Shown piece by piece: positions 1 through 64,000 of a stretch of 64,000 bases of DNA. Location of the stretch: the NCBI GenBank assembly GCA_013360865.1, contig JABWAS010000004.1:412-64411 (forward strand). The letters run 5' to 3'. Made by a program: the position numbers and the translations under genes. The notes beneath the pieces were generated by a model. It was not told where the DNA came from, did not search any database, and saw nothing but the letters and a program-made list of their open reading frames with translations. Positions within the stretch are counted from its first letter, which is position 1. Every line of letters begins with the position of its first letter. Source of the stretch: Candidatus Paceibacter sp. GTDB taxonomy: Bacteria; Patescibacteriota; Minisyncoccia; UBA9983.

Positions 1-218
1 TTTTTGGAAGATTCTTGATCCACTCTCTTTCTTCTTTTAATGTCAGGCTTTTCCTCGTTGTATATTTATTGACGCTTGTATCGGACATCCATACGAAAAA
101 TCTATGAGCATCACTCATTTTTATTGGCCTTAAAATAATTTTATCGCCGCTCAAAATCATAAAATATTAACTGTAGGCAAGTTAGTAATTCTTAATATTA
201 TTTTGTTATAATACAGCG

Positions 219-665
219 ATGAAAGCAACCATGAACAGCGAACAACACGGATTGTTTAAAATAACTCAAAATATTTTTTTAGTTAACGAGGAGGGAGGGC
301 TTCTTTTGCTGCAGCATAACAGCGGCAAATGGCTTCTTGTCGGAGGACGACTAAATGTTTCAGAACGATGGGATAACGGGCTTAGAAGGGAAGTAAAGGA
401 AGAAACGGGCATATCGGATTTTTCCATAGACGGCATATTGCAGGTTGATAATTGGGAGCACAAAGGGCTTCATCAATACGGCGTTTTCTTTGTCGGGAAA
501 ACAAAAAAAGAAAATAAAATCAGTCTTAGTGACGAACACATAAACTATAAATGGGTAAAAAACATGGAAGAAATAAAAGAGCTTGATTTTTGGTCAACGG
601 AGTTGAAGGAAAGAATACTCGGCGGATTTAAAAAAATACAAAACTTGCCAGGTCGTTTTTTGTAA
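219..665 (+). CDS. NUDIX hydrolase
   Basis: 148 aa; Nudix box visible in translation (GGRLNVSERWDNGLRREVKEETGI, fits GX5EX7REUXEEXGU); TATAAT-like box just upstream of ATG. Confidence 0.8.
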   Translation: MKATMNSEQHGLFKITQNIFLVNEEGGLLLLQHNSGKWLLVGGRLNVSERWDNGLRREVKEETGISDFSIDGILQVDNWEHKGLHQYGVFFVGKTKKENKISLSDEHINYKWVKNMEEIKELDFWSTELKERILGGFKKIQNLPGRFL

Positions 666-681
666 ATATATTTATCTTTGT

Positions 682-1323
682 ATGCTCAGATCGGAACGCA
701 TTGCCAAAAAAATAAACGAAAAAATTGAGAGCTGGTTAAAAGACCAAGCTAAATTAGTCGTGGCTGTTGACGGTTACGCCGGATCGGGCAAGACCACGGT
801 CGCCGACTTCATTGCCAAAGAGAATCCGGACGCGCTGGCGGTCCATCTGGACGATTTCATCAATCATTGGAAAGACAGAAAGAAAATGATCGAACAAACT
901 GAAGATAAATCGCGAGTTTTTGAATATGACTGGTTTCGCTATGGCGATTTGGAAAAGCTAGTCAGTGAGTTTAAAAACAAAAGCAAAGGCTCAGTCAAAT
1001 TAAAAACTTACGACTATGACAAAAATGACTTCGGTCCACTGAAAACATTTGATCTGTCAAAGAAAATTTTAGTAATAGACGGTATCTTTCTTTTCCACCC
1101 CGGGCACAAAATAAGCAAGGAGTGGGACAAAAGAATTTACCTTGATGTTGATTTTGCCAAAGCGGATAAGAAACGGATCGCCCGAGAAAAGAAAAAATGG
1201 GGCAGTGCTTATATTCCGGAAAGTCACCCCGATAATTGGACTAGGTATTACAAAGAAGCTTACCGAAGATACGCGGAAGAATGCAGGCCTAAAAACAACG
1301 CCGATCTGGTCTTTAAAGTTTAA
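682..1323 (+). CDS. P-loop nucleoside kinase (uridine kinase/PRK-family-like)
   Basis: 213 aa; Walker A GYAGSGKTT near N-terminus followed by HLDDF motif typical of Udk/PRK-type kinases. Confidence 0.55.
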   Translation: MLRSERIAKKINEKIESWLKDQAKLVVAVDGYAGSGKTTVADFIAKENPDALAVHLDDFINHWKDRKKMIEQTEDKSRVFEYDWFRYGDLEKLVSEFKNKSKGSVKLKTYDYDKNDFGPLKTFDLSKKILVIDGIFLFHPGHKISKEWDKRIYLDVDFAKADKKRIAREKKKWGSAYIPESHPDNWTRYYKEAYRRYAEECRPKNNADLVFKV

Positions 1324-1502
1324 TTTTGGCAATTTTCCTCTATAATGGCTAAACGAACTTCATCCCAAGCGCGGAGTCACTAAAAAAGCTAGTATTTGTG
1401 TTGGTTGTTTTTTTATACCTATCGTGGAGTTAGAACTTTTTTAAAGGAAATAGTGAGTTGAAGTGTAGGAATAAAATCTGTTACAAAATTAAAAACAAGT
1501 AA

Positions 1503-1913
1503 ATGGAAAAAATTCACAAGACTGAAGAGGAATGGAAAAAAATACTTACTCCGGAGCAGTATAAAATACTACGACAGGGCGAAACCGAACCTGCTTTTAC
1601 TTGTCCAGTACAGGAGTTGAAAATTGATGGTTCGTATAACTGTGTTGCTTGCGATTTAGCACTTTTTCGTTCTGAAGCCAAATTTGAATCCGGTACCGGA
1701 TGACCAAGTTATTACAAACCGATTAATCTGGAAAATATTATTGAACGTCCTGATAATTCTTTTGGTATGCGCCGCACAGAAGTACTTTGTGGCAGATGCG
1801 AGTCTCATCTTGGCCATGTTTTTGATGATGGTCCCCCACCAACGGGAAAACGTTATTGCATAAATTCAGTGGCGCTAAAATTCAAACCAGATAGAGATGA
1901 TGGAGAAAATTAA
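1503..1913 (+). pseudogene. msrB: Peptide-methionine (R)-S-oxide reductase MsrB interrupted by a single in-frame TGA (1701..1703) at the conserved Trp of the SGxGWPSF motif
   Basis: Both halves in one frame: KFESGTG-[TGA]-PSYYKP aligns to E. coli KFQSGCG-W-PSFYQP; downstream [21 protein letters not shown] catalytic region intact; overlaps msrA start by 17 nt. TGA is a genuine stop elsewhere in this window (zwf stop followed by terminator). Confidence 0.55.
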
Positions 1914-2463
1914 TTTACAAAAAATTGAAAACGTAGCATTCGGAGGCGGATGCTTTTGGTGTACAGAAGCCGTGTTTTTGATGCTCAAAGGTGTTATTAC
2001 TGTGACCTCCGGCTATGCTGGAGGCAAACTGCCTAATCCTACTTATGAGCAGGTTTCTACCGGGACTACGGGCCATGCAGAAGTAATTTTAGTTGAATAT
2101 AATCCAGAAATGATATCTTTTGAAAAATTGCTGGAAGTGTTTTTTGACAGTCATGACCCAACAACTCTGAACCGCCAAGGCAACGACGTTGGGACCCAAT
2201 ATCGTTCAATTTTGCTTTACACAATGCCTGAACAACAACAATTGGCGGAAGGCTACATTAAAAAACTTGGAAATTCAAAGAAGTACAACAAACCAATAAT
2301 CACTGAACTTGTTCCCTTGGAGAAATTTTACCCCGCGGAAGAGGAACACGAGAGATTTTATGCAAGACATCCCGAAGAAGGATATTCAACGGCTATAATC
2401 AAACCAAAAACTGAAAAGATAAAAGAGAAATATTCTAAACTAATAAAAACCCCAAAACATTAG
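1897..2463 (+). CDS. msrA: Peptide-methionine (S)-S-oxide reductase MsrA
   Basis: 188 aa; active-site GCFWC motif ([14 protein letters not shown]) and GHAEV motif. Confidence 0.85.
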
Positions 2464-2616
2464 TGAGTACCAGGATAGGGCAGTCGACAATTACTTTGCC
2501 CATATTTTGCATATTTTGCGCAGAATTGAGCATTATTGAGTAGATTTCGAGCAAACTTGCATAGATTTTGTAGATATCCGGGGATGTTTAGCAAAAATTA
2601 AATTCAAATAAATATT

Positions 2617-2913
2617 ATGAGATTACAATTAGAAAAGTTTGGAAAAACACTGATATCGCGAGAGCTGGGCAGCGAAGCATATAGAGCCTTTCAGCCAACC
2701 TTGCGCGATTTTGCGCCAACCGAGGAATTGGAAATAGATTTCTCCGGTATCTTGACCATCTCGCCTTCTTGGGTTGATGAATTTTTAAGCCCGCTTTTAA
2801 ATGTTCTCGGCGAGAGATTGGCGCTTCTTCCGAGTGACAATCTCTCCGTGCAGGCAACGCTCAAGATCCTTCAAGAGGCGAATAAAAAAGTATTTAAGAT
2901 CAAGGGCAAATAG
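2617..2913 (+). CDS. STAS-like/DUF4325-like small protein
   Basis: 98 aa; pattern L..FG..LISRELG...R......IDFSGI..ISPSW.DEF resembles DUF4325 (STAS-fold) proteins; immediately upstream of the IR-flanked R-M cassette. Confidence 0.4.
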   Translation: MRLQLEKFGKTLISRELGSEAYRAFQPTLRDFAPTEELEIDFSGILTISPSWVDEFLSPLLNVLGERLALLPSDNLSVQATLKILQEANKKVFKIKGK

Positions 2914-3071
2914 ATCTTTTTGAAACAGCCGCCGCCCGTCCGCCAACCGGTGGACTCGCGCATAGCAAAAAAGTTTTCTCTGCTTTTCTGATTTTGCGCG
3001 CGCCGGATTTTTTCTTCTAAAAGGAAAAGAAAACTTTTTTGCTGGCTTCTGCTCTGACCGAGCAGGGCGGC

Positions 3072-3167
3072 AAGGCTGGCCTATATTTTTGCTCGGTCGC
3101 GGCGGAATTACCCCACACCCCCTTCCGCCTCGCCCTCGCTTGGGCTGGCGAATTTTTTTGCGGAGCT
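3072..3167. repeat. Left arm of 96-bp near-perfect inverted repeat (partner 7655..7750)
   Basis: Reverse complement of 7655..7750 matches 3072..3167 with a single mismatch; GC-rich (~60%) in an AT-rich context. Confidence 0.9.
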
Positions 3168-3256
3168 CCAGTGCGCGGGCAAGTTGGCGGAACTCACTAA
3201 ATTAGTATATGACAATTTGGAATATAACACAATGGAATATTACCATATAGATAACT

Positions 3257-3478
3257 ATGGTTAAAGCAATTTTATCAAAAGACCATAAATACACTGTTGA
3301 GCAGTTGAAAAAAGCTCGCCAAGAGGCCGGTTTAGATCAGGCGGAAGTAGCCAAACTGCTCGGGAAAACCCAATCTCATGTCTCAAAGGTAGAAGCCGGA
3401 CAGAGGCGTATTGATATTGTTGCACTCAAGGAGTTTGCCTGGATTTATAAAAAGCCACTGGATTATTTTTTGAAATAA
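3257..3478 (+). CDS. XRE-family HTH transcriptional regulator (controller/C-protein-like)
   Basis: 73 aa; HTH_XRE signature (LKKARQEAGLDQAEVAKLLGKTQSHVSKVEAGQRRIDIVAL); first gene of R-M-like cassette, stop overlaps next gene start (ATGA). Confidence 0.7.
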   Translation: MVKAILSKDHKYTVEQLKKARQEAGLDQAEVAKLLGKTQSHVSKVEAGQRRIDIVALKEFAWIYKKPLDYFLK

Positions 3479-3479
3479 C

Positions 3480-4442
3480 ATGTCTGGCCTTTCTGATTAC
3501 ATAAAAAATAGATTCGGGGTTGATGAAGACATCTTCCTCGAAGCAATAAATATAAGCCCTAGTGCCAGGGGGTATATTATGGGTGCAATAAGTGAGTTAT
3601 TTTTGGCTGAGTATTTAAAAAAGAAAGGTTTTGAGGTTCTTAGGATTAAAGAAAAACCGAAAGGCGGCAACAATGCAAAAAGTTCTGAAGCTCGAGGCGA
3701 TTTTTACATTCGACCAATAAATTCCGAAGAAGATAAATGGTTGGTTATAGAGAGTAAAGGACTAAAAAGCAACTCAGAATTTCGGGGAGATAAATTGAAT
3801 AGTCCGGACAAGCTATTTAGATTCCTTAAAGCTGTTGTGTCTTTAGCGAAAAACAAGTCAAAAACTTATGAGAATGGTTTGCGCTCGTATAAGCGAATAA
3901 AAGCGTTATGGGAAGCAAAAAACAAAAGAAAGTCATTTCCACAATTTAATTGGAATAAAGAATTTCCCGGTCCCATTGCGTGCGACTTGAGTAAAATTTG
4001 GAAATCTGAAGACGATTTGAAAAAATGGGTGTACGCTTTGCCAAAAGAACTATTTACTGAAACAGCCTATAGAAAAGTTGCGGGCGCGATAGCAATCCTT
4101 GAGACTCACCAACCGAGTACTAGAGTTGCGCCCATAACTGGTTTAAAACAAGCTGCTCCTCTTGTAAGTGACTTTAACATTATGGCCGTTGATCTCTTTT
4201 TAAGAACCGGAAAACATGAGTTTGTTTTTATGAATTCGTCGGAGATTAGTCATTCGCCGACTTCTCCCGAACACTTATACCAAAATTATGTTATTGATAT
4301 TTTAGTCAAAGGGAGAAAAGAGGAGCTTCGGATAAATCGCCCTTGGTATACCGATATCGAGGCGTGCATCAAAACAACCAAACCACAATATCGGATTATT
4401 GATAAAAGCCAGCTTGATAACAGAGAAGTAGAGGAAATGTGA
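3480..4442 (+). CDS. Putative PD-(D/E)xK nuclease (candidate restriction endonuclease)
   Basis: 320 aa; E...GDFYIRP...WLVIESKG arrangement fits D-x(n)-E-x-K nuclease core; located between C-protein-like gene and MTase. Confidence 0.45.
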   Translation: MSGLSDYIKNRFGVDEDIFLEAINISPSARGYIMGAISELFLAEYLKKKGFEVLRIKEKPKGGNNAKSSEARGDFYIRPINSEEDKWLVIESKGLKSNSEFRGDKLNSPDKLFRFLKAVVSLAKNKSKTYENGLRSYKRIKALWEAKNKRKSFPQFNWNKEFPGPIACDLSKIWKSEDDLKKWVYALPKELFTETAYRKVAGAIAILETHQPSTRVAPITGLKQAAPLVSDFNIMAVDLFLRTGKHEFVFMNSSEISHSPTSPEHLYQNYVIDILVKGRKEELRINRPWYTDIEACIKTTKPQYRIIDKSQLDNREVEEM

Positions 4443-4459
4443 GTTATCCACATTGAGAT

Positions 4460-4499
4460 AATACACCGCTGTGTAGTATAATTTACACAACGGTGTATT
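4460..4499. promoter_or_regulatory. 16-8-16 palindrome (AATACACCGCTGTGTA-gtataatt-TACACAACGGTGTATT) containing a TATAAT box, candidate operator/promoter of the MTase gene
   Basis: Arms are reverse complements with 1 mismatch; spacer contains tataat; 16 nt upstream of MTase start. Confidence 0.4.
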
Positions 4500-4514
4500 A
4501 TTTTACTTAATTTT

Positions 4515-6614
4515 ATGCAAAAGCAAATGCTTTTTCCAGAGTTGGAACAAATATCAAAAGACGACCTTAAAAAGGCCGAGAATCTTTTTAAGGTTTTTGG
4601 CGATATTCATAACCACATTTATGCTAACGATGGTCTCTCCTCTCAAGAAGCCTTTGCCGAAGTTCTAAAATTGCTTTTTATAAAAGTTGAAGATGAGCGA
4701 GGCGATGAAAAAAAATCAAAATTTTATATTTCGGAAGTTGAGAAAGATGAAATTAGTGATGGACGAGACGACACATTTCGTAAAAGGATTGTAGAGCTTT
4801 TTGATAAAGCAAAAAAGGACTACGACGATGTTTTTGATGAATCAGAAAAAATCAATCTCAAAACTGCGACCCTGGCATTTGTTGTTAGCAAACTTCAAAA
4901 CCTCAATCTTTCTCGTTCGGAGAGAGATGTTAAAGGAACGGCCTTTCAAAAATTTGTTTATTCTCATCAGCGTGGAGAACGCGGCCAGTTTTTTACACCT
5001 GATCCAATAATCCGGCTCTGTGTAGAATTTTTATCTCCACAAAAAAATGAGAAGGTCCTCGATCCTGCGTGCGGTACCGGCGGTTTCTTAGTAGAGGCCA
5101 TGAAGTATGTTTGGCAAAACAATTTCGCAAATATTAAGGACAGCGAACAAAGAAAAAAGAAAGAAATGGAATATGCCGAAAATCATCTTTTTGGTATAGA
5201 AATCAATCCTCTTGTCGCAAAGGTAGCAAAAATGCGAATGATTTTAGAAGACGATGGCTATTCTGGAATCGTCAATACTAATTCTCTTTCAAATATCCAT
5301 GCTATACAGAAGGAATTTTCAAAATCCACGAAATTAAACAAGATTGAAGGTTCTTTTGATTTAATTTTGACTAATCCACCATTTGGTTCTCAAGGTAAAG
5401 TTACAAACGAAAATGTTTTGCGAGATTTTTCACTTGGATATAAATGGTCAAAGGATAGTCGTGGAAAACTCGTTGCTACCAATCAATTACAGAATGGGCA
5501 AGTGCCGGAGATACTGTTTATCGAGCGTTGTCTTGGGTTATTAAAAGACGGAGGAAAACTAGCGATAGTTCTTCCAAATGGCGATTTTGAAAATTCCAGC
5601 CTCGATTATGTCAGAGAGTTTATAAATTCTAAGGCTAAAATTTTAGCAGTTGTTGCTTTGCCACCCGAAACTTTTATACCCCATGGGACGGGCGTTAAGG
5701 CCTCGCTGTTGTTCTGTCAAAAACTTTCTCCGGTAGAACTGGAGGCGCAAAAGAAAAAGGACTATTCGATTTTCTTTGCCAAGATCACAAAAGTTGGTTA
5801 TGAAGGAAATAAGAATGGCACAATTATTTATAAAAAGGATTCGCAAGGAAGGGTTGTGGAAAATCAGGATGGCGATCCTATCATTGATGAAGATATATCA
5901 GAAATAATCTCGGCATATTCTCAGTTTAGAGAGAGCAAAAAAATAAAAGCAAATAATAATATATTTACACTACAATATAGTGAGCTGAATAACCGATTTG
6001 ATGTTGAGTACTACAATCCCGAATATCGTAAAATTCGAACTCTACTTTCGAAAGGAGGCGCTAAAAAACTTGGAGAGCTAGTTGAAGTAGTAACTAGAAA
6101 AAGCAAGAGACTCAAAACTCCGGAGGCGGTGATTCGCTATGTCGAATTATCTGATGCAAGTTCTATAAATGGCGAGCTTGTTTCTTATTCAGAGATGCAG
6201 GTGCACGAAGCTCCTAGTCGCGCTTCTTATGAAATTGAGGAAGGAGATATTATTACTGCAGTTGCCGGTAACTCTATCGGAACAAAAAACCATGCCACAG
6301 CAATTGTAAGGCGAGATTTTAGTGGAGCAATATGTACGAACGGTTTTAGAGTTTTGAAAGCAAACAGCATTAATCCATATTATCTTTTCGCAATTCTACG
6401 ATCTGATATTTTTCTATCACAAATATTTAGATTACGGACTGGGGCGGCAATACCTTCGGTTTCTGATGAAGATTTAAAAAACATCCTAATTCCTATACCT
6501 CCAGAGACCGAACAGAAAAAAATAGAAAAAACAATCCGAGAAGGTTTAGAGTTGAGAGAGAAATCACGTCAGCTTTTAGACGGTATCTCTCTGGAGGCAT
6601 ATATTTTGAAGTAA
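4515..6614 (+). CDS. N6-adenine DNA methyltransferase, HsdM-like, with fused C-terminal HsdS-type target recognition domain
   Basis: 699 aa; HsdM N-terminal domain, motif I LDPACGTGGFL, motif IV LILTNPPFG; C-terminal ~220 aa resembles a single HsdS TRD plus conserved C-terminal helix (GELVEV...EQKKIEKTI). Confidence 0.85.
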   Translation: MQKQMLFPELEQISKDDLKKAENLFKVFGDIHNHIYANDGLSSQEAFAEVLKLLFIKVEDERGDEKKSKFYISEVEKDEISDGRDDTFRKRIVELFDKAKKDYDDVFDESEKINLKTATLAFVVSKLQNLNLSRSERDVKGTAFQKFVYSHQRGERGQFFTPDPIIRLCVEFLSPQKNEKVLDPACGTGGFLVEAMKYVWQNNFANIKDSEQRKKKEMEYAENHLFGIEINPLVAKVAKMRMILEDDGYSGIVNTNSLSNIHAIQKEFSKSTKLNKIEGSFDLILTNPPFGSQGKVTNENVLRDFSLGYKWSKDSRGKLVATNQLQNGQVPEILFIERCLGLLKDGGKLAIVLPNGDFENSSLDYVREFINSKAKILAVVALPPETFIPHGTGVKASLLFCQKLSPVELEAQKKKDYSIFFAKITKVGYEGNKNGTIIYKKDSQGRVVENQDGDPIIDEDISEIISAYSQFRESKKIKANNNIFTLQYSELNNRFDVEYYNPEYRKIRTLLSKGGAKKLGELVEVVTRKSKRLKTPEAVIRYVELSDASSINGELVSYSEMQVHEAPSRASYEIEEGDIITAVAGNSIGTKNHATAIVRRDFSGAICTNGFRVLKANSINPYYLFAILRSDIFLSQIFRLRTGAAIPSVSDEDLKNILIPIPPETEQKKIEKTIREGLELREKSRQLLDGISLEAYILK

Positions 6615-6637
6615 ATTTACATGACAAGATTTTTCAC

Positions 6638-7714
6638 ATGCAAAAAATTAAAAGAAAAATTAGAATTATCCTTTATAAACTTTTCGGTAATTTACTCTTT
6701 GAATTAAAAACAAGAAAAAGAAGAAAGATACATCAGAAAATTAAACGAGAGCATTCCAAGCTTGAATCAGCTTTTAGGAAGCTAGAACAGAATTTGCAGG
6801 GAATAAATTACCCGAACAACGATTTTAATAAAATAATGTCGATGGTGCTCTCAGATTTAGAGTTATTTGAGCACATTGTCCGACGATTTAGACATGATAG
6901 ACAGATTTTGAGCTACATTTCCCGGGATGATCAATTTTTGCACTTTTTAGGCCCAAATAAGAGATCGTACCCGTCTCATCCATACGAGCGCGATAATAAT
7001 GCGGCAATAAAAATTGATGTTCAATCACTGTTTATGTTTGGAATGATTATGATAAGTCGGAGCCTGTTACTGTTAAAAATGTATCTGCCAGATAGAGGCA
7101 GTAAAAATGGAGAAGGGATGTATCATAAAATTGGGAATTTTTATTTTGAACTTAGCCAATCTAATCGGTTGTCGAATTTGTCACAAAAATTTAAGGATAA
7201 TTTTCTAACCAAAATTAAGTGGCTATATTCTGCCTTGAGGTTTTACAGAAATGAATTTATTGAGCATTTGGATAAGGGATATCAGCAAGGCATGAATTTT
7301 GGTGTTTATGGTAACGATTTTGCGCTTTCGTCATATAAATGGAACTATGGTGATAGCGATGACGAAAAAGTAGAAAAATTTAGGGCTAAACTTGAAAATG
7401 CAGGGGTTCAGATTTCTGGCAGAAGTAGTGGAGGTCGGAGTTTGATAAATAGATATTATATACAAAGAGTATTTGATAACATTGAATACGTGCCAGACAA
7501 TTTATTAAAAGAAGCGCTAGACCTTATTGAAGAGGTGGGAGTTCATTCTCCACAACCGGAAAAAGTTATATCGGAAATAGAAGGATATATGGTGGGCGTA
7601 TTAAATTTTATGTCCGATGAGTTGAAGAGTAGCGAATTGATCAAATATAAAAATAGCTCCGCAAAAAAATTCGCCAGCCCAAGCGAGGGCGAGGCGGAAG
7701 GGGGTGTGGGGTAA
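6638..7714 (+). CDS. Hypothetical protein (358 aa) with highly basic N-terminus; last ~19 codons encoded by the right inverted repeat
   Basis: No recognisable motifs; co-oriented with and 23 nt downstream of MTase; C-terminus ...ASPSEGEAEGGVG lies inside IR 7655..7750. Confidence 0.3.
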   Translation: MQKIKRKIRIILYKLFGNLLFELKTRKRRKIHQKIKREHSKLESAFRKLEQNLQGINYPNNDFNKIMSMVLSDLELFEHIVRRFRHDRQILSYISRDDQFLHFLGPNKRSYPSHPYERDNNAAIKIDVQSLFMFGMIMISRSLLLLKMYLPDRGSKNGEGMYHKIGNFYFELSQSNRLSNLSQKFKDNFLTKIKWLYSALRFYRNEFIEHLDKGYQQGMNFGVYGNDFALSSYKWNYGDSDDEKVEKFRAKLENAGVQISGRSSGGRSLINRYYIQRVFDNIEYVPDNLLKEALDLIEEVGVHSPQPEKVISEIEGYMVGVLNFMSDELKSSELIKYKNSSAKKFASPSEGEAEGGVG

Positions 7715-7750
7715 TTCCGCCGCGACCGAGCAAAAATATAGGCCAGCCCT
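7655..7750. repeat. Right arm of 96-bp inverted repeat (partner 3072..3167)
   Basis: See left arm; 95/96 identity in inverted orientation. Confidence 0.9.
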
Positions 7751-7811
7751 ATTCTATATGGCCGATTTTGTGGTAAAATAAGTAAAAAGATTTTTAATTG
7801 CAGAGCTGCGG

Positions 7812-8828
7812 TTGTTTATAATGAAAAATATTTTTAAGTTAATTTTTTCTGTTGCTGTTTGCGAACTCGCCGGATTTATAGGTTCTCTTTTTACCATGCC
7901 GGCGATAATGTCGGGCTGGTACGCCGGACTGGCCAAACCGGAACTCGCGCCCCCGAATTGGATATTCGCTCCGGTCTGGACGGTCTTGTTTGCCTTGATG
8001 GGCGTGGCCGTATTTTTAGTGTGGAAAAAAGGACTTGGAAACAAGGGAGTAAAGACCGCGTTGATAATTTTTGACACGCAGCTTGTTCTGAATGTTATTT
8101 GGTCGGTGATTTTCTTCGGGCTCAAAAGTCCCGGCTGGGCATTTGTGGAAATTGTTTTCCTCTGGTTGGCTATTCTTGCCGCGATCATTGCGTTCGCGCG
8201 CGTCTCCAGGCCGGCCGCCTGGCTTCTGGTTCCATACATTATCTGGGTGACTTTCGCCGGATATCTCAACTACTCAATCTGGCAGTTAAACGCATCTGGT
8301 TCAGGACAAGTTGCCTGCACGCAGGAGGCCAAACTTTGTCCGGATGGATCATATGTCGGGCGAGTCGGACCTAAGTGCGAATTTGCTCCGTGTCCCGGAG
8401 GAAATAACGACCTTTGGAAAACGACTACGGACGAAAAGACCGGCACAACATTCCAGTATCCGGAGACTTTGCTCACCACATACATCCAGACCGTAGATTG
8501 GCCGCCGCAGGTTCAGGTGTTGAATGAGACATATACTTGCACCGAAGCCGGAGAAGAAACCGCCCGTGCTGGTAAAACCGAAAGGCGAATGGTTGATAAC
8601 CGCGAATACTGCCGCACGAGCGTCGTGGAAGGCGCGGCCGGCAGTATCTACACGCAATATGCTTATGCGTTTCTGAAAGATAATAAAACCGTCATTTTCA
8701 CTTTTACCACTCGCGCGACGCAATGCGGCAATTATGACGAAACTGAGCGAGAATCGTGCGAAGGTGAAAGAGAAACTTTTGATATTGATAGCGTCGTTGA
8801 CCGCATGGCGCGAAGCGTTAAATTCTAA
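7812..8828 (+). CDS. TspO/MBR family membrane protein fused to C-terminal cysteine-rich extracytoplasmic domain
   Basis: 338 aa; N-terminal ~160 aa with TspO pattern (WYAGLAKPELAPPNWIFAPVWTVLFALMG, multiple TM helices, Trp-rich); C-terminal domain begins with ACTQEAKLCPDGSYVGRVGPKCEFAPCPG motif shared with next-but-one gene. Confidence 0.7.
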   Translation: MFIMKNIFKLIFSVAVCELAGFIGSLFTMPAIMSGWYAGLAKPELAPPNWIFAPVWTVLFALMGVAVFLVWKKGLGNKGVKTALIIFDTQLVLNVIWSVIFFGLKSPGWAFVEIVFLWLAILAAIIAFARVSRPAAWLLVPYIIWVTFAGYLNYSIWQLNASGSGQVACTQEAKLCPDGSYVGRVGPKCEFAPCPGGNNDLWKTTTDEKTGTTFQYPETLLTTYIQTVDWPPQVQVLNETYTCTEAGEETARAGKTERRMVDNREYCRTSVVEGAAGSIYTQYAYAFLKDNKTVIFTFTTRATQCGNYDETERESCEGERETFDIDSVVDRMARSVKF

Positions 8829-8838
8829 AAAATAAAAT

Positions 8839-9306
8839 ATGGAAAATTACAAACATACGCAAATTGGTTACCTGATGCTGGTTATCACGCTGGCCGTGTT
8901 GGCGCTTTTCGCGTGGCTTCAAATTACGGCCAGAGCAGAGCCGCCCTCATACAATTCCGGCGCGAATTTTGCCATAACCGCCATAATGGCGTTAATTCTG
9001 TTTATTCTCGCGTCGTTTTCGACGCTGACCGTCGCCATTGACGGGCAGCTTTTGAAAGTCCGTTTTGGCTGGGGTATTTTCCGCAAAAAGTTTCCTTTAA
9101 CCGAGATCGCCGCGGTCAGGAAAGTAAAAAATCATTGGTATTATGGCTGGGGCGTCCGATTGCGGTTTTGGCCGCGTATGTGGATTTTTAATGTCTCCGG
9201 CTTTGACGCCATCGAACTTACCATGAAAAACGGAAAAATCTATCGCATCGGCACCGACGAGCCGGAAAAACTGGAAATGGCTATCCGGCAAGCGGCACAT
9301 CTATAA
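8839..9306 (+). CDS. Membrane protein with bacterial PH-like domain
   Basis: 155 aa; two N-terminal TM helices then GWGIFRKKF...YYGWGVRLRFW pattern reminiscent of bPH_2/YcxB-like domains. Confidence 0.35.
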   Translation: MENYKHTQIGYLMLVITLAVLALFAWLQITARAEPPSYNSGANFAITAIMALILFILASFSTLTVAIDGQLLKVRFGWGIFRKKFPLTEIAAVRKVKNHWYYGWGVRLRFWPRMWIFNVSGFDAIELTMKNGKIYRIGTDEPEKLEMAIRQAAHL

Positions 9307-9358
9307 ATAGTTCCCACAAAAATTAGCCAACTTGGCGGTTTTTTGGTAAAATAAAAAC

Positions 9359-10384
9359 ATGAAAGGAAAGGACTGGTTAAAGTTGGCTATTGCTGTCGGT
9401 GTTTTTGGGCTTGCCGGCTATCTTGTTTACTCAAACCGGCGGCTTAGTCCGGATGATTTCGGACAAACGGCTTGCACGCAGGAGGTCAAGCTTTGCCCGG
9501 GCGGATCATACGTCGGACGCGGCGGGCCGGATTGCGAATTCGCGGCTTGTCCGGCAGCAAAATCATCTTCAAGCGAGGCGGCCGTCAAATCTAAAGAACC
9601 AAGCGCAATAAAGACCGTGGAGCAGATCGGAAAGAAAACCGAAAAACAAACAGCGCCCCAGACCCAAAGCAAGAATTATTCCTCGTCAATTTCTCAAGCG
9701 GCATCCTCATCGCTGGCGCCGAACCCAGAGCCGGTAAAAAATAATTCAGACAGGCTTGTGTTGCATAACATCGGCATAGAGCTTGAGCCGTATGCGGCCG
9801 GAAATCGCGCCGGCGATATTGTGTTTACGAAGTCAATCGGCGAACATTTTTACAAAAAGGCCTTTATGGAATTCGGGACAGAGTTGACCGGACCGGGCGG
9901 CACGGACATTATGCCGCATCCAACTTATATTCTGCCTCTAGGAACAAAATTATTTTCCCCGGTAAAAGGAGTCGTGGAAAACATCAGATACCAGCCGGAT
10001 CACAACGATTATGAAGTAGTCATCGTACCCGACGGATACTCAAACTGGCGGTTAAGTTTTGACCATGTGACTAATTTAAAAGTCGCCAAAGGAGACAGGC
10101 TTGAGGTTAAAGGTGTCGTCGCCGAGGTGGCGCCAAGCTCTAGTTCGGCCGTTCCTGCCGGATTCGGGCTGGTGGAACTGCAGGTGTGGGGAGAAAGGTC
10201 TTTCTTTCAATCCGAAATGATGGCGACTTGCCCTTTTCTTCTTTTGGATGAAAGCGTAAGGCAATCCATTTATGACAAAATCACCCGGCTGGCCAACGAC
10301 TGGGAAAATTATCTGGGCCAGGACGTTTACCGGCAGGAAAAGTGGGTTGCTCCCGGCTGTCTTTATGAAACGGCCGGCGCCTGA
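9359..10384 (+). CDS. Membrane-anchored secreted protein with N-terminal Cys motif (CTQEVKLCPGGSYVGRGGPDCEFAACP), Ser/Ala-rich linker and C-terminal globular domain
   Basis: 341 aa; N-terminal TM; Cys motif ~80% nucleotide-identical to the motif region in 7812..8828. Confidence 0.4.
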   Translation: MKGKDWLKLAIAVGVFGLAGYLVYSNRRLSPDDFGQTACTQEVKLCPGGSYVGRGGPDCEFAACPAAKSSSSEAAVKSKEPSAIKTVEQIGKKTEKQTAPQTQSKNYSSSISQAASSSLAPNPEPVKNNSDRLVLHNIGIELEPYAAGNRAGDIVFTKSIGEHFYKKAFMEFGTELTGPGGTDIMPHPTYILPLGTKLFSPVKGVVENIRYQPDHNDYEVVIVPDGYSNWRLSFDHVTNLKVAKGDRLEVKGVVAEVAPSSSSAVPAGFGLVELQVWGERSFFQSEMMATCPFLLLDESVRQSIYDKITRLANDWENYLGQDVYRQEKWVAPGCLYETAGA

Positions 10385-10500
10385 CGGTAATAATTCAACT
10401 CTTAATACTCTTTTAATGCAAGTCCCGGTTATAATTCAGGGAAAAGTCGCGATGACAGCCTTTATCAAATAAAATTTTATTATTTTAATTATTTTAAATT

Positions 10501-10908
10501 ATGAAAATGAAAATGAATCCGGTGGTGCATTTTGAAATGCCCTACGAAGACCGGGAACGCGTGGCGAAATTTTATCAAAAAGCGTTTGGTTGGGAAACGC
10601 AAATGATGGGGGAAGATATGGGTAATTACGTCCTGGCCATGACAACCGAAACCGACGAGAAGCGCATGGTTAAAAAACCGGGCGCCATAAACGGCGGATT
10701 TTACCCGAGGGCTTATGACCCCAAAGAGCGTTATTCCCCCCGCATTGTAATCGCCGTGGATGATATTATGGAAGCGATAAAAAATGTGAAAAAAGAGGGA
10801 GGAATGGTGGAGGATGAGCCGATGGACATCCCCGGCGTCGGCCGTTTTGTTATCTTCGCGGACACGGAAGGTAATTACGTGGGAATGATCCAATCGGTTA
10901 ACATGTAA
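10501..10908 (+). CDS. VOC/glyoxalase family protein
   Basis: 135 aa; VHFEMPYED...AKFYQKAFGWE glyoxalase-fold signature. Confidence 0.65.
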   Translation: MKMKMNPVVHFEMPYEDRERVAKFYQKAFGWETQMMGEDMGNYVLAMTTETDEKRMVKKPGAINGGFYPRAYDPKERYSPRIVIAVDDIMEAIKNVKKEGGMVEDEPMDIPGVGRFVIFADTEGNYVGMIQSVNM

Positions 10909-10953
10909 AGACGTGAAAATAATCCCGCCGCGGCGGAGTTGTTTTGCTAAAAC

Positions 10954-11445
10954 ATGAATAAAAAACTTTTTATTTTAATTTTCGTTGCGGTTGCCATCGC
11001 CGGTTATTTGGGCTACTCAATTTTAACCTCCAATAAAAACCAGGAAACCATCGCGGTTAAGCTGTATTATTACAACCCCGCGCTGGATAAAGACGCGGCT
11101 GGGAATATTATGTGCGGCAGAAACGGTTTGGCGGCGGTTCGGCGAGATATCCCCAAAAATAAAATGCCGATTCAAGACACGATCCGGCTTTTGCTTAAAG
11201 GAGAGCTTACCGCGGAAGAACACGCTCAGGGAATAGGCACCGAATATCCGCTGGAAGGTTTTTCTTTGAAAGAAGCTTTTCTGAAGGACGGAATTTTGAC
11301 ACTTGAATTTGAAGACAGTAAAAACAAAACCGTCGGCGGATCGTGCCGCGTCGGTATTTTGTGGTTCCAGATTGAAGCGACGGCGAAGCAATTTCCGGAA
11401 GCGCGCGAAGTCCGTTTCCTGCCGGAAGAAATTTTCCAGCCTTAA
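10954..11445 (+). CDS. GerMN-domain-like secreted/lipoprotein
   Basis: 163 aa; N-terminal signal anchor; pattern VKLYYYNP...RRDIP...IQDTIRLLLKGELTAEE...QIEATAKQFPEAREVRF resembles GerMN domain. Confidence 0.45.
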   Translation: MNKKLFILIFVAVAIAGYLGYSILTSNKNQETIAVKLYYYNPALDKDAAGNIMCGRNGLAAVRRDIPKNKMPIQDTIRLLLKGELTAEEHAQGIGTEYPLEGFSLKEAFLKDGILTLEFEDSKNKTVGGSCRVGILWFQIEATAKQFPEAREVRFLPEEIFQP

Positions 11446-11500
11446 AAAGTTAATAGTTTTTTAATTGCGGATATTTAAAGATAATTAAATAAAATATAAA

Positions 11501-11794
11501 ATGAAAAAATTTTTGATTATAATTTTTGTTTTGATTTTGGCGGGAGCGGGTTTTTACTTTTTAAAAGACAAAATTGGCGGAGGAAACATCGGCGGCAAAG
11601 AAGCTTTTTGTACTCCGGAACAGAGAAATGTTGACGCTTGCGCTAAGATTTACAAACCGGTTTGCGCCACGGTCAACATCCAGTGCATTAAAGCTCCATG
11701 CGAGCCGATAAAGCAAACTTTCGGTAACTCCTGCGAGGCTTGCCGCAATTCTCTGGTTAATTCATACATTGAGGGCGAGTGTGAGGGGAATTAG
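11501..11794 (+). CDS. Small secreted Kazal-like cysteine-rich protein
   Basis: 97 aa; signal peptide; 8 Cys with YKPVCATVN...C...SCEAC spacing reminiscent of Kazal-type inhibitor domain. Confidence 0.35.
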   Translation: MKKFLIIIFVLILAGAGFYFLKDKIGGGNIGGKEAFCTPEQRNVDACAKIYKPVCATVNIQCIKAPCEPIKQTFGNSCEACRNSLVNSYIEGECEGN

Positions 11795-11910
11795 ACATCG
11801 CCTAAAAACGTGGACAAATTGGGAAATAAGTTGCTATAATTTAATAAATCGAATGTGCGCTACAAAATTGAGCGCGTTTACATTATTAATTAATCTATAA
11901 ATAAATTATC

Positions 11911-12669
11911 ATGAAAAATATTTTAGTGGGCGTCATAATCATTGCCGCCGTGGCGGCGGGCGTGTATTTTTACAATCAGAGGAATCAAAATCAAGAAGGC
12001 GTGTTTCCTACGGAAAATCCCTTCAGTTCATCCGCTATTTCAACGTCCCCGATTTCTGGTAAAGGCGAGGTTGTCTTCGTTGTGGCGGATAAATCCGTTG
12101 ACCTTCAAGGCGTAAGCGAGGTGGAACTTACTGCCAGCCGCATGGAACTGTACAGCGCCGGAAGCGGCTGGGTTGCGGTTTCAGGCCAGGCAAAAACCTA
12201 TAACCTGCTCCAACTTAAATCATCGGACCAGCTTTCACTGGCGGGGAGGGCTGATATTGACTCCGGAACCTACAACCAAGTCAGGTTAACTATTGATAAA
12301 GTCGTGGTGCAAACCAAGAATGGGGCAAGACTGACCGCCAATGTTCCTTCCAATACTTTTGCCGTAGCTAACACCGTCGTTGTAAACAGCGGAGAAACAG
12401 CCACGGTCAAATTGGATTTCAACGTTGCTGAATCTCTGCACACCACGGTCAGCAATGAGTATGTGTTCGCGCCGGTGGTTGAGGTTGAAGCGAGAAGCAA
12501 TGCCGATGTCGCGGTTGGCTCCAACAATATCGTGTCAATTAGCGGCGGTTCAGTTTCCAGCGACATAAAAGCCGGCATGGATCTTAACGGAGAAGTTAAA
12601 ATAAATTTCAAACTTGACGCGGGCGCGGTAATTAAACTGGAAGGCGGGGTGCTTGAGCTCAACCTGTAG
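11911..12669 (+). CDS. Secreted DUF4382-like protein
   Basis: 252 aa; signal anchor; KTYNLLQLKS...GTYNQVRLTIDKVVV pattern typical of DUF4382; promoter TGGACA-N18-TATAAT at ~11813..11846. Confidence 0.4.
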   Translation: MKNILVGVIIIAAVAAGVYFYNQRNQNQEGVFPTENPFSSSAISTSPISGKGEVVFVVADKSVDLQGVSEVELTASRMELYSAGSGWVAVSGQAKTYNLLQLKSSDQLSLAGRADIDSGTYNQVRLTIDKVVVQTKNGARLTANVPSNTFAVANTVVVNSGETATVKLDFNVAESLHTTVSNEYVFAPVVEVEARSNADVAVGSNNIVSISGGSVSSDIKAGMDLNGEVKINFKLDAGAVIKLEGGVLELNL

Positions 12670-12867
12670 TTTTAACTGAAGAACAAAATCGTAAAAAGTT
12701 TCAAACATTGACAAGACCTAGTTTATTCGCTAGGCTTGTTGAAGTTTTTTTAATGTACTTTTATTTATAAAAACTCTAAAAAGGAGGTGGTTATGACACA
12801 ATAAGGAAGTTGTTTTTTATTATTACTTTATTACTTTATTTTTGTTTTTAACTTTTGGAGGTTAAAA

Positions 12868-13371
12868 ATGAAGAGGGGTGTTTTTGGAATTATTAGTATT
12901 GTTTGTATTTTTTCTGCTTTATGGATGTTTGCTGGATGCGCTTCATCTCCAACACATTCATCCGTGTCTGTTGCCAAGACTGATTTGGCCGGGTATAGGG
13001 ACTGGACAACCACTGTTTCCAGAGTCGTAATGGATAAATCCAGCCCGTTTTACGGATTCCAGAGAGTACTCGTAAACGACATCGCGCTTCCTGTTTACAA
13101 AAGCGGGGGAAGTTACCCCGAAGGAAGCGTTTTAATTCTTGAATTTAACGAACCAATGGCGGAAGGTAACGATACCGCGATGGGAAAAACAAACTGGCTG
13201 GCGGTGATGACTCGCGATTCGGCGGCAACGCAGACAGGCGGCTGGATATTTTCGGCCGTTGACGGGAAAACAATGACCGTTAAGGCCGATGTTGACCCTG
13301 TGGCAGGTTGTTATAACTGTCATACTGCCCGAAAGGATAATAATTATATTTTTTCACGGTACAGCTATTAA
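12868..13371 (+). CDS. Cytochrome P460-like haem lipoprotein
   Basis: 167 aa; lipobox (MFAGCAS), single CXXCH (CYNCH) near C-terminus as in cytochrome P460/c'-beta family. Confidence 0.45.
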   Translation: MKRGVFGIISIVCIFSALWMFAGCASSPTHSSVSVAKTDLAGYRDWTTTVSRVVMDKSSPFYGFQRVLVNDIALPVYKSGGSYPEGSVLILEFNEPMAEGNDTAMGKTNWLAVMTRDSAATQTGGWIFSAVDGKTMTVKADVDPVAGCYNCHTARKDNNYIFSRYSY

Positions 13372-13404
13372 GTTTAATTTTAAAACGTTTATTGTGTTAG
13401 ACAT

Positions 13405-13446
13405 GAGGCAATCGTCTTTAGTTCAGACGGTTGCCTCTTTTTTATT
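13405..13446 (+). terminator. Rho-independent terminator hairpin + T-run
   Basis: GAGGCAATCGTCT-ttagttc-AGACGGTTGCCTC followed by TTTTTTATTT. Confidence 0.6.
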
Positions 13447-13522
13447 TCGGAAGGTTGTATATAATGAAGCATGAGTCAAAAGGCGAACGGTTAACTTATC
13501 AGGTAAAATTTATTTTAAAAAC

Positions 13523-13921
13523 ATGAAAGGATTTCACACAAACATAGAAAAAGACACTTTGGATAACAATAATTATCGCAAGGTGCTTTACACTTCTAAG
13601 CATAGCCAGCTGGTGCTAATGAGCCTTAAGCCAACGGAAGAGATAGGGATGGAGGTTCATCCGGACAACGACCAGTTTTTCCGCTTTGAAAAAGGTGTGG
13701 GCAAGTGCGTTATAGACGGACATGAATACGAGGTGAAAGACGGCTCGGCCATAGTTGTGCCAGCTGGAGCGCGGCACAATGTTATAAATGTTTCCGATTC
13801 GCAGGAATTAAAACTTTATACCATCTATTCTCCTGCCCACCACAGGGATGGCGTGGTAAGGGTGACGAAATCTGAAGCCGAAGCCGATAGTCCGGAATTT
13901 GACGGCAAAACAACGGAGTAA
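13523..13921 (+). CDS. Cupin domain protein
   Basis: 132 aa; cupin_2-like G(M)EVHPDNDQFF....VPAGARHNV motifs. Confidence 0.6.
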   Translation: MKGFHTNIEKDTLDNNNYRKVLYTSKHSQLVLMSLKPTEEIGMEVHPDNDQFFRFEKGVGKCVIDGHEYEVKDGSAIVVPAGARHNVINVSDSQELKLYTIYSPAHHRDGVVRVTKSEAEADSPEFDGKTTE

Positions 13922-13987
13922 AAAAGCCAAGCAAAAACCGACCTGCTAGGTTGAAGAAGTTAAAACCTGGCAGGTCGGTTTTTCAGT

Positions 13988-15496
13988 TTGAAATATTTTT
14001 TCATTTATGCGAAAATAATGCCTATGAAAAAGAATCCAAATGGAAACTTAAACGAACGCCCGGTCGTTTTTTTTATTTTTGGAGCGACGGGGGACTTGGC
14101 CGCCAAGAAAATAATTCCAGCGCTGTTTAATCTTTATGGGAAGAAAGCGCTGCCGAAAAATTTTAAAATCGTCGGCTTCGCGCGCAAAGATTACAACGGC
14201 GGAAAATTCGCCGAGTACTCGGCGGAGATAGTGAAAAAGCGCTTCGGCGAAAATGTTCCGGAGAAAGAGCTTAAAAGTTTCCGCAAGTTGTTTGAGTATC
14301 ATCAAGGCCAGCTTCCGGACATGGCGGCTTACGCCAGCCTGGCGGAGAAAGTAAAAAAGATGGATGGAAAAAGCGGCGATACTTGCGACAAAATTTTCTA
14401 TCTTTCCATCGCGCCGGAATTTTACGGAACCGTTTTGGAAAACATCGCCGCGTCCGGACTTGATTCTTCCAAAACCAGAGGCGGCGGCCGCGCGAGGATA
14501 ATAATAGAAAAACCTTTCGGCGACAATCTTAAGTCGGCCCAAAAAATTGAAGCTTTAATCGGGAGGCTCTTCAACGAAGATCAGATTTACCGCATTGACC
14601 ATTATTTGGGCAAAGAAATGCTGCAAAACATCCTGGCTTTCCGTTTCGCCAATAATTTACTGGAAAGTTCCTGGAGCAATAAAACCATAGAGAGCATCAA
14701 CATCAGTCTGCTGGAAGAGTTGGGCGTGGAGCACCGCGGCGCGTTTTACGACGCGGTGGGGGCGTTCCGCGACGTCGGGCAAAACCACTTGCTGCAGGCG
14801 CTGGCGCTGATAACAATGGAACGGCCGAAGAAATACGACGCCGATTCCATTATAAAAAACCGGGCCGAGTTGTTGGAGCAACTGATTCCGCCGTCGGGAA
14901 AGGCGGTAACCTCATCCGCTTTCCGCGCCCAGTACAAAGGCTACGGCAAAATTGAAGGGGTGAAGCCGAGTTCGCGGACGGAAACATATTTTAAAGTGAA
15001 AGCCGCCCTTTCTTCTCCGAGGTGGAAAGGCGTGCCGATAATTCTGGAGGGAGGGAAGAGAATGGGCGAAAGGCTCAAAGAGATAGTCGTTTCCTTCAAA
15101 CCGGCGTCGCCGCTTTCCGGCCTTGGCTCGTCTCGCGGCCTGCCTCGCAAGGCGGGCGAAGCGGCGGGCGGAATCGCTTGCCAAAGCGAGCTTGTCTTCC
15201 GGTGGGAGCCGGAGGAAAGGATAAAAATAAAATTCTGCTCCAAAAAGCCTGGCGCCAAAGCGGAAGTGGAGGGCAGGGAATTTGATTTCTTCTACCGCGA
15301 TTCTTCAGAAAGGGTGCAGTACGTTGAGGAGTATGAGAAGCTGATTTCCGATTGTTTGGCCGGGGACAGGACGCATTTTATAAGCGCCAGAGAAATATAC
15401 GCGATGTGGAAGTTTGCCGACGCGGTGGTCAGAGGCTGGGAGAAGAATCTGGCGCCGCTCCATTCTTACGAGCCGGGCAGTAAAAATTTTTCCTGA
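13988..15496 (+). CDS. zwf: Glucose-6-phosphate 1-dehydrogenase
   Basis: 502 aa; NADP-binding FGATGDLAAKK and G6PD signature RIDHYLGKE; ends with TGA followed by terminator. Confidence 0.9.
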   Translation: MKYFFIYAKIMPMKKNPNGNLNERPVVFFIFGATGDLAAKKIIPALFNLYGKKALPKNFKIVGFARKDYNGGKFAEYSAEIVKKRFGENVPEKELKSFRKLFEYHQGQLPDMAAYASLAEKVKKMDGKSGDTCDKIFYLSIAPEFYGTVLENIAASGLDSSKTRGGGRARIIIEKPFGDNLKSAQKIEALIGRLFNEDQIYRIDHYLGKEMLQNILAFRFANNLLESSWSNKTIESINISLLEELGVEHRGAFYDAVGAFRDVGQNHLLQALALITMERPKKYDADSIIKNRAELLEQLIPPSGKAVTSSAFRAQYKGYGKIEGVKPSSRTETYFKVKAALSSPRWKGVPIILEGGKRMGERLKEIVVSFKPASPLSGLGSSRGLPRKAGEAAGGIACQSELVFRWEPEERIKIKFCSKKPGAKAEVEGREFDFFYRDSSERVQYVEEYEKLISDCLAGDRTHFISAREIYAMWKFADAVVRGWEKNLAPLHSYEPGSKNFS

Positions 15497-15514
15497 CTAA
15501 AAATTAATAAAAAA

Positions 15515-15562
15515 GCCCCGCGCCGAGATCGCCTCGGTCGCGGGAAAAGCTTAGTTTTTTAT
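15515..15562. terminator. Bidirectional GC-rich hairpin terminator between convergent zwf and surface-protein gene
   Basis: GCCCCGCGCCGAG-atc-GCCTCGGTCGCGGG flanked by A-run and T-run. Confidence 0.65.
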
Positions 15563-16932
15563 TTTCTGACTCTTATTTTCAAAACAACTTTCAGTGAAGG
15601 AATTTTGTAATCATGTTCTTCGTTGAAAGGCTCTTTGTTAACGTAAAATCTTACTCGGGCCTTTCCTTTCTTAATGCCTTCAATAAAAAAGCAGGCCACG
15701 CCTTTTTCATCAGTGAAAACAATTCTCTCCGAACTTTTATCGCCGGAATCGTTTAAAAAAACTACTTTTTTCCGGTTGCCCTTTTTTATTTTCCCCGTCA
15801 CTGGTATATTAACCAATCCTTCTCCTTCTTGGCATTTAACTGTTATCAGCACAGTAGCCGTTTCTCCGACATTTATCTCAATATTATTGATAAGAATGTC
15901 CAGAGATGAAACTTCACTGCATCTTTGTTGCGGAGGGGTAGGTTCCGGGCTTGGCTTAGGAGTCGGGGTTGGTGTTATTGCCGGTGTGGGAGTAGGGGGT
16001 GGCTTGGTCGGAGAAGGGGATGGACTCGGTGTCGGCGTTGCTGCGTGAGTCGGCGTCGGTGAGGGTTGTGGAGTTGGGGTCAAAGTCAATGTTGGGGTTG
16101 GCGACGGTGTCGGTATCGGCGGAGGTGGGACGTTGCCCAAGTCATCCGTCCAGACTCTTAATATTTCTTCCGGCGTCAGGACTTTGTCGTAAACCCTGAC
16201 ATTGTCAATTTTACCGTCAAATGGAAAATTATTTTTTCCGAATACATTCCCAATAGTCAGTTTATCACCGGTTGACCTTATCGTTTCCGACGGTTCTGCT
16301 TGGACTGAAACTACAAATGGTTGAATATCTTTCGTCCCCTTGTAAAAAATTATATTGTCTGTTCCCGGCAAGGCGGCGCCATTGTAAGTCAGGGCAACGA
16401 AAACCCACTCGTTGGGGTTTTCAAAATTACCGCTCTGCCGGTCCGTTTCATGTCCGTTGTAATGAAACACGAAATCTTTGTATTTGAAAGCTATATTCCA
16501 CCCTTCGTCACCGGAGCCTTTATAAACAGGAAAGGATCCGTTGCCATCGTTTTGATCGGTCAGGTGCCAAAACGTGACCGTCATTTGTTTCAACCCGTCC
16601 GCCAACGCGCTTGATTCCGCTTCACATCTTCCACCGGTTCCGGCCATTTCGGTGGAGGCGGTGTTATCAAAACAGCGATCTCCGGGTTGTCCGGATATAC
16701 CTTCACCGTCAGGTGAACGCAGGTCGGCATTGTTGCCATTCGCGTCCTTCATTGTAAAGTTTCCCTTTTGCGAGCCGGCATTGTGGATGGTGGAGCCCCC
16801 ATCCTCATTAAAAGTTAGGTGAACCAGGGCTGGCGGTAAATCGTCCGGCAAAACAAACTTGATATAAGACATAGACAATAAAGCAAAAACAATAACCCCT
16901 ATCCAAACAAAATCAAACCTTAATATCTTCAC
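15559..16932 (-). CDS. Cell-surface protein: N-terminal TM anchor, LamG/concanavalin-like domain, Pro/Thr/Ser-rich linker, C-terminal Ig-like domain
   Basis: 457 aa; LamG-like end motif [19 protein letters not shown]; long PTPSPTPT linker (aa ~270-330); C-terminal beta-rich domain. Confidence 0.5.
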
Positions 16933-17106
16933 GTTCTTCCTCCTTCTTTTTCCTTTTTTGTCAAAAATAAGTGTCTTTATTTTTATTGAAAAGTGCTCAG
17001 TTTTATCTAATTATTTTTACCATTTTTGTTGTTTGTTGTCAATTTTTGCCACGGTCAGTTCCAGAATTAATTGCAACACCTGATTAGAAGTTAAACTAAT
17101 TAGGCC

Positions 17107-17358
17107 ATGAAGAAAAAATACAAAGGCGGCAAGCCCCGCAATGGCTCCGGTAAATACAATGCCGATGTAGCCCACCGAAAGGCGCTGGCAAGAATTGCCA
17201 ATGGAGGCAATATTCCTAAAACCGCCAAGTGCAAGCGTTTGAAATCATATATCGAGGCCAAGCTCAAAGACGAGCGGTGGTCGCCCGAGCAAGTGAGTAT
17301 TCGCCTGCCTCATGAATTTCCGAAAGATGAGTCGATCTGTAGGGTACCCCTTTCTTAG
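17107..17358 (+). pseudogene. IS30-family transposase N-terminal fragment
   Basis: 83 aa; KLKDERWSPEQVSIRL matches the conserved IS30 transposase region (E. coli IS30: KLEMKWSPEQISGWL); no DDE core follows. Confidence 0.5.
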
Positions 17359-17545
17359 GACACCTTCTCCATATGTTTGATTGTATCAATTTTATTGGCG
17401 GCGGCAAACTGAACCGGCGCCATTTTTAACGCAACTGGGAATAAAAGGATTCCTGATAACCGTTCTCCCAAGGACAGCCCGGTTTGGAACGAGAGATTAA
17501 GGAACCGACATTTTCCAGAATGGTTCTGAAACCCTTTTCGAAAAA
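17355..17545 (-). pseudogene. IS3/IS481-family transposase C-terminal remnants (frameshifted)
   Basis: Two minus-strand frames encode ...SKPGCPWENGYQESFYSQLR and ...KMAPVQFAAANK, resembling end of IS3-family integrase core (kPg.PwqNGy.ESFn...R; sP.qF). Confidence 0.4.
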
Positions 17546-17548
17546 TTG

Positions 17549-17635
17549 CGGAGGGTACAGGATTTGAACCTGTGAGGGGATTTCTCCCCAACCGCATTTC
17601 GAGTGCGGCGCGTTAGACCACTCTGCCAACCCTCC
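17549..17635 (-). tRNA. tRNA-Ser (anticodon CGA), type II with long variable arm
   Basis: Cloverleaf by eye: acceptor GGAGGGT/ACCCTCC, anticodon loop CU-CGA-AA, long variable arm, T-loop TTCAAAT. Confidence 0.8.
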
Positions 17636-17705
17636 AAGTCTATTTTTAGCACAAAATAAGGGCATTTACAATTGAGCCGTTTTAGGTTAAATTTATATTG
17701 TTTAA

Positions 17706-17779
17706 GGGCGGTTAGCTCAGTTGGTTAGAGCGTTACATTGACATTGTAAAGGTCAGAGGTTCGACTCCTCTACCGCCCA
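17706..17779 (+). tRNA. tRNA-Val (anticodon GAC)
   Basis: Acceptor GGGCGGT/ACCGCCC, D-arm GCTCAGTTGGTTAGAGC, anticodon loop TT-GAC-AT, T-loop TTCGACT. Confidence 0.85.
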
Positions 17780-17799
17780 CAAGCTCGTTTCGAGCTTAC

Positions 17800-17871
17800 G
17801 GCCCTATCGTCTAACGGTTAGGACATCGGCTTTTCAAGCCGGTAATCGGGGTTCGATTCCCCGTAGGGTCA
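17800..17871 (+). tRNA. tRNA-Glu (anticodon UUC)
   Basis: Acceptor GGCCCTA/TAGGGTC, anticodon loop TT-TTC-AA, T-arm CGGGGTTCGATTCCCCG. Confidence 0.8.
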
Positions 17872-18004
17872 AAAAAATAGGAAGAAAAATGCGGAGCATT
17901 TTGCGACCATATTTTTGTAGATACTATGGGGAATCGAAAGCCGGAGTTCCGCTTTGCGGAACGAGGCGGGGTCGCGAAAATTTGCGAAGCAAATTATTTG
18001 TGAC

Positions 18005-18026
18005 CGATTCCCCGTAGGGTCAAAAA
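18005..18026 (+). repeat. 22-bp direct repeat duplicating the 3' end of tRNA-Glu (copy of 17854..17875)
   Basis: CGATTCCCCGTAGGGTCAAAAA occurs at 17854..17875 (tRNA-Glu T-loop/acceptor end) and again 151 bp downstream; intervening DNA also contains inverted GGGGAATCGAA. Confidence 0.8.
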
Positions 18027-18027
18027 C

Positions 18028-18786
18028 ATGGACAACATATATCTCGTACAAAGAACATTCCAATATGATTATATATATTTTGATGCCGTTTTTTTAATAA
18101 TCTGGATTGCTGTTTTGATTTATAAAAAAGAACATAGGGCGTTGCTGTTTGCTGTTGCTGTATCACCGTTGATTTATTTTATAGACGCTTATGTTTGGTG
18201 GAACAGTAAAATAGGGGATACTTATGTAAGGGAATATTGGATTAATGGCGTGCAAGTTCCTCACCCAGTTGGAAATTATTTTGTTACTAAATTCGGGGCA
18301 GATTTTATGATGACAATTTCCTATTCTTTATTTACATTCGCTTGGATTTGGATATTTTTTAAATATTTTAGAAGTAATAAGACTATAATTCCCATTAAGT
18401 ACGCGATTCTGTGGTTGTCTTTCTGGATATTTACTCCGGCATTATCAATTATGGCAAAAATAAATGATTCCACCGTTTACGCCGTTAGGCATATGCAATC
18501 GCAATATTTTATTTGGATTCTAGCCACCATTATATCCTATTTTGTTTTAGCGTTTGTTTATAAAAAAGAAAAAGTAATAGTTTTAAAACTATTTTGCGCG
18601 GGTTTTGTCGCTGTTATTATTATGGAATTTCCTCTTTTCGTTTTTAATATAAGACAGATGGGCTTTAAAATATTAATCTTTGACGGTTTTTTTATGATAA
18701 ATCAAGCTATCCCGGCGCTTTATATATTCTATGATAAGGTTTTAATGAAGCGGTTCAACTTTCCAAAAAATATTTTTCCTATATAA
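18028..18786 (+). CDS. Multi-pass integral membrane protein (unknown function), AT-rich
   Basis: 252 aa; ~7-8 hydrophobic helices, Trp/Phe/Ile-rich; ~27% GC. Confidence 0.4.
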   Translation: MDNIYLVQRTFQYDYIYFDAVFLIIWIAVLIYKKEHRALLFAVAVSPLIYFIDAYVWWNSKIGDTYVREYWINGVQVPHPVGNYFVTKFGADFMMTISYSLFTFAWIWIFFKYFRSNKTIIPIKYAILWLSFWIFTPALSIMAKINDSTVYAVRHMQSQYFIWILATIISYFVLAFVYKKEKVIVLKLFCAGFVAVIIMEFPLFVFNIRQMGFKILIFDGFFMINQAIPALYIFYDKVLMKRFNFPKNIFPI

Positions 18787-18793
18787 TTTTCTT

Positions 18794-19030
18794 ATGCCAA
18801 AAATCGTTCACAACATAGAAGGCTGTATCGGGTGCGGTTCTTGCGCGGCGGTTTGCCCGAAATTTTGGGACATGGATTACGAAAAAGCCAAAGCTGTTTT
18901 AAAGGGCGGCAAAATAAATGACGCTGGTAATGAGTCCGAACTGGAAATAACTGATAACGAAGAAGATATTAAATGCAACCAAGAGGCGGCGGATGTTTGC
19001 CCGACGCAAGTAATTAAAATTATAAAATAA
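18794..19030 (+). CDS. 4Fe-4S ferredoxin
   Basis: 78 aa; CIGCGSCAAVCP and C...CPTQ motifs. Confidence 0.65.
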   Translation: MPKIVHNIEGCIGCGSCAAVCPKFWDMDYEKAKAVLKGGKINDAGNESELEITDNEEDIKCNQEAADVCPTQVIKIIK

Positions 19031-19032
19031 GA

Positions 19033-19956
19033 ATGACATACGATTTAATTATCATCGGCGGTGCGACCACCGGCCTGACGGCCGGCATTTACGCCGCGAG
19101 GAAAAAGTTGAATGCCCTAATTGTCACCGAAGAAGTCGGCGGCCAGACGTTGCTGACGGACAACATAGAAAATTATCCCGGGTTTGAATCCGTCTCCGGA
19201 CACGAACTGATAAATAAAATAAAAAATCAGGTTAAGAAATACGGTTTGCCGATAATGGAAGGCAAAGAGGTTGAGTCGGTTGAAAAAAGCGGAGATTTAT
19301 TTGCCGTAAAAATAAAGGGCGGGGAAGCACTATCCGCTAAAACAATCATTATCGCCACGGGGAAAAATCCCCGGCGCCTCAATGTGCCGGGCGAAAATGA
19401 ATTTGAGAATAAGGGTGTAGTTTATTGCTCCACCTGCGACGCTCCGCTTTTCGGCGGCAAGGACGTAGTGGTGGCGGGCGGAGGAAACTCCGGCCTCAAT
19501 TCTGCTTTTGACTTGCTGAAGTACGCCAACAAAATTTACGTTATGGAAAGCTCGGACAAGTTTCTGGGCGACGAGTTCCTGCAGGAAAAATTAAGACAAA
19601 GCGACAAGGTGGAATTTATAACCAACGCCGACATCAAAGAAATAAAAGGCGGCGGTTTTATGGAAAAGGTAGTTTATTTTGATAAAAAAGAAAATAAAGA
19701 AAAAGAGCTGACGGCGCAGGGAATTTTCGTAAATATCGGCTGGATTCCTGCGACTAATTTTATAAAAGGTTTTGTTGAATTAAATAATTGGGGTGAAGTA
19801 GTTATTGATCCCAAAACCAATCAAACTTCAGTAAAAGGTGTTTTTGCCGCCGGCGACGCGACGGACGTAAAATACAAACAGTGCGTCATCGCCGCCGGAG
19901 AAGCCGCAAAAGCGGCCTTGTCGGCGTACGAGTATCTGAAAAACATCAAAAACTAA
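19033..19956 (+). CDS. Thioredoxin reductase-like FAD/NAD(P) flavoprotein (possibly ferredoxin-dependent)
   Basis: 307 aa; FAD-binding DLIIIGGATTGLTAG, redox CSTC motif, second dinucleotide fold VVVAGGGNSG; 2 nt after ferredoxin gene. Confidence 0.7.
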   Translation: MTYDLIIIGGATTGLTAGIYAARKKLNALIVTEEVGGQTLLTDNIENYPGFESVSGHELINKIKNQVKKYGLPIMEGKEVESVEKSGDLFAVKIKGGEALSAKTIIIATGKNPRRLNVPGENEFENKGVVYCSTCDAPLFGGKDVVVAGGGNSGLNSAFDLLKYANKIYVMESSDKFLGDEFLQEKLRQSDKVEFITNADIKEIKGGGFMEKVVYFDKKENKEKELTAQGIFVNIGWIPATNFIKGFVELNNWGEVVIDPKTNQTSVKGVFAAGDATDVKYKQCVIAAGEAAKAALSAYEYLKNIKN

Positions 19957-20098
19957 AAATAAAAACAACCGTTTGTGGAGTTGACAATTTATATGTTTTA
20001 ATGCTAATTTTTATTTGATTCTATTGTTCTTTAATAGTTTTATAAGAGTTAAAAACGTTAACTAAAAATTCATTTGAGGAAAGAAAGGAGAATGCTTT

Positions 20099-22396
20099 GT
20101 GAACGATAAATTATCTTTGTGTCACAGAATTGCCAAAAAATTATTTATCTACATCAACAATCACAATGGAGAAAAAAAAGATAGAGTTCTAAGGGACGAG
20201 CAAATGGCTGTTTTTGGAGAAATGGCAGAATTTTTTAACCGCGGAGAGCATGAAGGTTATATCAAGCTTCCTACGGGAGTTGGTAAAACTGTTTTATTCA
20301 TTGAGTTTCTTAAGGCAACGGGATTAAAGTCCATAATAGTAGTGCCAACCAATGTAATAACGGATCAAACAAAGAATCGGATAGAAGAATTTGCAGATAG
20401 TCTCGATTACGGAATTATAAACGCTTATGAAAAGGATTATGGCAAAACAATATCTATCACCACTTACAAGTCGCTTATACTCCAAGTAAGTAGCGGAAAA
20501 ATAAGTCCTAAAGATTATGAATGCGTCATTCTGGATGAAGCGCATAAAGCTCTTGGAAAAAAAGTGACAGAGATAATCAAACTTTTTCCTGAAGCCGTTA
20601 AAATTGGCTTTACCGCTACTCCACGTTATTCTGACGACAAGCATTTAGCTCACTTATTAACTAATGAAATAACGAGCATGTCAGTTCGTTCAGCGATTGA
20701 GGGTGGCTTGTTGTCAGGTTGTTCTGTTGTTTTTGCAATGACAGAAGTCAATATCTCACAGGTAAGCGTGCAAAATGGAAACTATTGCGAAGGAGAACTT
20801 GTAAAAGCCATAAATATTGAAAGCAGGAACTTTGGCGCTGTCGATATTTATAAGAAAATGTTTTCAGGCAAGAGTTCTATTGTGTATTGCGCAAGCATAA
20901 AACATGCTGAACAGGTTGCTTCATTATTTCAGAGTAATGAAATACCAGCCAGGGCGATAAGTTCTAAAAACAATAACAAAGAAAGGGAAAGCATGCTGAG
21001 AGATTTTTCTTCGGGAAAGATCAAGGTCTTATGTAATGCCGACCTCTTGATTCATGGTTTTGATGAGAAAAAGGCAAGTGTTTGCATAAATCTTTGTCCT
21101 ACTCTTTCGCTTGTTGTTGCGGAACAGAGAGCTGGGCGAGTCTTGAGACTGGATAATGAGAATCCGGATAAAGAGGCTTTTGTTGTTGATTTCTTGGATG
21201 TTACCAGAGCAAGCGCTTACCAACCAATCAGCTTTGCCGAGATATTAAACGGAGCAGATGTCAGGGGGCGAACCAACAGTCGCGACAATCGCCATAATAA
21301 TCAGTTTGTTGGCGGCAACGGCCATGATTTTAGCATTGGTAAAATAAAAGTAATCGCCAATGCTGAAATAATAATGAGAGTTATAAACGAGAGAAGGTTG
21401 CTAAGAAAGGCGACTAACAATTGGCTCAACTACGCTCAGTTTAAAGACTCGATAACCCGCGCTTTCGCTGAAATGATGGGCAGCAATTGGTCGGTCGAAA
21501 TAATGGGTGGCTTTATCGAAAAAATTAAAGAAGCCGAACCAGGCTGGTTTAGTGAAAGCAAAGAAGGCGAAAGTCTTAATTATTTTTGCGATCCTGCGCT
21601 TGTAAATTCCCTAAAAGCAGAATTTAAAAAAATAACTTCAGTGTGGATTAACCAAATCGACTTGGCGGAAAGATTAAAAATCAGTGAAATTGCTTTATTG
21701 GAGTTCGCACGTGTTATTAATGGTAATCTCGAAGAGGGTATTATCATTGATAAGATTGTAAACATTGACGGTAGGGAAGAAAAGATTCATTACATCCCGA
21801 GAAACATTCTCATGAAAAGGGTAAATGGAGTTAGGTTGGTGTATTTTTCGCCTAAGATGGTAAATTTGCTTGAGATAGAATTAAGAAAGAGCTCAGGTTC
21901 AGGACAAAGTAAACACGACGACAGTTCTTACCTAACAGAAGAAGAGTTAATAAATTTTCTTCTTACTAGTTTTGGTATGAGTGGTGACACAGAGGCCCAA
22001 GTCAAAATAAAGTCTTTTATTAGAAATTTTTTAAAAAAAGACCGCATTAGAGTAAAAAATCCTTTTTGGTTCCGCAATAAGGTTGTTATCAGGGAATCTT
22101 ATTCACCGGAATTCATTGAATTAATTAAGGGAGAAGTTAAAAATAAAGTTTACAATGACGAAAACGCAACCGGCGTTCACCAAAAGAATATCTTACTTTA
22201 TATGTGCAGAGAAAGGGGTATAAGTGTTCCTAGCTTCACTTTTACCATTACAGGACCGGACAATAGTCCTACTCATAGTTGTTTGTGTTTTCTGAATGAC
22301 GGCGGGAAAGTTATTAAAACAACCGGAACAGCCAAAACAAAAGCAGAGTCGAAAAAAATAGCAATAACAGAAATGTGTTCGTTATTGCGGTCTTAA
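20099..22396 (+). CDS. SF2 DEAH-box helicase (ResIII-like core) with ~330-aa unknown middle region and C-terminal dsRBD-like domain
   Basis: 765 aa; GTG start with AAAGGAG RBS; motif I LPTGVGKT, II ILDEAH, III FTATP, VI QRAGRVLR; C-terminal ~65 aa (SVPSFTFTITGPDNSPTHSCLCFLNDGGKVIKTTGTAKTKAESKKIAITEMCSLL) fits dsRBM alpha-beta3-alpha consensus; ~32% GC. Confidence 0.65.
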   Translation: MNDKLSLCHRIAKKLFIYINNHNGEKKDRVLRDEQMAVFGEMAEFFNRGEHEGYIKLPTGVGKTVLFIEFLKATGLKSIIVVPTNVITDQTKNRIEEFADSLDYGIINAYEKDYGKTISITTYKSLILQVSSGKISPKDYECVILDEAHKALGKKVTEIIKLFPEAVKIGFTATPRYSDDKHLAHLLTNEITSMSVRSAIEGGLLSGCSVVFAMTEVNISQVSVQNGNYCEGELVKAINIESRNFGAVDIYKKMFSGKSSIVYCASIKHAEQVASLFQSNEIPARAISSKNNNKERESMLRDFSSGKIKVLCNADLLIHGFDEKKASVCINLCPTLSLVVAEQRAGRVLRLDNENPDKEAFVVDFLDVTRASAYQPISFAEILNGADVRGRTNSRDNRHNNQFVGGNGHDFSIGKIKVIANAEIIMRVINERRLLRKATNNWLNYAQFKDSITRAFAEMMGSNWSVEIMGGFIEKIKEAEPGWFSESKEGESLNYFCDPALVNSLKAEFKKITSVWINQIDLAERLKISEIALLEFARVINGNLEEGIIIDKIVNIDGREEKIHYIPRNILMKRVNGVRLVYFSPKMVNLLEIELRKSSGSGQSKHDDSSYLTEEELINFLLTSFGMSGDTEAQVKIKSFIRNFLKKDRIRVKNPFWFRNKVVIRESYSPEFIELIKGEVKNKVYNDENATGVHQKNILLYMCRERGISVPSFTFTITGPDNSPTHSCLCFLNDGGKVIKTTGTAKTKAESKKIAITEMCSLLRS

Positions 22397-22431
22397 ATGA
22401 AATTTTGTTTGATTTGAAATGTTAACAAAAA

Positions 22432-22470
22432 AAAGGGGGGCAAAAGAACATTGCCCTCCTTAATTTTTTG
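22432..22470. terminator. Bidirectional hairpin terminator between helicase gene and ftsZ
   Basis: AGGGGGGCAA-aagaaca-TTGCCCTCCT followed by TAATTTTTT. Confidence 0.6.
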
Positions 22471-22481
22471 AATAAGCTTGT

Positions 22482-23642
22482 TTATTTATTCCTTCTCAAA
22501 AAAGCCGGAATCATGTCCCAAGAGTCGTTGTCCTTGTCTTTATCTTCCTTTTTTGGCGTGAACATTTCTTTTTCTTCTTTGGGTTTGTCACGGAAATCTT
22601 TGAAGATTTTCGGTTCTTTGTTTTCGGTTGCCGGAGCGGTTTCCGTCTGGAAAGAAAACGGCTTCTTGATATTATTGGTTTTCGGCTCGGTGGGGAAGCC
22701 GGTGGCGATGACCGTTACCTTAACTTCGCCTTTCTTCAGCCTCTCGTCGTTTATCGTTCCGAAGATTACCTTGGCGTCGGGGTCTATTGATTCGGTGATG
22801 ACGCCGGCAGCGTTTTGAATTTCCACCATCGTGAGGTCTGGTCCGCCGGAGATGGCAAAGAGCACGCCCTTGGCTCCGTCTATTGTGATGTCCAACAAGG
22901 GGGAGTTTATAGCCATTCTGGCGGCTTCTTCGGCCCTTTTTTCCCCCTGGCCGGTGCCTATGCCCATCAAAGCCGAGCCGGCGTTTTGCATTACGGTTCT
23001 GACGTCGGCGAAGTCAACGTTGATGATGCCGGGCATCGTGATAAGGTCGGAAATTCCTTCCACGGCCTGTTTGAGGACGTCGTCGCACATCTGGAAAGCG
23101 GAAAGAAAAGTCGTGTCCTTGCCGACGATGCTCAAAAGCCGGTCGTTGGGTATGGCGATCATGGCGTCAACGGAGTCCTTCAGATTTTCCACTCCCAATT
23201 CCGCCAGCCTTGTTCTCTGCATTCCTTCAAAACCGAAAGGTTTGGTAACAACGCCGATGGTGAGTATCCCTTGCTCTTTGGCGATTTTGGCCACGACCGG
23301 TCCGGCGCCCGTTCCCGTGGCTCCGCCGAGCCCGCAGGCCACGAATACCATGTCGGCGCCTTTGATTGTTTCCTGCAGAGCTTCTTTTGTTTCTTCCGCG
23401 GCGCGTTTGCCGAGTTCGGGGTTCATGCCGCCGCCCAGTCCGCGGGTGACGTTTTTGCCGATATGGATTTTTTTGGAGGCCAGGCTGTGGTGGAGCTTCT
23501 GGGCGTCGGTGTCAACGGTGATGAAGTCAATGTTTCTGACTTTGGAGCGCACCATATGATTGACGGAATTAGTGCCGGAGTTGCCGACGCCTATCACTTT
23601 TATTCTGGCGAAAGATTCTATTTCCGGGTTGATTTTGGACAT
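22482..23642 (-). CDS. ftsZ: Cell division protein FtsZ
   Basis: 386 aa; tubulin signature GGGTGTGAGP, N-terminal GVGNSGTN. Confidence 0.95.
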   Translation of the reverse strand: MSKINPEIESFARIKVIGVGNSGTNSVNHMVRSKVRNIDFITVDTDAQKLHHSLASKKIHIGKNVTRGLGGGMNPELGKRAAEETKEALQETIKGADMVFVACGLGGATGTGAGPVVAKIAKEQGILTIGVVTKPFGFEGMQRTRLAELGVENLKDSVDAMIAIPNDRLLSIVGKDTTFLSAFQMCDDVLKQAVEGISDLITMPGIINVDFADVRTVMQNAGSALMGIGTGQGEKRAEEAARMAINSPLLDITIDGAKGVLFAISGGPDLTMVEIQNAAGVITESIDPDAKVIFGTINDERLKKGEVKVTVIATGFPTEPKTNNIKKPFSFQTETAPATENKEPKIFKDFRDKPKEEKEMFTPKKEDKDKDNDSWDMIPAFLRRNK

Positions 23643-23756
23643 GTTGCTTTACAGTCTATGCTCTTACGTAAAAAAGGTCAACACCCTGTGAAATGATTTT
23701 AAATTGAAAATTTAAAATCAAATTTCGGCATTAAAGCCAAAATTTATTTCACGGGG

Positions 23757-24965
23757 CTAAGGGAGAAGACCATGCAGCCATTTTTTTACGGTGCCGAATA
23801 TTTTTTTGGCCGGTTCGCCTTCCTTTTCCCCGTCCGCGTCAAAAACATTTTCGCCCGCGCCGCAGACGCAAAGTCCGAGCGCTACGGACCAGCCAGGGTC
23901 GTTAAGCAGCTGGTCGCGCAGGTTGTTGGTGGGGGCGGTGATGTTTAAAGAATTGGCGGAATAAGGAAGCAACGAGCCAACTTTTGCCGGTAGACGAAGA
24001 GATGCCCTGGCTATATCCTGAAGATTAAACAGATTGGAACCGCTTCCGGTCATTATGATTCCGGCAGGAAGAACTTGGTGGCGGTTTATTTTTTTAAGAT
24101 GGCTTTCTATCATTTCAAAAATGTCGTTCAGCCGGGCTTCTATTATGTCGGCCAGTTTTTTCTTCAGCCCGGGGGAGTCGGAGCCGTAGTTCATTTTCAT
24201 TTTTTCCGCTTCGTCCAGCGGCACCTGCAGTCCGAGGGCGATGTCGTTGGTTATGTGCGAAGAACCGATGGGGAAGACCTCCAACGATATCGGCAGGCCG
24301 TCCTCAAAGACGACCACGGAAACGGTGCTGGCGCCGATGTTTACCAGAACGCAGCCGGTTTCTTTCTGCTGTCTTGTCAGCACCGAGCAACTGGTGGCCA
24401 GGGGCGAAGCGATTATGTCGTCTATTACCAGCCCGGCCGCCTCCACTGTTTTTTCCAGGTTGGAAAAATGCAGATTGAGGCAGGTGACGAAAAGCGTTTC
24501 CACCTCAAGTTTAGTGCCTTTCATTTCGGTCGGGCGGCCGTGGACCAGGGCGTTGTCAACTTTAAACTGCAAAGGAATGGAGTGGATTATTTTTTTGTTG
24601 GCGACGTTGGCGAGATTGGATTCGCTTTGGGCGACGAGGCGTTTGATGTCGTGCTCGGTTATTTCGCCGTCGGCGGTGGAAGTGCGGATTGTTCCCTTGG
24701 CCCGGGCGGAGCCGAGGCTTATCCCGCCCACGGAAACCACGGCGCTTCTTATGGAGGAGCCGGAAATTTTTTCCAGATTTTTGATGGTGGAAGAAATCGT
24801 CCGCGAAGCGCTCTCTAGATTGGTGATGTAGCCCTTGCGCACCCCTTCCGACTCTTTCTGCGCCGCCGCGACAATATGCAAAGAACCGTCCTTTTTTTGT
24901 TCGACGGAGATGGCTCTTACGCTTGAGCTTCCGATATCAAGACCGGTGATTATTTTTCTGGCCAT
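23757..24965 (-). CDS. ftsA: Cell division protein FtsA
   Basis: 402 aa; actin-fold ITGLDIGSSSVRAI N-terminus; directly upstream of ftsZ. Confidence 0.85.
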   Translation of the reverse strand: MARKIITGLDIGSSSVRAISVEQKKDGSLHIVAAAQKESEGVRKGYITNLESASRTISSTIKNLEKISGSSIRSAVVSVGGISLGSARAKGTIRTSTADGEITEHDIKRLVAQSESNLANVANKKIIHSIPLQFKVDNALVHGRPTEMKGTKLEVETLFVTCLNLHFSNLEKTVEAAGLVIDDIIASPLATSCSVLTRQQKETGCVLVNIGASTVSVVVFEDGLPISLEVFPIGSSHITNDIALGLQVPLDEAEKMKMNYGSDSPGLKKKLADIIEARLNDIFEMIESHLKKINRHQVLPAGIIMTGSGSNLFNLQDIARASLRLPAKVGSLLPYSANSLNITAPTNNLRDQLLNDPGWSVALGLCVCGAGENVFDADGEKEGEPAKKIFGTVKKWLHGLLP

Positions 24966-25132
24966 GTCAAATTTGCCATTATCCTTTGATTATACAATAT
25001 TATAAACCATCGCTTCCCGAATAGGAATTGTGAATAATAGCTTATTTTACGACATTTGCATGGAATGTCCGGCTTATTTGCTCAAAGATTATTTTCAACC
25101 TAATATTTTTAATTGTTTTAACTCCTCCTTTT

Positions 25133-25939
25133 TCAGGTGAAGCTGTCGCTATTCCTTTTTGTCGCTATTCCTTTTTGTTGCAGCTCTGATTCATAAATTG
25201 GAACTATAAAGTCTGCGGCTGCTTTTAGTTTTGAAGAAGATTGTCTGCCTCTTTTTTCTGGCGGGTATCCTTTGATAAACTCAATTACCCCAGCCTGCTT
25301 GCCTTTATGTTTAATTCTTTGGATTGATGGAATGCTGTCCGCATCCCCAGAAATTATCAGTGCGACATCATATATATCAGCAAGAGTAACCATGTCAACC
25401 GCCAAGGAAGTATCAATACCTTTCTCGTATAAATTTTTATTTAGTATGTCTACTTTTAAATGACCACAAGCAATAATATCTATAAAATCAGTTCCAGAGC
25501 TAACACCAAAATGAAAATCACGCAACCCATCAACATATTTTTTCTTTTGGTTATACCACGTGCTAATCTCGCTGAAACAAAGACGCCATGCTTCGCTAGC
25601 TAATTCTATTGGCGATGCTTCTGTTGAAGATAAATTGCTCCCCGCCAATGCCAAATATTTACGCTGCAGATCTTTGTCAGATTTAAACCAGTCCAAAAGC
25701 TGATTCTTAGATTCTGGTTCATCCAGTTTCCAAATATCAATTGAACCGACCGCGTACCAAAGCACCCTAATCAAACGAGCTTGTCCATAACCTCCGCCCA
25801 TTACAGAGGAGCTCCAGGAATCTATAGCCTGTTTTAAAATATAGTTTAAAAAAGTTCCGTACTCTTTAACACGCAAATTAAGATACTTTAGAGAGCCTGT
25901 AAGGTTTGAACCGTCAACGAATATAATAAACCTAGTCAT
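25133..25939 (-). CDS. NYN/LabA-like (PIN-fold) ribonuclease domain protein
   Basis: 268 aa; IFVDGSNL...EKGIDTSLAVDM...ALIISGDADSIPSIQRIKHKGKQAGVI matches NYN domain Asp arrangement; ~33% GC. Confidence 0.65.
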   Translation of the reverse strand: MTRFIIFVDGSNLTGSLKYLNLRVKEYGTFLNYILKQAIDSWSSSVMGGGYGQARLIRVLWYAVGSIDIWKLDEPESKNQLLDWFKSDKDLQRKYLALAGSNLSSTEASPIELASEAWRLCFSEISTWYNQKKKYVDGLRDFHFGVSSGTDFIDIIACGHLKVDILNKNLYEKGIDTSLAVDMVTLADIYDVALIISGDADSIPSIQRIKHKGKQAGVIEFIKGYPPEKRGRQSSSKLKAAADFIVPIYESELQQKGIATKRNSDSFT

Positions 25940-26411
25940 TGAATTATATCAAATAAATAACAGCCTTAATATTAAATGGCAACTTTATAATTTTTTAAAT
26001 TATGTTCCCAAATCCTGATAACTTTCCAACCTAATTTTTTATAATAATTGTTTACTTCCTTGTCTCTTTGTTTATTTCTTTCAATTTTTAGCAACCAGTA
26101 ATTTTTTCTTGTTAACGGCAAACGACAATGTTTTCTGCAGCCATGCCAGGAACATTCATCACTTCGTCGTTAAACTTTCGGATTATGCCGTCCTCGTTTC
26201 TAAAACCGCCCTTCTCGGCTTGCAAGCCAAGTTAATTTAAAAAGATCTTCTCCGGTTGTATGAAATTCAAATAATGCATCCGCACCTTCTTTTTCAACAC
26301 TAATCATATTTTCGTCTTTTAAACAATCAACTGTAATCAATCCGTTTTTATCACAAATGTCGATTATTTCTTGGAGTGTATAATCTTTATCTTTCGTAAA
26401 AATATCCATAA

Positions 26412-27116
26412 CTACAAATAGCAAACAAACATCATTATTTTGTCGTGCTTTTTCAAATTGCATACAGCACAAAGTAATCTGATATTTTTTTCTGTCAAAC
26501 TTGTTCCCCCTTTTGCGTATGGCAAATCGTGGTCATAGTGTAGGTTTTCTGCTGAACCACATATAACGCATTTTCCTCTATCTCTTTCCCAAACTTTCAC
26601 CTTTACCGATGTTGGTATAAGTCGGTTAAACGGTAAATCCTCAACACGATTAAAAATTTTGGTCAAAACCGGTTTCAAATAAAACTTGAAAACGTTTCTT
26701 TTACCGTCCGACACTTGCTTAACATCAATCAATTGAAAAAATCCTTTTATTGACCAAACGCCAACGTCAATTTTTTCATAAACTTTCACAAGTTCTGGGT
26801 CTTTTTTTAAACCGCTTTTGAAATCCATTGCCGCTTTGTAAAATTTTCCATTCTCTGTCCAAGTTCCATTTGGCGTTTCAAGTGGTTGGTCTTTTTCTTT
26901 TGGGTCAATTCCACCTTCGGCTCTGGCATCGTGCCCTTCGTAAATTAAATTTCCGTTTTCATCAAATCCATCATTATAAACCGCATCTTTCCTTTGCGAC
27001 ATCAACAAAATTGAATGTTTTCTTTTACCATCGGAAAAAACCATGCCGCGTTGCAGCGGCATTTTTTCCATTGCCACCATTTCGTGATATGAAATTATTT
27101 TATCGCTGTCTTGCAT
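26412..27116 (-). CDS. HNH endonuclease with ~170-aa uncharacterised N-terminal domain
   Basis: 234 aa; C-terminal CVICGSAENLHYDHDLPYAKGG...LLCAVCNLKKHDK HNH/zinc motif; start 4 nt after stop of truncated MTase fragment. Confidence 0.7.
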   Translation of the reverse strand: MQDSDKIISYHEMVAMEKMPLQRGMVFSDGKRKHSILLMSQRKDAVYNDGFDENGNLIYEGHDARAEGGIDPKEKDQPLETPNGTWTENGKFYKAAMDFKSGLKKDPELVKVYEKIDVGVWSIKGFFQLIDVKQVSDGKRNVFKFYLKPVLTKIFNRVEDLPFNRLIPTSVKVKVWERDRGKCVICGSAENLHYDHDLPYAKGGTSLTEKNIRLLCAVCNLKKHDKIMMFVCYL

Positions 27117-27118
27117 AT

Positions 27119-27352
27119 TTATATTTTGATTAAATCGCCGTAATTTTTTTCTTCTTCGCCGAAAAAATCCCTGTAAGTTTTTACAGCGTTTTTATCTATT
27201 TCAGAAAACCCGACGCATTTCATTCCCAAGTTTTCAAGCCCGAGACGACCTCCGCCAATCCCGGCGCAAAAATCCATAAATTTAATTTTGTCACTAATCA
27301 TACTTTGTATTATATAAGAAATGACACAATATAAAATATTTTCATCTAGCAA
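27119..27352 (-). pseudogene. Truncated DNA cytosine-5 methyltransferase (N-terminal 77 aa only)
   Basis: Motif I FMDFCAGIGGGRLGLE and motif II/III region (CVGFSEIDKNAVKTY...GDLIKI) then stop; no PCQ (motif IV) or ENV follows. Confidence 0.6.
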
Positions 27353-27367
27353 TTGCGGGTAATTGTT

Positions 27368-27706
27368 TCAATCGGCAGACATTATTTTCTCCCAGTTTTT
27401 GGGGTGGAGTCCTCTCATCAGCGCCGCCTCGCTGTCGTCCATTTCTTCGCCGTGCTTGAAGCCCTTGAGATGCAGGAGAGAATGGATAAAAAGATAGTCG
27501 CCGTAATTTTTGCGGCGGTAGTTTTCGTTTATTAAAATTTCTCCGGAATTTTCAGAGAGAGGGAAGGAGAGGACATTGGCGGAATAATCTTTATGCCGGT
27601 AAATTTTGTTGAGTTTTGTCATTTCCTCCGGCGCGGCAAAGGCAAAACTCAAATCATAGTCTTTCCCCAAGACCTGATTTTTAAGTTTTAGCCAGCTTTG
27701 CTTCAT
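27368..27706 (-). CDS. ybeY: rRNA maturation endoribonuclease YbeY
   Basis: 112 aa; HSLLHLKGFKHGEE (H..H....H zinc motif). Confidence 0.8.
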   Translation of the reverse strand: MKQSWLKLKNQVLGKDYDLSFAFAAPEEMTKLNKIYRHKDYSANVLSFPLSENSGEILINENYRRKNYGDYLFIHSLLHLKGFKHGEEMDDSEAALMRGLHPKNWEKIMSAD

Positions 27707-27723
27707 GGTTTTAGAAAAGGCAC

Positions 27724-27810
27724 AAGAAACAAATTTTGAAAATCCTGGGCGGGGGCGGCCGGCCGAGTCTGCGAGCCTGCCTGCCGGCAGGCAGGGCTGG
27801 GGCTAGAGGA
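27724..27810. repeat. MITE-like element with 13-14 bp terminal inverted repeats (TTTTGAAAATCCT ... AGGATTTTCCAAAA) and central palindrome CCTGCCTGCCGGCAGGCAGG
   Basis: Related copies at 60553..60680 (inverse orientation, longer) and core at 36008..36028. Confidence 0.75.
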
Positions 27811-27837
27811 TTTTCCAAAATTTGGTTTCTGAAGCCT

Positions 27838-28053
27838 TTACTCTATAATACCTAGTTTCCTCAAGAGCTCGCCTTTTTTCTTTGAGGCTTCTCTTTTGAG
27901 CGCGTCTTCTTTTTTCTTCAGCTCCGATTTCGGCCTGTTTCTGAAGCGCATGCTTTTTATCCGGCTGATGTTGCCGGACTGCTTCACCCTCTGGCTGAAT
28001 CTTCTAAGAAGGCTCAACGCTGTTTCGTTTTCTTTTCTTTTTACTTCAAGCAT
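27838..28053 (-). CDS. rpsU: 30S ribosomal protein S21
   Basis: 71 aa, basic; MLEVKRKENE...LRRFSQRVKQSG... typical S21. Confidence 0.8.
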   Translation of the reverse strand: MLEVKRKENETALSLLRRFSQRVKQSGNISRIKSMRFRNRPKSELKKKEDALKREASKKKGELLRKLGIIE

Positions 28054-28056
28054 TTT

Positions 28057-29355
28057 TTATTTTTTTCCTCCTATTTTTTTCTTGATAATTTCCACGACCT
28101 TTTCAATGGGGACTGATTCCTGCGAACTCGTCGCCATGTCCCGTACAATAATGGAATTCTCCAGGCTTTCCTTTTGCCCCAATATAAGAACATGCGGCAC
28201 ATTCATCCTTGACGCAAGGGAGAGCTGGCTGTTCAGGTTATCTTTGCTTACGGATTGGGCGATGTAGATGCCGGCGGTTCTGAACATTTCTATCACCTTG
28301 AGGCTCTTCTGTTTGGCCGAGTGGCTCAACTGGATGAAGAAAACTTTGGGCACCCTCTTGTATTTTGGGGCGATCTTGTTTTCTTTCATCAGCGCCACGA
28401 CCCTGTCCGCTCCGATGGCTCCACCCACGCCGGCGATATCTCTCCGACCGATTATCTTCGCCAGGCCGTCGTATCTTCCTCCGGAGGCGATGGTCAGTGG
28501 GTTGGCTCCCTCTTCTTTCGGCGCTTCTGGTATTATCTCAAAAACCGTTCGGGAATAATAATCCAGGCCGCGCACAAGATGAGTATCCAGAATGTAATTT
28601 ATGCCGTTGGTGTCCAGAAATTCCAGGACTTCTTTAAAATGCTGCTTGCACGGAGCGCACAGCGAGTCCACGGTTTGCGGGGCGCCTTTTTTTATTTCCA
28701 CGCATTTCGGTTCCTTGCAATCCAGCAGGCGCAGAGGGTTTTCTTTCAACCTTCTTTTGCAGTCTTTGCATAAGTTGGCGGCGTGCTTGCGGTAATAATT
28801 AACCAGTTTTTTGCGGTATTCGCCGCGGCACTCCTTGTCGCCTATGGAGTTTATAAGCACCGTCGTCTGGGGCAGACCGAGCTCTTTTAACGTGAGCGTG
28901 AGTATCTGGATTATCACGGCTTCGCCCACCGGCTTTGGTTCGCCTATCATTTCCAGATTAAACTGCTGGAATTCGCGGAAGCGGCCTTTTTGCGGGCTTT
29001 CGTGGCGGAAGAACGAACCCTTGCACCAGAGCATCACCGGCTGGGGCAATGTTTGCATGCCGTGTTCCAGATAAGATCTCATTATGCCGGCGGTCGCTTC
29101 CGGCCTCATCACCAGTTTTTCGCCCCCGTCGGTTTTAATATAGTACATCTGCTTTTCCACAATGTCGGAAGTGGTTCCCAGTGTGGCGGTAAAAAGGTCA
29201 ACGTTTTCCAGAATGGGGGTTTGAATAGGCTTGAAGCCATAATAAGAGGCAATCTCTTCGCCTTTGTCAAAAATGTTCTGGTAAAGCACATAGTCTTCCG
29301 CCAGAATATCGTGCATCCCTTTCGGGCTTTGGATATTTTGTTTATTGTCAGACAT
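28057..29355 (-). CDS. hisS: Histidine--tRNA ligase
   Basis: 432 aa; class II aaRS motifs, PKGMHDIL N-terminus, RGLDYY motif. Confidence 0.9.
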   Translation of the reverse strand: MSDNKQNIQSPKGMHDILAEDYVLYQNIFDKGEEIASYYGFKPIQTPILENVDLFTATLGTTSDIVEKQMYYIKTDGGEKLVMRPEATAGIMRSYLEHGMQTLPQPVMLWCKGSFFRHESPQKGRFREFQQFNLEMIGEPKPVGEAVIIQILTLTLKELGLPQTTVLINSIGDKECRGEYRKKLVNYYRKHAANLCKDCKRRLKENPLRLLDCKEPKCVEIKKGAPQTVDSLCAPCKQHFKEVLEFLDTNGINYILDTHLVRGLDYYSRTVFEIIPEAPKEEGANPLTIASGGRYDGLAKIIGRRDIAGVGGAIGADRVVALMKENKIAPKYKRVPKVFFIQLSHSAKQKSLKVIEMFRTAGIYIAQSVSKDNLNSQLSLASRMNVPHVLILGQKESLENSIIVRDMATSSQESVPIEKVVEIIKKKIGGKK

Positions 29356-29441
29356 ATTAATTAGCTTGTAGGCATTAGCTTGTAGGAGTTGTTTTTAGGG
29401 TTTTAGCCTAAAAAGCTAATTCCTAAGGCCTAATTCCTGCT

Positions 29442-29939
29442 TTAATACCCCGGAAACAAGCCTATCTTATTAAGCGGCCAGAGGCGGACAAACGATCTGC
29501 CGATAATGAATTTCTCCGCCACGGGACCCCAGTATCTGGAATCGGAACTCTTGTCGGAATTGTCGCCGGTGACGAAATATTCTTTGTCTTTGATTTGGAT
29601 TTCCTTACCGTCTATCATGGTTGCCGTTTCGTTGGGCAACGCGGCTATTCTTTTGATGAAAAACTTGGACGGGTCGTTAGGGTAGCGGAAGACTATGACC
29701 TCGTTCTTCTTCGGGTCTCGCAGGTGATAGGTAAACTCATCCACGATGAGATAATCGCCGTCGTTGTAAGTCGGCTCCATGGAGGCGCCGCTGACCAGAA
29801 ACGGCTGGGCGACCCACAGCCTTATCGGCAAAACTATCGCCGCCACTATGAAGATGAATTTTAAAAAATCAAAAATAGATTCCTTCCGGTTTTTAACCGC
29901 GTCTTTGGAAGTAGTCTGTTCAAAAGAATTTTCGTTCAT
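29442..29939 (-). CDS. lepB: Signal peptidase I
   Basis: 165 aa; N-terminal TM, catalytic VSGASMEPT box, GDNSDKSSDSRYWG box E. Confidence 0.85.
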   Translation of the reverse strand: MNENSFEQTTSKDAVKNRKESIFDFLKFIFIVAAIVLPIRLWVAQPFLVSGASMEPTYNDGDYLIVDEFTYHLRDPKKNEVIVFRYPNDPSKFFIKRIAALPNETATMIDGKEIQIKDKEYFVTGDNSDKSSDSRYWGPVAEKFIIGRSFVRLWPLNKIGLFPGY

Positions 29940-30006
29940 TATTGGCTAATAATACCTTATAATTTTGTTTATTGCAAGAATGTTATTAAAGTGATAATAT
30001 CAAGGC

Positions 30007-30270
30007 GTGGTAAAAATATTCCGCTATAATTTAATATTCAGACCTGAACCAGAAGGAGGTTTTACTGTAACCGTCCCAAGCTTGCCGGGTTGTGTTTCTT
30101 ATGGAGGAAATATTAAAGAAGCAAAAGAAATGGCGCGTGATGCTATAAGAGGGTATCTTTATAGTCTTGAGAAACACAAGGAATCAATTCCTTCCGATAT
30201 TGATAATTTTGTTACTACTATAGACATAGAATCCAAAAAACAGCCGTCTAAAAAGTTGACTTATGTCTAA
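30007..30270 (+). CDS. hicB: HicB-family antitoxin
   Basis: 87 aa; FRPEPEGGFTVTVPSLPGCVSYGGNIKEAKEMARDAI HicB/UPF0150 pattern. Confidence 0.7.
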   Translation: MVKIFRYNLIFRPEPEGGFTVTVPSLPGCVSYGGNIKEAKEMARDAIRGYLYSLEKHKESIPSDIDNFVTTIDIESKKQPSKKLTYV

Positions 30271-30487
30271 ACTGCCGGTCTTAACTTCCAAGAAGTTGAT
30301 TAAAATAATTGAGAAACTCGGTTTTCAGTTAGACCATAAAACCGGCAGTCATTTTATTTTTTACAATCAGGAAAATAAAAAACGAGTTACTGTTCCTTAT
30401 CATTCCAAAGACTTACCCAAGGGAACAATTTTAAGTATTTTAAAACAAGCTGGAATAACAAAAGACGACGTAGAAAAAATTTCTTAG
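30263..30487 (+). CDS. hicA: HicA-family mRNA interferase toxin
   Basis: 74 aa; KKLIKIIEKLGFQLDHKTGSHFIF...VPYHSKDLPKGTILSILKQAG HicA pattern; overlaps hicB by 8 nt. Confidence 0.7.
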   Translation: MSKLPVLTSKKLIKIIEKLGFQLDHKTGSHFIFYNQENKKRVTVPYHSKDLPKGTILSILKQAGITKDDVEKIS

Positions 30488-30498
30488 TGTCAAACTAT

Positions 30499-30924
30499 TT
30501 AAAATAATCCCGTGCTGCCGAAACCGCCTTCGCCTCTTTTGCTTTCGTTGAGATTTTCCGCTTCCTCAATTTCCGGCCGTTCCACTTTCTGAATAAGCAT
30601 CTGGGCTATTTTTTGCCCTTTTTTTATTTCAAAATCTTTTTGGCTAAGATTAACAAGAACGATAACTATTTCACCCCGATAGCCGGAATCTATCACTCCG
30701 GCCATTGTTTTAATACCGTCTTTGGCGGCCAGCCCGCTTTTATCCCAGACAAGGGCGGCATAGCCTTCCGGCATTTCCATTTTTACTCCCGTTCTTACAT
30801 TTTTTCTTTCCCCGGCTTTAATAAGCGCTTCTTCCGTCGAAAAAACATCCATCCCCGCGTCGCCCGGATGGGCGTAAGAGGGAATTACCGCCTCCGCCGA
30901 AATTCTCTGGAATTTAATTAGCAT
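30499..30924 (-). CDS. dut: dUTP diphosphatase
   Basis: 141 aa; GVIDSGYRGEI and C-terminal RGEGGFGSTG motifs. Confidence 0.9.
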   Translation of the reverse strand: MLIKFQRISAEAVIPSYAHPGDAGMDVFSTEEALIKAGERKNVRTGVKMEMPEGYAALVWDKSGLAAKDGIKTMAGVIDSGYRGEIVIVLVNLSQKDFEIKKGQKIAQMLIQKVERPEIEEAENLNESKRGEGGFGSTGLF

Positions 30925-30937
30925 TATGTTTAAATTT

Positions 30938-31627
30938 TTAAACCAAAAGCGGTATCATTTTTTTTACGATGTTTTTGTTTATTTCTTCCACCGCGAGGGG
31001 TTTGCCATTTTTGGAGCAATTTATTTTTATCCAATTATTGCTTTTCTTTATGAGTCCTACGGCGTTTTTCTTGGCGTTGGAGAGATGTTTAATGTCGTTT
31101 TCGTGAATGTCTTTTTTTCCTTTTAGGTAAACTTTCTTTTTTTGGGCGGTTTTTTCTTTAAGAAGTTTTTGGGATATTTCCAGCGGCATATCAAGATAGA
31201 TTATCGCCGCCGGACGGGGAATTTTAAATATGCCGTATTCCAGTTCTTCCAGCCAGGCTAAAAATTCTCTTCTTTTATTCGGGTCGGAAATTTTTCCGCC
31301 CTGGTGTATCTGATTGGAGCTGGCGTATCTGTCGGCAATGACGATAAAGCCTTCCGACAGCCATTTTTCTATTTTTTCTTTTGTTTCAAAACGGTCTCCG
31401 GCGTAAAGAACGGAGGCCAAATAGGGGCTGACTTCGGACGAGCCGCCAAATTCGCCGGACAAATATCTTCCGACCAGTTGGCCGAAAAAGTTGTTCTCGT
31501 ACTGGGGAAAGTCAACCGTCTTAATCTTAAATCCGGCCTTTCGCATATTTTCCGCCAGCAGTTTCGTTTGCGTCGCTTTGCCGCTGCCGTCGGTGCCGTC
31601 TATCACGAAAAATTTACCTCGTTTCAT
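30938..31627 (-). CDS. tmk: Thymidylate kinase
   Basis: 229 aa; P-loop FFVIDGTDGSGKATQ, DRY motif (ADRYASS). Confidence 0.9.
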   Translation of the reverse strand: MKRGKFFVIDGTDGSGKATQTKLLAENMRKAGFKIKTVDFPQYENNFFGQLVGRYLSGEFGGSSEVSPYLASVLYAGDRFETKEKIEKWLSEGFIVIADRYASSNQIHQGGKISDPNKRREFLAWLEELEYGIFKIPRPAAIIYLDMPLEISQKLLKEKTAQKKKVYLKGKKDIHENDIKHLSNAKKNAVGLIKKSNNWIKINCSKNGKPLAVEEINKNIVKKMIPLLV

Positions 31628-32187
31628 TTAAGAAGATTTTTAGTACTTGCTTCAGTTGGATCGCTTTGATTCATATAAAGAGAACTTTTTCTTTTATTAT
31701 AGGGAACTTCGGACGGAGAAGTCATAGAATGAACGGCAATCTGACAAATATTCATGTTTGGATAAATAGCTACGGCCAGATTAGATTGGTTGCTTATCTC
31801 CAAGGTAATGGTTCCTTCAAATCCGGGGTCAATAAAACCGGCAGTATGCACCAAAATGCCCATTCTGGCCAGAGAGCTTTTGCCTTCCACTCTTAAAACC
31901 AAATTGTCAGGCACTTTTACGAACTCCTTAGTGCTGGCCAATATGAAATTATGAGGGTGCAACACAAAAGGTTCACCATCCTTGAGCTTGTAATGTTTTG
32001 TGAAGTTTTTCGGTAGACCTTTTTTGATGTCCAAGAGGCTTTGTTTTTCAACATTAAAAACCTTAAAGATATTACTTAGTTTAAGATCTATTGAGGCGGG
32101 TCCTATTTGATTTGGTTTAAGTTTTGGCGTAAACTGCAACCCCTTTTCTTTTATGGCCTTTTTTATGTCTCGGTCTGATAAAATCAT
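31624..32187 (-). CDS. dcd: dCTP deaminase
   Basis: 187 aa; MILSDRDIKKAI...GPASIDLKL N-terminus, dUTPase-like fold. Confidence 0.8.
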   Translation of the reverse strand: MILSDRDIKKAIKEKGLQFTPKLKPNQIGPASIDLKLSNIFKVFNVEKQSLLDIKKGLPKNFTKHYKLKDGEPFVLHPHNFILASTKEFVKVPDNLVLRVEGKSSLARMGILVHTAGFIDPGFEGTITLEISNQSNLAVAIYPNMNICQIAVHSMTSPSEVPYNKRKSSLYMNQSDPTEASTKNLLK

Positions 32188-32272
32188 GAATATTTTTTTA
32201 TATTTAATAGAATACTAAAATATTAAAACATCTTTTTCAAGTTTTTTAAAACGGTGGTATTATTAATAAACA

Positions 32273-33703
32273 ATGAAAATCTGGCCGAAATATTTTTCCG
32301 ACCTTTTGGTAAAAGGCGACCCGCGTTCAAGCATCGGAGTGATAACTCTTTGGACAAGCAAGGAACTGATTTCCAACAGTCTTAAGAATTTTCAAAGCAA
32401 AGTTTCTTTGATTGGACAGCTTTATTCCAAGGAGGGCATAAATTGGGTTTTGAGAAATATTTTTTTAAATCCGCGCGTAACTAAGATCATACTGTGCGGT
32501 CAGGACAAATCCGGCTCGGGAGAGGCTCTGTTGAAGTTTGTAAAAAACGGAATAGATGACGACGGCTTTGTCATAGGCGCTGAAAACGCGAAAATTCACA
32601 AAGAAATAGACCTGAATTATTTGGAAAAATTTCGCCAAAAAGTTGAAATTATAGACGCCAGAAATAAAAATCCGACTGACTTGATAATAAAGGAAATCAA
32701 AAGATCGAAAAAAATCTCCAAGCCGTGGATTGAGCCTAAGGAATTCGCCGAACCGGAGCGGCGCTCGCCGGAAACAATGCCGTCGGAAAAATGCGACTTT
32801 AAAATACAGGCGGAAAAAGTCGGAGACGCCTGGCTTGAAATATTGGACGCGATAATGAAATTCGGCCATGTTAAAAAGTCCCAGCATTCGTCGGACCAAA
32901 GGGAGGTTGTAAATCTTATCGCGACAATAACCGGAGAAGACATAAAAAATATTGATTGGAAACCTTACTTCCGATTCTCAAAAAAAGATTTTGAGAATTA
33001 TCTGCCGCAGGTTGTCACCAAAAACAAGATTCCAAACATAGAGTACACTTACGGCCAAAGGTTGAGAGACCACGATGGCATAGACCAGATACAGTCTATA
33101 ATGGAAGACCTTAAAAGAACTCCTTACTCCAGAAGGGCGGTAGCGGTGACCTGGAAAGTCGCCGCGGATCATAACAACCCGCACGCTCCCTGTCTGGATT
33201 TGATACAATGCCTGGTTCAGGACAATAAACTTTTTTTCACGGCTTTTATCCGTTCCAACGATATGTTCAGAGCATGGCCGATGAACGCGCTGGCTTTTTT
33301 GCGTTTACAAAAAATTATCGCCGATGGTTGCGGCTTTGAAATGGGGCCGTTTACGACCATATCCGGCTCGGCTCATATTTATTCCGACTGCTGGAACGAT
33401 GCCATAAAAATTGTCAAAAAATACGCCAAAGGTCCAATGTGTAAATTTGATCCCAGGGGCAATTACGTCATTAATGTTTCTAAAGGTAAAATTTTGGCCA
33501 AGCATCTTTCTCCACTAGGAGACGTATTGGAAGAATTTTCCGGCTCAACGGCCAGAGAAGTTTTTGACGTTATTTCCATGATGCACGGAGTGTCTTTTAT
33601 TGAGCATGCTTTTGACCTGGGAGCGGAATTGCAGAAAGCGGAAATCGCTTTAAAACAAAAAATAAATTATGTTCAAGACAGACCGTTAAACTTTCCCGTT
33701 TAG
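32273..33703 (+). CDS. Thymidylate synthase (ThyA-type) with ~170-aa N-terminal extension of unknown function
   Basis: 476 aa; C-terminal ~300 aa align to ThyA: YGQRLRDHDGIDQIQSIMEDLKRTPYSRRAVAVTW; catalytic PHAPC; FIRSNDMFRAWPMNALAF vs YQRSCDVFLGLPFNIASY; N-terminal 170 aa lack DHFR motifs. Confidence 0.65.
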   Translation: MKIWPKYFSDLLVKGDPRSSIGVITLWTSKELISNSLKNFQSKVSLIGQLYSKEGINWVLRNIFLNPRVTKIILCGQDKSGSGEALLKFVKNGIDDDGFVIGAENAKIHKEIDLNYLEKFRQKVEIIDARNKNPTDLIIKEIKRSKKISKPWIEPKEFAEPERRSPETMPSEKCDFKIQAEKVGDAWLEILDAIMKFGHVKKSQHSSDQREVVNLIATITGEDIKNIDWKPYFRFSKKDFENYLPQVVTKNKIPNIEYTYGQRLRDHDGIDQIQSIMEDLKRTPYSRRAVAVTWKVAADHNNPHAPCLDLIQCLVQDNKLFFTAFIRSNDMFRAWPMNALAFLRLQKIIADGCGFEMGPFTTISGSAHIYSDCWNDAIKIVKKYAKGPMCKFDPRGNYVINVSKGKILAKHLSPLGDVLEEFSGSTAREVFDVISMMHGVSFIEHAFDLGAELQKAEIALKQKINYVQDRPLNFPV

Positions 33704-33765
33704 CTTACTATCGACATCGAACGTCAATATTTTGGAAAATTAAGGCGGAATGCTAATATTGTTTT

Positions 33766-34350
33766 ATGTATTACATCGTTGGTTTGGGTAATCCGGGGGA
33801 GGAATACGAGCAGACGCGGCACAACGCCGGGCGGATGACTCTCCTGGATTTTATAAAAAAAGAGGGGATTGATGAACCCGAGTTTGATAAAAAATTAAAA
33901 GCCTTGGTTTTTGAAGGAAAAATTGGCAAAGAAAAAATTATGATTATCTTACCGGAAACTTTTATGAATAAATCCGGAGAGAGCATAAGGCCATTGACGC
34001 CTTCGGCCAAAAAAACAGAAAACCTTGTCGTTCTTCATGACGATATTGATTTGCCGCTCGGCAAGTTCAAAATTTCTTTCGGCAAAAGTTCGGCCGGACA
34101 CAAGGGGGTGGAGTCGGTCATCAAAGCCGTAAAGACGAAAGATTTTGTAAGAATAAGAATCGGCGTTTCGGTAGCGACGCCATCGGGGAAAATCAAAAAA
34201 CCGTCCGGAGATAAATTTTTGGACTACATCGTGGGCAAATTCAAACCGGCGGAATTGTCGATAATCAAAAAAGTCTCCAAAGAGATAAGTTTAGCTTTGG
34301 AAACTATTGTTAAAGAAGGGAGAGAGAAAGCGATGAGCGAGTTTAATTAG
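33766..34350 (+). CDS. pth: Peptidyl-tRNA hydrolase
   Basis: 194 aa; YIVGLGNPGEEYEQTRHNAG signature. Confidence 0.9.
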   Translation: MYYIVGLGNPGEEYEQTRHNAGRMTLLDFIKKEGIDEPEFDKKLKALVFEGKIGKEKIMIILPETFMNKSGESIRPLTPSAKKTENLVVLHDDIDLPLGKFKISFGKSSAGHKGVESVIKAVKTKDFVRIRIGVSVATPSGKIKKPSGDKFLDYIVGKFKPAELSIIKKVSKEISLALETIVKEGREKAMSEFN

Positions 34351-35456
34351 GCCTGTTTCTCCTGATAAATCAGCGCCAGTTTTCTGTCTTTGGGTTCAAA
34401 GGTGGAGATTTGGAAGTTGTAGGATTTGCCCAGTTCCAGTTTATGCTTCATTTCCGCTTCTGATTTAAAACCGGAAATGTGCACCAGGCCGGCCACGCCT
34501 TCCTCAATGCTGGCCAGCGCGCCGTGTTTGTTGAATTTGATGACGACGCCTTTGACGACGTCTCCTTTTTTGTATTTTTCTTTGGCTTCCTGCCACGGGT
34601 CAAGTTTGAGGGCCTTAAGCGAGAGGGAGAACTTGCCGTCGTTTATGTTGATGATCTGGGCTTTGACTTTCTGCCCGACTTTGAACATGGCTGAAGGATT
34701 TTCCACCAAAGACCAGTCCAGTTCGGAAATGTGGGCCAATCCTTCCAGATTGTCGGCAATTTTTATGAATATGCCAAAGTCAACGACGCCGGTGACGTCG
34801 CCGTCTATGATGTCGCCGACTTTGTATTTGGAAACGACCTCCTTTATTTCTTCGGCGTTGCCGCTTTTCTCCGAGAAAATGAGCTTGTTTTCTTTTTGGT
34901 CGCTGGCCAGTATGACCACTTTGATTTTTTCTCCCACGAGTTTTTTGAGTTCCACTTCTATCTTGTCTTTGTCACCGTCCTCAATGCGCGGATAATGGTT
35001 GGATTTGAGCTGGGAGGTCGGCAAAAATCCCTGGATGCCGTTCCATTCCAAAACAAGGCCACCTTTGTTGGCGTCGGTCACTGCCAGTGTCAGAGGCGCT
35101 TTGCTTTTTTGCATTTCTTCGGCTTCGCGCCAGACGATTTTTTGCTTGGCTTCTTTCAGAGACAGGGAAAAATAACCCTTTTCGTTTTCCGTTTCCGTGA
35201 TTTTGACGGTTATTTTGTCGCCCGGGTTCAGCGCTCGGATGATGTCTTTGGCGCGGTTATATTCTCTCCCGTAAATTATGCCCGTGCCTATGGGGGAAAG
35301 GTCGATGTAAACGGCGGACGAATCCTGGCTTAAAACGATGCCTTCAATAAGGTCGTCCACTTTTGGCATCGCCAACGGAACGCTCTTGAACAGAGCTTCC
35401 ATCGCGCTTTGCTTCGTCGCCACCGCCGGCTGCTTCTCCTTTTGCGCTGTTGTCAT
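34347..35456 (-). CDS. rpsA: 30S ribosomal protein S1-like (four S1 domains)
   Basis: 369 aa; repeated S1-domain pattern (G..V.G.V.....fGvFV.l..g..GL.H.SE). Confidence 0.75.
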   Translation of the reverse strand: MTTAQKEKQPAVATKQSAMEALFKSVPLAMPKVDDLIEGIVLSQDSSAVYIDLSPIGTGIIYGREYNRAKDIIRALNPGDKITVKITETENEKGYFSLSLKEAKQKIVWREAEEMQKSKAPLTLAVTDANKGGLVLEWNGIQGFLPTSQLKSNHYPRIEDGDKDKIEVELKKLVGEKIKVVILASDQKENKLIFSEKSGNAEEIKEVVSKYKVGDIIDGDVTGVVDFGIFIKIADNLEGLAHISELDWSLVENPSAMFKVGQKVKAQIININDGKFSLSLKALKLDPWQEAKEKYKKGDVVKGVVIKFNKHGALASIEEGVAGLVHISGFKSEAEMKHKLELGKSYNFQISTFEPKDRKLALIYQEKQA

Positions 35457-35855
35457 AATGGCTTAGTATATAAAAGAAATAATTTTTTGCAAGCAGTTTT
35501 TCAGTTTTTAAAAAATTGAGAGAAATGCAGGCCCAGATAATAAGGCCACAGAATGATGGCGTAGATAAGTTTCGGGAAAGAAAGGTTGAGGTAGCCGATT
35601 GTAAAAAGCCAGGCCGCGAACCAAAATCCCGTTGAAAAACCGTTATTAATTATTCTTATTTTTTCCATAAATTTGTAATTATATTAATTTTTTTAATAGA
35701 AAAGCGCTCCCTGGTTATTACAACGACGACGTAAACAATAAAAATAAACAAAAAAATTATCAGCCAGCCAATTGTGGGAAAAATGATTAAGGAGAGAATG
35801 TTATATAACATTAGTAAGTAATATTAAGAGTTAAGTAGACCTAAAATTTACCAAA

Positions 35856-35943
35856 CGGAGAGGGAGGGATTCGAACCCTCGGACCCCTTTTGAGGGTCAA
35901 CAACTTAGCAGGTTGCTGCTTTCAACCACTCAGCCACCTCTCC
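35856..35943 (-). tRNA. tRNA-Ser (anticodon GCU), type II
   Basis: Acceptor GGAGAGG/CCTCTCC, anticodon loop CT-GCT-AA, long variable arm, T-arm GAGGGTTCGAATCCCTC. Confidence 0.8.
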
Positions 35944-36126
35944 ATGTAATATTTATTTTTCAAACTTTCAATCGGGTCAATCCCGCCTTAAGCGGGACTG
36001 CTTTCAACCCTGCCTGCCGGCAGGCAGGCGCTCACACACCTCTCCAAAATACAAGATAAAAATAGCACTGTTTGTTTTGAATTACAATAACTTATATAAT
36101 TTTATTTAATCGTTGGGATTGTTGTT

Positions 36127-36483
36127 TTGGCGGTTGGCGGTTTTTTGCTGCTTAAAACACTCAATAATAAAGAGGTCGAAACGCGAATTCTGACTAATGA
36201 AATCGCGCTGGCTCTTCTGAAAGACGACCTGTTTGAAGAATGCCGCCCGGAAAGGGTGGAGGGCAAGTATGGTTCATGCTCAGTAAATATTTCGCAAGAT
36301 GATAATCAAGGGACCGTTACGGTGACCTATGACGGTCTTTATGATGATTCGGTAAAGGCGTCGCGTGTTCAAGCTTATGTTACGTATGAAGACGGGAAAT
36401 GGGTCAAAGGTGCTATTACTAAAACTCAACAATGCTGGCCCGGGCGAGAACATCAGGATTTTTCCGCGGAGCTTTGCATTTAA
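36127..36483 (+). CDS. Hypothetical small secreted/membrane-anchored protein
   Basis: 118 aa; N-terminal hydrophobic segment; no motifs. Confidence 0.25.
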   Translation: MAVGGFLLLKTLNNKEVETRILTNEIALALLKDDLFEECRPERVEGKYGSCSVNISQDDNQGTVTVTYDGLYDDSVKASRVQAYVTYEDGKWVKGAITKTQQCWPGREHQDFSAELCI

Positions 36484-36501
36484 TAGTTGTCTTAAGCAGA
36501 T

Positions 36502-37119
36502 TCACCCCCTCGCCACAACTACGGCCAGGACTTTTTTGGCGCCGGATTCTTTGAGGACTTTTTTGGCTTCCTTTAGGGTGGCGCCGGTGGTGCAGATATC
36601 GTCCACCAAAATTATTTCTTTGCCTTTTATCAGCTCGGCGTTTTTGACGGCAAAACTTCCTTTGACGTTGTTCAGCCTTTTTTCTCTGTCTTTGACATTA
36701 ACCTGGGAATCGGTATGAACGGTTTTATAAAGCGCGTTGGTTAAAACATTGCTTGAAAGGCGGCGGGCGATGAGTTCCGCCTGATTGAAGCCGCGTTGGC
36801 GCGATCTTCGGCCGGAAAGGGGAACGGGGATAACGATGACGTCGTCGCTTTTAAGCTTGCTTTGTACTTTTTGCCAAACCCGTTCTTTGAGCAATTCGGC
36901 CAAGGGTTCGGCCAGTTGGCTGACGCCTTTATATTTCAACATCCAGACAGCTTTCTTTAGCACCCCGTCCTGGTAATTGGCGGCGGCGAAGACGCCGTTG
37001 TCTTCCGGCAGGTCGGCGCGGTCGGTTTTGGTCAGGCACTTCGGGCAGAAAATTTCGTTTTCCTTGCCGCAGCCGAGGCACTTTTGCGGGAAGAGAAAAT
37101 TTAAAATAATTTTAAGCAT
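36502..37119 (-). CDS. comF: ComF-family phosphoribosyltransferase-like protein
   Basis: 205 aa; N-terminal zinc-finger-like CLGCGKE...CPKC and PRTase motif ILVDDICTTGATL. Confidence 0.75.
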   Translation of the reverse strand: MLKIILNFLFPQKCLGCGKENEIFCPKCLTKTDRADLPEDNGVFAAANYQDGVLKKAVWMLKYKGVSQLAEPLAELLKERVWQKVQSKLKSDDVIVIPVPLSGRRSRQRGFNQAELIARRLSSNVLTNALYKTVHTDSQVNVKDREKRLNNVKGSFAVKNAELIKGKEIILVDDICTTGATLKEAKKVLKESGAKKVLAVVVARG

Positions 37120-37155
37120 TTTAACATTGCCGTTTCAATGATATAATATCAAATT

Positions 37156-38268
37156 ATGGACATTTCGCTCAAAGATTTGTCGTTTAAGAAACTGCTGGGC
37201 GGCTTGCAGGCGGCTTTGAAGGACAAACAAAGCGTGCTTGGCGTGGACATCGGCGGCTCGTCGGTGAAGGTGGTGCAGTTGAGAAAAGAGAAGGAGAGAG
37301 CGATTCTGGAAACTTACGGCGAAGTGGCGCTCGGCCCTTACGGCGGACTAAAAATCGGACAGAACATCAAACTGCCGGAAGACAAAATCGCCGAGGCGGT
37401 GCGGGACGTGGTCAAAGAGTCCAACGCCAAGGCCACCGCGGCCAAAGTGGCCATTCCGCTGCGCTCCAGCTTCGTCAAAATAATCACCCTGCCGGTCGCC
37501 GACGACAGCAACATTTCCGAAATAATCGCAATGGAGGCCAGGCGCCACATTCCCATTCCGGTTTCCGAAGTGGCGCTGGACTGGTGGGCGATACCCAAAA
37601 CCTCGGACAATAAAAATCAGGCCAAACCGACCAACTCCACCGAGGTGCTGCTGGTGGCCATCCACAACGACGTTATCAACGATTACAAAAACATCATCAA
37701 GAAAGCCGGACTGGAAGCCGCTTCCTATGAGATAGAGGCGTTCAGCGTGGTGCGCTCCGCCATCAGCCGCGGCAGTCCGACCATCGCCGTCGTGGACTTC
37801 GGTTCCGCTTCCACCAAAATGGCCGTGGTGGATTACGGTATCATCAAATCATCGCACTTGATAAACAAAGGCTCGCACGACATCACTTTGGCCATGGCCC
37901 AGTCTTTGGGCGTGGATTTCGCCAAAGCGGAGGAGATGAAAAAGGAGATAGGCCTTTCCGACTTGCCGGAACATCAGGAAATAGTGGACGTGATGAAGCC
38001 GATACTGGATTATATTTTCCATGAGATCGGCGTTTTCCTCAAAGATTTTCAGGCCAGGCACAACCGCTCGGTGAGCAAAATCATCTTTACCGGCGGCGGT
38101 TCTTTGTTGAAAGGATTGAGCGGCCACGGGGTGAAAAGGCTGACAGTGGAAGTGGAGGCGGCGGATCCGTTCGGCAAAACCGAACATCCGGTATTTTTGG
38201 ACAAAATCCTGAAAGAGATCGGGCCGAACTTTTCCGTGGCTACTGGTTTAGCGCTGGGGGAATTATAG
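37156..38268 (+). CDS. pilM: Type IV pilus assembly protein PilM
   Basis: 370 aa; actin-like ATPase fold LGVDIGGSSVKVVQL; begins T4P cluster. Confidence 0.85.
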   Translation: MDISLKDLSFKKLLGGLQAALKDKQSVLGVDIGGSSVKVVQLRKEKERAILETYGEVALGPYGGLKIGQNIKLPEDKIAEAVRDVVKESNAKATAAKVAIPLRSSFVKIITLPVADDSNISEIIAMEARRHIPIPVSEVALDWWAIPKTSDNKNQAKPTNSTEVLLVAIHNDVINDYKNIIKKAGLEAASYEIEAFSVVRSAISRGSPTIAVVDFGSASTKMAVVDYGIIKSSHLINKGSHDITLAMAQSLGVDFAKAEEMKKEIGLSDLPEHQEIVDVMKPILDYIFHEIGVFLKDFQARHNRSVSKIIFTGGGSLLKGLSGHGVKRLTVEVEAADPFGKTEHPVFLDKILKEIGPNFSVATGLALGEL

Positions 38269-38280
38269 CTTCGCCGAGAA

Positions 38281-38320
38281 CTTGGAAGCGAAACTTCCAA
38301 TTGGAAGTTTCGCTTCCAAG
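38281..38320. repeat. 40-bp perfect palindrome (CTTGGAAGCGAAACTTCCAA/TTGGAAGTTTCGCTTCCAAG); family member also at 56405..56449
   Basis: Second half is exact reverse complement of first; sits just after pilM stop; likely terminator-like hairpin/repeat family. Confidence 0.8.
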
Positions 38321-38419
38321 TTTCTTCCAAGTTTAAATTTCCAATTAAAAAATCATTTCACAGGGTAAATGTGGATAGCCCCTTTTTGCTTTAAAAATTT
38401 GACAGGTTAAAATATTGAT

Positions 38420-38986
38420 ATGGAAGACAAAATGTCTTTTATTCCGAAGAAGACCATCGGCCAGCCGGAACGCAGGCGCGCCGGCAGTCTTGGCTCCTTC
38501 ATTTTGCTCTCCGTATTTTTATCTTTAATCTCCGGCGCGTCCTGGGGCGCTTTGCTTATGTACAAGCAGGCGCTCGGCGACAATATTGAACAACTTGGCT
38601 CGTCGTTGAAGCGGCAGAGGGAATCTTTTGAAACGGAGACTTTAAGCGAGGTGGTGACTTTCTCCAAAAAAATAGAACTGGTCCGGAATCTGGCTGGCAA
38701 GCACGTGGCCGTTTCCGGCGTTTTTGATTTTCTGCAGGATTTTACCGTAAGGGAAATAACCTACGGCGATATGAGCCTGACCTTGTCGCCCGACGGCGGC
38801 CCGGCCTTGTCTTTGACCGGCGCGGCCAGCGGTTATCCGGCTTTGGCGGTCCAATCAGGCGTGTTTGAGAAGAACAGTTTCGTTAAAAGCTCCTCCTTTT
38901 CCAACCTGGCGGCCGATCCTCGCGGCGGGATAAAATTCAACCTTAAGCTCAACCTCAAACCGGAGGTTATAAAATACAACCCTTAA
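38420..38986 (+). CDS. PilN-like pilus assembly protein
   Basis: 188 aa; single N-terminal TM then periplasmic domain; position after pilM. Confidence 0.45.
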   Translation: MEDKMSFIPKKTIGQPERRRAGSLGSFILLSVFLSLISGASWGALLMYKQALGDNIEQLGSSLKRQRESFETETLSEVVTFSKKIELVRNLAGKHVAVSGVFDFLQDFTVREITYGDMSLTLSPDGGPALSLTGAASGYPALAVQSGVFEKNSFVKSSSFSNLAADPRGGIKFNLKLNLKPEVIKYNP

Positions 38987-38990
38987 TCAA

Positions 38991-39563
38991 ATGTTTAAGA
39001 TTATTGTTTCAATATTTTTCGTGGCCGCGGCGGTGATAATCTTTTTTACCAAAACGAAAACCGAGTTCGCCGAGGTGAAGCTGTTGCGCGCCAAAGAAGC
39101 TTCCTACAGCGGCGCCATGGAATCGTCCAAGAAAATAAAGCAGTCGGTGGATAAAATTTTGGGCGATTACAATCAGATTTCCGAAAACGAGCGAGAGAGA
39201 GTGGACAAGGCTATCCCATCCAAACCGGAGACGATGAAGCTGGCGGTTGATCTGGACGGCCTGGCGGCCAGAAGCGGCCTGACTTTGAAAAGCGTGGAGG
39301 TAAAGGACATGTCTGTTTCGGATTCCGGCGAAAATCAGGCCGCTGACCAGACGGGCTCCGTGCCGCGGGGCGCCGAGACTGTGTCTTTTACCGCCAAGCT
39401 TAGCGGTTCCTATGAGGCTTTTTATAGTTTCCTTAGAGATTTGGAAAAAAGTTTGCGCCTTACCGATTTAAAAAACGTCAAAGTCACCAGTTCTTCCGCG
39501 GGGGCTTTGGAGTTTTTGATTGAGGCGGACACATATCGGCAGGCGCCGGAGAGGGCAATTTAA
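38991..39563 (+). CDS. PilO-like pilus assembly protein
   Basis: 190 aa; N-terminal TM, coiled-coil then globular domain; synteny. Confidence 0.4.
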   Translation: MFKIIVSIFFVAAAVIIFFTKTKTEFAEVKLLRAKEASYSGAMESSKKIKQSVDKILGDYNQISENERERVDKAIPSKPETMKLAVDLDGLAARSGLTLKSVEVKDMSVSDSGENQAADQTGSVPRGAETVSFTAKLSGSYEAFYSFLRDLEKSLRLTDLKNVKVTSSSAGALEFLIEADTYRQAPERAI

Positions 39564-39571
39564 GCAAAAAC

Positions 39572-39889
39572 ATGAACAAAAGTTTTAAAATAATCGCTTT
39601 AATAATAATAATCTTTGGGGCTGGTGTAGCCTATTACTCCATGAAGAAGCCGCAGGGCCCGCCTTCAACGCTTACCGGCGTCGCCGGAGGCGGCGGCTTT
39701 GGCGGTCAATTTGGCGCGTCCGCGGCGCAGGACCCGCAAATCGCCGAGATTGTCGGGGTTTTAAACACGGTCAATGGAATCTCTCTGGACGCCGATTTTT
39801 TAAACGACCCGGTTTTCTCCGGCCTGATTGATTTTTCTACCTCTCTGCCGCCGGAAAACCTCGGCAAGAGCAATCCTTTCGCCCAATAG
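39572..39889 (+). CDS. Small Gly-rich membrane-anchored protein in pilus cluster (PilP-like?)
   Basis: 105 aa; N-terminal TM, GGGGFGGQFG stretch. Confidence 0.3.
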   Translation: MNKSFKIIALIIIIFGAGVAYYSMKKPQGPPSTLTGVAGGGGFGGQFGASAAQDPQIAEIVGVLNTVNGISLDADFLNDPVFSGLIDFSTSLPPENLGKSNPFAQ

Positions 39890-39933
39890 TCGGCGGGAGG
39901 ACTTTTCGGCATTGATTCTTATATATTTTAAAA

Positions 39934-41646
39934 ATGCGTTTTACTGATTTTTTAGTCAAAAAAGGAACGATCGGCTCCGAAAAACTGGCAGGTCTTTTAA
40001 CCAAATCTTCGGAAGAGGGAATTTCCATTGAGAAACTGCTGGAGGCCGAGGGTGTGCCGGAGGAAGAAATTTTGGCCGCCAAGGCGGAGCTTTCCGGTCT
40101 GCCCGTCCGCCGCATCCAGAAAGGCGACGTGCCTTACGAAATGCTTCGCAAGATTCCGGAGGAAGCCGCCCGTCATTATCGGTTTGTGCCGCTGGGGATG
40201 AAGGATGATTCTTTGGATGTGGGCATAGTGGACCCGTCCGACATTGAGGCTAGGGAGGCTTTGCAGTTCATCATTTCCAAAATGGACGTACCGCTTAAAC
40301 TTTTTCTCATTACGGAAGAGGATTTTGAGCTGGTGGTGGACGGCTACAAAGGTCTGGGCGGGGAAGTATCCAAGGCTTTGGGCGATCTGGAGATGGAGCT
40401 GGCCAGCGCCGGTTCGTCTTCGGAAGACGTTTCCAAGGCGATGATGAGCGCCGAGTCCAAGATAGTGGAAGAGGCGCCTATTACCAAAATAGTCGCCGTT
40501 ATTTTAAGGCACGCGATAGAAGGCAACGCTTCCGACATCCACATAGAGGCGACTAAAGACAAGCTCAAGGTGCGCTTCCGTGTGGATGGCAGCCTTTATA
40601 CCAGCATTGTCCTCCCGTTGAGCGTCCATGAGGCCGTCGTTTCCAGGATAAAAATATTATGCGATATGAAGATAGACGAGAAGAGGAAACCGCAGGACGG
40701 GCGTTTTGACGCCCGCATAGAGGGTAGGGAAATTGACTTCCGCGTTTCCACCTTCCCGTCTTTTTTCGGGGAAAAAGTGGTTATCCGTATTTTAGACAAA
40801 GAAAAAGGAGTTAAAACTCTTAAGGAGCTCGGCTTTTCCGATCCGCAGATGAAGATTGTCAAAGATATGATAGACAAACCGTACGGACTGATATTGCTTA
40901 CCGGTCCGACAGGTTCCGGAAAAACCACAACTTTGTACGCCATGTTGGAGGATCTGGACAGAGAGACGAACAACGTGGTCAGCCTTGAAGATCCGGTAGA
41001 GTACAACATTGAGAGCATGAGCCAGTCGCAGGTGCGGCCGGAAATAGGGTACGACTTCGCCAGCGGCTTGCGTTCCATTTTGCGCCAGGACCCGGACATC
41101 ATCATGGTCGGCGAGATAAGAGACAAGGAGACGGCTGGTTTGGCCATCCATGCCGCGCTTACCGGCCACCTGGTTTTCTCCACTTTGCACACCAACTCCG
41201 CCGCCGGCGTGGTGCCGAGACTGATTGATATGGGCGTGGACCCCTTTCTTATCGCGCCGACGCTTTTGATGGCCATCGGCCAGCGGCTGGTCCGAAGTTT
41301 GTGCTCCGATTCCCGCAACGAGGTGGCTTTGGACAGAGCGATGAAGGAGATGATAAACCACGAGATAAAAAACATGCCGGAAGAAGCAAGAGGCAAGTTC
41401 AAACTGCCGGAAAAAATCTACGAAGGGGCGATAAGCCCGACCTGCCCGAGAGGAACCAAAGGCAGAATCGGAGTTTTTGAGGTGCTTTATAAAACTCCGG
41501 AGCTGGAAAGCATAATTTTAAATAATCCGGTGGAGCCGGAAATAATGAAAGAAGCTCGCCGGCAGGGAATGCTCACCATGAAAGAAGACGGCCTTATGAA
41601 AATGTTAAACGGCGCGATAAGCTTTGAGGAGTTTATAAAATTATAA
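39934..41646 (+). CDS. pilB: Type IV pilus assembly ATPase PilB (GspE family)
   Basis: 570 aa; Walker A LLTGPTGSGKTTTLYA, Asp box, His box, tetracysteine-like C-terminal region. Confidence 0.9.
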   Translation: MRFTDFLVKKGTIGSEKLAGLLTKSSEEGISIEKLLEAEGVPEEEILAAKAELSGLPVRRIQKGDVPYEMLRKIPEEAARHYRFVPLGMKDDSLDVGIVDPSDIEAREALQFIISKMDVPLKLFLITEEDFELVVDGYKGLGGEVSKALGDLEMELASAGSSSEDVSKAMMSAESKIVEEAPITKIVAVILRHAIEGNASDIHIEATKDKLKVRFRVDGSLYTSIVLPLSVHEAVVSRIKILCDMKIDEKRKPQDGRFDARIEGREIDFRVSTFPSFFGEKVVIRILDKEKGVKTLKELGFSDPQMKIVKDMIDKPYGLILLTGPTGSGKTTTLYAMLEDLDRETNNVVSLEDPVEYNIESMSQSQVRPEIGYDFASGLRSILRQDPDIIMVGEIRDKETAGLAIHAALTGHLVFSTLHTNSAAGVVPRLIDMGVDPFLIAPTLLMAIGQRLVRSLCSDSRNEVALDRAMKEMINHEIKNMPEEARGKFKLPEKIYEGAISPTCPRGTKGRIGVFEVLYKTPELESIILNNPVEPEIMKEARRQGMLTMKEDGLMKMLNGAISFEEFIKL

Positions 41647-41707
41647 AGTTATAAACAGCGGCCGTTTCCCACATTCTGCCATCGGTGATATTATTAACAA
41701 CAGAGTT

Positions 41708-42118
41708 TTGAACATTATGGAAAAACGCAAAATTTTGATAATAGACGACGACGAATTCCTGCTGGAAATGTATGCCGCCAAATTTAAAGAAGAAGATTTT
41801 GAAGTGGAGATAGCCCGCAGCGCCAAGGACGCTTTGGCGAAAATCAAAAACGGCCTGGATCCGGGGCTGATTTTGCTGGACGTGGTTATGCCCGGCATGG
41901 ACGGGTTTGAATTTATGGAAAATTTGCGCAAGGAAAAACTGGCCGCCAAAAGCAAAATAATAGTTCTGTCCAATCTGGGGCAGAAAAACCAAACCGACAA
42001 AGCGATGGAGCTGGGCGCGGTTGACTTCGTGGTCAAGGCCTACTTCACCCCGTCGGAAGTGGTCAAAAAAGTTAATTCGCTCACGGGCGCCGCGATTAAG
42101 CAAAATAAAAATCAATGA
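41708..42118 (+). CDS. Response regulator receiver domain protein (CheY-like)
   Basis: 136 aa; ILIIDDDEF...LLDVVMPGMDGFEF...K; stand-alone REC between pilB and pilT. Confidence 0.8.
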   Translation: MNIMEKRKILIIDDDEFLLEMYAAKFKEEDFEVEIARSAKDALAKIKNGLDPGLILLDVVMPGMDGFEFMENLRKEKLAAKSKIIVLSNLGQKNQTDKAMELGAVDFVVKAYFTPSEVVKKVNSLTGAAIKQNKNQ

Positions 42119-43182
42119 AAGATTACAAAAAAGAATTAAAAGAGCTCATACTCGTCTGTATCAAAGAAGGCGCTTCCGATCTGCACTTAAGCGCCGGCCG
42201 GCACCCCACCATCCGCGTGGCCGGTTCGCTTCTGCCGCTGGTCAATATGCCGATTCTGACTCCGGAGGACACGCAGGGGCTGGTTTTCGCCATGCTGGGC
42301 GATGAGGACAAAAAAATACTGCTGGAGAAAAAGGAATGGGACTTTTCCTACGCTTATGAAGACAAGGTCCGTTTCCGGGTCAACGCCTTTTACCAGAGGG
42401 GGTTTATAGGAGCGGCTTTGAGGCTCATTTCGAATAGAATAATGAACCTGCAGGAGCTCAATTTGCCGGAAGTGCTTTACGATTTCGCCAAAAAAGAACA
42501 GGGTTTTTTCCTTGTGGTGGGGCCTATCGGCCACGGCAAATCAACCACCCTGGCGGCTATGGTAGACAGCATCAACCACACCGGCGCCGAGCACATTCTC
42601 ACCGTGGAAGACCCGATGGAATATCTTTACGTCCAAGATAAGTCCATCATAGACCAGCGGGAAGTGAGAAACGACACTCCCGACTTCCATACCGCGTTGC
42701 GTTCAATGTTCCGCCAGGACATCAATGTGGCCCTGATAGGAGAGATGCGCGACACGGAAACCATCTCCACGGCCGTCACTGCCGCCGAAACCGGACATTT
42801 GATTTTGTCTTCGCTTCACACCAACAACGCCGCCCAGACGGTGGACAGAATCATAGACTCTTTCCCCGCCAACCAGCAGAACCAGATAAGAGTCCAGCTG
42901 GCCAGCGTGCTCCTTGGCATATTTTCCCAGCGGCTTCTGCCAAGAATTTCCGGCGGCAGAATCCCCGCTTACGAGCTTCTGGTGGGCACTTCGGCCGTCA
43001 GAACTTTAATCCGGGAAGGCCGGACCCACGAAATAGATATGGTGATAGAAACCGGCTACGAGCAGGGAATGGTCAGCTTGAATCGCTCGCTGGCCGAGTT
43101 GGTGCGCCGGGGCGAGATAGCCATGAAGGACGCGCTGTCTCACTCGCTTAACCCAAGAGGCCTGGAGTCGTTCGTTGATTAA
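42115..43182 (+). CDS. pilT: Twitching motility ATPase PilT
   Basis: 355 aa; Walker A GPIGHGKSTT, PilT-type His box. Confidence 0.9.
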   Translation: MKDYKKELKELILVCIKEGASDLHLSAGRHPTIRVAGSLLPLVNMPILTPEDTQGLVFAMLGDEDKKILLEKKEWDFSYAYEDKVRFRVNAFYQRGFIGAALRLISNRIMNLQELNLPEVLYDFAKKEQGFFLVVGPIGHGKSTTLAAMVDSINHTGAEHILTVEDPMEYLYVQDKSIIDQREVRNDTPDFHTALRSMFRQDINVALIGEMRDTETISTAVTAAETGHLILSSLHTNNAAQTVDRIIDSFPANQQNQIRVQLASVLLGIFSQRLLPRISGGRIPAYELLVGTSAVRTLIREGRTHEIDMVIETGYEQGMVSLNRSLAELVRRGEIAMKDALSHSLNPRGLESFVD

Positions 43183-43196
43183 ATTGATTAAATAAA

Positions 43197-44414
43197 ATGC
43201 TTTACCAATACACAGCCGTAAACATGGAAGGCCAATCCAGCTCTGGAAGCATAGAAGCTTCCAGTATGGAAGTGGCCATAAACTCCCTGCAAAACAGGGG
43301 ACTCATCATCACCTTTATCAAGCCGACCAAAGAGAAAGGAGGATTATTTGGCGGACTTTCGGCCAGTTTCGGGTTCTTCAATCGCGTCAAACCTAGAGAC
43401 ATCGTTATTTTATCCCGCCAGTTGTCCACCCTTTTTGAGGCCAAAATATCAGTGCTGGATTCGCTCAGGTTGATGTCCGGACAGACTAAGAACCTGCGGC
43501 TTAAAAGCGTCCTGACGGAAATCGTGGAGGACATCAAAGGCGGCTCGCCGCTTTCCGCCTCCATGGGCAAGCACCCCGACGTGTTTTCCCCGTTTTACGC
43601 TAACATGGTCAAGTCCGGCGAGGAGTCCGGCAAGCTGGAAGAAATATTCCGCGCCCTGGCCGATCATTTGGAACGCTCCTACGAGCTCGCCAGTAAAACG
43701 AAAAACGCCCTCATTTATCCCGCGTTCGTCGTCATTACTTTTTTCATAGTTATGATTCTGATGCTCACTTTCGTCATACCCAAACTGACGGCGGTGCTGA
43801 TAGACAGCGGCCAGCAGATACCCATTTACACCAGAATACTCATCGGAGTCAGCGATTTCTTCAAGCAGTTTGGCGTGTTCATAATGATAGGGCTTATGGG
43901 CGGGGCGGCGTTTATGTGGCGCTATTCCAAAACTCCAAAGGGTAAAATGGCCATTTCCAGCCTTCAGACGACAATACCTTTCGTCGGCGGGCTTTACACC
44001 AAGTTTTACGTTTCCAGAATGACGGACAATATGGAAACGCTTCTTTCCGCCGGCGTGCCGGCCATCCGATCGCTCGAGATATCGGCCGACGTAGTGGGCA
44101 ACGAGGTATACAAGAAAATTCTTACCGACGCTTCGCTGGAAGTAAAAGGAGGCAAGTCCATCTCGGACTCATTTTCCCGCTACGAAGAAATACCGATGAT
44201 GGTGACGCAGATGGTCAAAATCGGGGAAGAAACGGGCAAACTGGACTTTATGCTCAAAACCTTGAGTAAATTCTACAAAAAGGAAGTGGACACCACCGTG
44301 GATACGCTGGTCAGCCTGATAGAGCCGGTGATGATAGTGTTTCTAGGCGGCGCCGTCGGCATCCTGCTTATTTCCATTCTCGGGCCGATTTATAATATGA
44401 CAGCGGCGTTTTGA
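43197..44414 (+). CDS. pilC: Type IV pilus platform protein PilC (GspF family)
   Basis: 405 aa; two GspF repeats, 3 TM segments. Confidence 0.85.
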   Translation: MLYQYTAVNMEGQSSSGSIEASSMEVAINSLQNRGLIITFIKPTKEKGGLFGGLSASFGFFNRVKPRDIVILSRQLSTLFEAKISVLDSLRLMSGQTKNLRLKSVLTEIVEDIKGGSPLSASMGKHPDVFSPFYANMVKSGEESGKLEEIFRALADHLERSYELASKTKNALIYPAFVVITFFIVMILMLTFVIPKLTAVLIDSGQQIPIYTRILIGVSDFFKQFGVFIMIGLMGGAAFMWRYSKTPKGKMAISSLQTTIPFVGGLYTKFYVSRMTDNMETLLSAGVPAIRSLEISADVVGNEVYKKILTDASLEVKGGKSISDSFSRYEEIPMMVTQMVKIGEETGKLDFMLKTLSKFYKKEVDTTVDTLVSLIEPVMIVFLGGAVGILLISILGPIYNMTAAF

Positions 44415-44470
44415 CCCTGTGAAATCCCGCAAAGCGGGAATTCCGCAAAAGGCGGAATTATTTCACAGGG
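44415..44470. repeat. Nested inverted repeats CCCTGTGAAAT...ATTTCACAGGG enclosing two hairpins (CCCGCAAAGCGGG; AATTCCGCAAAAGGCGGAATT); motif family also at 23684..23756 and 38355..38382
   Basis: Outer 11-bp arms exact reverse complements; same CCCTGTGAAAT/ATTTCACRGGG arms flank ftsA-ftsZ spacer and follow pilM. Confidence 0.75.
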
Positions 44471-44606
44471 TAAACTTATCCACACCCGCTTAATTGCTTG
44501 TTTTTGGCAATTTATTGTAAAATAACAGCAAATTAATATATTTTGGTCGATTTGATTTTTAATCAAACAAATATTAGTTTATCAATTTTAATTTATAAAA
44601 AACATT

Positions 44607-45131
44607 ATGATTAACAAAAAGAAAGGTTTTACCCTCATTGAATTGCTGGTCGTCATCGCCATCATCGGCATTCTTTCCTCCGTTGTTTTGGCTTCGTTAA
44701 ACAGCGCGAGAACGAAATCAAGGGACGCCAAGAGAATTTCTGACCTGAAACAAGTTCAGTTAGCATTGGAATATTATTTTGATGCTAACAGAACATATCC
44801 AACGACAGCCGCCCTTAGCAATACTGCTGGTACTTTTGGCACAGCTTTAAGCGCTGCACTGGTTACAACCGGCTATCTCCCAACAATTCCAGACGATCCA
44901 ATTTCAGCCACTTACGAATATTATTATCAGCCTGCTACGTTTAGCGGCGGAACATACACTGCTTGCAGCTCAGGTTGTACGTCTTATGTTCTTGGAGCGA
45001 GGCTTGAAGATGTAAATAATCCGGTGCTTACTTCTGATACTGATGTTACGGTTGGTACGGTTTTCTATGGCAACGCAGCGTCTTGTATTGCGAGCGGTGG
45101 AACAGAACAATGTTTCTCTGTCACTAATTAG
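44607..45131 (+). CDS. Type IV pilin
   Basis: 174 aa; class III signal KKGFTLIELLVVIAIIGILSSVVLASLNSAR (G|F cleavage, E+5). Confidence 0.75.
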   Translation: MINKKKGFTLIELLVVIAIIGILSSVVLASLNSARTKSRDAKRISDLKQVQLALEYYFDANRTYPTTAALSNTAGTFGTALSAALVTTGYLPTIPDDPISATYEYYYQPATFSGGTYTACSSGCTSYVLGARLEDVNNPVLTSDTDVTVGTVFYGNAASCIASGGTEQCFSVTN

Positions 45132-45174
45132 TTTGGTTTTATTTATTTTTAAATTTATTTTTAAAAACAATAAT

Positions 45175-45790
45175 CAACACAAAACCCTCCGGCAAATGCC
45201 GGAGGGTTTTGTGTTACCCCCATAAACCCCCAGCTTTAGCTGGGGTGTGCGTTTAAAGACGAAGTCCTTGTAATAAAATCACCTTAAGTCGATATTAACA
45301 ACCTAAGGTGATTTTTGCGTATGAACAAGCGATTGTATCAGCTGACCCACTCAACATGGATCTGCGATTATCACGTTGTCTGGTGTTCCAAATACCGTGG
45401 AAAAGTGTTGGAACCACCTTTTATTAAACAAGAGCTGAAAAGAATGTTCAAGTACATAGCCAAATGGAAAGGACTTGTAATCCAGCAGTGGCACATCGGA
45501 GACGAACACATCCATCTGTTTGTATCCATTCCGCCCAAATATTCCGTCGCCTACATAACCCAGGTAATGAAAGGAAAAACCTCAATGTGGCTGAAGAAAA
45601 AGACCAAGAAATTCCCGAAAGGAACGCTGTGGGCAAGAGGCTATTATGTTTCCACCATCGGCATTAACGAACACCAGATAAGAAACTACATCAAAAACCA
45701 GCAACACCACCAAGTGGAAATGCCCACGCTGTTTTAATCCGCCGAAGGCGGAAAGAAAGAAACCCCTAGTTTTAACTAGGGGTTTTCATT
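45175..45790 (+). mobile_element. IS200/IS605-family-like insertion sequence (tnpA only) with subterminal hairpins
   Basis: Left hairpins CACAAAACCCTCCGGC-aaat-GCCGGAGGGTTTTGTG (45175..45215), CCCCAGC-ttt-AGCTGGGG, ATCACCTTAAG..CCTAAGGTGAT; right hairpins CCGCCGAAGGCGG and AAACCCCTAGTTTTAACTAGGGGTTT. Confidence 0.7.
45315..45737 (+). CDS. tnpA: IS200-family Y1 (HUH) transposase TnpA
   Basis: 140 aa; HUH motif HIHLFVSIPP and catalytic Tyr region LWARGYYVSTIG. Confidence 0.85.
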   Translation: MRMNKRLYQLTHSTWICDYHVVWCSKYRGKVLEPPFIKQELKRMFKYIAKWKGLVIQQWHIGDEHIHLFVSIPPKYSVAYITQVMKGKTSMWLKKKTKKFPKGTLWARGYYVSTIGINEHQIRNYIKNQQHHQVEMPTLF

Positions 45791-45811
45791 GTGACAAACT
45801 CTTAATCTTGA

Positions 45812-46321
45812 TTACGGTTTCAAGTCATAACAAGCATCGGTGGTCGCCGTTGAACTTCCACAGTAGTCAACCCCGCCGCCATCAAAATCTGATCCTGTTC
45901 CTCCAGTACAAACCGTTCCGCCACCTTCATTGTCAATATCAGAATCAAAGATGGCGTTGCCGGTGTCTTCCAAAGTGGCGCCAATATGATAGCTGTCGCA
46001 CGGTGCGCCGCTTACATCACTGGAAATACCAGTGTACTGGTAAATGTAATTGCCGGAATTAAGCGGGTCCGCCGGGGTTGCCGGCATATAATTGCCGGTT
46101 ACCAAAGCCGCGAGGTCGGCCGGATACTCCTGGTTGTTGTCGTTATAGTACATATCAAGAGCTGTCCTTATTTGCTTTAAGTCGGCTATTCTTTTGACAT
46201 CTCTGGCTTTTACTCTGGCCGAGTTGAGGCTGGCCAAAACCACGCTGGAGAGTATGCCGATAATGGCAATGACAACCAAGAGCTCTATTAAAGTAAAACC
46301 CTTTTTAAACTGTTTTTTCAT
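45812..46321 (-). CDS. Type IV pilin (paralogue of 44607..45131, opposite orientation)
   Basis: 169 aa; N-terminus KKGFTLIELLVVIAIIGILSSVVLASLNSARVKARD nearly identical at protein level to the other pilin; nucleotide level diverged. Confidence 0.75.
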   Translation of the reverse strand: MKKQFKKGFTLIELLVVIAIIGILSSVVLASLNSARVKARDVKRIADLKQIRTALDMYYNDNNQEYPADLAALVTGNYMPATPADPLNSGNYIYQYTGISSDVSGAPCDSYHIGATLEDTGNAIFDSDIDNEGGGTVCTGGTGSDFDGGGVDYCGSSTATTDACYDLKP

Positions 46322-46426
46322 AAAATTATTTTTAATAATTGCGACCTTTAGTAAAATTTTTCAAAAAATTTTATGCTTTCAGTATAACAATGGCGTAAAA
46401 ATCATCAATTTCCTTATCCACATCAT

Positions 46427-46460
46427 CCCCTCATCGACGCCCCTCATCGACGTCGGACGG
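46427..46460. repeat. REP-like palindromic element (CCCCTCATCGACG x2 / CCTCATCGACGTCGGACG) flanking RAYT gene
   Basis: Family CCTCATCGACGTCGGACGTCGATGAGG also at 46593..46621, 47207..47237, 52623..52647 (variant), 57592..57631. Confidence 0.75.
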
Positions 46461-46472
46461 ATGATAGCTTAG

Positions 46473-47186
46473 CTACTCAATAATTAAACCACCCATTTTA
46501 TTTAATGAGTCAACAGACCACTCTTTTATAAATCTTTCGTAGTCCGACTCGTCTTTAAATTGATTTTTGATAATTTCAATTCCTGATATTATCTCATCGA
46601 CGTCCGACGTCGATGAAGGGGTAAGGTAGTGTCTTAAACTTGACCATTTGTAGCTTAGGATTTTTTTCTTTTCCAATTCCCAGTTTTTTAATTTATTTTC
46701 TCTCCAATCCTTACTACTCAGAAAATCCAAAGGGTTTAAGTGTATGTAAACTGACAAATGCAAAAGATATTCATTTGAATCAATATGCTTTGCTTTGAAA
46801 CTGCCTTCAAACAAAGAACCCCTCCTTTCATTTTTTGTGTTTATATACTTTGCTATTGATGTATTGCATCTTCTTATAAAATCACTTACTCCGTTTTCTT
46901 TAATTTCTTTTATTAAAAGATGATAATGATTGGGCATTATTGCGTAGCATAATATTTCTGAAAGTCTTTCCCCTGATTTTGATATTTCAATCGCTTTTTC
47001 AAGCGTGGCTGTTCGGTAATTTCTAAGATAATCGAAAGCCTGACTGGATTTTGTTGAGTTGGCTAATAAAAATGTTTGGGCTAATTTGTTTGCATTGTCT
47101 TTGTCGCTAAATTCCGGCATGCCCAAAATAACCCTGCTATATACATGATAGTATTCTCCAATAGTAAGCTTTTCTTCTCTAATCAT
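46473..47186 (-). CDS. REP-associated tyrosine transposase (RAYT)-like Y1 HUH transposase
   Basis: 237 aa; HUH motif IMPNHYHLLIKE and YIHLNP catalytic Tyr motif characteristic of TnpA_REP; flanked on both sides by REP palindromes; one REP copy inside its CDS encoding PSSTSDVDEII. Confidence 0.7.
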   Translation of the reverse strand: MIREEKLTIGEYYHVYSRVILGMPEFSDKDNANKLAQTFLLANSTKSSQAFDYLRNYRTATLEKAIEISKSGERLSEILCYAIMPNHYHLLIKEIKENGVSDFIRRCNTSIAKYINTKNERRGSLFEGSFKAKHIDSNEYLLHLSVYIHLNPLDFLSSKDWRENKLKNWELEKKKILSYKWSSLRHYLTPSSTSDVDEIISGIEIIKNQFKDESDYERFIKEWSVDSLNKMGGLIIE

Positions 47187-47206
47187 AGGTATAACTATAC
47201 CATTAT

Positions 47207-47237
47207 ACCCTCATCGACGTCGGACGTCGATGAGGGG
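47207..47237. repeat. REP-like palindrome (ACCCTCATCGACGTCGGACGTCGATGAGGGG)
   Basis: Near-perfect palindrome immediately upstream of RAYT start and of pilD. Confidence 0.8.
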
Positions 47238-47239
47238 TT

Positions 47240-48139
47240 TTGAATATAGATGCTAACATATTAATAATGCCTGTATCTTTGAATTTATATCTTTATTTCC
47301 TTATTTTCCTCTTCGGCGCCGTTGTCGGCAGTTTTTTGAATGTTGTTATTTTGCGTTACAACACCGGGCAGTCTTTTTTTTCCGGCCGGTCAAAGTGTTT
47401 TTCCTGCGGCAAAAAATTGCGCTGGTATGAGCTTGTTCCGGTTTCCAGCTTTATTTGGCAAAAAGGAAGATGTTCAGACTGCGGGAGCAAAATATCGTTT
47501 CAGTATCCGCTGGTGGAGATTTTGACAGGGCTGATCTTTGTTTTAATTACGAATTACGAATTAAGAATCATGAATCAAGGTGATTTGTTATTAACTCCTA
47601 ATTCTTTATTCCCAATTTTTAATTCCATTTATCTCTTTGCGATTTTTTCTTTGCTGATTATTATCGCCGTTTACGATTATCGCCACCAGATAATACCGGA
47701 TTTGTTCGTCTGGATTTTCAACGGCTTGGCGTTTTTGAGTTTGTTTAGTATTTGGAATTTAGAAAATTGGAATTTGTTTCGGATTTCTGATTTCGGATTT
47801 CGGATTTTTGACTGGAGAGGCTTCTTAGCCGGTTTTATATTATTCGCCTTTTTTGCCTTGCTCTGGGGTGTGTCCAAAGGTAAATGGACGGGTTTCGGCG
47901 ACGCCAAGCTGGCCCTCGGCCTTGGCTGGTTTTTGGGCGTGGAAAAAGGCATAACCGCCATCCTGCTTTCCTATTGGATCGGCGCGGCTGTGAGTATCTT
48001 CCTTTTGTGGCTTGCCAAAAGGAAGTATAATATGAAGAGCGCCATAGCGTTCGGGCCGTTTATGATACTGGGCGCCGCAATAGTGTTTTTCCTGGGAGAC
48101 AAAATAACAAACTTTTTCTTTAGCAATATAATTTTTTGA
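47240..48139 (+). CDS. pilD: Prepilin peptidase (A24 family) PilD
   Basis: 299 aa; N-terminal zinc-binding CFSCGKKL...CSDCG, multiple TM; central region contains simple-repeat-encoded insert (WNLENWNLFRISDFGFRIFDW). Confidence 0.8.
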   Translation: MNIDANILIMPVSLNLYLYFLIFLFGAVVGSFLNVVILRYNTGQSFFSGRSKCFSCGKKLRWYELVPVSSFIWQKGRCSDCGSKISFQYPLVEILTGLIFVLITNYELRIMNQGDLLLTPNSLFPIFNSIYLFAIFSLLIIIAVYDYRHQIIPDLFVWIFNGLAFLSLFSIWNLENWNLFRISDFGFRIFDWRGFLAGFILFAFFALLWGVSKGKWTGFGDAKLALGLGWFLGVEKGITAILLSYWIGAAVSIFLLWLAKRKYNMKSAIAFGPFMILGAAIVFFLGDKITNFFFSNIIF

Positions 48140-48537
48140 TGAAAATGAAAAAGTCGCAAAAAGAAAAAACGAAAAAAGTGATTCAATTTTCCGTAGTGGC
48201 CATTTTTGTTTTAAGCGGGCTTGTTTATTTTTTCCCCAGAAGCGCCGATACGGCCAAAAAAATCGTTCTGACTCTTGATTTCGGCGACAGCCAAAAATCT
48301 TACCAGACATTTTTAAAGGAGGAAAATCGGGCGTGGAGCCTGCTCCAGCAAGTGGCGGCAATTTCCGGGACGAATTTAGAAGCCGGAGAAAATTTTTCCG
48401 TCAAAAGAATTGACGGCAAGCAAAACGGCGATGGTAATAAAAATTGGTCTTTCTACGTTAACGGGAAAAAAGAAAAAAGGTCTCCCTATGAAGTGATGGT
48501 AAAGGCTCCGGCCAAAGTAACTTTTAAGTTTGAATAA
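48136..48537 (+). CDS. Hypothetical small secreted protein
   Basis: 133 aa; N-terminal signal anchor; no motifs. Confidence 0.3.
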   Translation: MMKMKKSQKEKTKKVIQFSVVAIFVLSGLVYFFPRSADTAKKIVLTLDFGDSQKSYQTFLKEENRAWSLLQQVAAISGTNLEAGENFSVKRIDGKQNGDGNKNWSFYVNGKKEKRSPYEVMVKAPAKVTFKFE

Positions 48538-48607
48538 AGCAAAGCGTTACCAGACTTATCCACTTAAAATATTGGATTAAATAGTCTGCGGGTGTAAAAT
48601 TCAGTCA

Positions 48608-49231
48608 ATGATTTCTGTCAAAAAGGTTAAGAATCAGCAGGGGTTTAACCTTATGGAGCTTTTGGTGATAGTTTCCATAATCGCCATGGTTAACATGGTT
48701 ATTTTTGCTGGTTACCCCAAGTTTAACCGCCGGATAGCTCTCAAAAAAACGACGGCCGAGATAGCTTTGGCGGTAAGGCAGGCGCAGTCAAACTCCTTAG
48801 CTGTCAAAAAATTCGATAAAAGCGTTTCAAATCCATTTCCGGACTATGGAATACATTTTGAAAAAGATAAAAATAATTTTACTATTTTTGCCGACACCAA
48901 CAACAGCAGAACTTATGGAGGAGCATCCGCCGATTGCTCCGACACCGAATGTGTTGAATTTTTTAGCATAAATAATTCTACCCAGGTTGGTACAGTGGAA
49001 CTGTGTCAAAAATCTTCAAGTTGCGCTTCTTATCAAAAAGTTGATATTGTCTACCCAAGAGGCAGAACAGCGGTAATCGCTTACGTCCGCGGCGTAGACG
49101 ATTCCGGCGGGGTTTACGAATGCTCCTCCTGCTCATACGCCCGGATAAGAGTTGATTCGCTGGGCAACCTTGTGCCTCCGAAATATCTTTATGTCTGGTT
49201 TAACGGGCAGATAAGCATCAAGGATAATTAA
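48608..49231 (+). CDS. Pseudopilin/minor pilin-like protein
   Basis: 207 aa; prepilin-type N-terminus QQGFNLMELLVIVSIIAMV. Confidence 0.5.
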   Translation: MISVKKVKNQQGFNLMELLVIVSIIAMVNMVIFAGYPKFNRRIALKKTTAEIALAVRQAQSNSLAVKKFDKSVSNPFPDYGIHFEKDKNNFTIFADTNNSRTYGGASADCSDTECVEFFSINNSTQVGTVELCQKSSSCASYQKVDIVYPRGRTAVIAYVRGVDDSGGVYECSSCSYARIRVDSLGNLVPPKYLYVWFNGQISIKDN

Positions 49232-49237
49232 GCTCAA

Positions 49238-50551
49238 ATGTTAAAGTTCAAATGTCAAAACCAGAAAGGTAAAATAATTCTGTCAAAAATGACAAGAGGT
49301 TTCACTCTCATAGAAACTATTGTTGCTATAGCGCTTCTTTCCGCCGCGGTGGCCGGACCGCTGACCATGGCGATAAAAAGCATCAGCAACGCTTCCGTGT
49401 CGCAAGACCAACTGACGGCCTTTTATCTGGCGCAGGAGGCTATAGAATACGTGAGAAAGGTGCGGGACGATAACGTATTGAGCGGAAATTCCGGAAGCGA
49501 TTGGCTGGATGGGTTGGATGAGTGCGTTTTAGTTGACATGCCGCTTTGTAATTCCGGAATCACTACTTTTGATTATACTGGAACGGCTCAAGAGTGTAAA
49601 ATTCCTCCTGGCGTGACAAGTGTTGAAATTACGGCTTACGGAGCAGCCCCCGGGGGATTAGGGGGTATGGCTAAGGGGACAATTTCCGTTACCTCAAACG
49701 ATATTTTACATGTATACGTAGGCGGTTCCAGTGGTTACAATGGTGGAGGTAATGGAGGGAGTGGTGTACCAACCCCCGCTCATGGAGGTAATGGTGGTGG
49801 TGCTTCTGACGTCAGACTTAATGGAACCAACTTTTCTGATAGAGTACTTGTTGCTGGCGGTGGAGGAGGAGGGGGGGCTTATGGTTCTAAACCAGGTCGT
49901 GGAGGGTCTGGTGGCGGAGGTGATGGAGACAATGCTGGTTGCGTGGGTTTTGGAGGAATGGGTGGAACGTTGTTATCGGGTGGAGTAGGAGGTAAAGGTA
50001 GTCAAAATGGTACACCTGGTGTACCAGGCAACGGCGGCAACGGCGGCAACGGCGGTAATGGGTGGTATGATGGTGGTGGTGGTGGTGGTGGTGGTGGTGG
50101 GTATTACGGCGGCGGTGGTGGCGGGTCAGGGACTTACGACGGCTCTTGTTGGCCATATTCTGGTGGCGGCGGTGGTGGCGGTGGAAGTAGCTATGTTCCG
50201 TCTGGAGGCACAACTCAAAGCGGCGTGGAAACGGGAAATGGCCAAGTAATTATCGATGCGGGAGGCAGCGGCGGCGGCGGCGGGAAAAAAACAAACAAGG
50301 TTGGTTGTTACATAGACGCGCGCGATGGTAAGGTAGACCAATGTCCGGAAACCGGTTGCCCCGTTTTGAACAAAGTCGGCGACGGTTATGGTTATTCCGG
50401 CTCCAACGGCACAATTTATACCAGAACCGTCAAAATTGACGGCACCTTAAACGGCGGCAACGAGGCCAGAGTTAACGTGGAAGTAAAATGGAACGGCCGG
50501 TTCGGGCAAAAATCAATGCTTTTGCAGGATAATATTTTTAATTGGAGGTGA
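49238..50551 (+). CDS. Large pilin-like protein with glycine-rich C-terminal domain
   Basis: 437 aa; prepilin N-terminus TRGFTLIETIVAIALL; long GGxGG/GGN tracts including (GGT)n run ~50070..50102; paralogous to C-terminal domain of 51146..52609. Confidence 0.55.
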   Translation: MLKFKCQNQKGKIILSKMTRGFTLIETIVAIALLSAAVAGPLTMAIKSISNASVSQDQLTAFYLAQEAIEYVRKVRDDNVLSGNSGSDWLDGLDECVLVDMPLCNSGITTFDYTGTAQECKIPPGVTSVEITAYGAAPGGLGGMAKGTISVTSNDILHVYVGGSSGYNGGGNGGSGVPTPAHGGNGGGASDVRLNGTNFSDRVLVAGGGGGGGAYGSKPGRGGSGGGGDGDNAGCVGFGGMGGTLLSGGVGGKGSQNGTPGVPGNGGNGGNGGNGWYDGGGGGGGGGGYYGGGGGGSGTYDGSCWPYSGGGGGGGGSSYVPSGGTTQSGVETGNGQVIIDAGGSGGGGGKKTNKVGCYIDARDGKVDQCPETGCPVLNKVGDGYGYSGSNGTIYTRTVKIDGTLNGGNEARVNVEVKWNGRFGQKSMLLQDNIFNWR

Positions 50552-51114
50552 TTATGAATCAAGAATTACGAATCAAGAATAGTGAATTAAAAACAAACGG
50601 AAAATCTTATTTGACAGGGGGTTTTACTCTCATAGAAATAATCGTGGCCGTGGGGGTGTTTGCCATCGTGATGACGGTTTCTCTGGCGGCGTTTTTGAAT
50701 TTGATTGACATGCAATGGAAGACGGAATCTTTTCGCAAAGTCAACGGCAATCTTAACTACGCCATGGAGGCGATAACCAGGGACATCAGGGCCGGAAACG
50801 GCTACTCTTCCTGCGGAGCGGGTTGCTTTTCTTTCACTGATTCCACAGGGGCGGTCGTTATTTATAAGCTGGAAACCGGAAGCGCCGGGGGTTACATATC
50901 AAGAACGGTCAATTCCAGTCAGTCAATGATGACAGCCGATGACGTCAACATCACCGGACTTTCTTTTGACGTTTCCGGAACCGGCGCCAACGACAGCGAA
51001 CAGCCGCTGGTCGTCATTCGCATAAACGGCGAGTCCGGATTAAAAGAAAAACTGAAATCAAAGCTGAACATCCAGGCGACGGTGGCGCAGAGGAAGCTGG
51101 ATTCGGGAAGTTAA
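50542..51114 (+). CDS. Pilin-like protein with 27-aa leader
   Basis: 190 aa; leader MEVIMNQELRIKNSELKTNGKSYLTGG then FTLIEIIVAVGVFAIV. Confidence 0.5.
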   Translation: MEVIMNQELRIKNSELKTNGKSYLTGGFTLIEIIVAVGVFAIVMTVSLAAFLNLIDMQWKTESFRKVNGNLNYAMEAITRDIRAGNGYSSCGAGCFSFTDSTGAVVIYKLETGSAGGYISRTVNSSQSMMTADDVNITGLSFDVSGTGANDSEQPLVVIRINGESGLKEKLKSKLNIQATVAQRKLDSGS

Positions 51115-51145
51115 CCCTGTCAAATAATTTTAAATTTCTGGAGAT

Positions 51146-55806
<4,661 letters not shown>

Positions 55807-55846
55807 ACGTCATTTTAATTTTAACATTTTGTGCTACAATTGAAAC

Positions 55847-56332
55847 ATGACTCTTAAAGAAAAAATAAAAGCCGATTTTAAAGAGGCTTTTAAGGCCAAA
55901 GAAGAAGTGAAATTATCGGTTTTGAAGATGGTCAACGCCGCCATCGGCAACGCTGAGATAGAAAAAAGGGCGAAGATAATAAAATCCGGCGGGGAAGCGA
56001 CGGAGGCGGCGGTTTCCTTAAACGACGAGGAAGTTCTGCGGGTTGTTTCCAGGGAAATAAAAAAAAGGAAAGATTCCATAGAAATTTACGAAAAAGCCGG
56101 CCGAGCGGAGCTGGCTGAAAGGGAAAAGGCGGAAGCCTCTGTTCTTTCTGCTTATATGCCGGAACAACTCGGCGAAAGTGAAGTAAGGGAGTTGGCTAAA
56201 AAATCTGTTGAACAATCCGGCGCCAAGGGAGAAAAAGAAATCGGCAAAGTTATGGCGATACTGATGCCGCAAGTCAAAGGCAAGGCCGACGGAGCGACGG
56301 TGACCAGGATAGTAAAGGAACTACTTTCTTAA
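55847..56332 (+). CDS. GatB/YqeY domain protein
   Basis: 161 aa; YqeY-like MTLKEKIKADFKEAFKAKEE... Confidence 0.7.
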   Translation: MTLKEKIKADFKEAFKAKEEVKLSVLKMVNAAIGNAEIEKRAKIIKSGGEATEAAVSLNDEEVLRVVSREIKKRKDSIEIYEKAGRAELAEREKAEASVLSAYMPEQLGESEVRELAKKSVEQSGAKGEKEIGKVMAILMPQVKGKADGATVTRIVKELLS

Positions 56333-56342
56333 GTTCTTAATG

Positions 56343-56375
56343 ATTCAAGTTTAGACATCGGATGTCCAATGGACA
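56343..56375. terminator. 33-bp palindromic hairpin (AGACATCGGATGTCC-aat-GGACATCCGATGTCT) followed by T-run
   Basis: Perfect 15-bp stem; inverse-variant copy at 60384..60419. Confidence 0.7.
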
Positions 56376-56522
56376 TCCGATGTCTTTTGCGGCTGGGCAA
56401 GTCCACTTGGAAGTAACTTGGAAGTTTCGCTTCCAAGTTACTTCCAAGTTAAATTTGAATACCTAATTAATTACTAAAGATAAGTTGATTTCAGATGGCG
56501 AATAAGGCAGAATTAAACCATT

Positions 56523-56807
56523 ATGGTTGATGTGGAAAAACTGGCTCTGTTGGCCAGAATCCAACTTGACTCTTCGGAGAAAAGCGAACTTCAAAAAGAT
56601 TTTGAGGCGATTTTGGGTTATATTTCCGAGCTGCGAAAAGCAACGACCTCCGGAGAAGAAGCTCTTGCCGCCAAAGCGGCTGGCTTGAAAAATATTTTAA
56701 GAGAAGATGTTGAAGCGGCAAAAAAAGATTTTTCCGCCGAAGAACTTGTTGACGCGGCCCCGCGAAAAGAAGGCGGGTATATTAAAGTTAAGCATGTGTT
56801 TGAATAA
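56523..56807 (+). CDS. gatC: Glu/Asp-tRNA amidotransferase subunit C
   Basis: 94 aa; MVDVEKLALLARIQLDSSEK...ILGYISEL typical GatC. Confidence 0.8.
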   Translation: MVDVEKLALLARIQLDSSEKSELQKDFEAILGYISELRKATTSGEEALAAKAAGLKNILREDVEAAKKDFSAEELVDAAPRKEGGYIKVKHVFE

Positions 56808-56874
56808 AAATTCAAAATTCAAAAAGCAAAAGTCAAAACTGCAAGTCAAAAATCAAAATTGAAAAAATCTCTCT

Positions 56875-58302
56875 ATGTTCAGCAATCTTACAATTTCAAA
56901 AGTTCGCAGTATGTTGTTAAAGGGAGATTTTTCCTGCAAAGAACTTGTTTCTTATTACATTAAAAACATCAAAGAAAAAAACCCGGGCATCAACGCTTAT
57001 CTGGAAGTTTTTGACGACGCCATGGAGGAAGCGGAAAAAATTGACGAAGAAATAAAATCCGGCCGGGCGAAAAACAAGCCGTTGGCGGGAGTGCCCATAG
57101 CTGTCAAAGACAATATTCTGATAAGGGGTAAAAAATGCACGGCCGGTTCCAAAATGCTGGAAAATTATCGGGCGGCTTACGACGCCACGGCTATAAAAAA
57201 AATCCGCGAGGCCGGCGCGATATTTATAGGAAGGACCAATATGGACGAGTTTGCCATGGGCGCCTCAACGGAAAATTCCGCTTACGGCGTTACTAAAAAT
57301 CCTCATGATTTGTCTCGGGTTGCCGGCGGTTCTTCCGGCGGTTCGGCGGCGGCCGTGGCCATGGATGGCTGTTTGGCGGCGCTTGGCTCGGACACCGGCG
57401 GTTCCATCCGCCAGCCGGCCGGATTTTGCGGCATTGTCGGGCTTAACCCCACTTACGGCGCGGTTTCCCGCTCCGGTCTTATCGCCATGGCTTCTTCTTT
57501 TGACCAGATCGGGCCGATGGCGAAGACGGCTGAAGACGCGGAAATTATTTTCAATATTATAAAAGGCCGGGACCAAATGGACTCAACTTCTGCCTCATCG
57601 ACGTCGGACGTCGATGAGGACGTCGATGAGGAGAGATGGCCGGAGAAACCGAGGATAGGGGTGTTAAAATATGACAAAAAGAACGCGGACGAGGAAGTAA
57701 ACGCCGCTTTGGAAAAGACGGCGGCGGCGCTGGAAAAGTCCGGTTGCCGGGTTGAAGAAATTGAATTGCCTAACATCGGCTATTCCGTGCCGTGTTATTA
57801 CGTTTTGGTGCCGGCCGAAGTTTCTTCCAATCTGGCGCGCTTTGACGGGGTTAAGTATGGGCTGCTTAAAGAAGGAGAAAATCTAATTGGCGATTACATG
57901 GAGACGAGGGCGGCCGGATTCGGTCGGGAAGTGAAGAGAAGAATAATGCTCGGGACTTACGTTTTGTCCGCCGGATATTACGACGCTTACTACGCCAAAG
58001 CCCAGAAAACAAGAGAACTGATAAAAAAAGATTTTAAAGGCGCTTTCCGAAAAGTTGATCTTATCTTGTCGCCGACTTCGCCGTCCCCCGCCTTTAAGAT
58101 AGGGGAAAAAGCGAGCGATCCTTTGAAGATGTACCTGGAGGATATTTTTACCGCTCCGGCCAAAATCGCCGGATTGCCGGCCATAGCTGTTCCCGCGGGC
58201 GTTATTTCGGCCGGTTTGCCGATAGGTTTGCAGTACACGGCGCCTTGGTTTAAGGAAAACCGGCTTTTTAAAATAGCGAAAAAACATGAGGGATATTTTT
58301 GA
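56875..58302 (+). CDS. gatA: Glu/Asp-tRNA amidotransferase subunit A (contains in-frame REP insertion)
   Basis: 475 aa; amidase signature GGSSGGSAAAVA, catalytic Ser-cisSer-Lys; REP palindrome at 57592..57631 encodes ASSTSDVDEDVDEE loop. Confidence 0.9.
   Translation: MFSNLTISKVRSMLLKGDFSCKELVSYYIKNIKEKNPGINAYLEVFDDAMEEAEKIDEEIKSGRAKNKPLAGVPIAVKDNILIRGKKCTAGSKMLENYRAAYDATAIKKIREAGAIFIGRTNMDEFAMGASTENSAYGVTKNPHDLSRVAGGSSGGSAAAVAMDGCLAALGSDTGGSIRQPAGFCGIVGLNPTYGAVSRSGLIAMASSFDQIGPMAKTAEDAEIIFNIIKGRDQMDSTSASSTSDVDEDVDEERWPEKPRIGVLKYDKKNADEEVNAALEKTAAALEKSGCRVEEIELPNIGYSVPCYYVLVPAEVSSNLARFDGVKYGLLKEGENLIGDYMETRAAGFGREVKRRIMLGTYVLSAGYYDAYYAKAQKTRELIKKDFKGAFRKVDLILSPTSPSPAFKIGEKASDPLKMYLEDIFTAPAKIAGLPAIAVPAGVISAGLPIGLQYTAPWFKENRLFKIAKKHEGYF
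57592..57631. repeat. REP-like palindrome copy inside gatA coding sequence
   Basis: GCCTCATCGACGTCGGACGTCGATGAGG + partial repeat ACGTCGATGAGG; in frame, no stop. Confidence 0.8.
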
Positions 58303-58891
58303 TTACTTTCCGTTTTTTAAATTAAGAGATCCGCGTTTTCTTAATCTGGAGTATCTTTACAACCAGATTTTAGAGCTGCTGAAAAAATTATGGGCGTTTT
58401 TGCTGTATCTGCTTAAGCTGTTGGCGCTTCTTTTTGTAAAATTCTTTTTTTTCGCTATCACAATAATAATTCTAGCGCTGATAGCGCTAGTTATTTACAA
58501 ACTTTACATACTTAAGAGGAGAAAGAAAATTGCCGGCTTGGCGCGCTTTGCCGAAGAAGACAAGTTCTTTAAAGACCGTTCCGAAAAATGGTCAAATATC
58601 AAGAAAAAAGCCGAGTCAGATGAAATTGAAGACCGGAAAGCGGCCATCGTGGAAGCGGACAATATTTTGGATGGAATTTTAAGAAGCATCGGCTACCGCG
58701 GCGACGGTTTGGCCGACAAACTCAAAAGTATTGAGCCGAGCGACTTCGTCAGTTTACAGGATGTCTGGGACGCCTATAAGGTCCGTTCCAAAATCGCGCG
58801 CGAAGGCGAGAAGTTTGAGCTGACCAAAGAAGAAGCCAAGGCCGCTCTGGGAAAATACGAGAAAGGATTGAAAGAGCTGGGATATGTGTAA
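58286..58891 (+). CDS. Hypothetical membrane-anchored protein
   Basis: 201 aa; one long hydrophobic segment then charged coiled-coil-like C-terminus. Confidence 0.3.
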   Translation: MRDIFDYFPFFKLRDPRFLNLEYLYNQILELLKKLWAFLLYLLKLLALLFVKFFFFAITIIILALIALVIYKLYILKRRKKIAGLARFAEEDKFFKDRSEKWSNIKKKAESDEIEDRKAAIVEADNILDGILRSIGYRGDGLADKLKSIEPSDFVSLQDVWDAYKVRSKIAREGEKFELTKEEAKAALGKYEKGLKELGYV

Positions 58892-58898
58892 ACTTTTG

Positions 58899-58973
58899 CG
58901 GACCCGACCGGATTTGAACCGGCGATCTTCCCCGTGACAGGGGGACGTGTTGACCGGGCTACACCACGGGTCC
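58899..58973 (-). tRNA. tRNA-Asp (anticodon GUC)
   Basis: Acceptor GGACCCG/CGGGTCC, anticodon loop CT-GTC-AC, T-loop TTCAAAT. Confidence 0.8.
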
Positions 58974-58997
58974 ATTAAATTTTTATCAGCCTTAGGC

Positions 58998-59074
58998 TGG
59001 TGCCGGCGGGAGGGATCGAACCTCCGACCTTGGGCTTATGAGTCCCACGCTCTAACCAACTGAGCTACGCCGGC
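58998..59074 (-). tRNA. tRNA with CAU anticodon (elongator Met or Ile2-lysidine type), CCA encoded
   Basis: Acceptor GCCGGCG/CGCCGGC with G1-C72, anticodon loop CT-CAT-AA. Confidence 0.7.
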
Positions 59075-59080
59075 TCCTTG

Positions 59081-59151
59081 TTGCGGGGGCCGGAATTGCA
59101 CCGGCGCCTCAAGGTTATGAGCCTTGTGAGGTACTACTCCTCCACCCCGCG
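59081..59151 (-). tRNA. Initiator tRNA-fMet (CAU)
   Basis: C1·A72 mismatch (CGCGGGG/CCCCGCA), A11:U24 pair, A73 discriminator, anticodon loop CT-CAT-AA. Confidence 0.65.
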
Positions 59152-59218
59152 ATCAAATAAATATTATATAATATTGCAAAATAAAGCAAATAAAACTAAT
59201 ATAATAAAGCAAAATAAT

Positions 59219-59291
59219 GCCGTTGTAGCTCAGATGGTAGAGCAACTCCATGGTAAGGAGTAGGTCGCCGGTTCAATTCCGGCCAACGGCT
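59219..59291 (+). tRNA. tRNA-Thr (anticodon GGU)
   Basis: Acceptor GCCGTTG/CAACGGC, anticodon loop AT-GGT-AA, T-arm GCCGGTTCAATTCCGGC. Confidence 0.8.
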
Positions 59292-59297
59292 TTGTTT

Positions 59298-59370
59298 GCC
59301 ACCCTAGCTCAATTGGTAGAGCAATGGTATCGTAAACCATAGGTTGCCGGTTCAAGTCCGGCGGGTGGCT
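59298..59370 (+). tRNA. tRNA-Thr (anticodon CGU)
   Basis: Acceptor GCCACCC/GGGTGGC, anticodon loop AT-CGT-AA, T-arm GCCGGTTCAAGTCCGGC. Confidence 0.8.
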
Positions 59371-59371
59371 T

Positions 59372-60361
59372 ATGGAACAATTTTTGAATCTATTTTTGAT
59401 TGTTCTGGGTGTCGGCGGCTTTGCGCTGGCTTTTTACATCCACAAAAGCAAGAAGAAAGCGAAGCCTATGGTTTGCCCGCTGGACGGGCATTGCGACGAA
59501 GTAGTACACAGCGAATATTCGGAGTTTTTTGGCATTTCTTTGGAAAAGTTTGGCATGGCTTATTACGCGGCGGTGGCTCTGGCTTACGGAGCTTATTCTT
59601 ACTTTTCTTCTCTGCCGCCTTACGCTTCTTTCGTCTTGTTTTTTCTGACGGCGGGCGCCTTCCTTTTTTCGTTGTATCTGACCTTTATCCAGGCCTTCAA
59701 TCTTAGGAAGTGGTGCACCTGGTGCCTTATTTCCGCGGGAATATGTTCCTTTATCTTCGTGGCTTCGTTGTTTGCCGTCAAGTCAGGTTTTACCACTTTG
59801 CCGCTGGAAATTTTTGCGGCGGTGGGAAATTTACTGGCGGCCGCGATGGCGGTCGGTTCTTCCGCGGTTTCTTTGGTTATCTTGATAAAATTTGCCGGAG
59901 ATATGGATATAAGCGCGGCGGAAGCGGAAACAATTCACCTGCTTTCCCAGGTGTTTTGGTTTTCTATGGCGTCGGTTGTTTTAAGCGGTTTCGGTTTGTT
60001 TTTGTCCGATGGCGGCATTCCGACTTATCCGGCTATTTTTTGGCTGAAATTTTTACTAGCCTTATTCCTTATAGGCTTGGCGGCTGCCTTCAACCTTGTC
60101 GCGCTGCCCAAGGCAATTAAAGAAACCGCGATTATCGGAGGGCAGGGTAAGGGTAATTTATCCAAAGAAGAAGCGCTTGGTCTTTTGGCCATGAGCATGA
60201 CGACCATCGCCGCTTCTTTCGCCTTTTTTATTCTCTCGGCATTTCCCGGATTCTTTGTTTTTTTGGGTTTCGCCAATTTGTCCATTATTTTAATTGTCGT
60301 CTTGGCGGTTTTTGCTTCCGCCGGCAGGCGATTGGGGGAAACCATCTCTTTGGGCGTGTAA
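59372..60361 (+). CDS. VKOR-family (vitamin K epoxide reductase-like) membrane protein with C-terminal multi-TM extension
   Basis: 329 aa; loop cysteines CPLDGHC and active-site CTWC after KW, as in VKOR/DsbB-analog proteins; ATG one nt after tRNA-Thr. Confidence 0.55.
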   Translation: MEQFLNLFLIVLGVGGFALAFYIHKSKKKAKPMVCPLDGHCDEVVHSEYSEFFGISLEKFGMAYYAAVALAYGAYSYFSSLPPYASFVLFFLTAGAFLFSLYLTFIQAFNLRKWCTWCLISAGICSFIFVASLFAVKSGFTTLPLEIFAAVGNLLAAAMAVGSSAVSLVILIKFAGDMDISAAEAETIHLLSQVFWFSMASVVLSGFGLFLSDGGIPTYPAIFWLKFLLALFLIGLAAAFNLVALPKAIKETAIIGGQGKGNLSKEEALGLLAMSMTTIAASFAFFILSAFPGFFVFLGFANLSIILIVVLAVFASAGRRLGETISLGV

Positions 60362-60383
60362 AAGTATAATTCTTGGCTAACAA

Positions 60384-60419
60384 AAGACATCCGATGTCCA
60401 ATTGGACATCGGATGTCTT
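60384..60419. terminator. 36-bp palindromic hairpin (AAGACATCCGATGTCCAATTGGACATCGGATGTCTT)
   Basis: Perfect palindrome; same family as 56343..56375. Confidence 0.7.
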
Positions 60420-60552
60420 AATTAAAGGGATGACAATTTCAAAATTTTATTTTTGAACTGGGATTTTTGAGTTATCCACAGTGGCTGACTGAAAGCGTCA
60501 GGGGTAAAATTACAAGTACTTAATAATTAAACAAAAGCTCCGAAAATAAAAT

Positions 60553-60680
60553 TTTGGAAAATCCTTTAGCCCCAGCCCTGCCTGCCGGCAGGCAGGCTCG
60601 CAGACTCGGCTGGCCGCCCCCGACCCCGCCCGCCACGCAAGCCAGCTTGCTGGCGTTGCGGGCAGGCAGGATTTTCAAAA
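60553..60680. repeat. MITE-like element, longer copy (TIRs TTTTGGAAAATCCT / AGGATTTTCAAAA; core CCCTGCCTGCCGGCAGGCAGG)
   Basis: ~85% identical over shared part to reverse complement of 27724..27810 plus ~45-bp GC-rich insertion; directly upstream of nrdD. Confidence 0.75.
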
Positions 60681-60702
60681 TTTATTTTCTTCGCTTTTAT
60701 GC

Positions 60703-62892
60703 TTGGCAACAATGATTTCAAAAATAATCAAAAGAAACGGAGAGATAGTTGACTTCAAACCGGAGAAAATAAGCAACGCTATCACTAAGGCGGTGCAAGC
60801 CGTCGGCGGTCATGATTTGGAGACCCCGAAGAAGCTTACGGAGATTGTGGTAAAGCAGATAGAAAAAGTATTCGGCGGCAGCGGCAGACTCCCGGACGTG
60901 GAGAGCGTGCAGGATGTTGTTGAAAAGGTGCTTATAGAAGAAGGCCACGCCAAAACCGCCAAAGCCTACATTCTTTACCGCGAAAAAAGAAACGAAAGAC
61001 GCTACGACAAAAGCGTCACGGTCAGCGTGGAAAAAACTATTTCCGAATATCTCAACCGCGAGGACTGGAGAGTTAACGCCAACGCCAACCAGGGTTATTC
61101 TTTGGGCGGAATGATACTCAACACTTCCGGCAAAGTTACAGCCAACTACTGGCTTTCCCATGTTTATCCCGAGGACGTGGCCAATGCCCACAGAAACGCC
61201 GATTATCATATTCACGACCTGGATATGTTCTCCGGTTATTGCGCCGGCTGGTCGCTGCGGGCGCTTCTGGAAGAAGGGCTCAACGGCGTGCCTTCCAAAA
61301 CGGAATCGGCCCCGCCCAAGCATTTGTCCAGCGCCATCAATCAGATGGTTAACTTTTTCGGCACGCTTCAGAACGAGTGGGCCGGCGCGCAGGCGTTTTC
61401 TTCTTTTGACACTTATCTTTCCCCGTTCGTGAAAAAGTTTGAGATGGAACTGGAAGACGAAATAAACAATTCCGGCGTTTACAATTTTCCGTCGGAAGAG
61501 GCGAAGCAGAAATTCATTGACGAAAAGACCTACAAATTTGTCAAACAAAACATCCAATCCTTCGTCTTCAACCTCAATATCCCGTCCAGATGGGGGACGC
61601 AGACTCCTTTTACCAACATTACTTTAGACCTCGTTTGCCCGGAAGACCTGAAAAAGCAGAGTCTGAAGATGGGCGGCAAATACTTCCCTTACGCGTTCGG
61701 CCAGCTCCAGAAAGAAATGGACATGATAAACAAGGCTTACGTGGAAGTGATGACCGCTGGAGACGCCAAGGGCAGAGTCTTCACTTTTCCCATCCCGACT
61801 TACAACATCACTAAAGACTTTGATTGGGACAATCCCAATCATGAGCCCATTTTTGAGATGACGGCCAAATATGGTATGCCTTACTTCCAAAACTTCATCA
61901 ATTCCGATATGAAGCCCAATCAGATTCGTTCCATGTGCTGCCGCCTTCAGTTGGACTTGCGGGAGCTTCTCAAACGGGGTAACGGGCTTTTCGGCAGCGC
62001 CGAAATGACCGGCAGCATTGGAGTGGTGACCATCAATTCCGCCAGAATAGGCTACACCGGCAAAGGCGACAAGCAAAAATTTTTGGAGCGGCTGGAACAT
62101 CTGATGTATCTGGCCAAGACCTCGTTGGAAATAAAAAGAAAAGAAGTGGCCAAGTGGCTGGAGCGCGGATTGTTCCCTTACTCCAAGAGATATTTGCCGG
62201 GGTTGAACAATCATTTTTCCACCATCGGCATTAACGGGCTAAACGAAGCGATATTAAATTTTACCGGCGGCAAGGAAAACATAACCACCGAATGGGGCTC
62301 AAAATTCGCCGAGGAAACGCTGATTTTCATGAGAGAAAAATTGAAGGCTTATCAGGAGGAAACGGGCAATCTTTATAACCTGGAGGCTTCTCCGGCGGAG
62401 GGCGCCACCCATCGCTTCGCCAAGGAGGACCAGCGGATTTTCCCCGGCATAATCCAGGCCGGAACGCCGGAAGCTCCTTACTACACCAACTCCTCCCAGA
62501 TACCGGTGGAGTACACGGACGACGCCTTTGAGGCGCTGGAGCTGCAGGACAAACTGCAGACCAAGTATACCGGAGGCACAGTTCTGCACTTATATATGAA
62601 TGAGAGGATGTGCGACGCCTCAAGTTGCCGGAAGCTGGTTAAAACAGTATTGAGCAAATACCGGCTGCCATATATCACCATCACCCCGACGTTTTCCATC
62701 TGTCCCAAGCATGGATACTTGAAAGGCGAGCATCACTTCTGCCCGGCGTGCGACCAGGAGATAGGTTACGCCGGAAGCAACATTGATGAAAACGAAATTA
62801 AAAAACACAGGTCGAAAAAATTATCAGCCGATTCGCTGGGCGATTTGGCGCGCGGTAGCGCGCCGGCGGTTCTGGAGGAAGAGAAGGCCTAG
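60703..62892 (+). CDS. nrdD: Anaerobic ribonucleoside-triphosphate reductase NrdD (ATP-cone + catalytic barrel + Zn ribbon; glycyl-radical segment not included)
   Basis: 729 aa; ATP-cone N-terminus MISKIIKRNGEIVDFKPEKISNAITKA; C-terminal CPKHGY...HHFCPAC Zn ribbon; ends TAG at 62890. Confidence 0.85.
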   Translation: MATMISKIIKRNGEIVDFKPEKISNAITKAVQAVGGHDLETPKKLTEIVVKQIEKVFGGSGRLPDVESVQDVVEKVLIEEGHAKTAKAYILYREKRNERRYDKSVTVSVEKTISEYLNREDWRVNANANQGYSLGGMILNTSGKVTANYWLSHVYPEDVANAHRNADYHIHDLDMFSGYCAGWSLRALLEEGLNGVPSKTESAPPKHLSSAINQMVNFFGTLQNEWAGAQAFSSFDTYLSPFVKKFEMELEDEINNSGVYNFPSEEAKQKFIDEKTYKFVKQNIQSFVFNLNIPSRWGTQTPFTNITLDLVCPEDLKKQSLKMGGKYFPYAFGQLQKEMDMINKAYVEVMTAGDAKGRVFTFPIPTYNITKDFDWDNPNHEPIFEMTAKYGMPYFQNFINSDMKPNQIRSMCCRLQLDLRELLKRGNGLFGSAEMTGSIGVVTINSARIGYTGKGDKQKFLERLEHLMYLAKTSLEIKRKEVAKWLERGLFPYSKRYLPGLNNHFSTIGINGLNEAILNFTGGKENITTEWGSKFAEETLIFMREKLKAYQEETGNLYNLEASPAEGATHRFAKEDQRIFPGIIQAGTPEAPYYTNSSQIPVEYTDDAFEALELQDKLQTKYTGGTVLHLYMNERMCDASSCRKLVKTVLSKYRLPYITITPTFSICPKHGYLKGEHHFCPACDQEIGYAGSNIDENEIKKHRSKKLSADSLGDLARGSAPAVLEEEKA

Positions 62893-62958
62893 CGGATTTA
62901 CCCCCACATATGTTTTGGCATGGCAAAAAGCGAGCCGAAGATTTTGCAAAGGTGAACA

Positions 62959-63165
62959 ATGCCAAAACAGGTGTGGGGGTTTAAAACAATGACAAACAAC
63001 GAAATCCAGCAGAAAAGAACAAGGTGCGAAGTTTGGACGAGAGTGATGGGCTACCACAGGCCAGTCTCCCACTTCAACCTTGGCAAGAAATCGGAACACT
63101 ATTCCCGCACGCACTTCAAGGAAGGAAAGACGATGAATTCTTCTTTCTGCAAGAAATACAGCTAA
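62959..63165 (+). CDS. NrdD C-terminal glycyl-radical domain encoded as separate 68-aa ORF (same frame as nrdD)
   Basis: TRVMGYHRPVSHFNLGKKSEHYSRTHF aligns to E. coli NrdD RRVCGYLGSPDARPFNAGKQEEVKRRVKH (glycyl radical RxxGY); separated from nrdD body by TAG, 57 nt, TGA; ATG lies in right arm of 21-bp inverted repeat. Confidence 0.6.
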   Translation: MPKQVWGFKTMTNNEIQQKRTRCEVWTRVMGYHRPVSHFNLGKKSEHYSRTHFKEGKTMNSSFCKKYS

Positions 63166-63330
63166 TTTTTTAAATATTATTAAAAAATTAGAAATTCCAA
63201 AATCCAGGCGCCAAATTCCAAATAATATCTAAATTCAAAATATCAATTTCTAAACATTTGTTAATTTTGGGTTAAGGTCATTGAAATTTGTTTGGAATTT
63301 GGGTTTTGGGATTTGGAATTTTTTATTCTT

Positions 63331-64000
63331 ATGTTAATCGCTGGTGTTGAAAAACTGACCACGCTTGATTACCCGGGCCGCCTGGCGGCCATTGTTTTTA
63401 CCGCCGGATGCAACTTCCGCTGCGGTTATTGCCATAATCCGCAAATGGTGGATCCGGAAAGGATGAAAGAAACCGTAAAAGACCTCATACCGGAAGAGGT
63501 GTTTTTCAATTTTCTTACCAAAAGAAAGGGAATGCTGGACGGCGTGTGTATTACTGGAGGCGAACCGACTTTGCAGCCGGATTTGCTTGAGTTCGTTCTG
63601 AAGATAAAAAGTCTCGGTTTTAAAGTAAAAATAGACACCAATGGGACGATGCCCGGCGTTCTGGAGTCGCTTCTGGAAAATAAAGCCGTTGATTATTTCG
63701 CCATGGACATAAAAACCAGTCTAAAACGCTACGAGGAAGTCGCCCGATTTAAGTTAGTGAAGGAAGAAATAAACAGGTCAAAAGAAATTATCCAGAATTG
63801 CGGCCTGGAATACGAGTTCAGGACCACTGTTTTAAAAGAAATCCACCCTTTTGAAGTTTTTGACGAAATAGGGGAATGGATAAAAGGCGCGGAAAAATAT
63901 TATTTACAAAATTTTCGTTCTAAATCGGTGCTGGAAAAATATTTTGAAAATTACAACGGATTTTCTGAAAATGAATTGGCTGAAGTCCGATCAGTAATGG
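63331..64000 (+). CDS. nrdG: Anaerobic RNR activating radical-SAM protein NrdG (partial, runs off window)
   Basis: CNFRCGYCHNP (CxxxCxxC) radical-SAM motif near N-terminus; no stop before window end. Confidence 0.8.
   Translation, partial: MLIAGVEKLTTLDYPGRLAAIVFTAGCNFRCGYCHNPQMVDPERMKETVKDLIPEEVFFNFLTKRKGMLDGVCITGGEPTLQPDLLEFVLKIKSLGFKVKIDTNGTMPGVLESLLENKAVDYFAMDIKTSLKRYEEVARFKLVKEEINRSKEIIQNCGLEYEFRTTVLKEIHPFEVFDEIGEWIKGAEKYYLQNFRSKSVLEKYFENYNGFSENELAEVRSVM

Follow-up and report, generated by a model that had tools for sequence, protein, structure and literature searches.

The segment at 3072-7750 is a working-looking defence cassette, comprising a predicted C-protein-controlled Type II restriction-modification (R-M) system and a swappable accessory gene, in the 64,000-nt stretch of Candidatus Paceibacter DNA that we analysed (the window). 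It is enclosed by a conserved arm present in two inverted orientations, and we conclude that this arm probably belongs to a modular mobile family, whose complete form is an element with a large serine recombinase (LSR) at a tRNA gene. The same arms surround dozens of different cassettes, often beside an LSR at a tRNA, which gives the segment the appearance of a modular, mobile carrier of defence genes. What is new here, judging from the sequences compared, is that the arms are a conserved element, a 22-nt core and a covarying GC hairpin, around interchangeable defence cargo. The original prediction, of an R-M cassette bounded by inverted repeats, with no internal recombinase and probably a non-autonomous mobile or invertible unit, is strengthened by these related loci.

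The repeats, initially placed at 3072-3167 and 7655-7750 and described as GC-rich around an AT-rich block, match at 95 of 96 positions over that span, and 3074-3167 and 7655-7748 are complementary at 94 of 94, with a spacer of 4487 nt. The GC content is 0.606 in the arms, 0.366 in the cassette interior and 0.443 across the whole window. No other inverted repeat of at least 35 nt occurs in the 64 kb, and three sub-segments of the arm are each present there in exactly two copies, with 0 matches in dinucleotide-preserving shuffles. The arms matched no tRNA or Rfam family, and their folding energy is unexceptional given their composition (z = -0.9 to -1.8). Their features are as follows.

2964-3073, minus strand: extension on the outer side of the left arm, giving the 'long form', identified by blastn against the 305-nt arm of locus L035 and by alignment of long-form arms
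3074-3167, minus strand: left inverted-repeat arm, with the 22-nt invariant core at 3131-3152 (reverse strand) and GC hairpin A at about 3096-3136
3136-3160, within the left arm: inward-facing terminator-like hairpin plus T7
7655-7748, plus strand: right inverted-repeat arm, with the core at 7670-7691 and hairpin A at about 7686-7726

The right arm is truncated relative to the left. It lacks the outer extension, which is kept in other loci and includes an imperfect palindrome (2964-2987 and 3020-3043) flanking GCGCGCGC, as well as a small hairpin, CTGCTC-TGACC-GAGCAG, at 3049-3065. Contigs from other strains have 22 additional nucleotides inserted between window positions 7748 and 7749. Because the source is a metagenome-assembled genome, and the repeat interrupts short-read contigs of other samples, we considered whether it was created by chimeric joining or collapse. 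Those independent assemblies break exactly at the window repeats, which is the behaviour expected of de Bruijn assemblers where an inverted repeat is perfect; independent samples share the flanks and the cassette at 98-100% identity; and the same architecture is found in dozens of independent assemblies and studies. An assembly artefact is effectively refuted as the origin of the repeat, and we regard it as extremely improbable.

Between the arms lie four genes and two regulatory candidates.

3219-3240, plus strand: putative C-protein operator, two GGAATAT copies with a 15-nt spacing, preceding the HTH gene
3257-3478, plus strand: C-protein-like HTH regulator, 73 aa (Pfam HTH_3, E = 7.7e-13; PADLOC HTH_VI and Control_protein, 4.6e-5)
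3480-4442, plus strand: PD-(D/E)xK restriction endonuclease candidate, 320 aa (fold and D74/E91/K93 motif)
4453-4501, plus strand: 18-8-18 palindrome with an overlapping TTGAGA-18-TATAAT promoter-like site, upstream of the methyltransferase
4515-6614, plus strand: N6-adenine DNA methyltransferase with one fused HsdS-type target-recognition domain (TRD), 699 aa (N6_Mtase and Methylase_S)
6638-7714, plus strand: accessory protein, 358 aa, all-alpha, basic (pI 9.5), from a family of 337-342-aa proteins

To judge by their sequences, the HTH protein, the nuclease and the methyltransferase-specificity fusion are an ordinary C-protein-controlled Type II R-M module. All three had been predicted, and profile matches or fold support each of them. 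Pfam and PADLOC searches, which had been proposed as a check, assigned the HTH protein and the fusion to families; the 358-aa protein has none. The methyltransferase matched N6_Mtase (1.3e-37) and Methylase_S (6.4e-8) in Pfam, and MTase_II (6.7e-99) and Specificity_I (7.4e-21) in PADLOC, whereas its NCBIfam matches to MAD2 and MAD5 fall under the cut-off; both an N6-adenine catalytic domain and a target-recognition domain are present, as in a Type II enzyme. The nuclease candidate matched no Pfam family. Its catalytic fold is of the restriction-enzyme kind, and it is encoded by a gene of its own that is paired with the methyltransferase gene.

PvuII, AhdI and Esp1396I are examples of C-protein-controlled Type II systems. 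As in such systems, the small HTH gene of the window is directly upstream of the endonuclease gene and co-oriented with it, a repeated operator-like motif precedes the HTH gene, and the methyltransferase has its own promoter-like site; the difference is that the methyltransferase is HsdM-like and gamma-class, with one fused HsdS-type TRD. The GGAATAT repeats, deduced to be a putative operator, are kept in locus L007, and L185 has an inverted ATATTCC...GGAATAT form. The palindrome upstream of the methyltransferase, with its TATAAT, is present as predicted, although with dimensions of 18-8-18 rather than 16-8-16. Its half-arms (4458-4475 and 4484-4501) are 94% matched, with TATAAT in the loop, and by deduction it may serve as a terminator of the C-R unit, as an operator and promoter of the methyltransferase gene, or as both. 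Two other details need correction: the HTH stop codon (3476-3478) does not overlap the nuclease start but is 1 nt from its ATG at 3480, and the claim that the layout is not a textbook one was overstated, C + R + M being the standard C-protein-controlled Type II arrangement. Since the same C-R-M(S) module occurs elsewhere without arms, the gene architecture itself is not unusual. Homologues of the HTH protein, with 48-88% identity, adjoin one arm in most cassettes.

The suggestion that the 358-aa protein is a fourth component fits its distribution: it is swappable, and its family is found with other R-M systems and also without any. The last 19 codons of its ORF (7655-7711) do lie in the right arm, as predicted, but the significance of this was overstated, as homologues stop about 19 residues earlier, at 337-342 aa. 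The A-run preceding the normal TAG is 1 nt shorter in the window than in L007, and the C-terminal tail is predicted to be disordered. The arm-encoded tail is incidental read-through, not a designed feature.

R204, N205 and H210 are invariant across 43 family sequences, giving an R-x5-H arrangement that falls within the HEPN Rx4-6H motif. DUF4145 and Ymh are among the HEPN families, and HEPN/Abi accessory genes are linked to R-M systems (Anantharaman et al., 2013, PMC3710099). The 358-aa gene resembles these in its motif and in occupying the tail slot of an R-M operon; other cassettes of the arm family hold DUF4145 in that slot, and a related p98-linked defence locus, L183, carries Hypoth_Ymh. 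In contrast to known HEPN proteins, however, the family has no profile-level similarity to any HEPN family, nor did we find sequence similarity or a clear structural match: Pfam gave zero matches for the 43 members, the 358-aa protein matched no PDB sequence, hhalign of the family against a DUF4145 protein gave a probability of 0.6%, and Foldseek returned nothing at E <= 0.001. The fold is uncertain, and the motif is a weak hint of HEPN.

We then asked how widely the arms are distributed. An exact match to the 22-nt core identified at least 153 loci, at least 120 from metagenomes and 33 from named genomes; all 33 of the latter are Patescibacteria, and on these sequence matches the family appears confined to that group. 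L007 carries the same core and arm around its cassette. Paired arms enclose 42 cassettes (34 non-redundant), with interiors of 0.7-6.1 kb, mostly 1.9-4.5 kb, and with the cores pointing outward in every case. The inverted repeats range from 46 to 305 nt; the 305-nt arms of L035 are 98% identical to each other, and matches of other loci to that arm range from 73% to 98%. Outer ends occur in half, short and long forms, and insertion contexts are varied. The original prediction had proposed looking in related genomes for further copies of the repeat and for empty sites. Paired copies were found, in the 42 cassettes, but no cassette-free site was recovered from other-strain contigs or related loci, and neither circular forms nor signs of recombination within one population were found.

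Paired cassettes hold mainly R-M or other defence genes. Among 110 ORFs from 32-34 non-redundant paired cassettes, Pfam identified 27 methyltransferase-domain matches and 13 LexA/S24-type proteins, together with restriction enzymes of the TaqI, TdeIII, NgoPII and MutH types and ThsB-TIR, HNH, AAA_15 and Schlafen domains. The 25 most frequent Pfam families in this cargo include no transposase or integrase. The same arms enclose very different cargo, the boundaries being sharp and stop codons reaching right up to the arm. Both arms carry inward-facing terminator-like hairpins.

Hairpin A is dyad-symmetric, and it covaries. A variable pair is Watson-Crick in 30 of 48 unique hairpins, compared with 17.3 +/- 2.9 in shuffled sequences; 0 of 5000 shuffles reach 30, a signal that sequence relatedness inflates. 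In hairpin A, an extra G is invariably paired with an extra C. A protein-binding site with symmetry, a hairpin formed by DNA or RNA, and gene conversion from one half-site to the other could each account for the covariation. An insertion scar, another option originally offered for the repeats, is disfavoured because the arms are conserved, structured and common to more than 150 loci.

Recombinase and tRNA genes adjoin some of the arms. For 101 arms the outer flank extends to 700 nt or more. Just outside 15 of these lies a gene encoding an LSR (Resolvase, Recombinase and Zn_ribbon_recom domains), and the other 86 have no adjoining LSR. At 16 loci the gene starts 250-1050 nt beyond the arm and is transcribed outward. 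In all nine loci where the 3' end of the LSR gene is visible, it overlaps or abuts the 3' end of a tRNA; at a tenth, L176, only a C-terminal LSR fragment is left, and it too overlaps a tRNA. Across 109 arms, 19 tRNA matches lie no more than 400 nt from an outer end, against about 3.6 expected by chance (a rough estimate from the tRNA density of the loci). The LSR genes, too, lie between perfect inverted repeats, 72-148 nt long, that consist of the 3' end of the gene itself. No tyrosine recombinase was found among the cassette-associated genes.

These neighbours also bear on the idea that the arms are terminal inverted repeats of a non-autonomous transposon, used by a DDE-type or other transposase encoded elsewhere. 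Long inverted repeats, of 65 bp in X. oryzae and 26 bp in N. gonorrhoeae, enclose R-M units without an internal transposase that have been described as 'transposon-like' and proposed to be mobile or mobilized in trans (Furuta, Abe & Kobayashi, 2010, PMC2853133). The window resembles these Xanthomonas and Neisseria units in its long repeats (94/94) and the absence of a recombinase inside, and the diverse insertion contexts fit transposition; an IS30-like transposase, polymorphic among sister strains, lies about 5 kb away, and there is an rve fragment on the contig. Each published unit, however, is an isolated case that has its own repeats and an 8-bp target duplication, whereas the arm described here is conserved, structured and common to more than 150 loci, carries interchangeable cargo and is linked to serine recombinase and tRNA genes. 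No direct repeats indicating a target-site duplication border the arm pair of the window or the 305-nt pair of L035; we also found no transposase among the recurrent cargo families of the 32-34 non-redundant cassettes, and no fixed terminus among the half, short and long outer ends; and it is serine recombinase and tRNA genes that are enriched nearby. We therefore consider a terminal-repeat transposon unlikely.

Loci from different metagenomes carry one and the same cassette in opposite orientations with respect to the LSR: L116 and L133 form one such pair, L126 and L158 another. This might suggest a programmed switch, in which the inverted repeats serve to flip the cassette and so switch defence between active and silent states; invertases are a classic kind of serine recombinase, and the LSR gene too is bounded by inverted repeats. 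But the cassette holds its own promoter-like and operator-like sequences, an outside promoter is not evident, and the two orientations come from different metagenomes rather than one population. Moreover, because the arms resemble inward-facing terminators, orientation should not alter expression. Phase variation of this kind is very unlikely.

The arms might instead act as landing pads and transcriptional insulators for homology-driven exchange, with spread by natural transformation and double crossover in the arms, flipping by homologous recombination between them, and no dedicated recombinase. Saccharibacteria are naturally transformable. Arms are near-identical within a locus (94/94 in the window; 305 nt at 98% in L035) and less so between loci (73-98% to L035), and the dissimilar cargo with sharp boundaries and stop codons touching the arm, the terminator-like hairpins and the two orientations would all fit. 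Such exchange leaves unexplained how arms reach new genomic sites, the strong linkage to tRNA and LSR genes, and why some arms end near the hairpin centre, beside foreign sequence or tRNAs. As the whole explanation we think it rather unlikely; it is compatible with the one we favour.

The arms that end near the hairpin centre, and one hairpin that carries a flipped loop, agree with recombination at the hairpin. Against this, the junctions of half-arms are spread over about 10 nt rather than at one fixed crossover. A conservative exchange at the centre of the hairpin alone also leaves identity beyond the hairpin unexplained, the 94 nt of the window being an example. Known LSR att half-sites are about 20-25 bp long, a length that the 46-305-nt inverted repeats of the family far exceed.

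Overall, we favour a modular family whose complete element would consist of an LSR gene that adjoins the 3' end of a tRNA gene and is enclosed between perfect inverted copies of the LSR 3' end, with one arm-bounded cassette directly beside it. The arm dyad would be the site where the LSR, or host recombination, inserts, inverts or exchanges cassettes, and its symmetry would allow either orientation; the inward-facing hairpin and T-run may insulate toxic R-M genes from outside transcription. The repeat, the identities of the genes, the arm family, its linkage to LSR and tRNA genes and the two orientations are direct observations; recombinase-driven insertion, inversion or exchange, the action of the LSR on the arms and the crossover position are what we infer from these arrangements. 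No LSR was found across the 64-kb window and no tRNA adjoins the cassette; because of this, and because its right arm is truncated, the window copy is non-autonomous, and it would have been mobilized in trans or stranded. With no recombinase or tRNA beside it, nothing ties this copy to an LSR.

Like LSR integrative elements at tRNA genes, the related loci have an LSR at the element end, overlapping the tRNA 3' end. They differ in that recombinase and cargo both lie within long perfect inverted repeats and in that the cargo module occurs in either orientation, also without a recombinase; the window copy has neither recombinase nor tRNA. There are parallels, too, with pdif modules and integron cassettes, which are small modules without their own recombinase that are swapped between contexts at conserved recombination sites. 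The pdif modules of Acinetobacter plasmids, like the arm-bounded cassettes, lie between inversely oriented sites; their sites are 28 bp long and are used by XerC/D tyrosine recombinases, neither of which applies to the arms. Integron gene cassettes are promoterless and carry one attC each, in direct orientation, recognized by IntI; here, in contrast, the arms are inverted, the cassettes have their own regulator and promoter-like sites, and no tyrosine recombinase was found. The family does not fit the integron type, having inverted arms and self-regulated cassettes in place of IntI, attI and direct attC sites. A more specific version of our model, which we put forward tentatively, is that Patescibacteria possess an LSR-based, integron-like platform, parked at a tRNA 3' end, that captures, flips and exchanges self-regulated cassettes at long dyad-symmetric ends (22-nt core plus hairpin), the window cassette having possibly escaped to a secondary site.

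The locus bears on how R-M genes, and defence genes more broadly, travel from genome to genome, a question for which the transposase-free inverted-repeat R-M units first noted in 2010 are one case, and on the little-known gene exchange of the tiny, host-dependent Patescibacteria. It opens a testable system, with a conserved structured arm, a candidate LSR at tRNA genes and natural cassette variants by the dozen. Should the LSR act on the arms, this would be a new mode of defence-gene shuffling, might provide recombinase/site pairs with unusually long symmetric sites, and would make the 22-nt core a simple tag for mining a little-studied phylum for defence genes. Even otherwise, the family records the phylum-wide horizontal spread of a defined vehicle for defence cassettes.

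The two ends of the cassette form a perfect 94-nt inverted repeat (3074-3167 against 7655-7748); over the slightly longer span of the original prediction, described as 96 bp and near-perfect, 95 of 96 positions match. No other inverted repeat of at least 35 nt exists in the whole 64-kb window. Sub-segments of these arms each occur exactly twice in the window and never in dinucleotide-preserving shuffles, a search of the window for further arm copies found none, and GC content is 60.6% in the arms and 36.6% in the interior. The arms are neither tRNA genes nor members of an Rfam family: ARAGORN and Rfam (gathering threshold) were both empty on the window, and the arm of a related locus, L035, matched no Rfam family at the E-value threshold.

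The original prediction had raised the prospect that the repeat might be absent on re-assembly. Independent short-read assemblies of sister strains instead keep the flanks, at 98-100% identity, and their contigs end precisely at the repeats or the adjoining palindrome, as expected of a real inverted repeat. An assembly artefact is thereby excluded as the origin of the repeat. The right arm of sister strains also has 22 extra nucleotides (ttgccatcgagcgaaggatttt) on its outer edge, between 7748 and 7749 (L052, L053, L056 and L057:26-47), which lengthen the inverted repeat by 5 nt; either the strains differ here or the MAG has a small deletion.

Between the arms lie the genes of a restriction-modification (R-M) system.

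Restriction-modification genes of the window cassette
3257-3478: HTH regulator (HTH_3), which matches R-M control (C) proteins
3480-4442: nuclease (R), with D74, E91 and K93 ('GDFY...IESKG') invariant across 566 homologues
4515-6614: methyltransferase (N6_Mtase) with one HsdS-type TRD, the M-S fusion

The nuclease belongs to no family in Pfam, PADLOC or NCBIfam. Because it and the M-S fusion adjoin each other in unrelated genomes, with the HTH gene present or absent, they form a genuine R-M pair. A Levybacteria genome carries the same module of C protein, 319-aa nuclease and M-S fusion, arm-less and with an added 173-aa gene (L185:5436-9912), which sits inside a ribosomal protein operon, between rpsJ (S10) and rplC (L3). 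Ahead of the HTH gene, the window, L185 and another related locus, L007, have in common a GGAATAT repeat that is a plausible C-box. The methyltransferase is preceded by a palindrome with a TTGAGA-18-TATAAT site; it measures 18-8-18 rather than the 16-8-16 first reported. On this evidence C + R + M is a standard C-controlled Type II layout, and not the departure from textbook architectures that had been proposed. We conclude that the window locus is a real Type II R-M cassette bounded by inverted repeats.

The remaining gene encodes a 358-aa protein with 89 relatives (E <= 0.001). Its last 19 residues are indeed encoded by the right repeat, as originally noted, but they are not native to the protein, since its relatives mostly end at 337-342 aa. 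The A-run ahead of the usual TAG is one base shorter in the window than in L007, and the repeat-encoded tail is predicted to be disordered. The family is predicted to be all-alpha (pLDDT 84.8), and its invariant R204, N205 and H210 make up an Rx5H motif. Pfam, a PDB sequence search, Foldseek and hhalign against a DUF4145 protein were all negative for HEPN similarity; we did not adopt a HEPN assignment, as the motif is there but structural and profile evidence is thin. Homologues adjoin differing R-M systems in L007, L008 and L116; in L002 one lies beside an HNH protein, a serine recombinase and a Type I system, and in L005 one has no R-M system alongside. A role as the missing transposase was rejected, the gene being absent from most arm-bounded cassettes and present at arm-less loci. 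The 358-aa protein is a modular accessory gene. Our best guess at its function, and a tentative one, is an Abi-like or HEPN-like effector, which fits with HEPN genes being known to associate with R-M operons (PMC3710099).

To the left of the cassette, a 98-aa protein (2617-2913) is a DUF4325 (STAS-like) protein with more than 1100 cluster relatives in many CPR lineages; the best 120 of these show ~76-82% identity, save the query's own cluster and one 95% relative. In L179-L184, such relatives follow a MerR/HTH_17 protein and precede variable defence genes (EcoRI methylase, GmrSD-HNH, TIR, Ymh), and the gene may point to a further defence hot spot or module. An empty site, which the original prediction had suggested seeking, was not recovered: look-ups with the window flanks returned only contigs ending at the repeats, and the contexts of the 98-aa homologues differ and are also defence-rich. 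In some sister strains (L052:5028-5963, L054, L055) the DUF4382 and cytochrome P460 genes are separated by an IS30-like transposase gene (HTH_38 + rve, 311 aa), which is missing at window ~12700 and in L053. The msrB (SelR) ORF at 1503-1863 is called at 66 aa in the window and the majority of sister contigs, against 136 aa in L048, which may be a frameshift or a polymorphism. A TspO-domain protein (7812-8828) has a long C-terminal extension, and its Cys-rich motif, CTQE.KLCP.GSYVGR.GP.CEF..CP, recurs two genes downstream in the ORF at 9359-10384.

When the repeat was sought in other genomes, as had been proposed, paired copies were found around other cassettes. In L007, the same arm sequence, inverted, surrounds a different R-M system and a 339-aa homologue of the 358-aa protein. 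A 22-nt core, TTCGCYAGYCCAAGCGAGGGCG, was then sought by exact match and occurs at 33 loci in species-representative genomes, all of them Patescibacteria and spread over many classes, and at 120 or more loci in metagenomes. The core is missing from viral contigs, and a phage origin was rejected on that basis. Among the loci listed there are at least 42 paired cassettes (at least 34 non-redundant), with interiors of 0.7-6.1 kb, mostly 1.9-4.5 kb, and the core points outward in every listed pair. In L131:547-873 two arms stand tail to tail with 23 nt between them, an arrangement that suggests adjacent cassettes.

The cargo of the listed cassettes (110 ORFs) is overwhelmingly defence, and a C-like HTH gene adjoins one arm in most of them. 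Methyltransferases account for 27 domain hits in these ORFs and are often fused to a LexA-type HTH and S24 peptidase; nucleases are of TaqI, TdeIII, NgoPII, MutH and His-Me types, along with Vsr. Further cargo includes ThsB-TIR, AAA_15 and Schlafen domains and small GIY-YIG or HNH proteins, and a few cassettes (L013, L035) hold non-defence genes. A LexA-type DNA-binding domain with an S24 self-cleaving peptidase is fused N-terminally to methyltransferases, or encoded just before Vsr + Dcm, in 13 of the 110 ORFs (L015:753-1379, L024:1224-2711, L039:1327-2778, L042:1158-2678, L090:4662-6527 and others), a linkage that suggests methylation under damage- or signal-responsive control. A DDE-type transposon mobilised in trans is disfavoured as an account of the cassettes because no target duplications flank the arms of the window or L035 and no transposase occurs among the recurrent families of the listed cassettes; these families include no integrase either.

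From inner to outer, the arm consists of an A-run, the core and a GC hairpin, hairpin A; long arms continue with a second hairpin, then a palindrome around the centre GCGCGCGC, GC-rich sequence and a conserved tail, reaching 305 nt in L035. Half (~46-54 nt), short (~82 nt) and long forms occur, and in the window the left arm is long (2964-3167) and the right one is cut at 94 nt. Hairpin A covaries: of 48 unique hairpins, 30 have a Watson-Crick variable pair, where shuffles give 17.3 +/- 2.9, and a G insertion is always paired with C. One L160 arm has the hairpin-A loop in flipped orientation. Read inward, the core gives a small, terminator-like hairpin followed by T7 in both window arms; exceptional RNA or DNA folding was rejected, the energies being ordinary for the composition. 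A TAA stop abuts the arm in many cargo genes, and arm identity is near-complete within a locus and lower between loci. The half-form arms of L023, L059, L067, L071 and L139 all join one conserved outer sequence, in which DnaA-box motifs resembling TGTGGATAA come after a gene start (GGAGATCCGCTATGAGAAAAAGTCAA); this sequence may be a recurrent secondary target.

Among the loci listed, a large serine recombinase (LSR) of ~505 aa lies just outside an arm, transcribed outward, at 16 loci, and beside 15 of the 101 arms that have at least 700 nt of outer flank. The LSR 3' end is visible at nine loci, and at each of them it overlaps or adjoins a tRNA gene at that gene's 3' end; L176 has only a C-terminal LSR fragment, overlapping a tRNA. 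Perfect inverted copies of the LSR gene's own 3' end, 72-148 nt long, flank the gene (L090:7847-7994 and 9449-9596; also L152, L116 and L164), and inspection of the L090 sequence shows the repeat's outer edge coinciding with the last bases of the adjoining tRNA gene. A direct repeat of the tRNA 3' end that would mark the far end of the LSR islands was looked for, and the search turned up only the inverted copies around the LSR. For other arms, the immediate neighbour is a tRNA 3' end and no recombinase is present. In all, 19 tRNA hits lie no more than 400 nt from one of 109 arms, compared with ~3.6 by chance, as roughly estimated from the tRNA density of the loci. Arms are, then, enriched next to LSR genes and tRNA 3' ends. 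The same cassette also lies either way round relative to the LSR (L116 versus L133, 84% identical over 3.4 kb, and L126 versus L158). L116 is the closest LSR-bearing relative of the window layout among the loci listed, with the order LSR, arm, HTH, R, M, 340-aa homologue, arm. The window itself has no LSR on searching, and no tRNA within 9 kb of either arm.

We infer that the LSR acts on the arm dyad, inserting, flipping or exchanging cassettes, and that the window copy is probably a non-autonomous or stranded member. Against a simple model of this kind, known att half-sites are much shorter than these repeats, arm breakpoints are scattered over ~10 nt, most arms have no adjacent LSR, and no empty site or circle was found among the loci examined. 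Homologous exchange through the arms, by natural transformation, and a role for the arms as insulators are each compatible with LSR action as additions, or could stand as alternatives to it.

R-M units with long flanking inverted repeats and without a transposase were described in 2010 (PMC2853133), and defence genes are known to have serine recombinases as neighbours (PMC13552941). We found no prior description of the arm family, its LSR/tRNA linkage or any such system in Patescibacteria/CPR in literature of incomplete coverage, and novelty is unproven. Overall, these data establish a family of cassettes with a conserved, structured arm that extends across the phylum, and they raise the possibility, for now a doubtful one, that in Patescibacteria a large serine recombinase drives a cassette platform resembling an integron.

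What the first reader, a model, noticed from the sequence alone, without database searches (positions are those of the whole stretch)
20099..22396. AT-rich stand-alone SF2 DEAH helicase with a C-terminal dsRBD-like domain
- **Domain layout:** The 765-aa protein has a ResIII/DEAH helicase core (motifs I, II, III, VI present), ~330 aa of unrecognised sequence, and a terminal ~65-aa segment matching the dsRNA-binding-motif consensus (GPxHxxxF..G..GxGxxKKxAKxxAAxxxL-like: TGTAKTKAESKKIAITEMCSLL).
- **Context:** It is ~32% GC against ~48% GC flanks, uses a GTG start, has its own terminator, and sits convergent to ftsZ between housekeeping genes.

A helicase + dsRBD architecture parallels eukaryotic RIG-I/Dicer-type nucleic-acid sensors. 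In bacteria it may mark a single-gene antiviral or RNA-surveillance module, and it appears to be horizontally acquired.
Basis: partly seen in the sequence, partly recalled or inferred. Interest (0 to 1): 0.65.

Follow-up and report, generated by a model that had tools for sequence, protein, structure and literature searches.

The report
CPR helicase with terminal dsRNA-binding domain
A gene in an ultra-small (Patescibacteria) bacterium encodes an ATP-driven DNA-helicase-type motor followed by three DNA-binding-like repeats and a genuine double-stranded-RNA-binding domain; no other example of this combination turned up, but nothing found shows it is an antiviral sensor.

Summary
Window 20099-22396 (+) is an intact 765-aa ORF with a GTG start, an AAAGGAG Shine-Dalgarno sequence, all SF2 motifs and a bidirectional terminator shared with ftsZ.

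- **C-terminal domain:** The last ~78 aa are a real dsRBD. Pfam dsrm is sub-threshold (14.3 bits). An exhaustive phmmer search of 1.84 billion proteins finds bona fide multi-dsrm proteins (best E = 3e-13). The AF2 model (pLDDT 89.5) matches solved dsRBDs (1di2, rmsd 1.3 Å).
- **Middle region:** The "unrecognised 330 aa" is a basic linker plus three degenerate copies of a ~75-aa helix-helix-hairpin-helix (HTH-like) repeat. This repeat is typical of a helicase family whose named homologues are all Patescibacteria.
- **Motor:** It groups with XPB/Rad25, RadD, SauUSI and phage DNA helicases, not with RIG-I/Dicer.
- **Fusion:** No other helicase carries a detectably similar dsRBD.
- **Location:** The gene is 37.6% GC (not 32%) and falls in a low-GC3 gene class. 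It is absent from the conserved ftsZ-trxB junction in 80 related genomes, so it is a lineage-specific arrival.
- **Partners:** No Mod, nuclease or defence neighbours appear here or beside 7 homologues.

The most likely reading is an accessory DNA translocase whose tail targets A-form duplexes such as RNA:DNA hybrids or dsRNA. The defence role is untested. I class it as a new variant of a known kind.

The parts
20084..20090 (+). Shine-Dalgarno AAAGGAG, 8 nt before the GTG start
   Evidence: Read directly from the sequence.
20099..22396 (+). 765-aa ORF (stop codon included): SF2 helicase, three HTH-like repeats, dsRBD
   Evidence: It is 100% identical to NCBI NUQ57117.1, 'DEAD/DEAH box helicase family protein [Candidatus Paceibacter sp.]'.
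20189..20626 (+). RecA-like domain 1 (ResIII; Q-like motif and motifs I, Ia, II DEAH, III TATP), aa 31-176
   Evidence: Pfam PF04851 at 8.3e-26.
20864..21151 (+). RecA-like domain 2 (Helicase_C; motif VI QRAGRVLR; candidate motifs IV IVYC and V LIHGFD), aa 256-351
   Evidence: Pfam PF00271 at 5.3e-15. Motif positions are; IV and V were located by pattern only.
21239..21403 (+). Basic linker (pI 10.7), aa 381-435; its C-terminal half is shared with about 15 homologues
21404..21631 (+). PEWF-type repeat unit 1 (aa 436-511; signature PGWF...YFCDPALV)
   Evidence: Unit HMM scores 17.3 bits, i-E 1.6e-7. It aligns in register in A2. AF2 shows H-H-hairpin-H.
21644..21889 (+). PEWF-type repeat unit 2, degenerate, with an ~18-aa insertion (aa 516-597; WINQIDLAERLKIS...VYFSPKMV)
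   Evidence: Only split, weak HMM hits (1.2 and 2.2 bits). Placement rests on the in-register alignment A2. The AF2 core is folded but the insertion has pLDDT below 50.
21929..22141 (+). PEWF-type repeat unit 3 (aa 611-681; signature NPFWF...SYSPEFIELI)
   Evidence: Unit HMM scores 17.5 bits, i-E 1.4e-7. See also A2 and AF2.
22160..22393 (+). dsRBD (aa 688-765): alpha1 688-706, beta1-3 712-745, alpha2 748-764; GPDN at 719-722, KAESKK at 748-753
22433..22471 (.). Bidirectional intrinsic terminator (11-bp stem with 6 G-C pairs, T-tracts on both strands) shared with convergent ftsZ

Best explanation
The gene encodes an accessory, stand-alone SF2 ATPase/helicase belonging to a family found across Patescibacteria (CPR).

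**Architecture (shown).** The motor is a two-RecA core of the XPB/Rad25-RadD-SauUSI-phage 'DNA helicase' branch. It is followed by a C-terminal tail. In most family members the tail is an array of 1-10 copies of a ~75-aa helix-helix-beta-hairpin-helix (HTH-like) repeat. In this Paceibacter lineage the array is reduced to three degenerate units and is capped by a genuine dsRBD.

**Mechanism (inferred).** The motor hydrolyses ATP to translocate on or unwind duplex nucleic acid. The HTH-like units hold duplex DNA. The terminal dsRBD recognises an A-form duplex, meaning dsRNA or an RNA:DNA hybrid. Together these would direct the enzyme to places where RNA-containing duplex meets DNA, such as R-loops, primer or transcript hybrids, or replication and transcription intermediates of invading elements. 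The enzyme would remodel these structures rather than cut them, because it has no nuclease domain.

**History (shown).** The gene arrived at this locus in this lineage only, between the otherwise adjacent ftsZ and trxB.
For: **Intact and real**
- ORF, SD, motifs and terminator are all present.
- The same protein in the same context occurs on 13 contigs. Strain variants are 99.3-99.7% identical.

**Motor clade**
- PDB phmmer: XPBII 4e-17, SauUSI 7e-16 over aa 49-401, Rad25 1e-12, RadD 5e-10.
- PHROG_16 'DNA helicase' 4e-66. Annotated phage helicases are about 28% identical.

**Family**
- 451 homologues were found. All source names shown are Patescibacteria lineages. Cores are 48-58% identical over about 370 aa.

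**Tail**
- The 75-aa unit occurs in 66 of 120 family members at 1-10 copies.
- The query's three units align in register with them.
- AF2 gives pLDDT 80.9, with each unit H-H-hairpin-H.
- Pfam HTH_29/28/23/17 families hit the same repeats in homologue P0017.
- The best viral Foldseek matches are phage HTH DNA-binding proteins (prob 0.98 and 0.93), plus MerR-like and Cox proteins.

**dsRBD:**

**Fusion unique:** none of the 37 other dsRBD hits has the helicase core. None of the 120 listed homologues carries PF00035.

**Acquired locus**
- ftsA-ftsZ-trxB is conserved in 70/80 relatives, and the helicase is present in 0/80.
- A DsbA-like gene occupies the slot in the closest relatives.
- The gene belongs to the low-GC3 class.

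**No partners:**
Against: - No biochemical evidence exists for any member of this family.
- The dsRBD lacks the canonical His of GPxH, the second Lys of KKxAK and the helix-1 Glu. It could be a type-B dsRBD used for protein contacts.
- The repeat fold has no significant PDB match (best E = 0.09). The viral matches are above 1e-3. Unit 2 is barely detectable by HMM.
- The AF2 dsRBD model used an alignment made of dsRBDs, so it is not fully independent of the sequence evidence.
- Which nucleic acid the motor translocates on is inferred only from its nearest relatives.
- The absence of the helicase near ftsZ in relatives shows a different location. It does not prove transfer from outside the lineage.
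Confidence: 0.55

Rival explanations
1. It is a single-gene antiviral or RNA-surveillance sensor. The dsRBD would detect phage dsRNA or replication intermediates, and the helicase would act as a sensor or effector, as in RIG-I or Dicer.
For: - It is an accessory, low-GC3 gene that is specific to this locus in this lineage.
- The family has a hypervariable C-terminal 'reader' tail with interchangeable repeat classes.
- Its positions in genomes are patchy and variable, in one case beside a serine recombinase and a Fic gene.
- Close relatives of the core include the Type IV restriction enzyme SauUSI and PADLOC's mREase_IV and PbeA.
- An HNH endonuclease, a truncated C5 methylase and a NYN gene lie 3-5 kb away.
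Against: - There is no effector of any kind (nuclease, TIR, toxin or membrane domain).
- PADLOC matches cover only the generic helicase core.
- No defence island appears around this gene or 7 homologues, whose neighbours are mostly housekeeping genes.
- The motor is not of the RIG-I/Dicer duplex-RNA-activated ATPase clade.
- No close relative was found in viral contigs.
- The dsRBD contact motifs are degenerate.
Confidence: 0.2
2. It is a repair or recombination helicase of CPR bacteria, a functional analogue of RadD or XPB. The dsRBD would be a lineage-specific add-on for R-loop or primer-hybrid recognition.
For: - The best NCBIfam and PDB similarities are to RadD and XPB.
- DNA repair or recombination genes lie within 8 kb in 4 of 8 neighbourhoods: RuvC/RuvB/PolA/Fpg, RecJ/RNase H, DprA and RecO.
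- The family is widespread in CPR.
Against: - Scores are far below the equivalog cutoffs: RadD 67 against 720, XPB 52 against 610.
- There is no RED motif.
- No N-terminal damage-recognition domain or RadD zinc finger is detected by Pfam.
- The neighbourhood signal could be chance in tiny, gene-dense genomes.
- Variable location and foreign-like composition fit an accessory gene better than a core repair gene.
Confidence: 0.2
3. It is an orphan or decayed restriction subunit (Type III Res or Type I HsdR-like), or a remnant of a mobile element or phage replication module, with no current cellular role.
For: - The Pfam name is ResIII.
- PHROG_16 DNA helicase matches at 4e-66.
- Sister proteins carry homing-endonuclease-type repeats, HNH_repeat and INT_rpt.
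- Family members sit inside conserved operons, as free-standing mobile genes do.
Against: - There is no endonuclease domain and no Mod or HsdM/S neighbour anywhere examined.
- All motifs are intact, the SD is strong and there is a dedicated terminator.
- The protein is 99.3-100% conserved across samples.
- No flanking repeats or integrase are present at this locus.
- Phage relatives are below 30% identity.
Confidence: 0.05

Closest known systems
Patescibacteria (CPR) stand-alone DEAD/DEAH helicase family with C-terminal repeat arrays (uncharacterised; e.g. NCBI 'MAG: DEAD/DEAH box helicase' of Daviesbacteria, Levybacteria, Magasanikbacteria)
   Same: The core is 48-58% identical over about 370 aa. 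The same ~75-aa PEWF-type repeat follows the core. These genes also stand alone.
   Different: The query has only three, degenerate units where relatives have up to 10. It lacks the ~75-aa N-terminal extension that is the median in the family. It alone ends in a dsRBD.
XPB/Rad25 and XPBII (archaeal/eukaryal NER/TFIIH dsDNA translocases); RadD (E. coli)
   Same: These are the closest solved motors by sequence (4e-17 to 5e-10), with the same ResIII + Helicase_C core.
   Different: There is no RED motif. No damage-recognition domain, thumb insert or RadD zinc/C-terminal domain was detected. NCBIfam scores are far below the cutoffs. The tail is unrelated.
SauUSI (PDB 7clg), Type IV modification-dependent restriction enzyme
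   Same: The helicase core aligns over aa 49-401 (7e-16). PADLOC mREase_IV matches at 1e-17.
   Different: SauUSI has an N-terminal PLD nuclease and a C-terminal target-recognition domain. No Pfam family matches the query outside its helicase core.
Eukaryotic helicase + dsRBD proteins: DHX9/MLE (N-terminal dsRBDs + DExH) and Dicer (helicase ... RNase III + C-terminal dsRBD); RIG-I-like receptors
   Same: They share the concept of an SF2 motor combined with a dsRBD. The query dsRBD model superposes on the Loqs, TRBP, DHX9 and MLE dsRBDs.
   Different: The motor belongs to a different SF2 branch, and none of these proteins appears among PDB sequence hits at E <= 1e-3. No Hel2i, HA2/OB, RNase III or RIG-I CTD domain was detected by Pfam. 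RIG-I itself has no dsRBD (my own knowledge).
RNB (RNase II/R-type) exoribonucleases with 2-4 C-terminal dsRBDs (metagenomic; e.g. P0121, P0129)
   Same: They hold the dsRBDs closest in sequence to the query's (E down to 3e-13; single domains up to 34 bits).
   Different: The catalytic domain is entirely different, and identity is only 25-32%. This is not evidence of a recent donor.

Membership tests
SF2 helicase (ResIII + Helicase_C) | Two RecA-like domains with motifs Q/I/Ia/II/III/VI | tested here: met
   PF04851 at 8e-26 and PF00271 at 5e-15. Motifs located.
dsRBD (Pfam dsrm, PF00035) | Score at or above the Pfam gathering threshold (23 bits) | tested here: not met
   14.3 bits, E = 0.06.
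dsRBD (Pfam dsrm, PF00035) | Significant sequence similarity to bona fide dsrm domains | tested here: met
   phmmer against 1.84e9 proteins gives a best hit of 2.8e-13, and all 10 scanned hits are dsrm proteins. The PDB search gives DRB3 at 1.6e-3, plus RNase III, DRB4, PACT and E3.
dsRBD (Pfam dsrm, PF00035) | alpha1-beta1-beta2-beta3-alpha2 fold | tested here: met
   AF2 pLDDT 89.5. Foldseek top 50 are all dsRBDs, with 1di2 at TM 0.87 and rmsd 1.3 Å. Caveat: the input alignment was made of dsRBDs.
dsRBD (Pfam dsrm, PF00035) | Canonical RNA-contact residues (helix-1 Glu, GPxH, KKxAK) | tested here: inconclusive
   The query has Tyr for Glu, GPDN for GPxH, and KAESKK, which keeps 2 of 3 Lys and adds one. 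The assignment of these positions as contact residues is from my knowledge of the Xlrbpa-dsRNA structure.
dsRBD (Pfam dsrm, PF00035) | Binds dsRNA | not testable with these tools
   This needs EMSA or fluorescence anisotropy with the purified domain.
Type III restriction Res subunit | Endonuclease domain at the C-terminus and an adjacent Mod methyltransferase | tested here: not met
   No nuclease family was detected. No methylase adjoins the gene here or beside 7 homologues.
RIG-I-like / Dicer duplex-RNA-activated ATPases | Motor of the RLR/Dicer clade, with Hel2i insertion, pincer and CTD or RNase III modules | tested here: not met
   No RLR or Dicer chain appears among PDB hits at E <= 1e-3. 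No such Pfam domains were found. Only about 80 aa separate motif III from Helicase_C.
XPB/Rad25 | Equivalog-level similarity, RED motif, damage-recognition domain | tested here: not met
   NCBIfam XPB scores 51.9 against a cutoff of 610. RED is absent. Only 30 aa precede the Q-like motif.
RadD | Equivalog-level similarity | tested here: not met
   NCBIfam RadD scores 67 against a cutoff of 720.
Known defence systems (PADLOC-DB v2) | Full-length match to a system protein, plus the system's partner genes | tested here: not met
   Only core-restricted matches were found (PbeA, mREase_IV, Cas3, DpdF). The three upstream neighbours (orf252, ferredoxin, TrxB) give no PADLOC hits.
CPR helicase family with PEWF-type repeats | Core at least ~45% identical to family members, plus at least one PEWF-type unit after the core | tested here: met
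   Core identity is 48-58%. Units 1 and 3 score 17.3 and 17.5 bits. The units align in register in A2.
HNH_repeat / INT_rpt homing-endonuclease repeats | Profile similarity of the query repeats to these Pfam repeats | tested here: not met
   Profiles built from sister helicases do not hit the query. hhalign probabilities are 3% and 15%.

The most novel reading that the evidence does not exclude
The CPR helicase family would be a modular nucleic-acid surveillance platform, in which a constant XPB-like motor reads targets through swappable tail arrays (PEWF, INT_rpt or HNH_repeat). The Paceibacter variant would then be the first bacterial SF2 DNA-translocase that uses a dsRBD to sense dsRNA or RNA:DNA hybrids. 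That would make it a prokaryotic functional analogue of helicase-dsRBD sensors, arisen independently of the RIG-I/Dicer/DHX9 lineages, and acting in defence or in conflict with mobile elements.
Probability: 0.15. Interest if true: 0.75.

Novelty: new variant of a known kind. Interest (0 to 1): 0.45.

Why it matters
dsRBDs in bacteria are known almost only from RNase III (my own knowledge). An exhaustive search found no second case of a dsRBD like this one on a DNA-translocase-type SF2 motor. The held literature, with the terms tried, described no bacterial helicase-dsRBD fusion.

If the domain binds A-form duplexes, the protein would give a simple bacterial system for studying how a dsRBD steers a helicase. 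It might also point to R-loop handling or RNA surveillance in organisms with minimal genomes.

More broadly, it draws attention to a large and uncharacterised CPR helicase family. The family's tails are arrays of up to ten HTH-like repeats that fall into mutually exclusive classes.

Its importance is limited because the fusion is confined to one species-level lineage and no function has been demonstrated.

Tried and rejected
1. **Type III or Type I restriction orphan: rejected.** There is no nuclease domain and no methylase partner.
2. **RIG-I/Dicer-clade motor: rejected**.
3. **Query repeats equal to HNH_repeat or INT_rpt: rejected** by profile searches and hhalign.
4. **Transposon-like insertion:** no flanking direct or inverted repeats of note.
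5. **Phage origin:** no close relative in IMG/VR. Annotated phage helicases are below 30% identity.
6. **Internal repeats by BLAST self-comparison:** nothing found. They became visible only with profiles built from homologues.
8. **Search for other proteins with PEWF repeats:**
   - The profile search with alignment A2 returned zero hits, probably a tool limitation.
   - A consensus query found 33 short proteins made only of repeats, with no other catalytic fusion.
9. **Selection on the dsRBD:** strain variants differ at only 2-5 residues, all in the core, which is too few for a test.
10. **Origin of the dsRBD:**
    - The closest dsRBDs are in RNB exoribonucleases, at 25-32% identity.
    - One of them sits on an ORFan-rich 1.6-Mb contig of unknown taxonomy.
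    - No second dsRBD exists in the window.
11. **Literature:** four searches found no description of this family or fusion. One paper I read (PMC3710099) mentions only RNase III/HEPN-dsRBD fusions in bacteria.
Full report
**1. The observation**

The ORF at 20099-22396 (+) is real. It encodes 765 aa from a GTG start and is preceded by AAAGGAG at 20084-20090. It is followed by an 11-bp stem-loop with T-tracts on both strands at 22433-22461. This terminator lies between the helicase and the convergent ftsZ gene.

Pfam finds ResIII at aa 31-176 (8e-26) and Helicase_C at aa 256-351 (5e-15). The motifs are intact: Q-like LRDEQ, I PTGVGKT, Ia VVPT, II DEAH, III TATP and VI QRAGRVLR.

The exact protein is deposited as NUQ57117.1, 'DEAD/DEAH box helicase family protein [Candidatus Paceibacter sp.]'. 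It occurs in the same gene context on 13 contigs from several sequencing runs, so it is not an assembly chimera.

The gene is 37.6% GC, against 45% for trxB, 52% for ftsZ/ftsA and 44.3% for the window.

GC3 in the window is bimodal. Ten of the 49 long ORFs have GC3 of 0.30-0.37, and the rest have 0.38-0.71 (all but one at 0.42 or above). The low class includes the helicase (0.35), the HNH and NYN genes and orf252.

**2. The C-terminal domain is a dsRBD**

Pfam dsrm alone is sub-threshold at 14.3 bits, E = 0.06, against a cutoff of 23. Three further lines of evidence agree with it.

- **PDB sequence search.** phmmer with aa 682-765 lists DRB3 dsRBD2 (1.6e-3), M. tuberculosis RNase III, DRB4, PACT and vaccinia E3.
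- **Exhaustive search.** phmmer against 1.84 billion representatives finds 37 other proteins at E <= 1e-3, the best at 2.8e-13.
  - About two-thirds show 2-4 full-length dsRBD-sized matches. The rest are long repeat proteins with weak partial matches.
  - All ten proteins scanned against Pfam carry 2-3 significant dsrm domains. Seven of them are RNB exoribonucleases with C-terminal dsrm arrays.
- **Structure.** An AF2 model built on an alignment of these segments has mean pLDDT 89.5 and alpha-beta-beta-beta-alpha order.
  - Its 50 best Foldseek matches in the PDB are all dsRBDs.
  - They are headed by the Xlrbpa dsRBD-dsRNA complex 1di2 (TM 0.87, rmsd 1.3 Å).
  - The alignment was made of dsRBDs, so the model is not independent of the sequence evidence.

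The domain deviates at the positions that usually contact RNA. It has GPDN for GPxH, KAESKK for KKxAK, and Tyr where helix 1 usually has Glu. RNA binding is therefore plausible but unproven.

**3. The 'unrecognised' 330 aa**

BLAST of the tail against family members gave several hits per subject at a period of about 70 aa. An iterated profile defined a 75-aa unit. Its consensus is ...APEGWLTASALAKELGVSRKTIKKFAEKYRESHPEWFKKYKGKRGRIAEHYSPELVEIIKEEL. The unit is present in 66 of the 120 best homologues, in 1-10 copies.

The query holds three units:

| Unit | Residues | Support |
|---|---|---|
| 1 | 436-511 | 17.3 bits |
| 2 | 516-597 | degenerate, ~18-aa insertion, weak HMM signal only |
| 3 | 611-681 | 17.5 bits |

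All three align in register with three-unit windows taken from homologues. AF2 folds the region with pLDDT 80.9. Each unit is helix-helix-beta-hairpin-helix.

Evidence on the fold is weak but consistent:

- Foldseek finds no significant PDB match. The best E is 0.09, and the weak list is enriched for tandem winged-helix proteins.
- In the viral library the best matches are phage 'HTH DNA binding' proteins (prob 0.98 and 0.93), with MerR-like and Cox proteins matching single units.
- Pfam HTH_29, HTH_28, HTH_23 and HTH_17 hit the same repeats in homologue P0017.

I therefore read the units as HTH-type, probably DNA-binding, modules. That reading is an inference.

Other family members carry different repeats in the same position: INT_rpt-type in 39 of 120 and HNH_repeat in 1 of 120. 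These classes are mutually exclusive with the PEWF type, and hhalign detects no relation to it. A consensus search found PEWF repeats only in short proteins made of repeats alone, never fused to another enzyme.

**4. The motor and its family**

The nearest solved relatives of aa 1-414 are XPBII (4e-17), SauUSI (7e-16, aligned over aa 49-401), Rad25/XPB (1e-12) and RadD (5e-10). DEAD-box proteins match only through RecA2. No RIG-I, MDA5, Dicer or DHX9 chain reaches E <= 1e-3.

PHROG_16 'DNA helicase' matches at 4e-66. Annotated phage helicases are about 28% identical, and IMG/VR holds no close relative.

NCBIfam scores for RadD (67 against 720) and XPB (52 against 610) are far below the equivalog cutoffs. 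PADLOC gives only core-restricted matches.

The true family consists of 451 or more helicases. Every source name shown is a Patescibacteria lineage. Cores are 48-58% identical to the query.

None of the 120 listed members carries PF00035. None of the 37 dsRBD relatives contains the helicase core. The fusion therefore appears confined to this lineage.

**5. Genomic setting**

Around FtsZ in 80 related reference genomes (60-72% FtsZ identity), ftsA-ftsZ-trxB is conserved. trxB lies within about 2 kb of ftsZ in nearly all of the 70 loci where it is found. The helicase core is found in none of the 80 loci.

The five closest relatives have the same convergent fdx-trxB arrangement. In them, a 245-aa membrane-anchored CPxC thioredoxin-fold gene fills the gap that the helicase occupies here. 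That gene is absent from the whole window. No flanking repeats mark the insertion.

Seven homologues examined in their own contigs sit at unrelated sites, with no Mod, nuclease or recognised defence gene beside them:

- P0014 lies between yebC-ruvC and ruvB.
- P0015 lies after rpsL-rpsG.
- P0051 lies inside the dcw cluster.
- P0039 lies beside a serine recombinase and a Fic gene.
- The other three (P0003, P0005, P0065) lie among hypothetical genes.

DNA repair genes occur within 8 kb in four of the eight contexts. This may be chance in such compact genomes.

**6. Interpretation**

What is shown:

- The motor is an intact SF2 helicase of the XPB/RadD/SauUSI branch.
- Three family-typical repeats and a genuine dsRBD follow it.
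- The gene stands alone, is specific to this locus in this lineage, and has an atypical composition.

What is inferred: the tail targets the motor. The HTH-like units would bind DNA, and the dsRBD would bind an A-form duplex, either dsRNA or an RNA:DNA hybrid. The enzyme would then remodel RNA-containing duplexes next to DNA without cutting them.

I give this reading about 0.55 overall. The architecture is near-certain, and the substrate logic is perhaps 0.35-0.4.

The rivals are:

- A defence sensor (0.2). It is not excluded, but there is no effector and no defence context.
- A RadD/XPB-like repair helicase (0.2).
- An orphan restriction subunit or a mobile-element remnant (0.05).

**7. Verdict**

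The domain call, the stand-alone status and the acquisition are sound. The RIG-I/Dicer analogy is only architectural, and an antiviral role has no direct support.

I class this as a new variant of a known kind: an uncharacterised CPR helicase family with an unprecedented dsRBD cap. Interest is moderate (0.45). The finding is a clean, testable and unusual architecture, but it is limited to one lineage and has no functional evidence.

Noticed in passing
window 26412-27352 (-): A 77-aa ORF at 27119-27352 matches only the first 50 positions of the C5 cytosine DNA methylase profile (2e-12). It abuts a 234-aa HNH endonuclease ORF at 26412-27116. Both lie between ybeY and a NYN-domain gene. This could be a truncated restriction-modification system or an HNH insertion into a methylase gene.
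   Followed up: partly
window 25133-25939 (-): An AT-rich (38.5% GC, GC3 0.33) 268-aa NYN-domain protein lies just upstream of ftsA. A NYN homologue was seen near ftsZ in only 1 of 80 related genomes.
   Followed up: partly
window 18028-18786 (+): This is the ORF with the lowest GC among the 49 long ORFs (30.8%). It encodes a 252-aa hydrophobic, probably polytopic membrane protein with no hit in Pfam, NCBIfam, PHROGs or PADLOC. It sits directly upstream of ferredoxin-trxB.
   Followed up: partly
whole window: GC3 of the long ORFs is bimodal. Ten of 49 ORFs have GC3 of 0.30-0.37 (starts at 1897, 3480, 4515, 6638, 18028, 20099, 25133, 26412, 31624 and 46473). The rest have 0.38-0.71, all but one at 0.42 or above. 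This suggests a sizeable accessory or acquired gene fraction.
   Followed up: no
L012 11114-11860; also L013, L014, L031, L050: The closest relatives carry a ~245-aa membrane-anchored CPxC (DsbA/thioredoxin-like) gene between ftsZ and convergent trxB. This gene is missing from the entire 64-kb window, and the helicase occupies its place.
   Followed up: yes
homologue loci L009, L011, L093, L092: Family members sit inside otherwise conserved operons. One is between yebC-ruvC and ruvB, one follows rpsL-rpsG, and one is within the dcw cluster between the mur ligases/YdjM and ftsI. Another lies beside a large serine recombinase and a Fic gene. This placement resembles that of free-standing mobile genes.
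   Followed up: partly
proteins P0121, P0123, P0126, P0127, P0129, P0131, P0133: RNB (RNase II/R-type) exoribonucleases with 2-4 C-terminal dsRBDs form a recurrent metagenomic architecture. P0129 lies on a 1.6-Mb contig full of ORFs without Pfam hits, of unknown taxonomy.
   Followed up: partly
homologue tails (P0002-P0120): The helicase family has three mutually exclusive tail repeat classes: PEWF-type in 66, INT_rpt-type in 39 and HNH_repeat in 1, with 14 having none. Copy number ranges from 1 to 10, and no homology between the classes is detectable.
   Followed up: yes
L011 10732-11100: A 122-aa ORF (P0181) overlaps the 3' end of helicase P0015 and consists of PEWF repeats. It suggests a frameshifted or split tail in that genome.
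   Followed up: no

Follow-up and report, generated by a model that had tools for sequence, protein, structure and literature searches.

Why does the gene of an HNH endonuclease in Candidatus Paceibacter sp. begin directly behind a C5 cytosine methylase gene that breaks off after its first motifs? The window (the whole stretch of DNA analysed here, 64,000 nucleotides) had been read from its letters alone, and the original prediction offered two answers: either an HNH homing-type insertion split a dcm gene, or the presence of a methyl-dependent restriction nuclease selected for the inactivation of the methylase. The explanation that we propose, and that we consider probable as a whole, is that the cluster is an acquired AT-rich relic of a restriction-modification (R-M) operon, the core of which was replaced by a putative methyl-directed nuclease with an SRA and an HNH domain (SRA-HNH) together with a small companion ORF (X).

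Layout of the island and its relics

The features, in the 5' to 3' direction of the minus strand, are as follows.

27368..27706, minus strand: ybeY, a host gene (Pfam YbeY, E 5e-15), the upstream bound of the island
27119..27352, minus strand: methylase stub ORF, 77 aa, with its homologous part at 27122..27304 and its stop codon at 27119-27121
26412..27116, minus strand: SRA-HNH endonuclease gene, 234 aa, from Pfam HNH and the predicted fold
26200..26409, minus strand: companion ORF X, 69 aa, no family match
26167..26247, minus strand: R.HinP1I-like 5' remnant, about codons 5-31, frameshifted, overlapping the 3' end of X
25972..26157, minus strand: vsr 3' remnant, about residues 64-119 (TIGR00632)
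25133..25939, minus strand: NYN/LabA-like gene, 268 aa, with Pfam NYN at aa 168-243

All the features named in the original prediction were found on the minus strand where it had placed them, with the HNH gene starting 2 nt past the stub stop codon instead of after a gap of 4 nt. The C-terminal remnant of Vsr and the N-terminal remnant of R.HinP1I had been overlooked. The next gene after the NYN gene is ftsA (23757..24965). On the other side, ybeY is co-oriented with the island, and its end lies 64 nt upstream of the methylase-homologous sequence; in tblastn there was no controller-protein match in the interval between the two, where neither a controller gene nor a methylase promoter is present. 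In a promoter and terminator scan of positions 24800-27900, the counts were close to the shuffled expectation and nothing convincing was found between ybeY and the HNH gene. Exact-protein look-ups for an empty ybeY-ftsA site in relatives turned up just copies of this locus in this species.

As predicted, the whole cluster is AT-rich relative to ftsA, ftsZ and hisS: the GC content is 0.366 in the stub, 0.366 in the HNH gene, 0.324 in X, 0.303 in the Vsr remnant and 0.385 in the NYN gene (for which about 33% had been claimed), against 0.527 in ftsA, 0.522 in ftsZ and 0.493 in hisS.

The truncation of the methylase is borne out. The stub matches positions 1-50 of the 324 of Pfam DNA_methylase (E 2e-12) as well as TIGR00675 dcm (E 9e-14); its homologous part corresponds to residues 3-63 (motifs I-III) of an intact 328-aa relative, and against residues 6-63 of the intact methylase of locus L069 (328 aa) the identity is 76%. 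A full C5 methylase, which would comprise motifs I-X and the target-recognition domain, is not present at the locus, and no other C5 methylase was found in the 64-kb window. On these matches, the stub is what is left of the 5' end of a HinP1I-like gene for a C5 cytosine methylase.

The other two remnants belong with it. The DNA of the R remnant aligns to composite loci (L007 and L028, see below) and to intact R genes, with phmmer giving E 0.002-0.005 against intact R; a complete R.HinP1I-family endonuclease is absent from the locus, about 27 frameshifted codons being left. In the DNA alignment the R remnant is joined through a deletion of about 850 nt to the Vsr remnant, which matches positions 80-119 of the 119 of TIGR00632 (E 1e-11) and PADLOC Vsr (E 7e-8) and shares 70% identity with the intact Vsr of L069 over residues 64-119; it is the C-terminal half of the protein, with no start codon. 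None of the M, R and Vsr remains of the window can be functional. The intact operon, in the order controller (C)-M (328 aa)-R (253 aa)-Vsr, occurs in other Patescibacteria (L068, L069, L070), where R matches R.HinP1I (PDB 1ynm) with E 1e-78 and M is closest to M.HhaI (E 2e-40). By these alignments, the locus is a decayed relic of a HinP1I/HhaI-like (GCGC) operon of controller, C5 methylase, R.HinP1I nuclease and Vsr. Whereas Vsr is full length in the relatives, the window keeps, of such a system, M residues 3-63, R codons about 5-31 and Vsr residues about 64-119.

Where was the system inactivated? No avoidance of GCGC is seen in the window (observed/expected 0.89), which argues that the R-M system was never active in this genome. 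Because the relics share the low GC content of the module, because a similar M/HNH junction is present elsewhere and because GCGC is not avoided, the relics came in together with the module, and the inactivation did not take place in this genome. This speaks against a selected inactivation of the methylase in this genome, as one of the two original answers would have had it.

The SRA-HNH nuclease and its companion

In the HNH protein, an SRA-like domain spans about aa 1-160 and an HNH/zinc-finger nuclease domain about aa 170-228 (Pfam HNH at aa 183-226, E 5e-8). The N-terminal domain had been guessed to be a modified-base reader, to be checked by HMM searches. At the sequence level the support for SRA is weak, with Pfam SAD_SRA at E 0.076, below threshold, and a PDB profile match to SUVH5 at E 0.96. 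By contrast, the predicted fold agrees with the guess: an AF2 model (pLDDT 81) gave in Foldseek the SRA domain of SUVH5 (E 1e-5, TM 0.60 on the target) and further the SRA domain of UHRF1, ScoMcrA, AspBHI, MspJI and LpnPI, that is, both SRA domains and Type IV/IIM enzymes. Y47, D49 and Y59, which are invariant in 37 homologues, align in that E 0.96 alignment with the YND...LIY segment of SUVH5 'GGYNDVLD...LIYTGQGG', the residues of which we take to be those of the pocket for the flipped 5-methylcytosine (5mC) (two aromatics and an Asp, Y-x-D ... Y-x-G). Also invariant are C183, C186, H193, D195, H196, N211, C216 and N220; the catalytic His and Asn of HNH and the zinc-binding Cys pairs are thus all present and all invariant. 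On the model, the N-terminal domain has an SRA fold and most likely reads 5mC. With this fold, the invariant HNH and zinc residues and the dN/dS of 0.05 of the gene, the protein is most likely a Type IV-like methyl-dependent restriction enzyme, and from the fold matches together with the context, methyl-dependent nuclease is its best-supported function.

The same arrangement, an N-terminal SRA domain followed by HNH and a zinc finger in a protein of similar size, is known in TagI, ScoA3IV (Sco5333) and TbiR51I (Tbis1), which, like the window enzyme, stand alone without a cognate methylase. TagI cleaves DNA that carries 5mC or 5-hydroxymethylcytosine (5hmC) in a range of sequence contexts (PMC6212794), attempts to establish SRA-HNH enzymes in dcm+ E. 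coli fail (PMC4333417), and methylase neighbours are rare among HNH nucleases of the PUA superfamily (PMC6765204). The TagI-type enzymes and the window enzyme alike should be incompatible with C5 methylation (PMC4333417, PMC6212794). In searches with the single sequence and with a profile against the whole set of PDB sequences, no TagI chain came up at E<=10, and the window protein therefore belongs to a sequence family of its own, distinct from that of TagI and ScoA3IV, with which it shares the architecture. This family has 2,234 members with about 60% identity across phyla, annotated just as 'HNH endonuclease'. The subclade of the Patescibacteria differs from the TagI group also in its conserved companion ORF and in being embedded in R-M relics.

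The companion ORF X starts with the ATG at 26409, 2 nt past the HNH stop codon. Its conserved part is the 69 aa from there, while the enclosing ORF of 90 aa (26200..26472) had been taken for a possible remnant of the methylase C-terminus; it is in fact a conserved ORF that adjoins the HNH gene in 21 loci with a dN/dS of 0.145. The tail of X (from 26247) is read from R.HinP1I codon 5 onward, corresponding to R codons 5-16 in the composites, so that the last 14 or so codons derive from R; the first 55 aa or so match no known family. The frame with 'NDEVMNVPGM', also regarded before as a methylase remnant, consists of R.HinP1I codons and Vsr read out of frame. No family was found for X in Pfam, PADLOC, NCBIfam or PHROG, and its single-sequence AF2 model (pLDDT 74) gave no Foldseek match below E 2. 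X as a diverged remnant of M or R was also considered and rejected: apart from the R-derived last 14 or so codons, blastn and tblastx against the intact M-R DNA gave chance matches.

Composite loci and the alternatives

We surveyed 142 loci of the family, 37 at 64% identity or more and 105 in a clade at 54-63% identity. The order M fragment-HNH-X-R fragment-Vsr recurs in composite loci (L001, L007-11, L015, L019, L022, L027, L028, L054). A broken C5 methylase gene abuts the HNH gene in 17 of the 37 closer loci, the fragments being drawn from at least four methylase lineages (HinP1I-like, HhaI-like in L129, L013/L017-type and L076-type), and in L002 half a DUF4928 Type II nuclease stands in place of the methylase fragment. 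The M/HNH junctions all end 0-4 nt before the HNH ATG, and a junction at about methylase codon 63-65, 5 nt shorter than that of the window, is found in other backgrounds (L007-9, L015). M residues from about 115 to 328 and R codons 1-4 are missing from all the composites, R always lacking its start or being deleted, and no locus has both methylase halves around the module. Within the fetched flanks, an intact C5 methylase is beside the HNH gene in none of the 142 loci. Methylase relics are present in none of the 105 loci at 54-63% identity, which are free-standing, and therefore the invasion of R-M operons would be the habit of one subclade rather than of the whole family. In L013 and L014, an ORF of 265 aa upstream of HNH was considered as a restriction gene and matched no family.

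The spread of the module can be followed in the alignments. L007 and L028 are 100% identical across 900 nt of HNH, X and the 5' part of R; past that part, L028 is 94-100% identical to the intact-operon contig L071 through the 3' part of R, Vsr and beyond. L071, which shares the background of L028, breaks off where R begins, so that the exchange may have gone either way. The identical module in two backgrounds, with the crossover inside R, indicates a recent spread by homologous recombination.

Such transfer invites the view of a classical homing endonuclease, according to which the HNH protein's own cut near methylase motif VI drives the copying of its gene. It would account for the junctions that lie no more than a few codons away from motif VI (ENV) in two methylase families (ending KNLKY/ and KYFI/ in the HinP1I-like, FLLEN/ in the HhaI-like), and the flanks do behave like homology arms, with mosaic recombinants found. 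We consider it unlikely nonetheless, since the N-terminal domain is a predicted SRA base-flipping reader rather than a sequence-specific binder, since the event was a replacement, in which M lost about 640 nt and R its start, rather than a clean insertion, and since other M junctions lie at positions 63, 270 and 281, while the 105 loci of the sister clade stand free. Nor does a phage origin show: among 2.9 million viral contigs there is no copy of the module, just an unrelated HNH core, and the PHROG matches of the protein are limited to the HNH core. Free-standing HNH homing endonuclease genes of phages share this core and likewise enter homologous 'empty' alleles with co-conversion of the flanks; they differ from the module, with its SRA reader and its replacement with deletion, and from the family, most members of which are not inside any gene. 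Precise insertion flanked by both target halves, the mark of a homing gene, is not seen in the module, while transfer into empty alleles with flank co-conversion is, which does not imply that the nuclease drives the transfer. Of the suggested homing-type insertion, it thus holds that a foreign HNH module broke the methylase; the clean split does not hold, the module having replaced the 3' two-thirds of the methylase and the first R.HinP1I codons in a C-M-R-Vsr operon.

Still less likely is a stub that works as a short protein in its own right, such as a nuclease partner with a SAM-binding or regulatory role. Its frame is open in all the composites, its stop codon always adjoins the HNH start codon, and dN/dS among the stubs of the composite loci is 0.12. 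This low value is, however, explained by recombination drawing the stubs from different functional alleles, and the stubs indeed match differing intact alleles (that of L015 is 90% identical to L068). Stubs range in length from 56 to 116 aa, the catalytic PCQ motif is present or absent, and HNH and X occur without any stub in L012, L020 and L050. Within the species, the stub has five of the six SNP sites found over 2.8 kb (Fisher p 2e-5), an enrichment of about 50-fold, and four of these five are nonsynonymous, including D62Y in motif III.

The NYN gene was a member of the cluster in the original prediction, and stub, HNH and NYN could be conceived as a three-gene defence system with the NYN RNase as effector or partner. 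The three genes are co-oriented, adjacent and AT-rich, the NYN protein matches Pfam NYN (E 5e-10) and the PADLOC candidate HEC-09 (E 1e-12), and NYN genes of other subfamilies are near the module in L012/L072 and L001. By contrast, these genes are 33-39% identical over short stretches and stand on differing sides; the NYN protein belongs to a family of 183 members, the nearest of them 65% identical, and both homologue contexts that we examined are housekeeping neighbourhoods with no HNH, M or Vsr; and in the window a dead vsr remnant lies between NYN and the module. We regard such a system as very unlikely. Although co-oriented and adjoining, the NYN gene is, judging from these contexts, an independent accessory neighbour outside the module.

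There is hardly any probability that the HNH protein is an ordinary modification-blocked Type II partner and the truncated methylase an assembly artefact. HNH Type II enzymes do exist, and PADLOC REase_II matches the HNH region weakly (E 3e-4). However, an R.HinP1I-type nuclease is already encoded in the intact operon, at least 12 contigs, assembled independently from different samples, show this truncated locus in identical form, and, as noted above, none of the surveyed loci has an adjoining intact methylase.

Proposed pathway and its meaning

Based on our explanation, the island was acquired horizontally, and in it the core of a HinP1I/HhaI-type operon had been swapped for the two-gene module of SRA-HNH and X. 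The nuclease would most likely flip 5mC (or 5hmC) into its SRA pocket, with the HNH domain nicking or cutting the DNA nearby, and its target would be methylated foreign DNA, as in Type IV-like modification-dependent restriction. Such an enzyme and a genome-wide C5 methylase could not coexist. This would explain why all the adjoining methylase genes are broken, and, as the loss of the methylase makes the restriction gene lethal, why R is dead too. The conflict between methyl-dependent nuclease and methylase in the original prediction would thereby be retained, with the inactivation moved out of this genome.

In the ancestral composite, the module would have been fused, precisely at the HNH start codon, to about methylase codon 114, just before motif VI, and on the other side in frame to about R codon 5. 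With the junction at its start codon, the nuclease would be expressed from the signals of the upstream gene, the stub stop codon being 0-10 nt from the ATG; in the window this would be read-through from ybeY. The relics of methylase and R/Vsr would then act as homology arms by which the module enters intact operons through homologous recombination. The window copy would have decayed further, the stub being reduced to 63 residues and the deletion of about 850 nt having taken most of R and half of vsr, with selection apparently remaining on the nuclease and X only.

Methylases and methyl-dependent nucleases are known to come into conflict, which has been seen as exclusion or silencing. In Pectobacterium, the incoming PcaRCI R-M system silences the resident PcaRCII nuclease through promoter methylation (Birkholz et al. 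2022, PMC8989522), so that there, too, C5-type methylase and methyl-dependent HNH nuclease exclude each other; in the window the case is the reverse, the nuclease gene replacing the M and R genes.

We also put forward, tentatively and with somewhat less than even confidence, that SRA-HNH and X form a selfish R-M-replacing cassette that uses the relics of a C5 R-M-Vsr operon as homology arms and homes by recombination into intact GCGC (occasionally other) C5 operons in the Patescibacteria and beyond, in one step killing M and R and flipping the lineage from writing 5mC to restricting it. For a cell with methylated DNA, having M and R replaced at the same time should be toxic in two ways, through residual R and through the action of the nuclease on residual 5mC; X, or a retained controller and promoter, may allow survival.

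The outcome in the window is modest: one live nuclease gene and a small partner amid dead hitchhiking relics. For the family, more than 2,000 conserved proteins annotated as 'HNH endonuclease' are re-identified as SRA-HNH proteins and become candidate new 5mC/5hmC-dependent nucleases. Taken together, the loci are a sequence record of a nuclease gene physically taking the place of the opposing R-M operon's core, repeatedly and in several methylase lineages, with one recombinant caught in the act. Patescibacteria are thought to depend on DNA uptake, and such replacement would be a concrete mechanism for the turnover of defence systems and for an abrupt change of the methylome and of compatibility in DNA exchange.

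Composition of the cluster upstream of ftsA

All the open reading frames (ORFs) of the originally predicted minus-strand cluster upstream of ftsA are found at their predicted places, together with remnants of a C5 methylase, of an R.HinP1I-like nuclease (R) and of a very-short-patch repair endonuclease (Vsr):

27368-27706, minus: ybeY
27119-27352, minus: methylase stub ORF, 77 aa (C5 DNA-methylase profile, positions 1-50 of 324, E 2e-12)
27122-27304, minus: remnant of methylase residues 3-63
26412-27116, minus: HNH protein, 234 aa
26200-26472, minus: 90-aa ORF
26167-26247, minus: remnant of R codons ~5-31
25975-26157, minus: remnant of Vsr residues ~64-119
25972-26121, minus: Vsr C-terminus, 49-aa ORF (TIGR00632 positions 80-119 of 119, E 1e-11; PADLOC Vsr, E 7e-8)
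25133-25939, minus: NYN protein, 268 aa
23757-24965, minus: ftsA

The truncation of the methylase is borne out by the profile match stopping where it does, and the AT-richness of the cluster by its GC content of 0.30-0.385 versus 0.49-0.53 in ftsA, ftsZ and hisS. The HNH start is located 2 nt past the stop codon of the stub, and a deletion of ~850 nt joins the R remnant to the Vsr remnant. Two suggested remnants of the methylase C-terminus have to be reassigned: the 90-aa ORF is X, the small companion ORF of the HNH gene, plus an upstream extension, and the frame containing NDEVMNVPGM is the R remnant running into the out-of-frame Vsr, the C-terminus of which had been overlooked.

The NYN domain of the 268-aa protein is confirmed, and we treat its gene as an unrelated neighbour of the module (the HNH gene plus X), abandoning the proposed grouping with the stub and the HNH gene. 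The NYN family is small (183 members) and sporadically distributed, its nearest member being 65% identical; both of the homologue contexts that were examined are housekeeping neighbourhoods unrelated to the module, and the NYN genes near other module copies are distant relatives that are placed differently. Such genes of other subfamilies adjoin the module at 4339-4932 of L012 (2978-3571 of L072) and at 8255-8884 of L001, loci fetched from other genomes, which may be chance, given the NYN-rich Patescibacteria.

Elsewhere in the window, 20099-22396 on the plus strand encodes an AT-rich 765-aa superfamily-2 helicase (ResIII/Helicase_C), convergent with ftsZ. Its C-terminal tail weakly resembles a dsRNA-binding domain (Pfam dsrm, E 0.06), and in PADLOC it weakly matches PbeA and also Type IV methyl-directed restriction enzymes; this may be another island of the defence type beside the cell-division genes. 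A HicB-like antitoxin / HicA toxin pair (30007-30487, plus strand) is flanked by the genes for signal peptidase and dUTPase.

The HNH nuclease

The HNH protein belongs to a family of ~2,234 proteins of ~247 aa, with ~60% identity across phyla (Verrucomicrobiota, Nitrospirota, Ignavibacteriota, Bacteroidota, Acidobacteriota and Patescibacteria), which are named "HNH endonuclease" or "hypothetical protein" where the sources supply any name. In the AlphaFold model, built on 37 homologues (pLDDT 81), the N-terminal ~160 residues match the SRA domains of SUVH5 (E 1e-5, target TM 0.60), UHRF1 and SUVH6/KRYPTONITE and also the SRA-type modification-dependent nucleases ScoMcrA, AspBHI, MspJI and LpnPI, with the weak Pfam SAD_SRA match (E 0.076) pointing in the same direction; this agrees with the original guess of a modified-base reader. 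In a weak profile alignment, the invariant Y47-x-D49 and Y59-E-G fall on 'YND...LIYTG' of SUVH5, which we take to be the segment forming the 5mC pocket. H196, N211, N220 and the Cys pairs of the HNH domain are invariant, and the dN/dS of the gene within the clade is 0.05.

The same domain architecture is present in the SRA-HNH enzymes Sco5333, Tbis1 and TagI. Establishing Sco5333 or Tbis1 in dcm+ E. coli is not possible (PMC4333417), and DNA with 5mC or 5hmC is cut by TagI in several sequence contexts (PMC6212794). Since sequence similarity between TagI and the window protein is undetectable, the present family is separate from TagI but of the same design. The window contains a live and probably 5mC-dependent SRA-HNH nuclease with a small partner ORF. 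The distance from ybeY, which is upstream and co-oriented, to the nuclease gene is 250 nt, and a search of the interval gave no convincing promoter or terminator; expression presumably occurs by read-through from ybeY.

Three homologous loci are noted here. In L016, a second HNH protein of 314 aa is encoded at 3211-4155, 850 nt upstream of the SRA-HNH gene; its N-terminal domain is uncharacterised, it matches the PADLOC model for Type IV methyl-directed enzymes (E 1e-8), and the two are putative modification-dependent nucleases lying side by side. In a Candidatus Moraniibacteriota MAG (L073, 4001-4705) the 91%-identical gene is broken up into two ORFs (120 aa and 84 aa) and is apparently a pseudogene. 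An 81%-identical gene with a different N-terminal extension, located among large GC-rich ORFs of a high-GC genome (L024, 4923-5696; also L025 and L026), points to recent cross-phylum transfer.

The parent operon and its remains

In the loci that are at least 80% identical, the order methylase fragment, HNH gene, small ORF, R.HinP1I fragment and Vsr is repeated. Searching with the R fragment gave intact operons in Patescibacteria contigs (L068-L070), in which a 69-aa HTH controller is followed by a C5 methylase of 328-331 aa, a 253-aa nuclease of the R.HinP1I family and a Vsr of 126-134 aa. The operon nuclease matches R.HinP1I (PDB 1ynm) with E 1e-78 and the closest relative of the methylase is M.HhaI; the parent operon is a GCGC system. 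With the intact operon having its own R, it is scarcely credible that the HNH protein is a Type II partner of the methylase, and scarcely credible too that the locus, being assembled independently, is an assembly artefact. Because a ThsB-like TIR-domain gene (L071, 1243-1680) comes after the full-length R and Vsr in one contig, and AAA_15/AAA_21 ATPase and Schlafen/AlbA_2 genes are at the corresponding place in L067/L068 and L069/L070, the intact operon sits in defence islands.

At the left junction in L010, L019 and L027, the methylase is retained to residue ~114 (...KNLKY/FILENV), just 5' of motif VI, with the HNH ATG being created at the junction itself. Shorter stubs (79, 65 and 56 residues) end likewise 0-4 nt ahead of the ATG, and the stub stop codon is at most 10 nt from it. 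X, which has no match among the Pfam, NCBIfam, PADLOC and PHROG families, consists of ~55 residues of untraced origin followed by R codons 5-16, which are in frame in L020 and shifted by +1 in most other copies; in the composite loci, R never has its start codon and is truncated or deleted.

The C5-methylase profile was run on six-frame translations of all the fetched loci (n=142). Methylase fragments directly adjoin the HNH gene in 17 of the 37 loci with at least 64% identity; a full-length methylase occurs in 0 of the 142 loci, and in the 54-63% clade, with its 105 loci, there is no methylase signal at all. The fragments derive from different methylases: HinP1I-like N-terminal stubs, a HhaI-like methylase that breaks off at FLLEN (L129, a fully pseudogenised locus), C-terminal fragments (motifs IX-X, 'QIGNAVP') downstream of the HNH gene in L013/L014 and L017/L074, and an acidobacterial methylase without motifs I-II, followed by Vsr (L076). 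As published surveys place DNA methylases near <6% of PUA-superfamily HNH nucleases (PMC6765204), this frequency of broken methylases is not the usual picture. In L002/L075 the HNH gene is followed by a DUF4928 Type II nuclease gene of which the 3' half is present: in this Hydrogenedentota MAG the ORF (L002, 6732-7259), 18 nt after the 83%-identical SRA-HNH gene, aligns with no more than positions 164-319 of the 331 in a Type II restriction enzyme model, making it another truncated R-M gene next to the module.

The GC content of the window's methylase, R and Vsr relics is as low as that of the module, a similar junction, 5 nt shorter (around methylase codon 63-65), is present in L007-9 and L015, the controller gene is absent and GCGC is not avoided in the window (o/e 0.89). 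It follows that the relics arrived with the module, rather than being inactivated in this genome as originally proposed, and that what surrounds the HNH gene and X is the hitchhiking remains of a HinP1I-like R-M-Vsr operon. Among 4-bp palindromes, TCGA (0.40) and GATC (0.47) are strongly avoided over 1-64000, which suggests that the genome is, or once was, under TaqI-like and MboI/DpnII-like restriction pressure.

Mobility of the module and fate of the stub

The stubs show a selection-like dN/dS of 0.12, with dS saturated, and could be supposed to encode a functional protein. This is quite improbable, given the variable truncation length and the nonsynonymous SNPs within the window's species, where at least 12 contigs, which come from different samples, carry the locus. 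There, 5 of the 6 SNP sites of 2.8 kb are in the 234-nt stub (Fisher p 2e-5), 4 of these 5 being nonsynonymous; such concentration indicates that the stub is a relic. The SNPs (27119-27352 versus L152-L163) are mostly C/T or G/A. The stubs resemble different intact alleles (that of L015 has 90% nucleotide identity to L068, and those of L022/L027 are like L069), with junctions common to unlike stubs. Their apparent constraint is therefore inherited from functional alleles through recombination.

Over 900 nt, comprising HNH, X and ~300 nt at the start of R, the identity between L007 and L028 is 100%, and it then falls to 68-88%; from there, L028 and L071 are 94-100% identical over the remaining R, Vsr and 200 nt further. 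Therefore, one module occurs in two backgrounds, the crossover being located within R, and intact and invaded alleles coexist in one background (L028/L071); the direction of the exchange is one that we infer.

The clustered junctions and the flank mosaics would also be expected from homing, driven by the nuclease itself, into methylase motif VI. This is unlikely, however, because the N-terminal domain is an SRA reader, the module replaced sequence that was deleted, other junctions lie elsewhere in the methylase, the sister clade is free-standing and the module is absent from viruses (no family member was found in the scan of viral contigs, and PHROG matches cover the HNH core only). Of the originally proposed HNH insertion splitting dcm, the location of the module in a methylase gene stands, but the anatomy is that of replacement with deletion in part of an R-M-Vsr operon. 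The wider pattern is thus one of a putative methyl-dependent nuclease module overwriting C5 R-M operons and spreading via homologous flanks.
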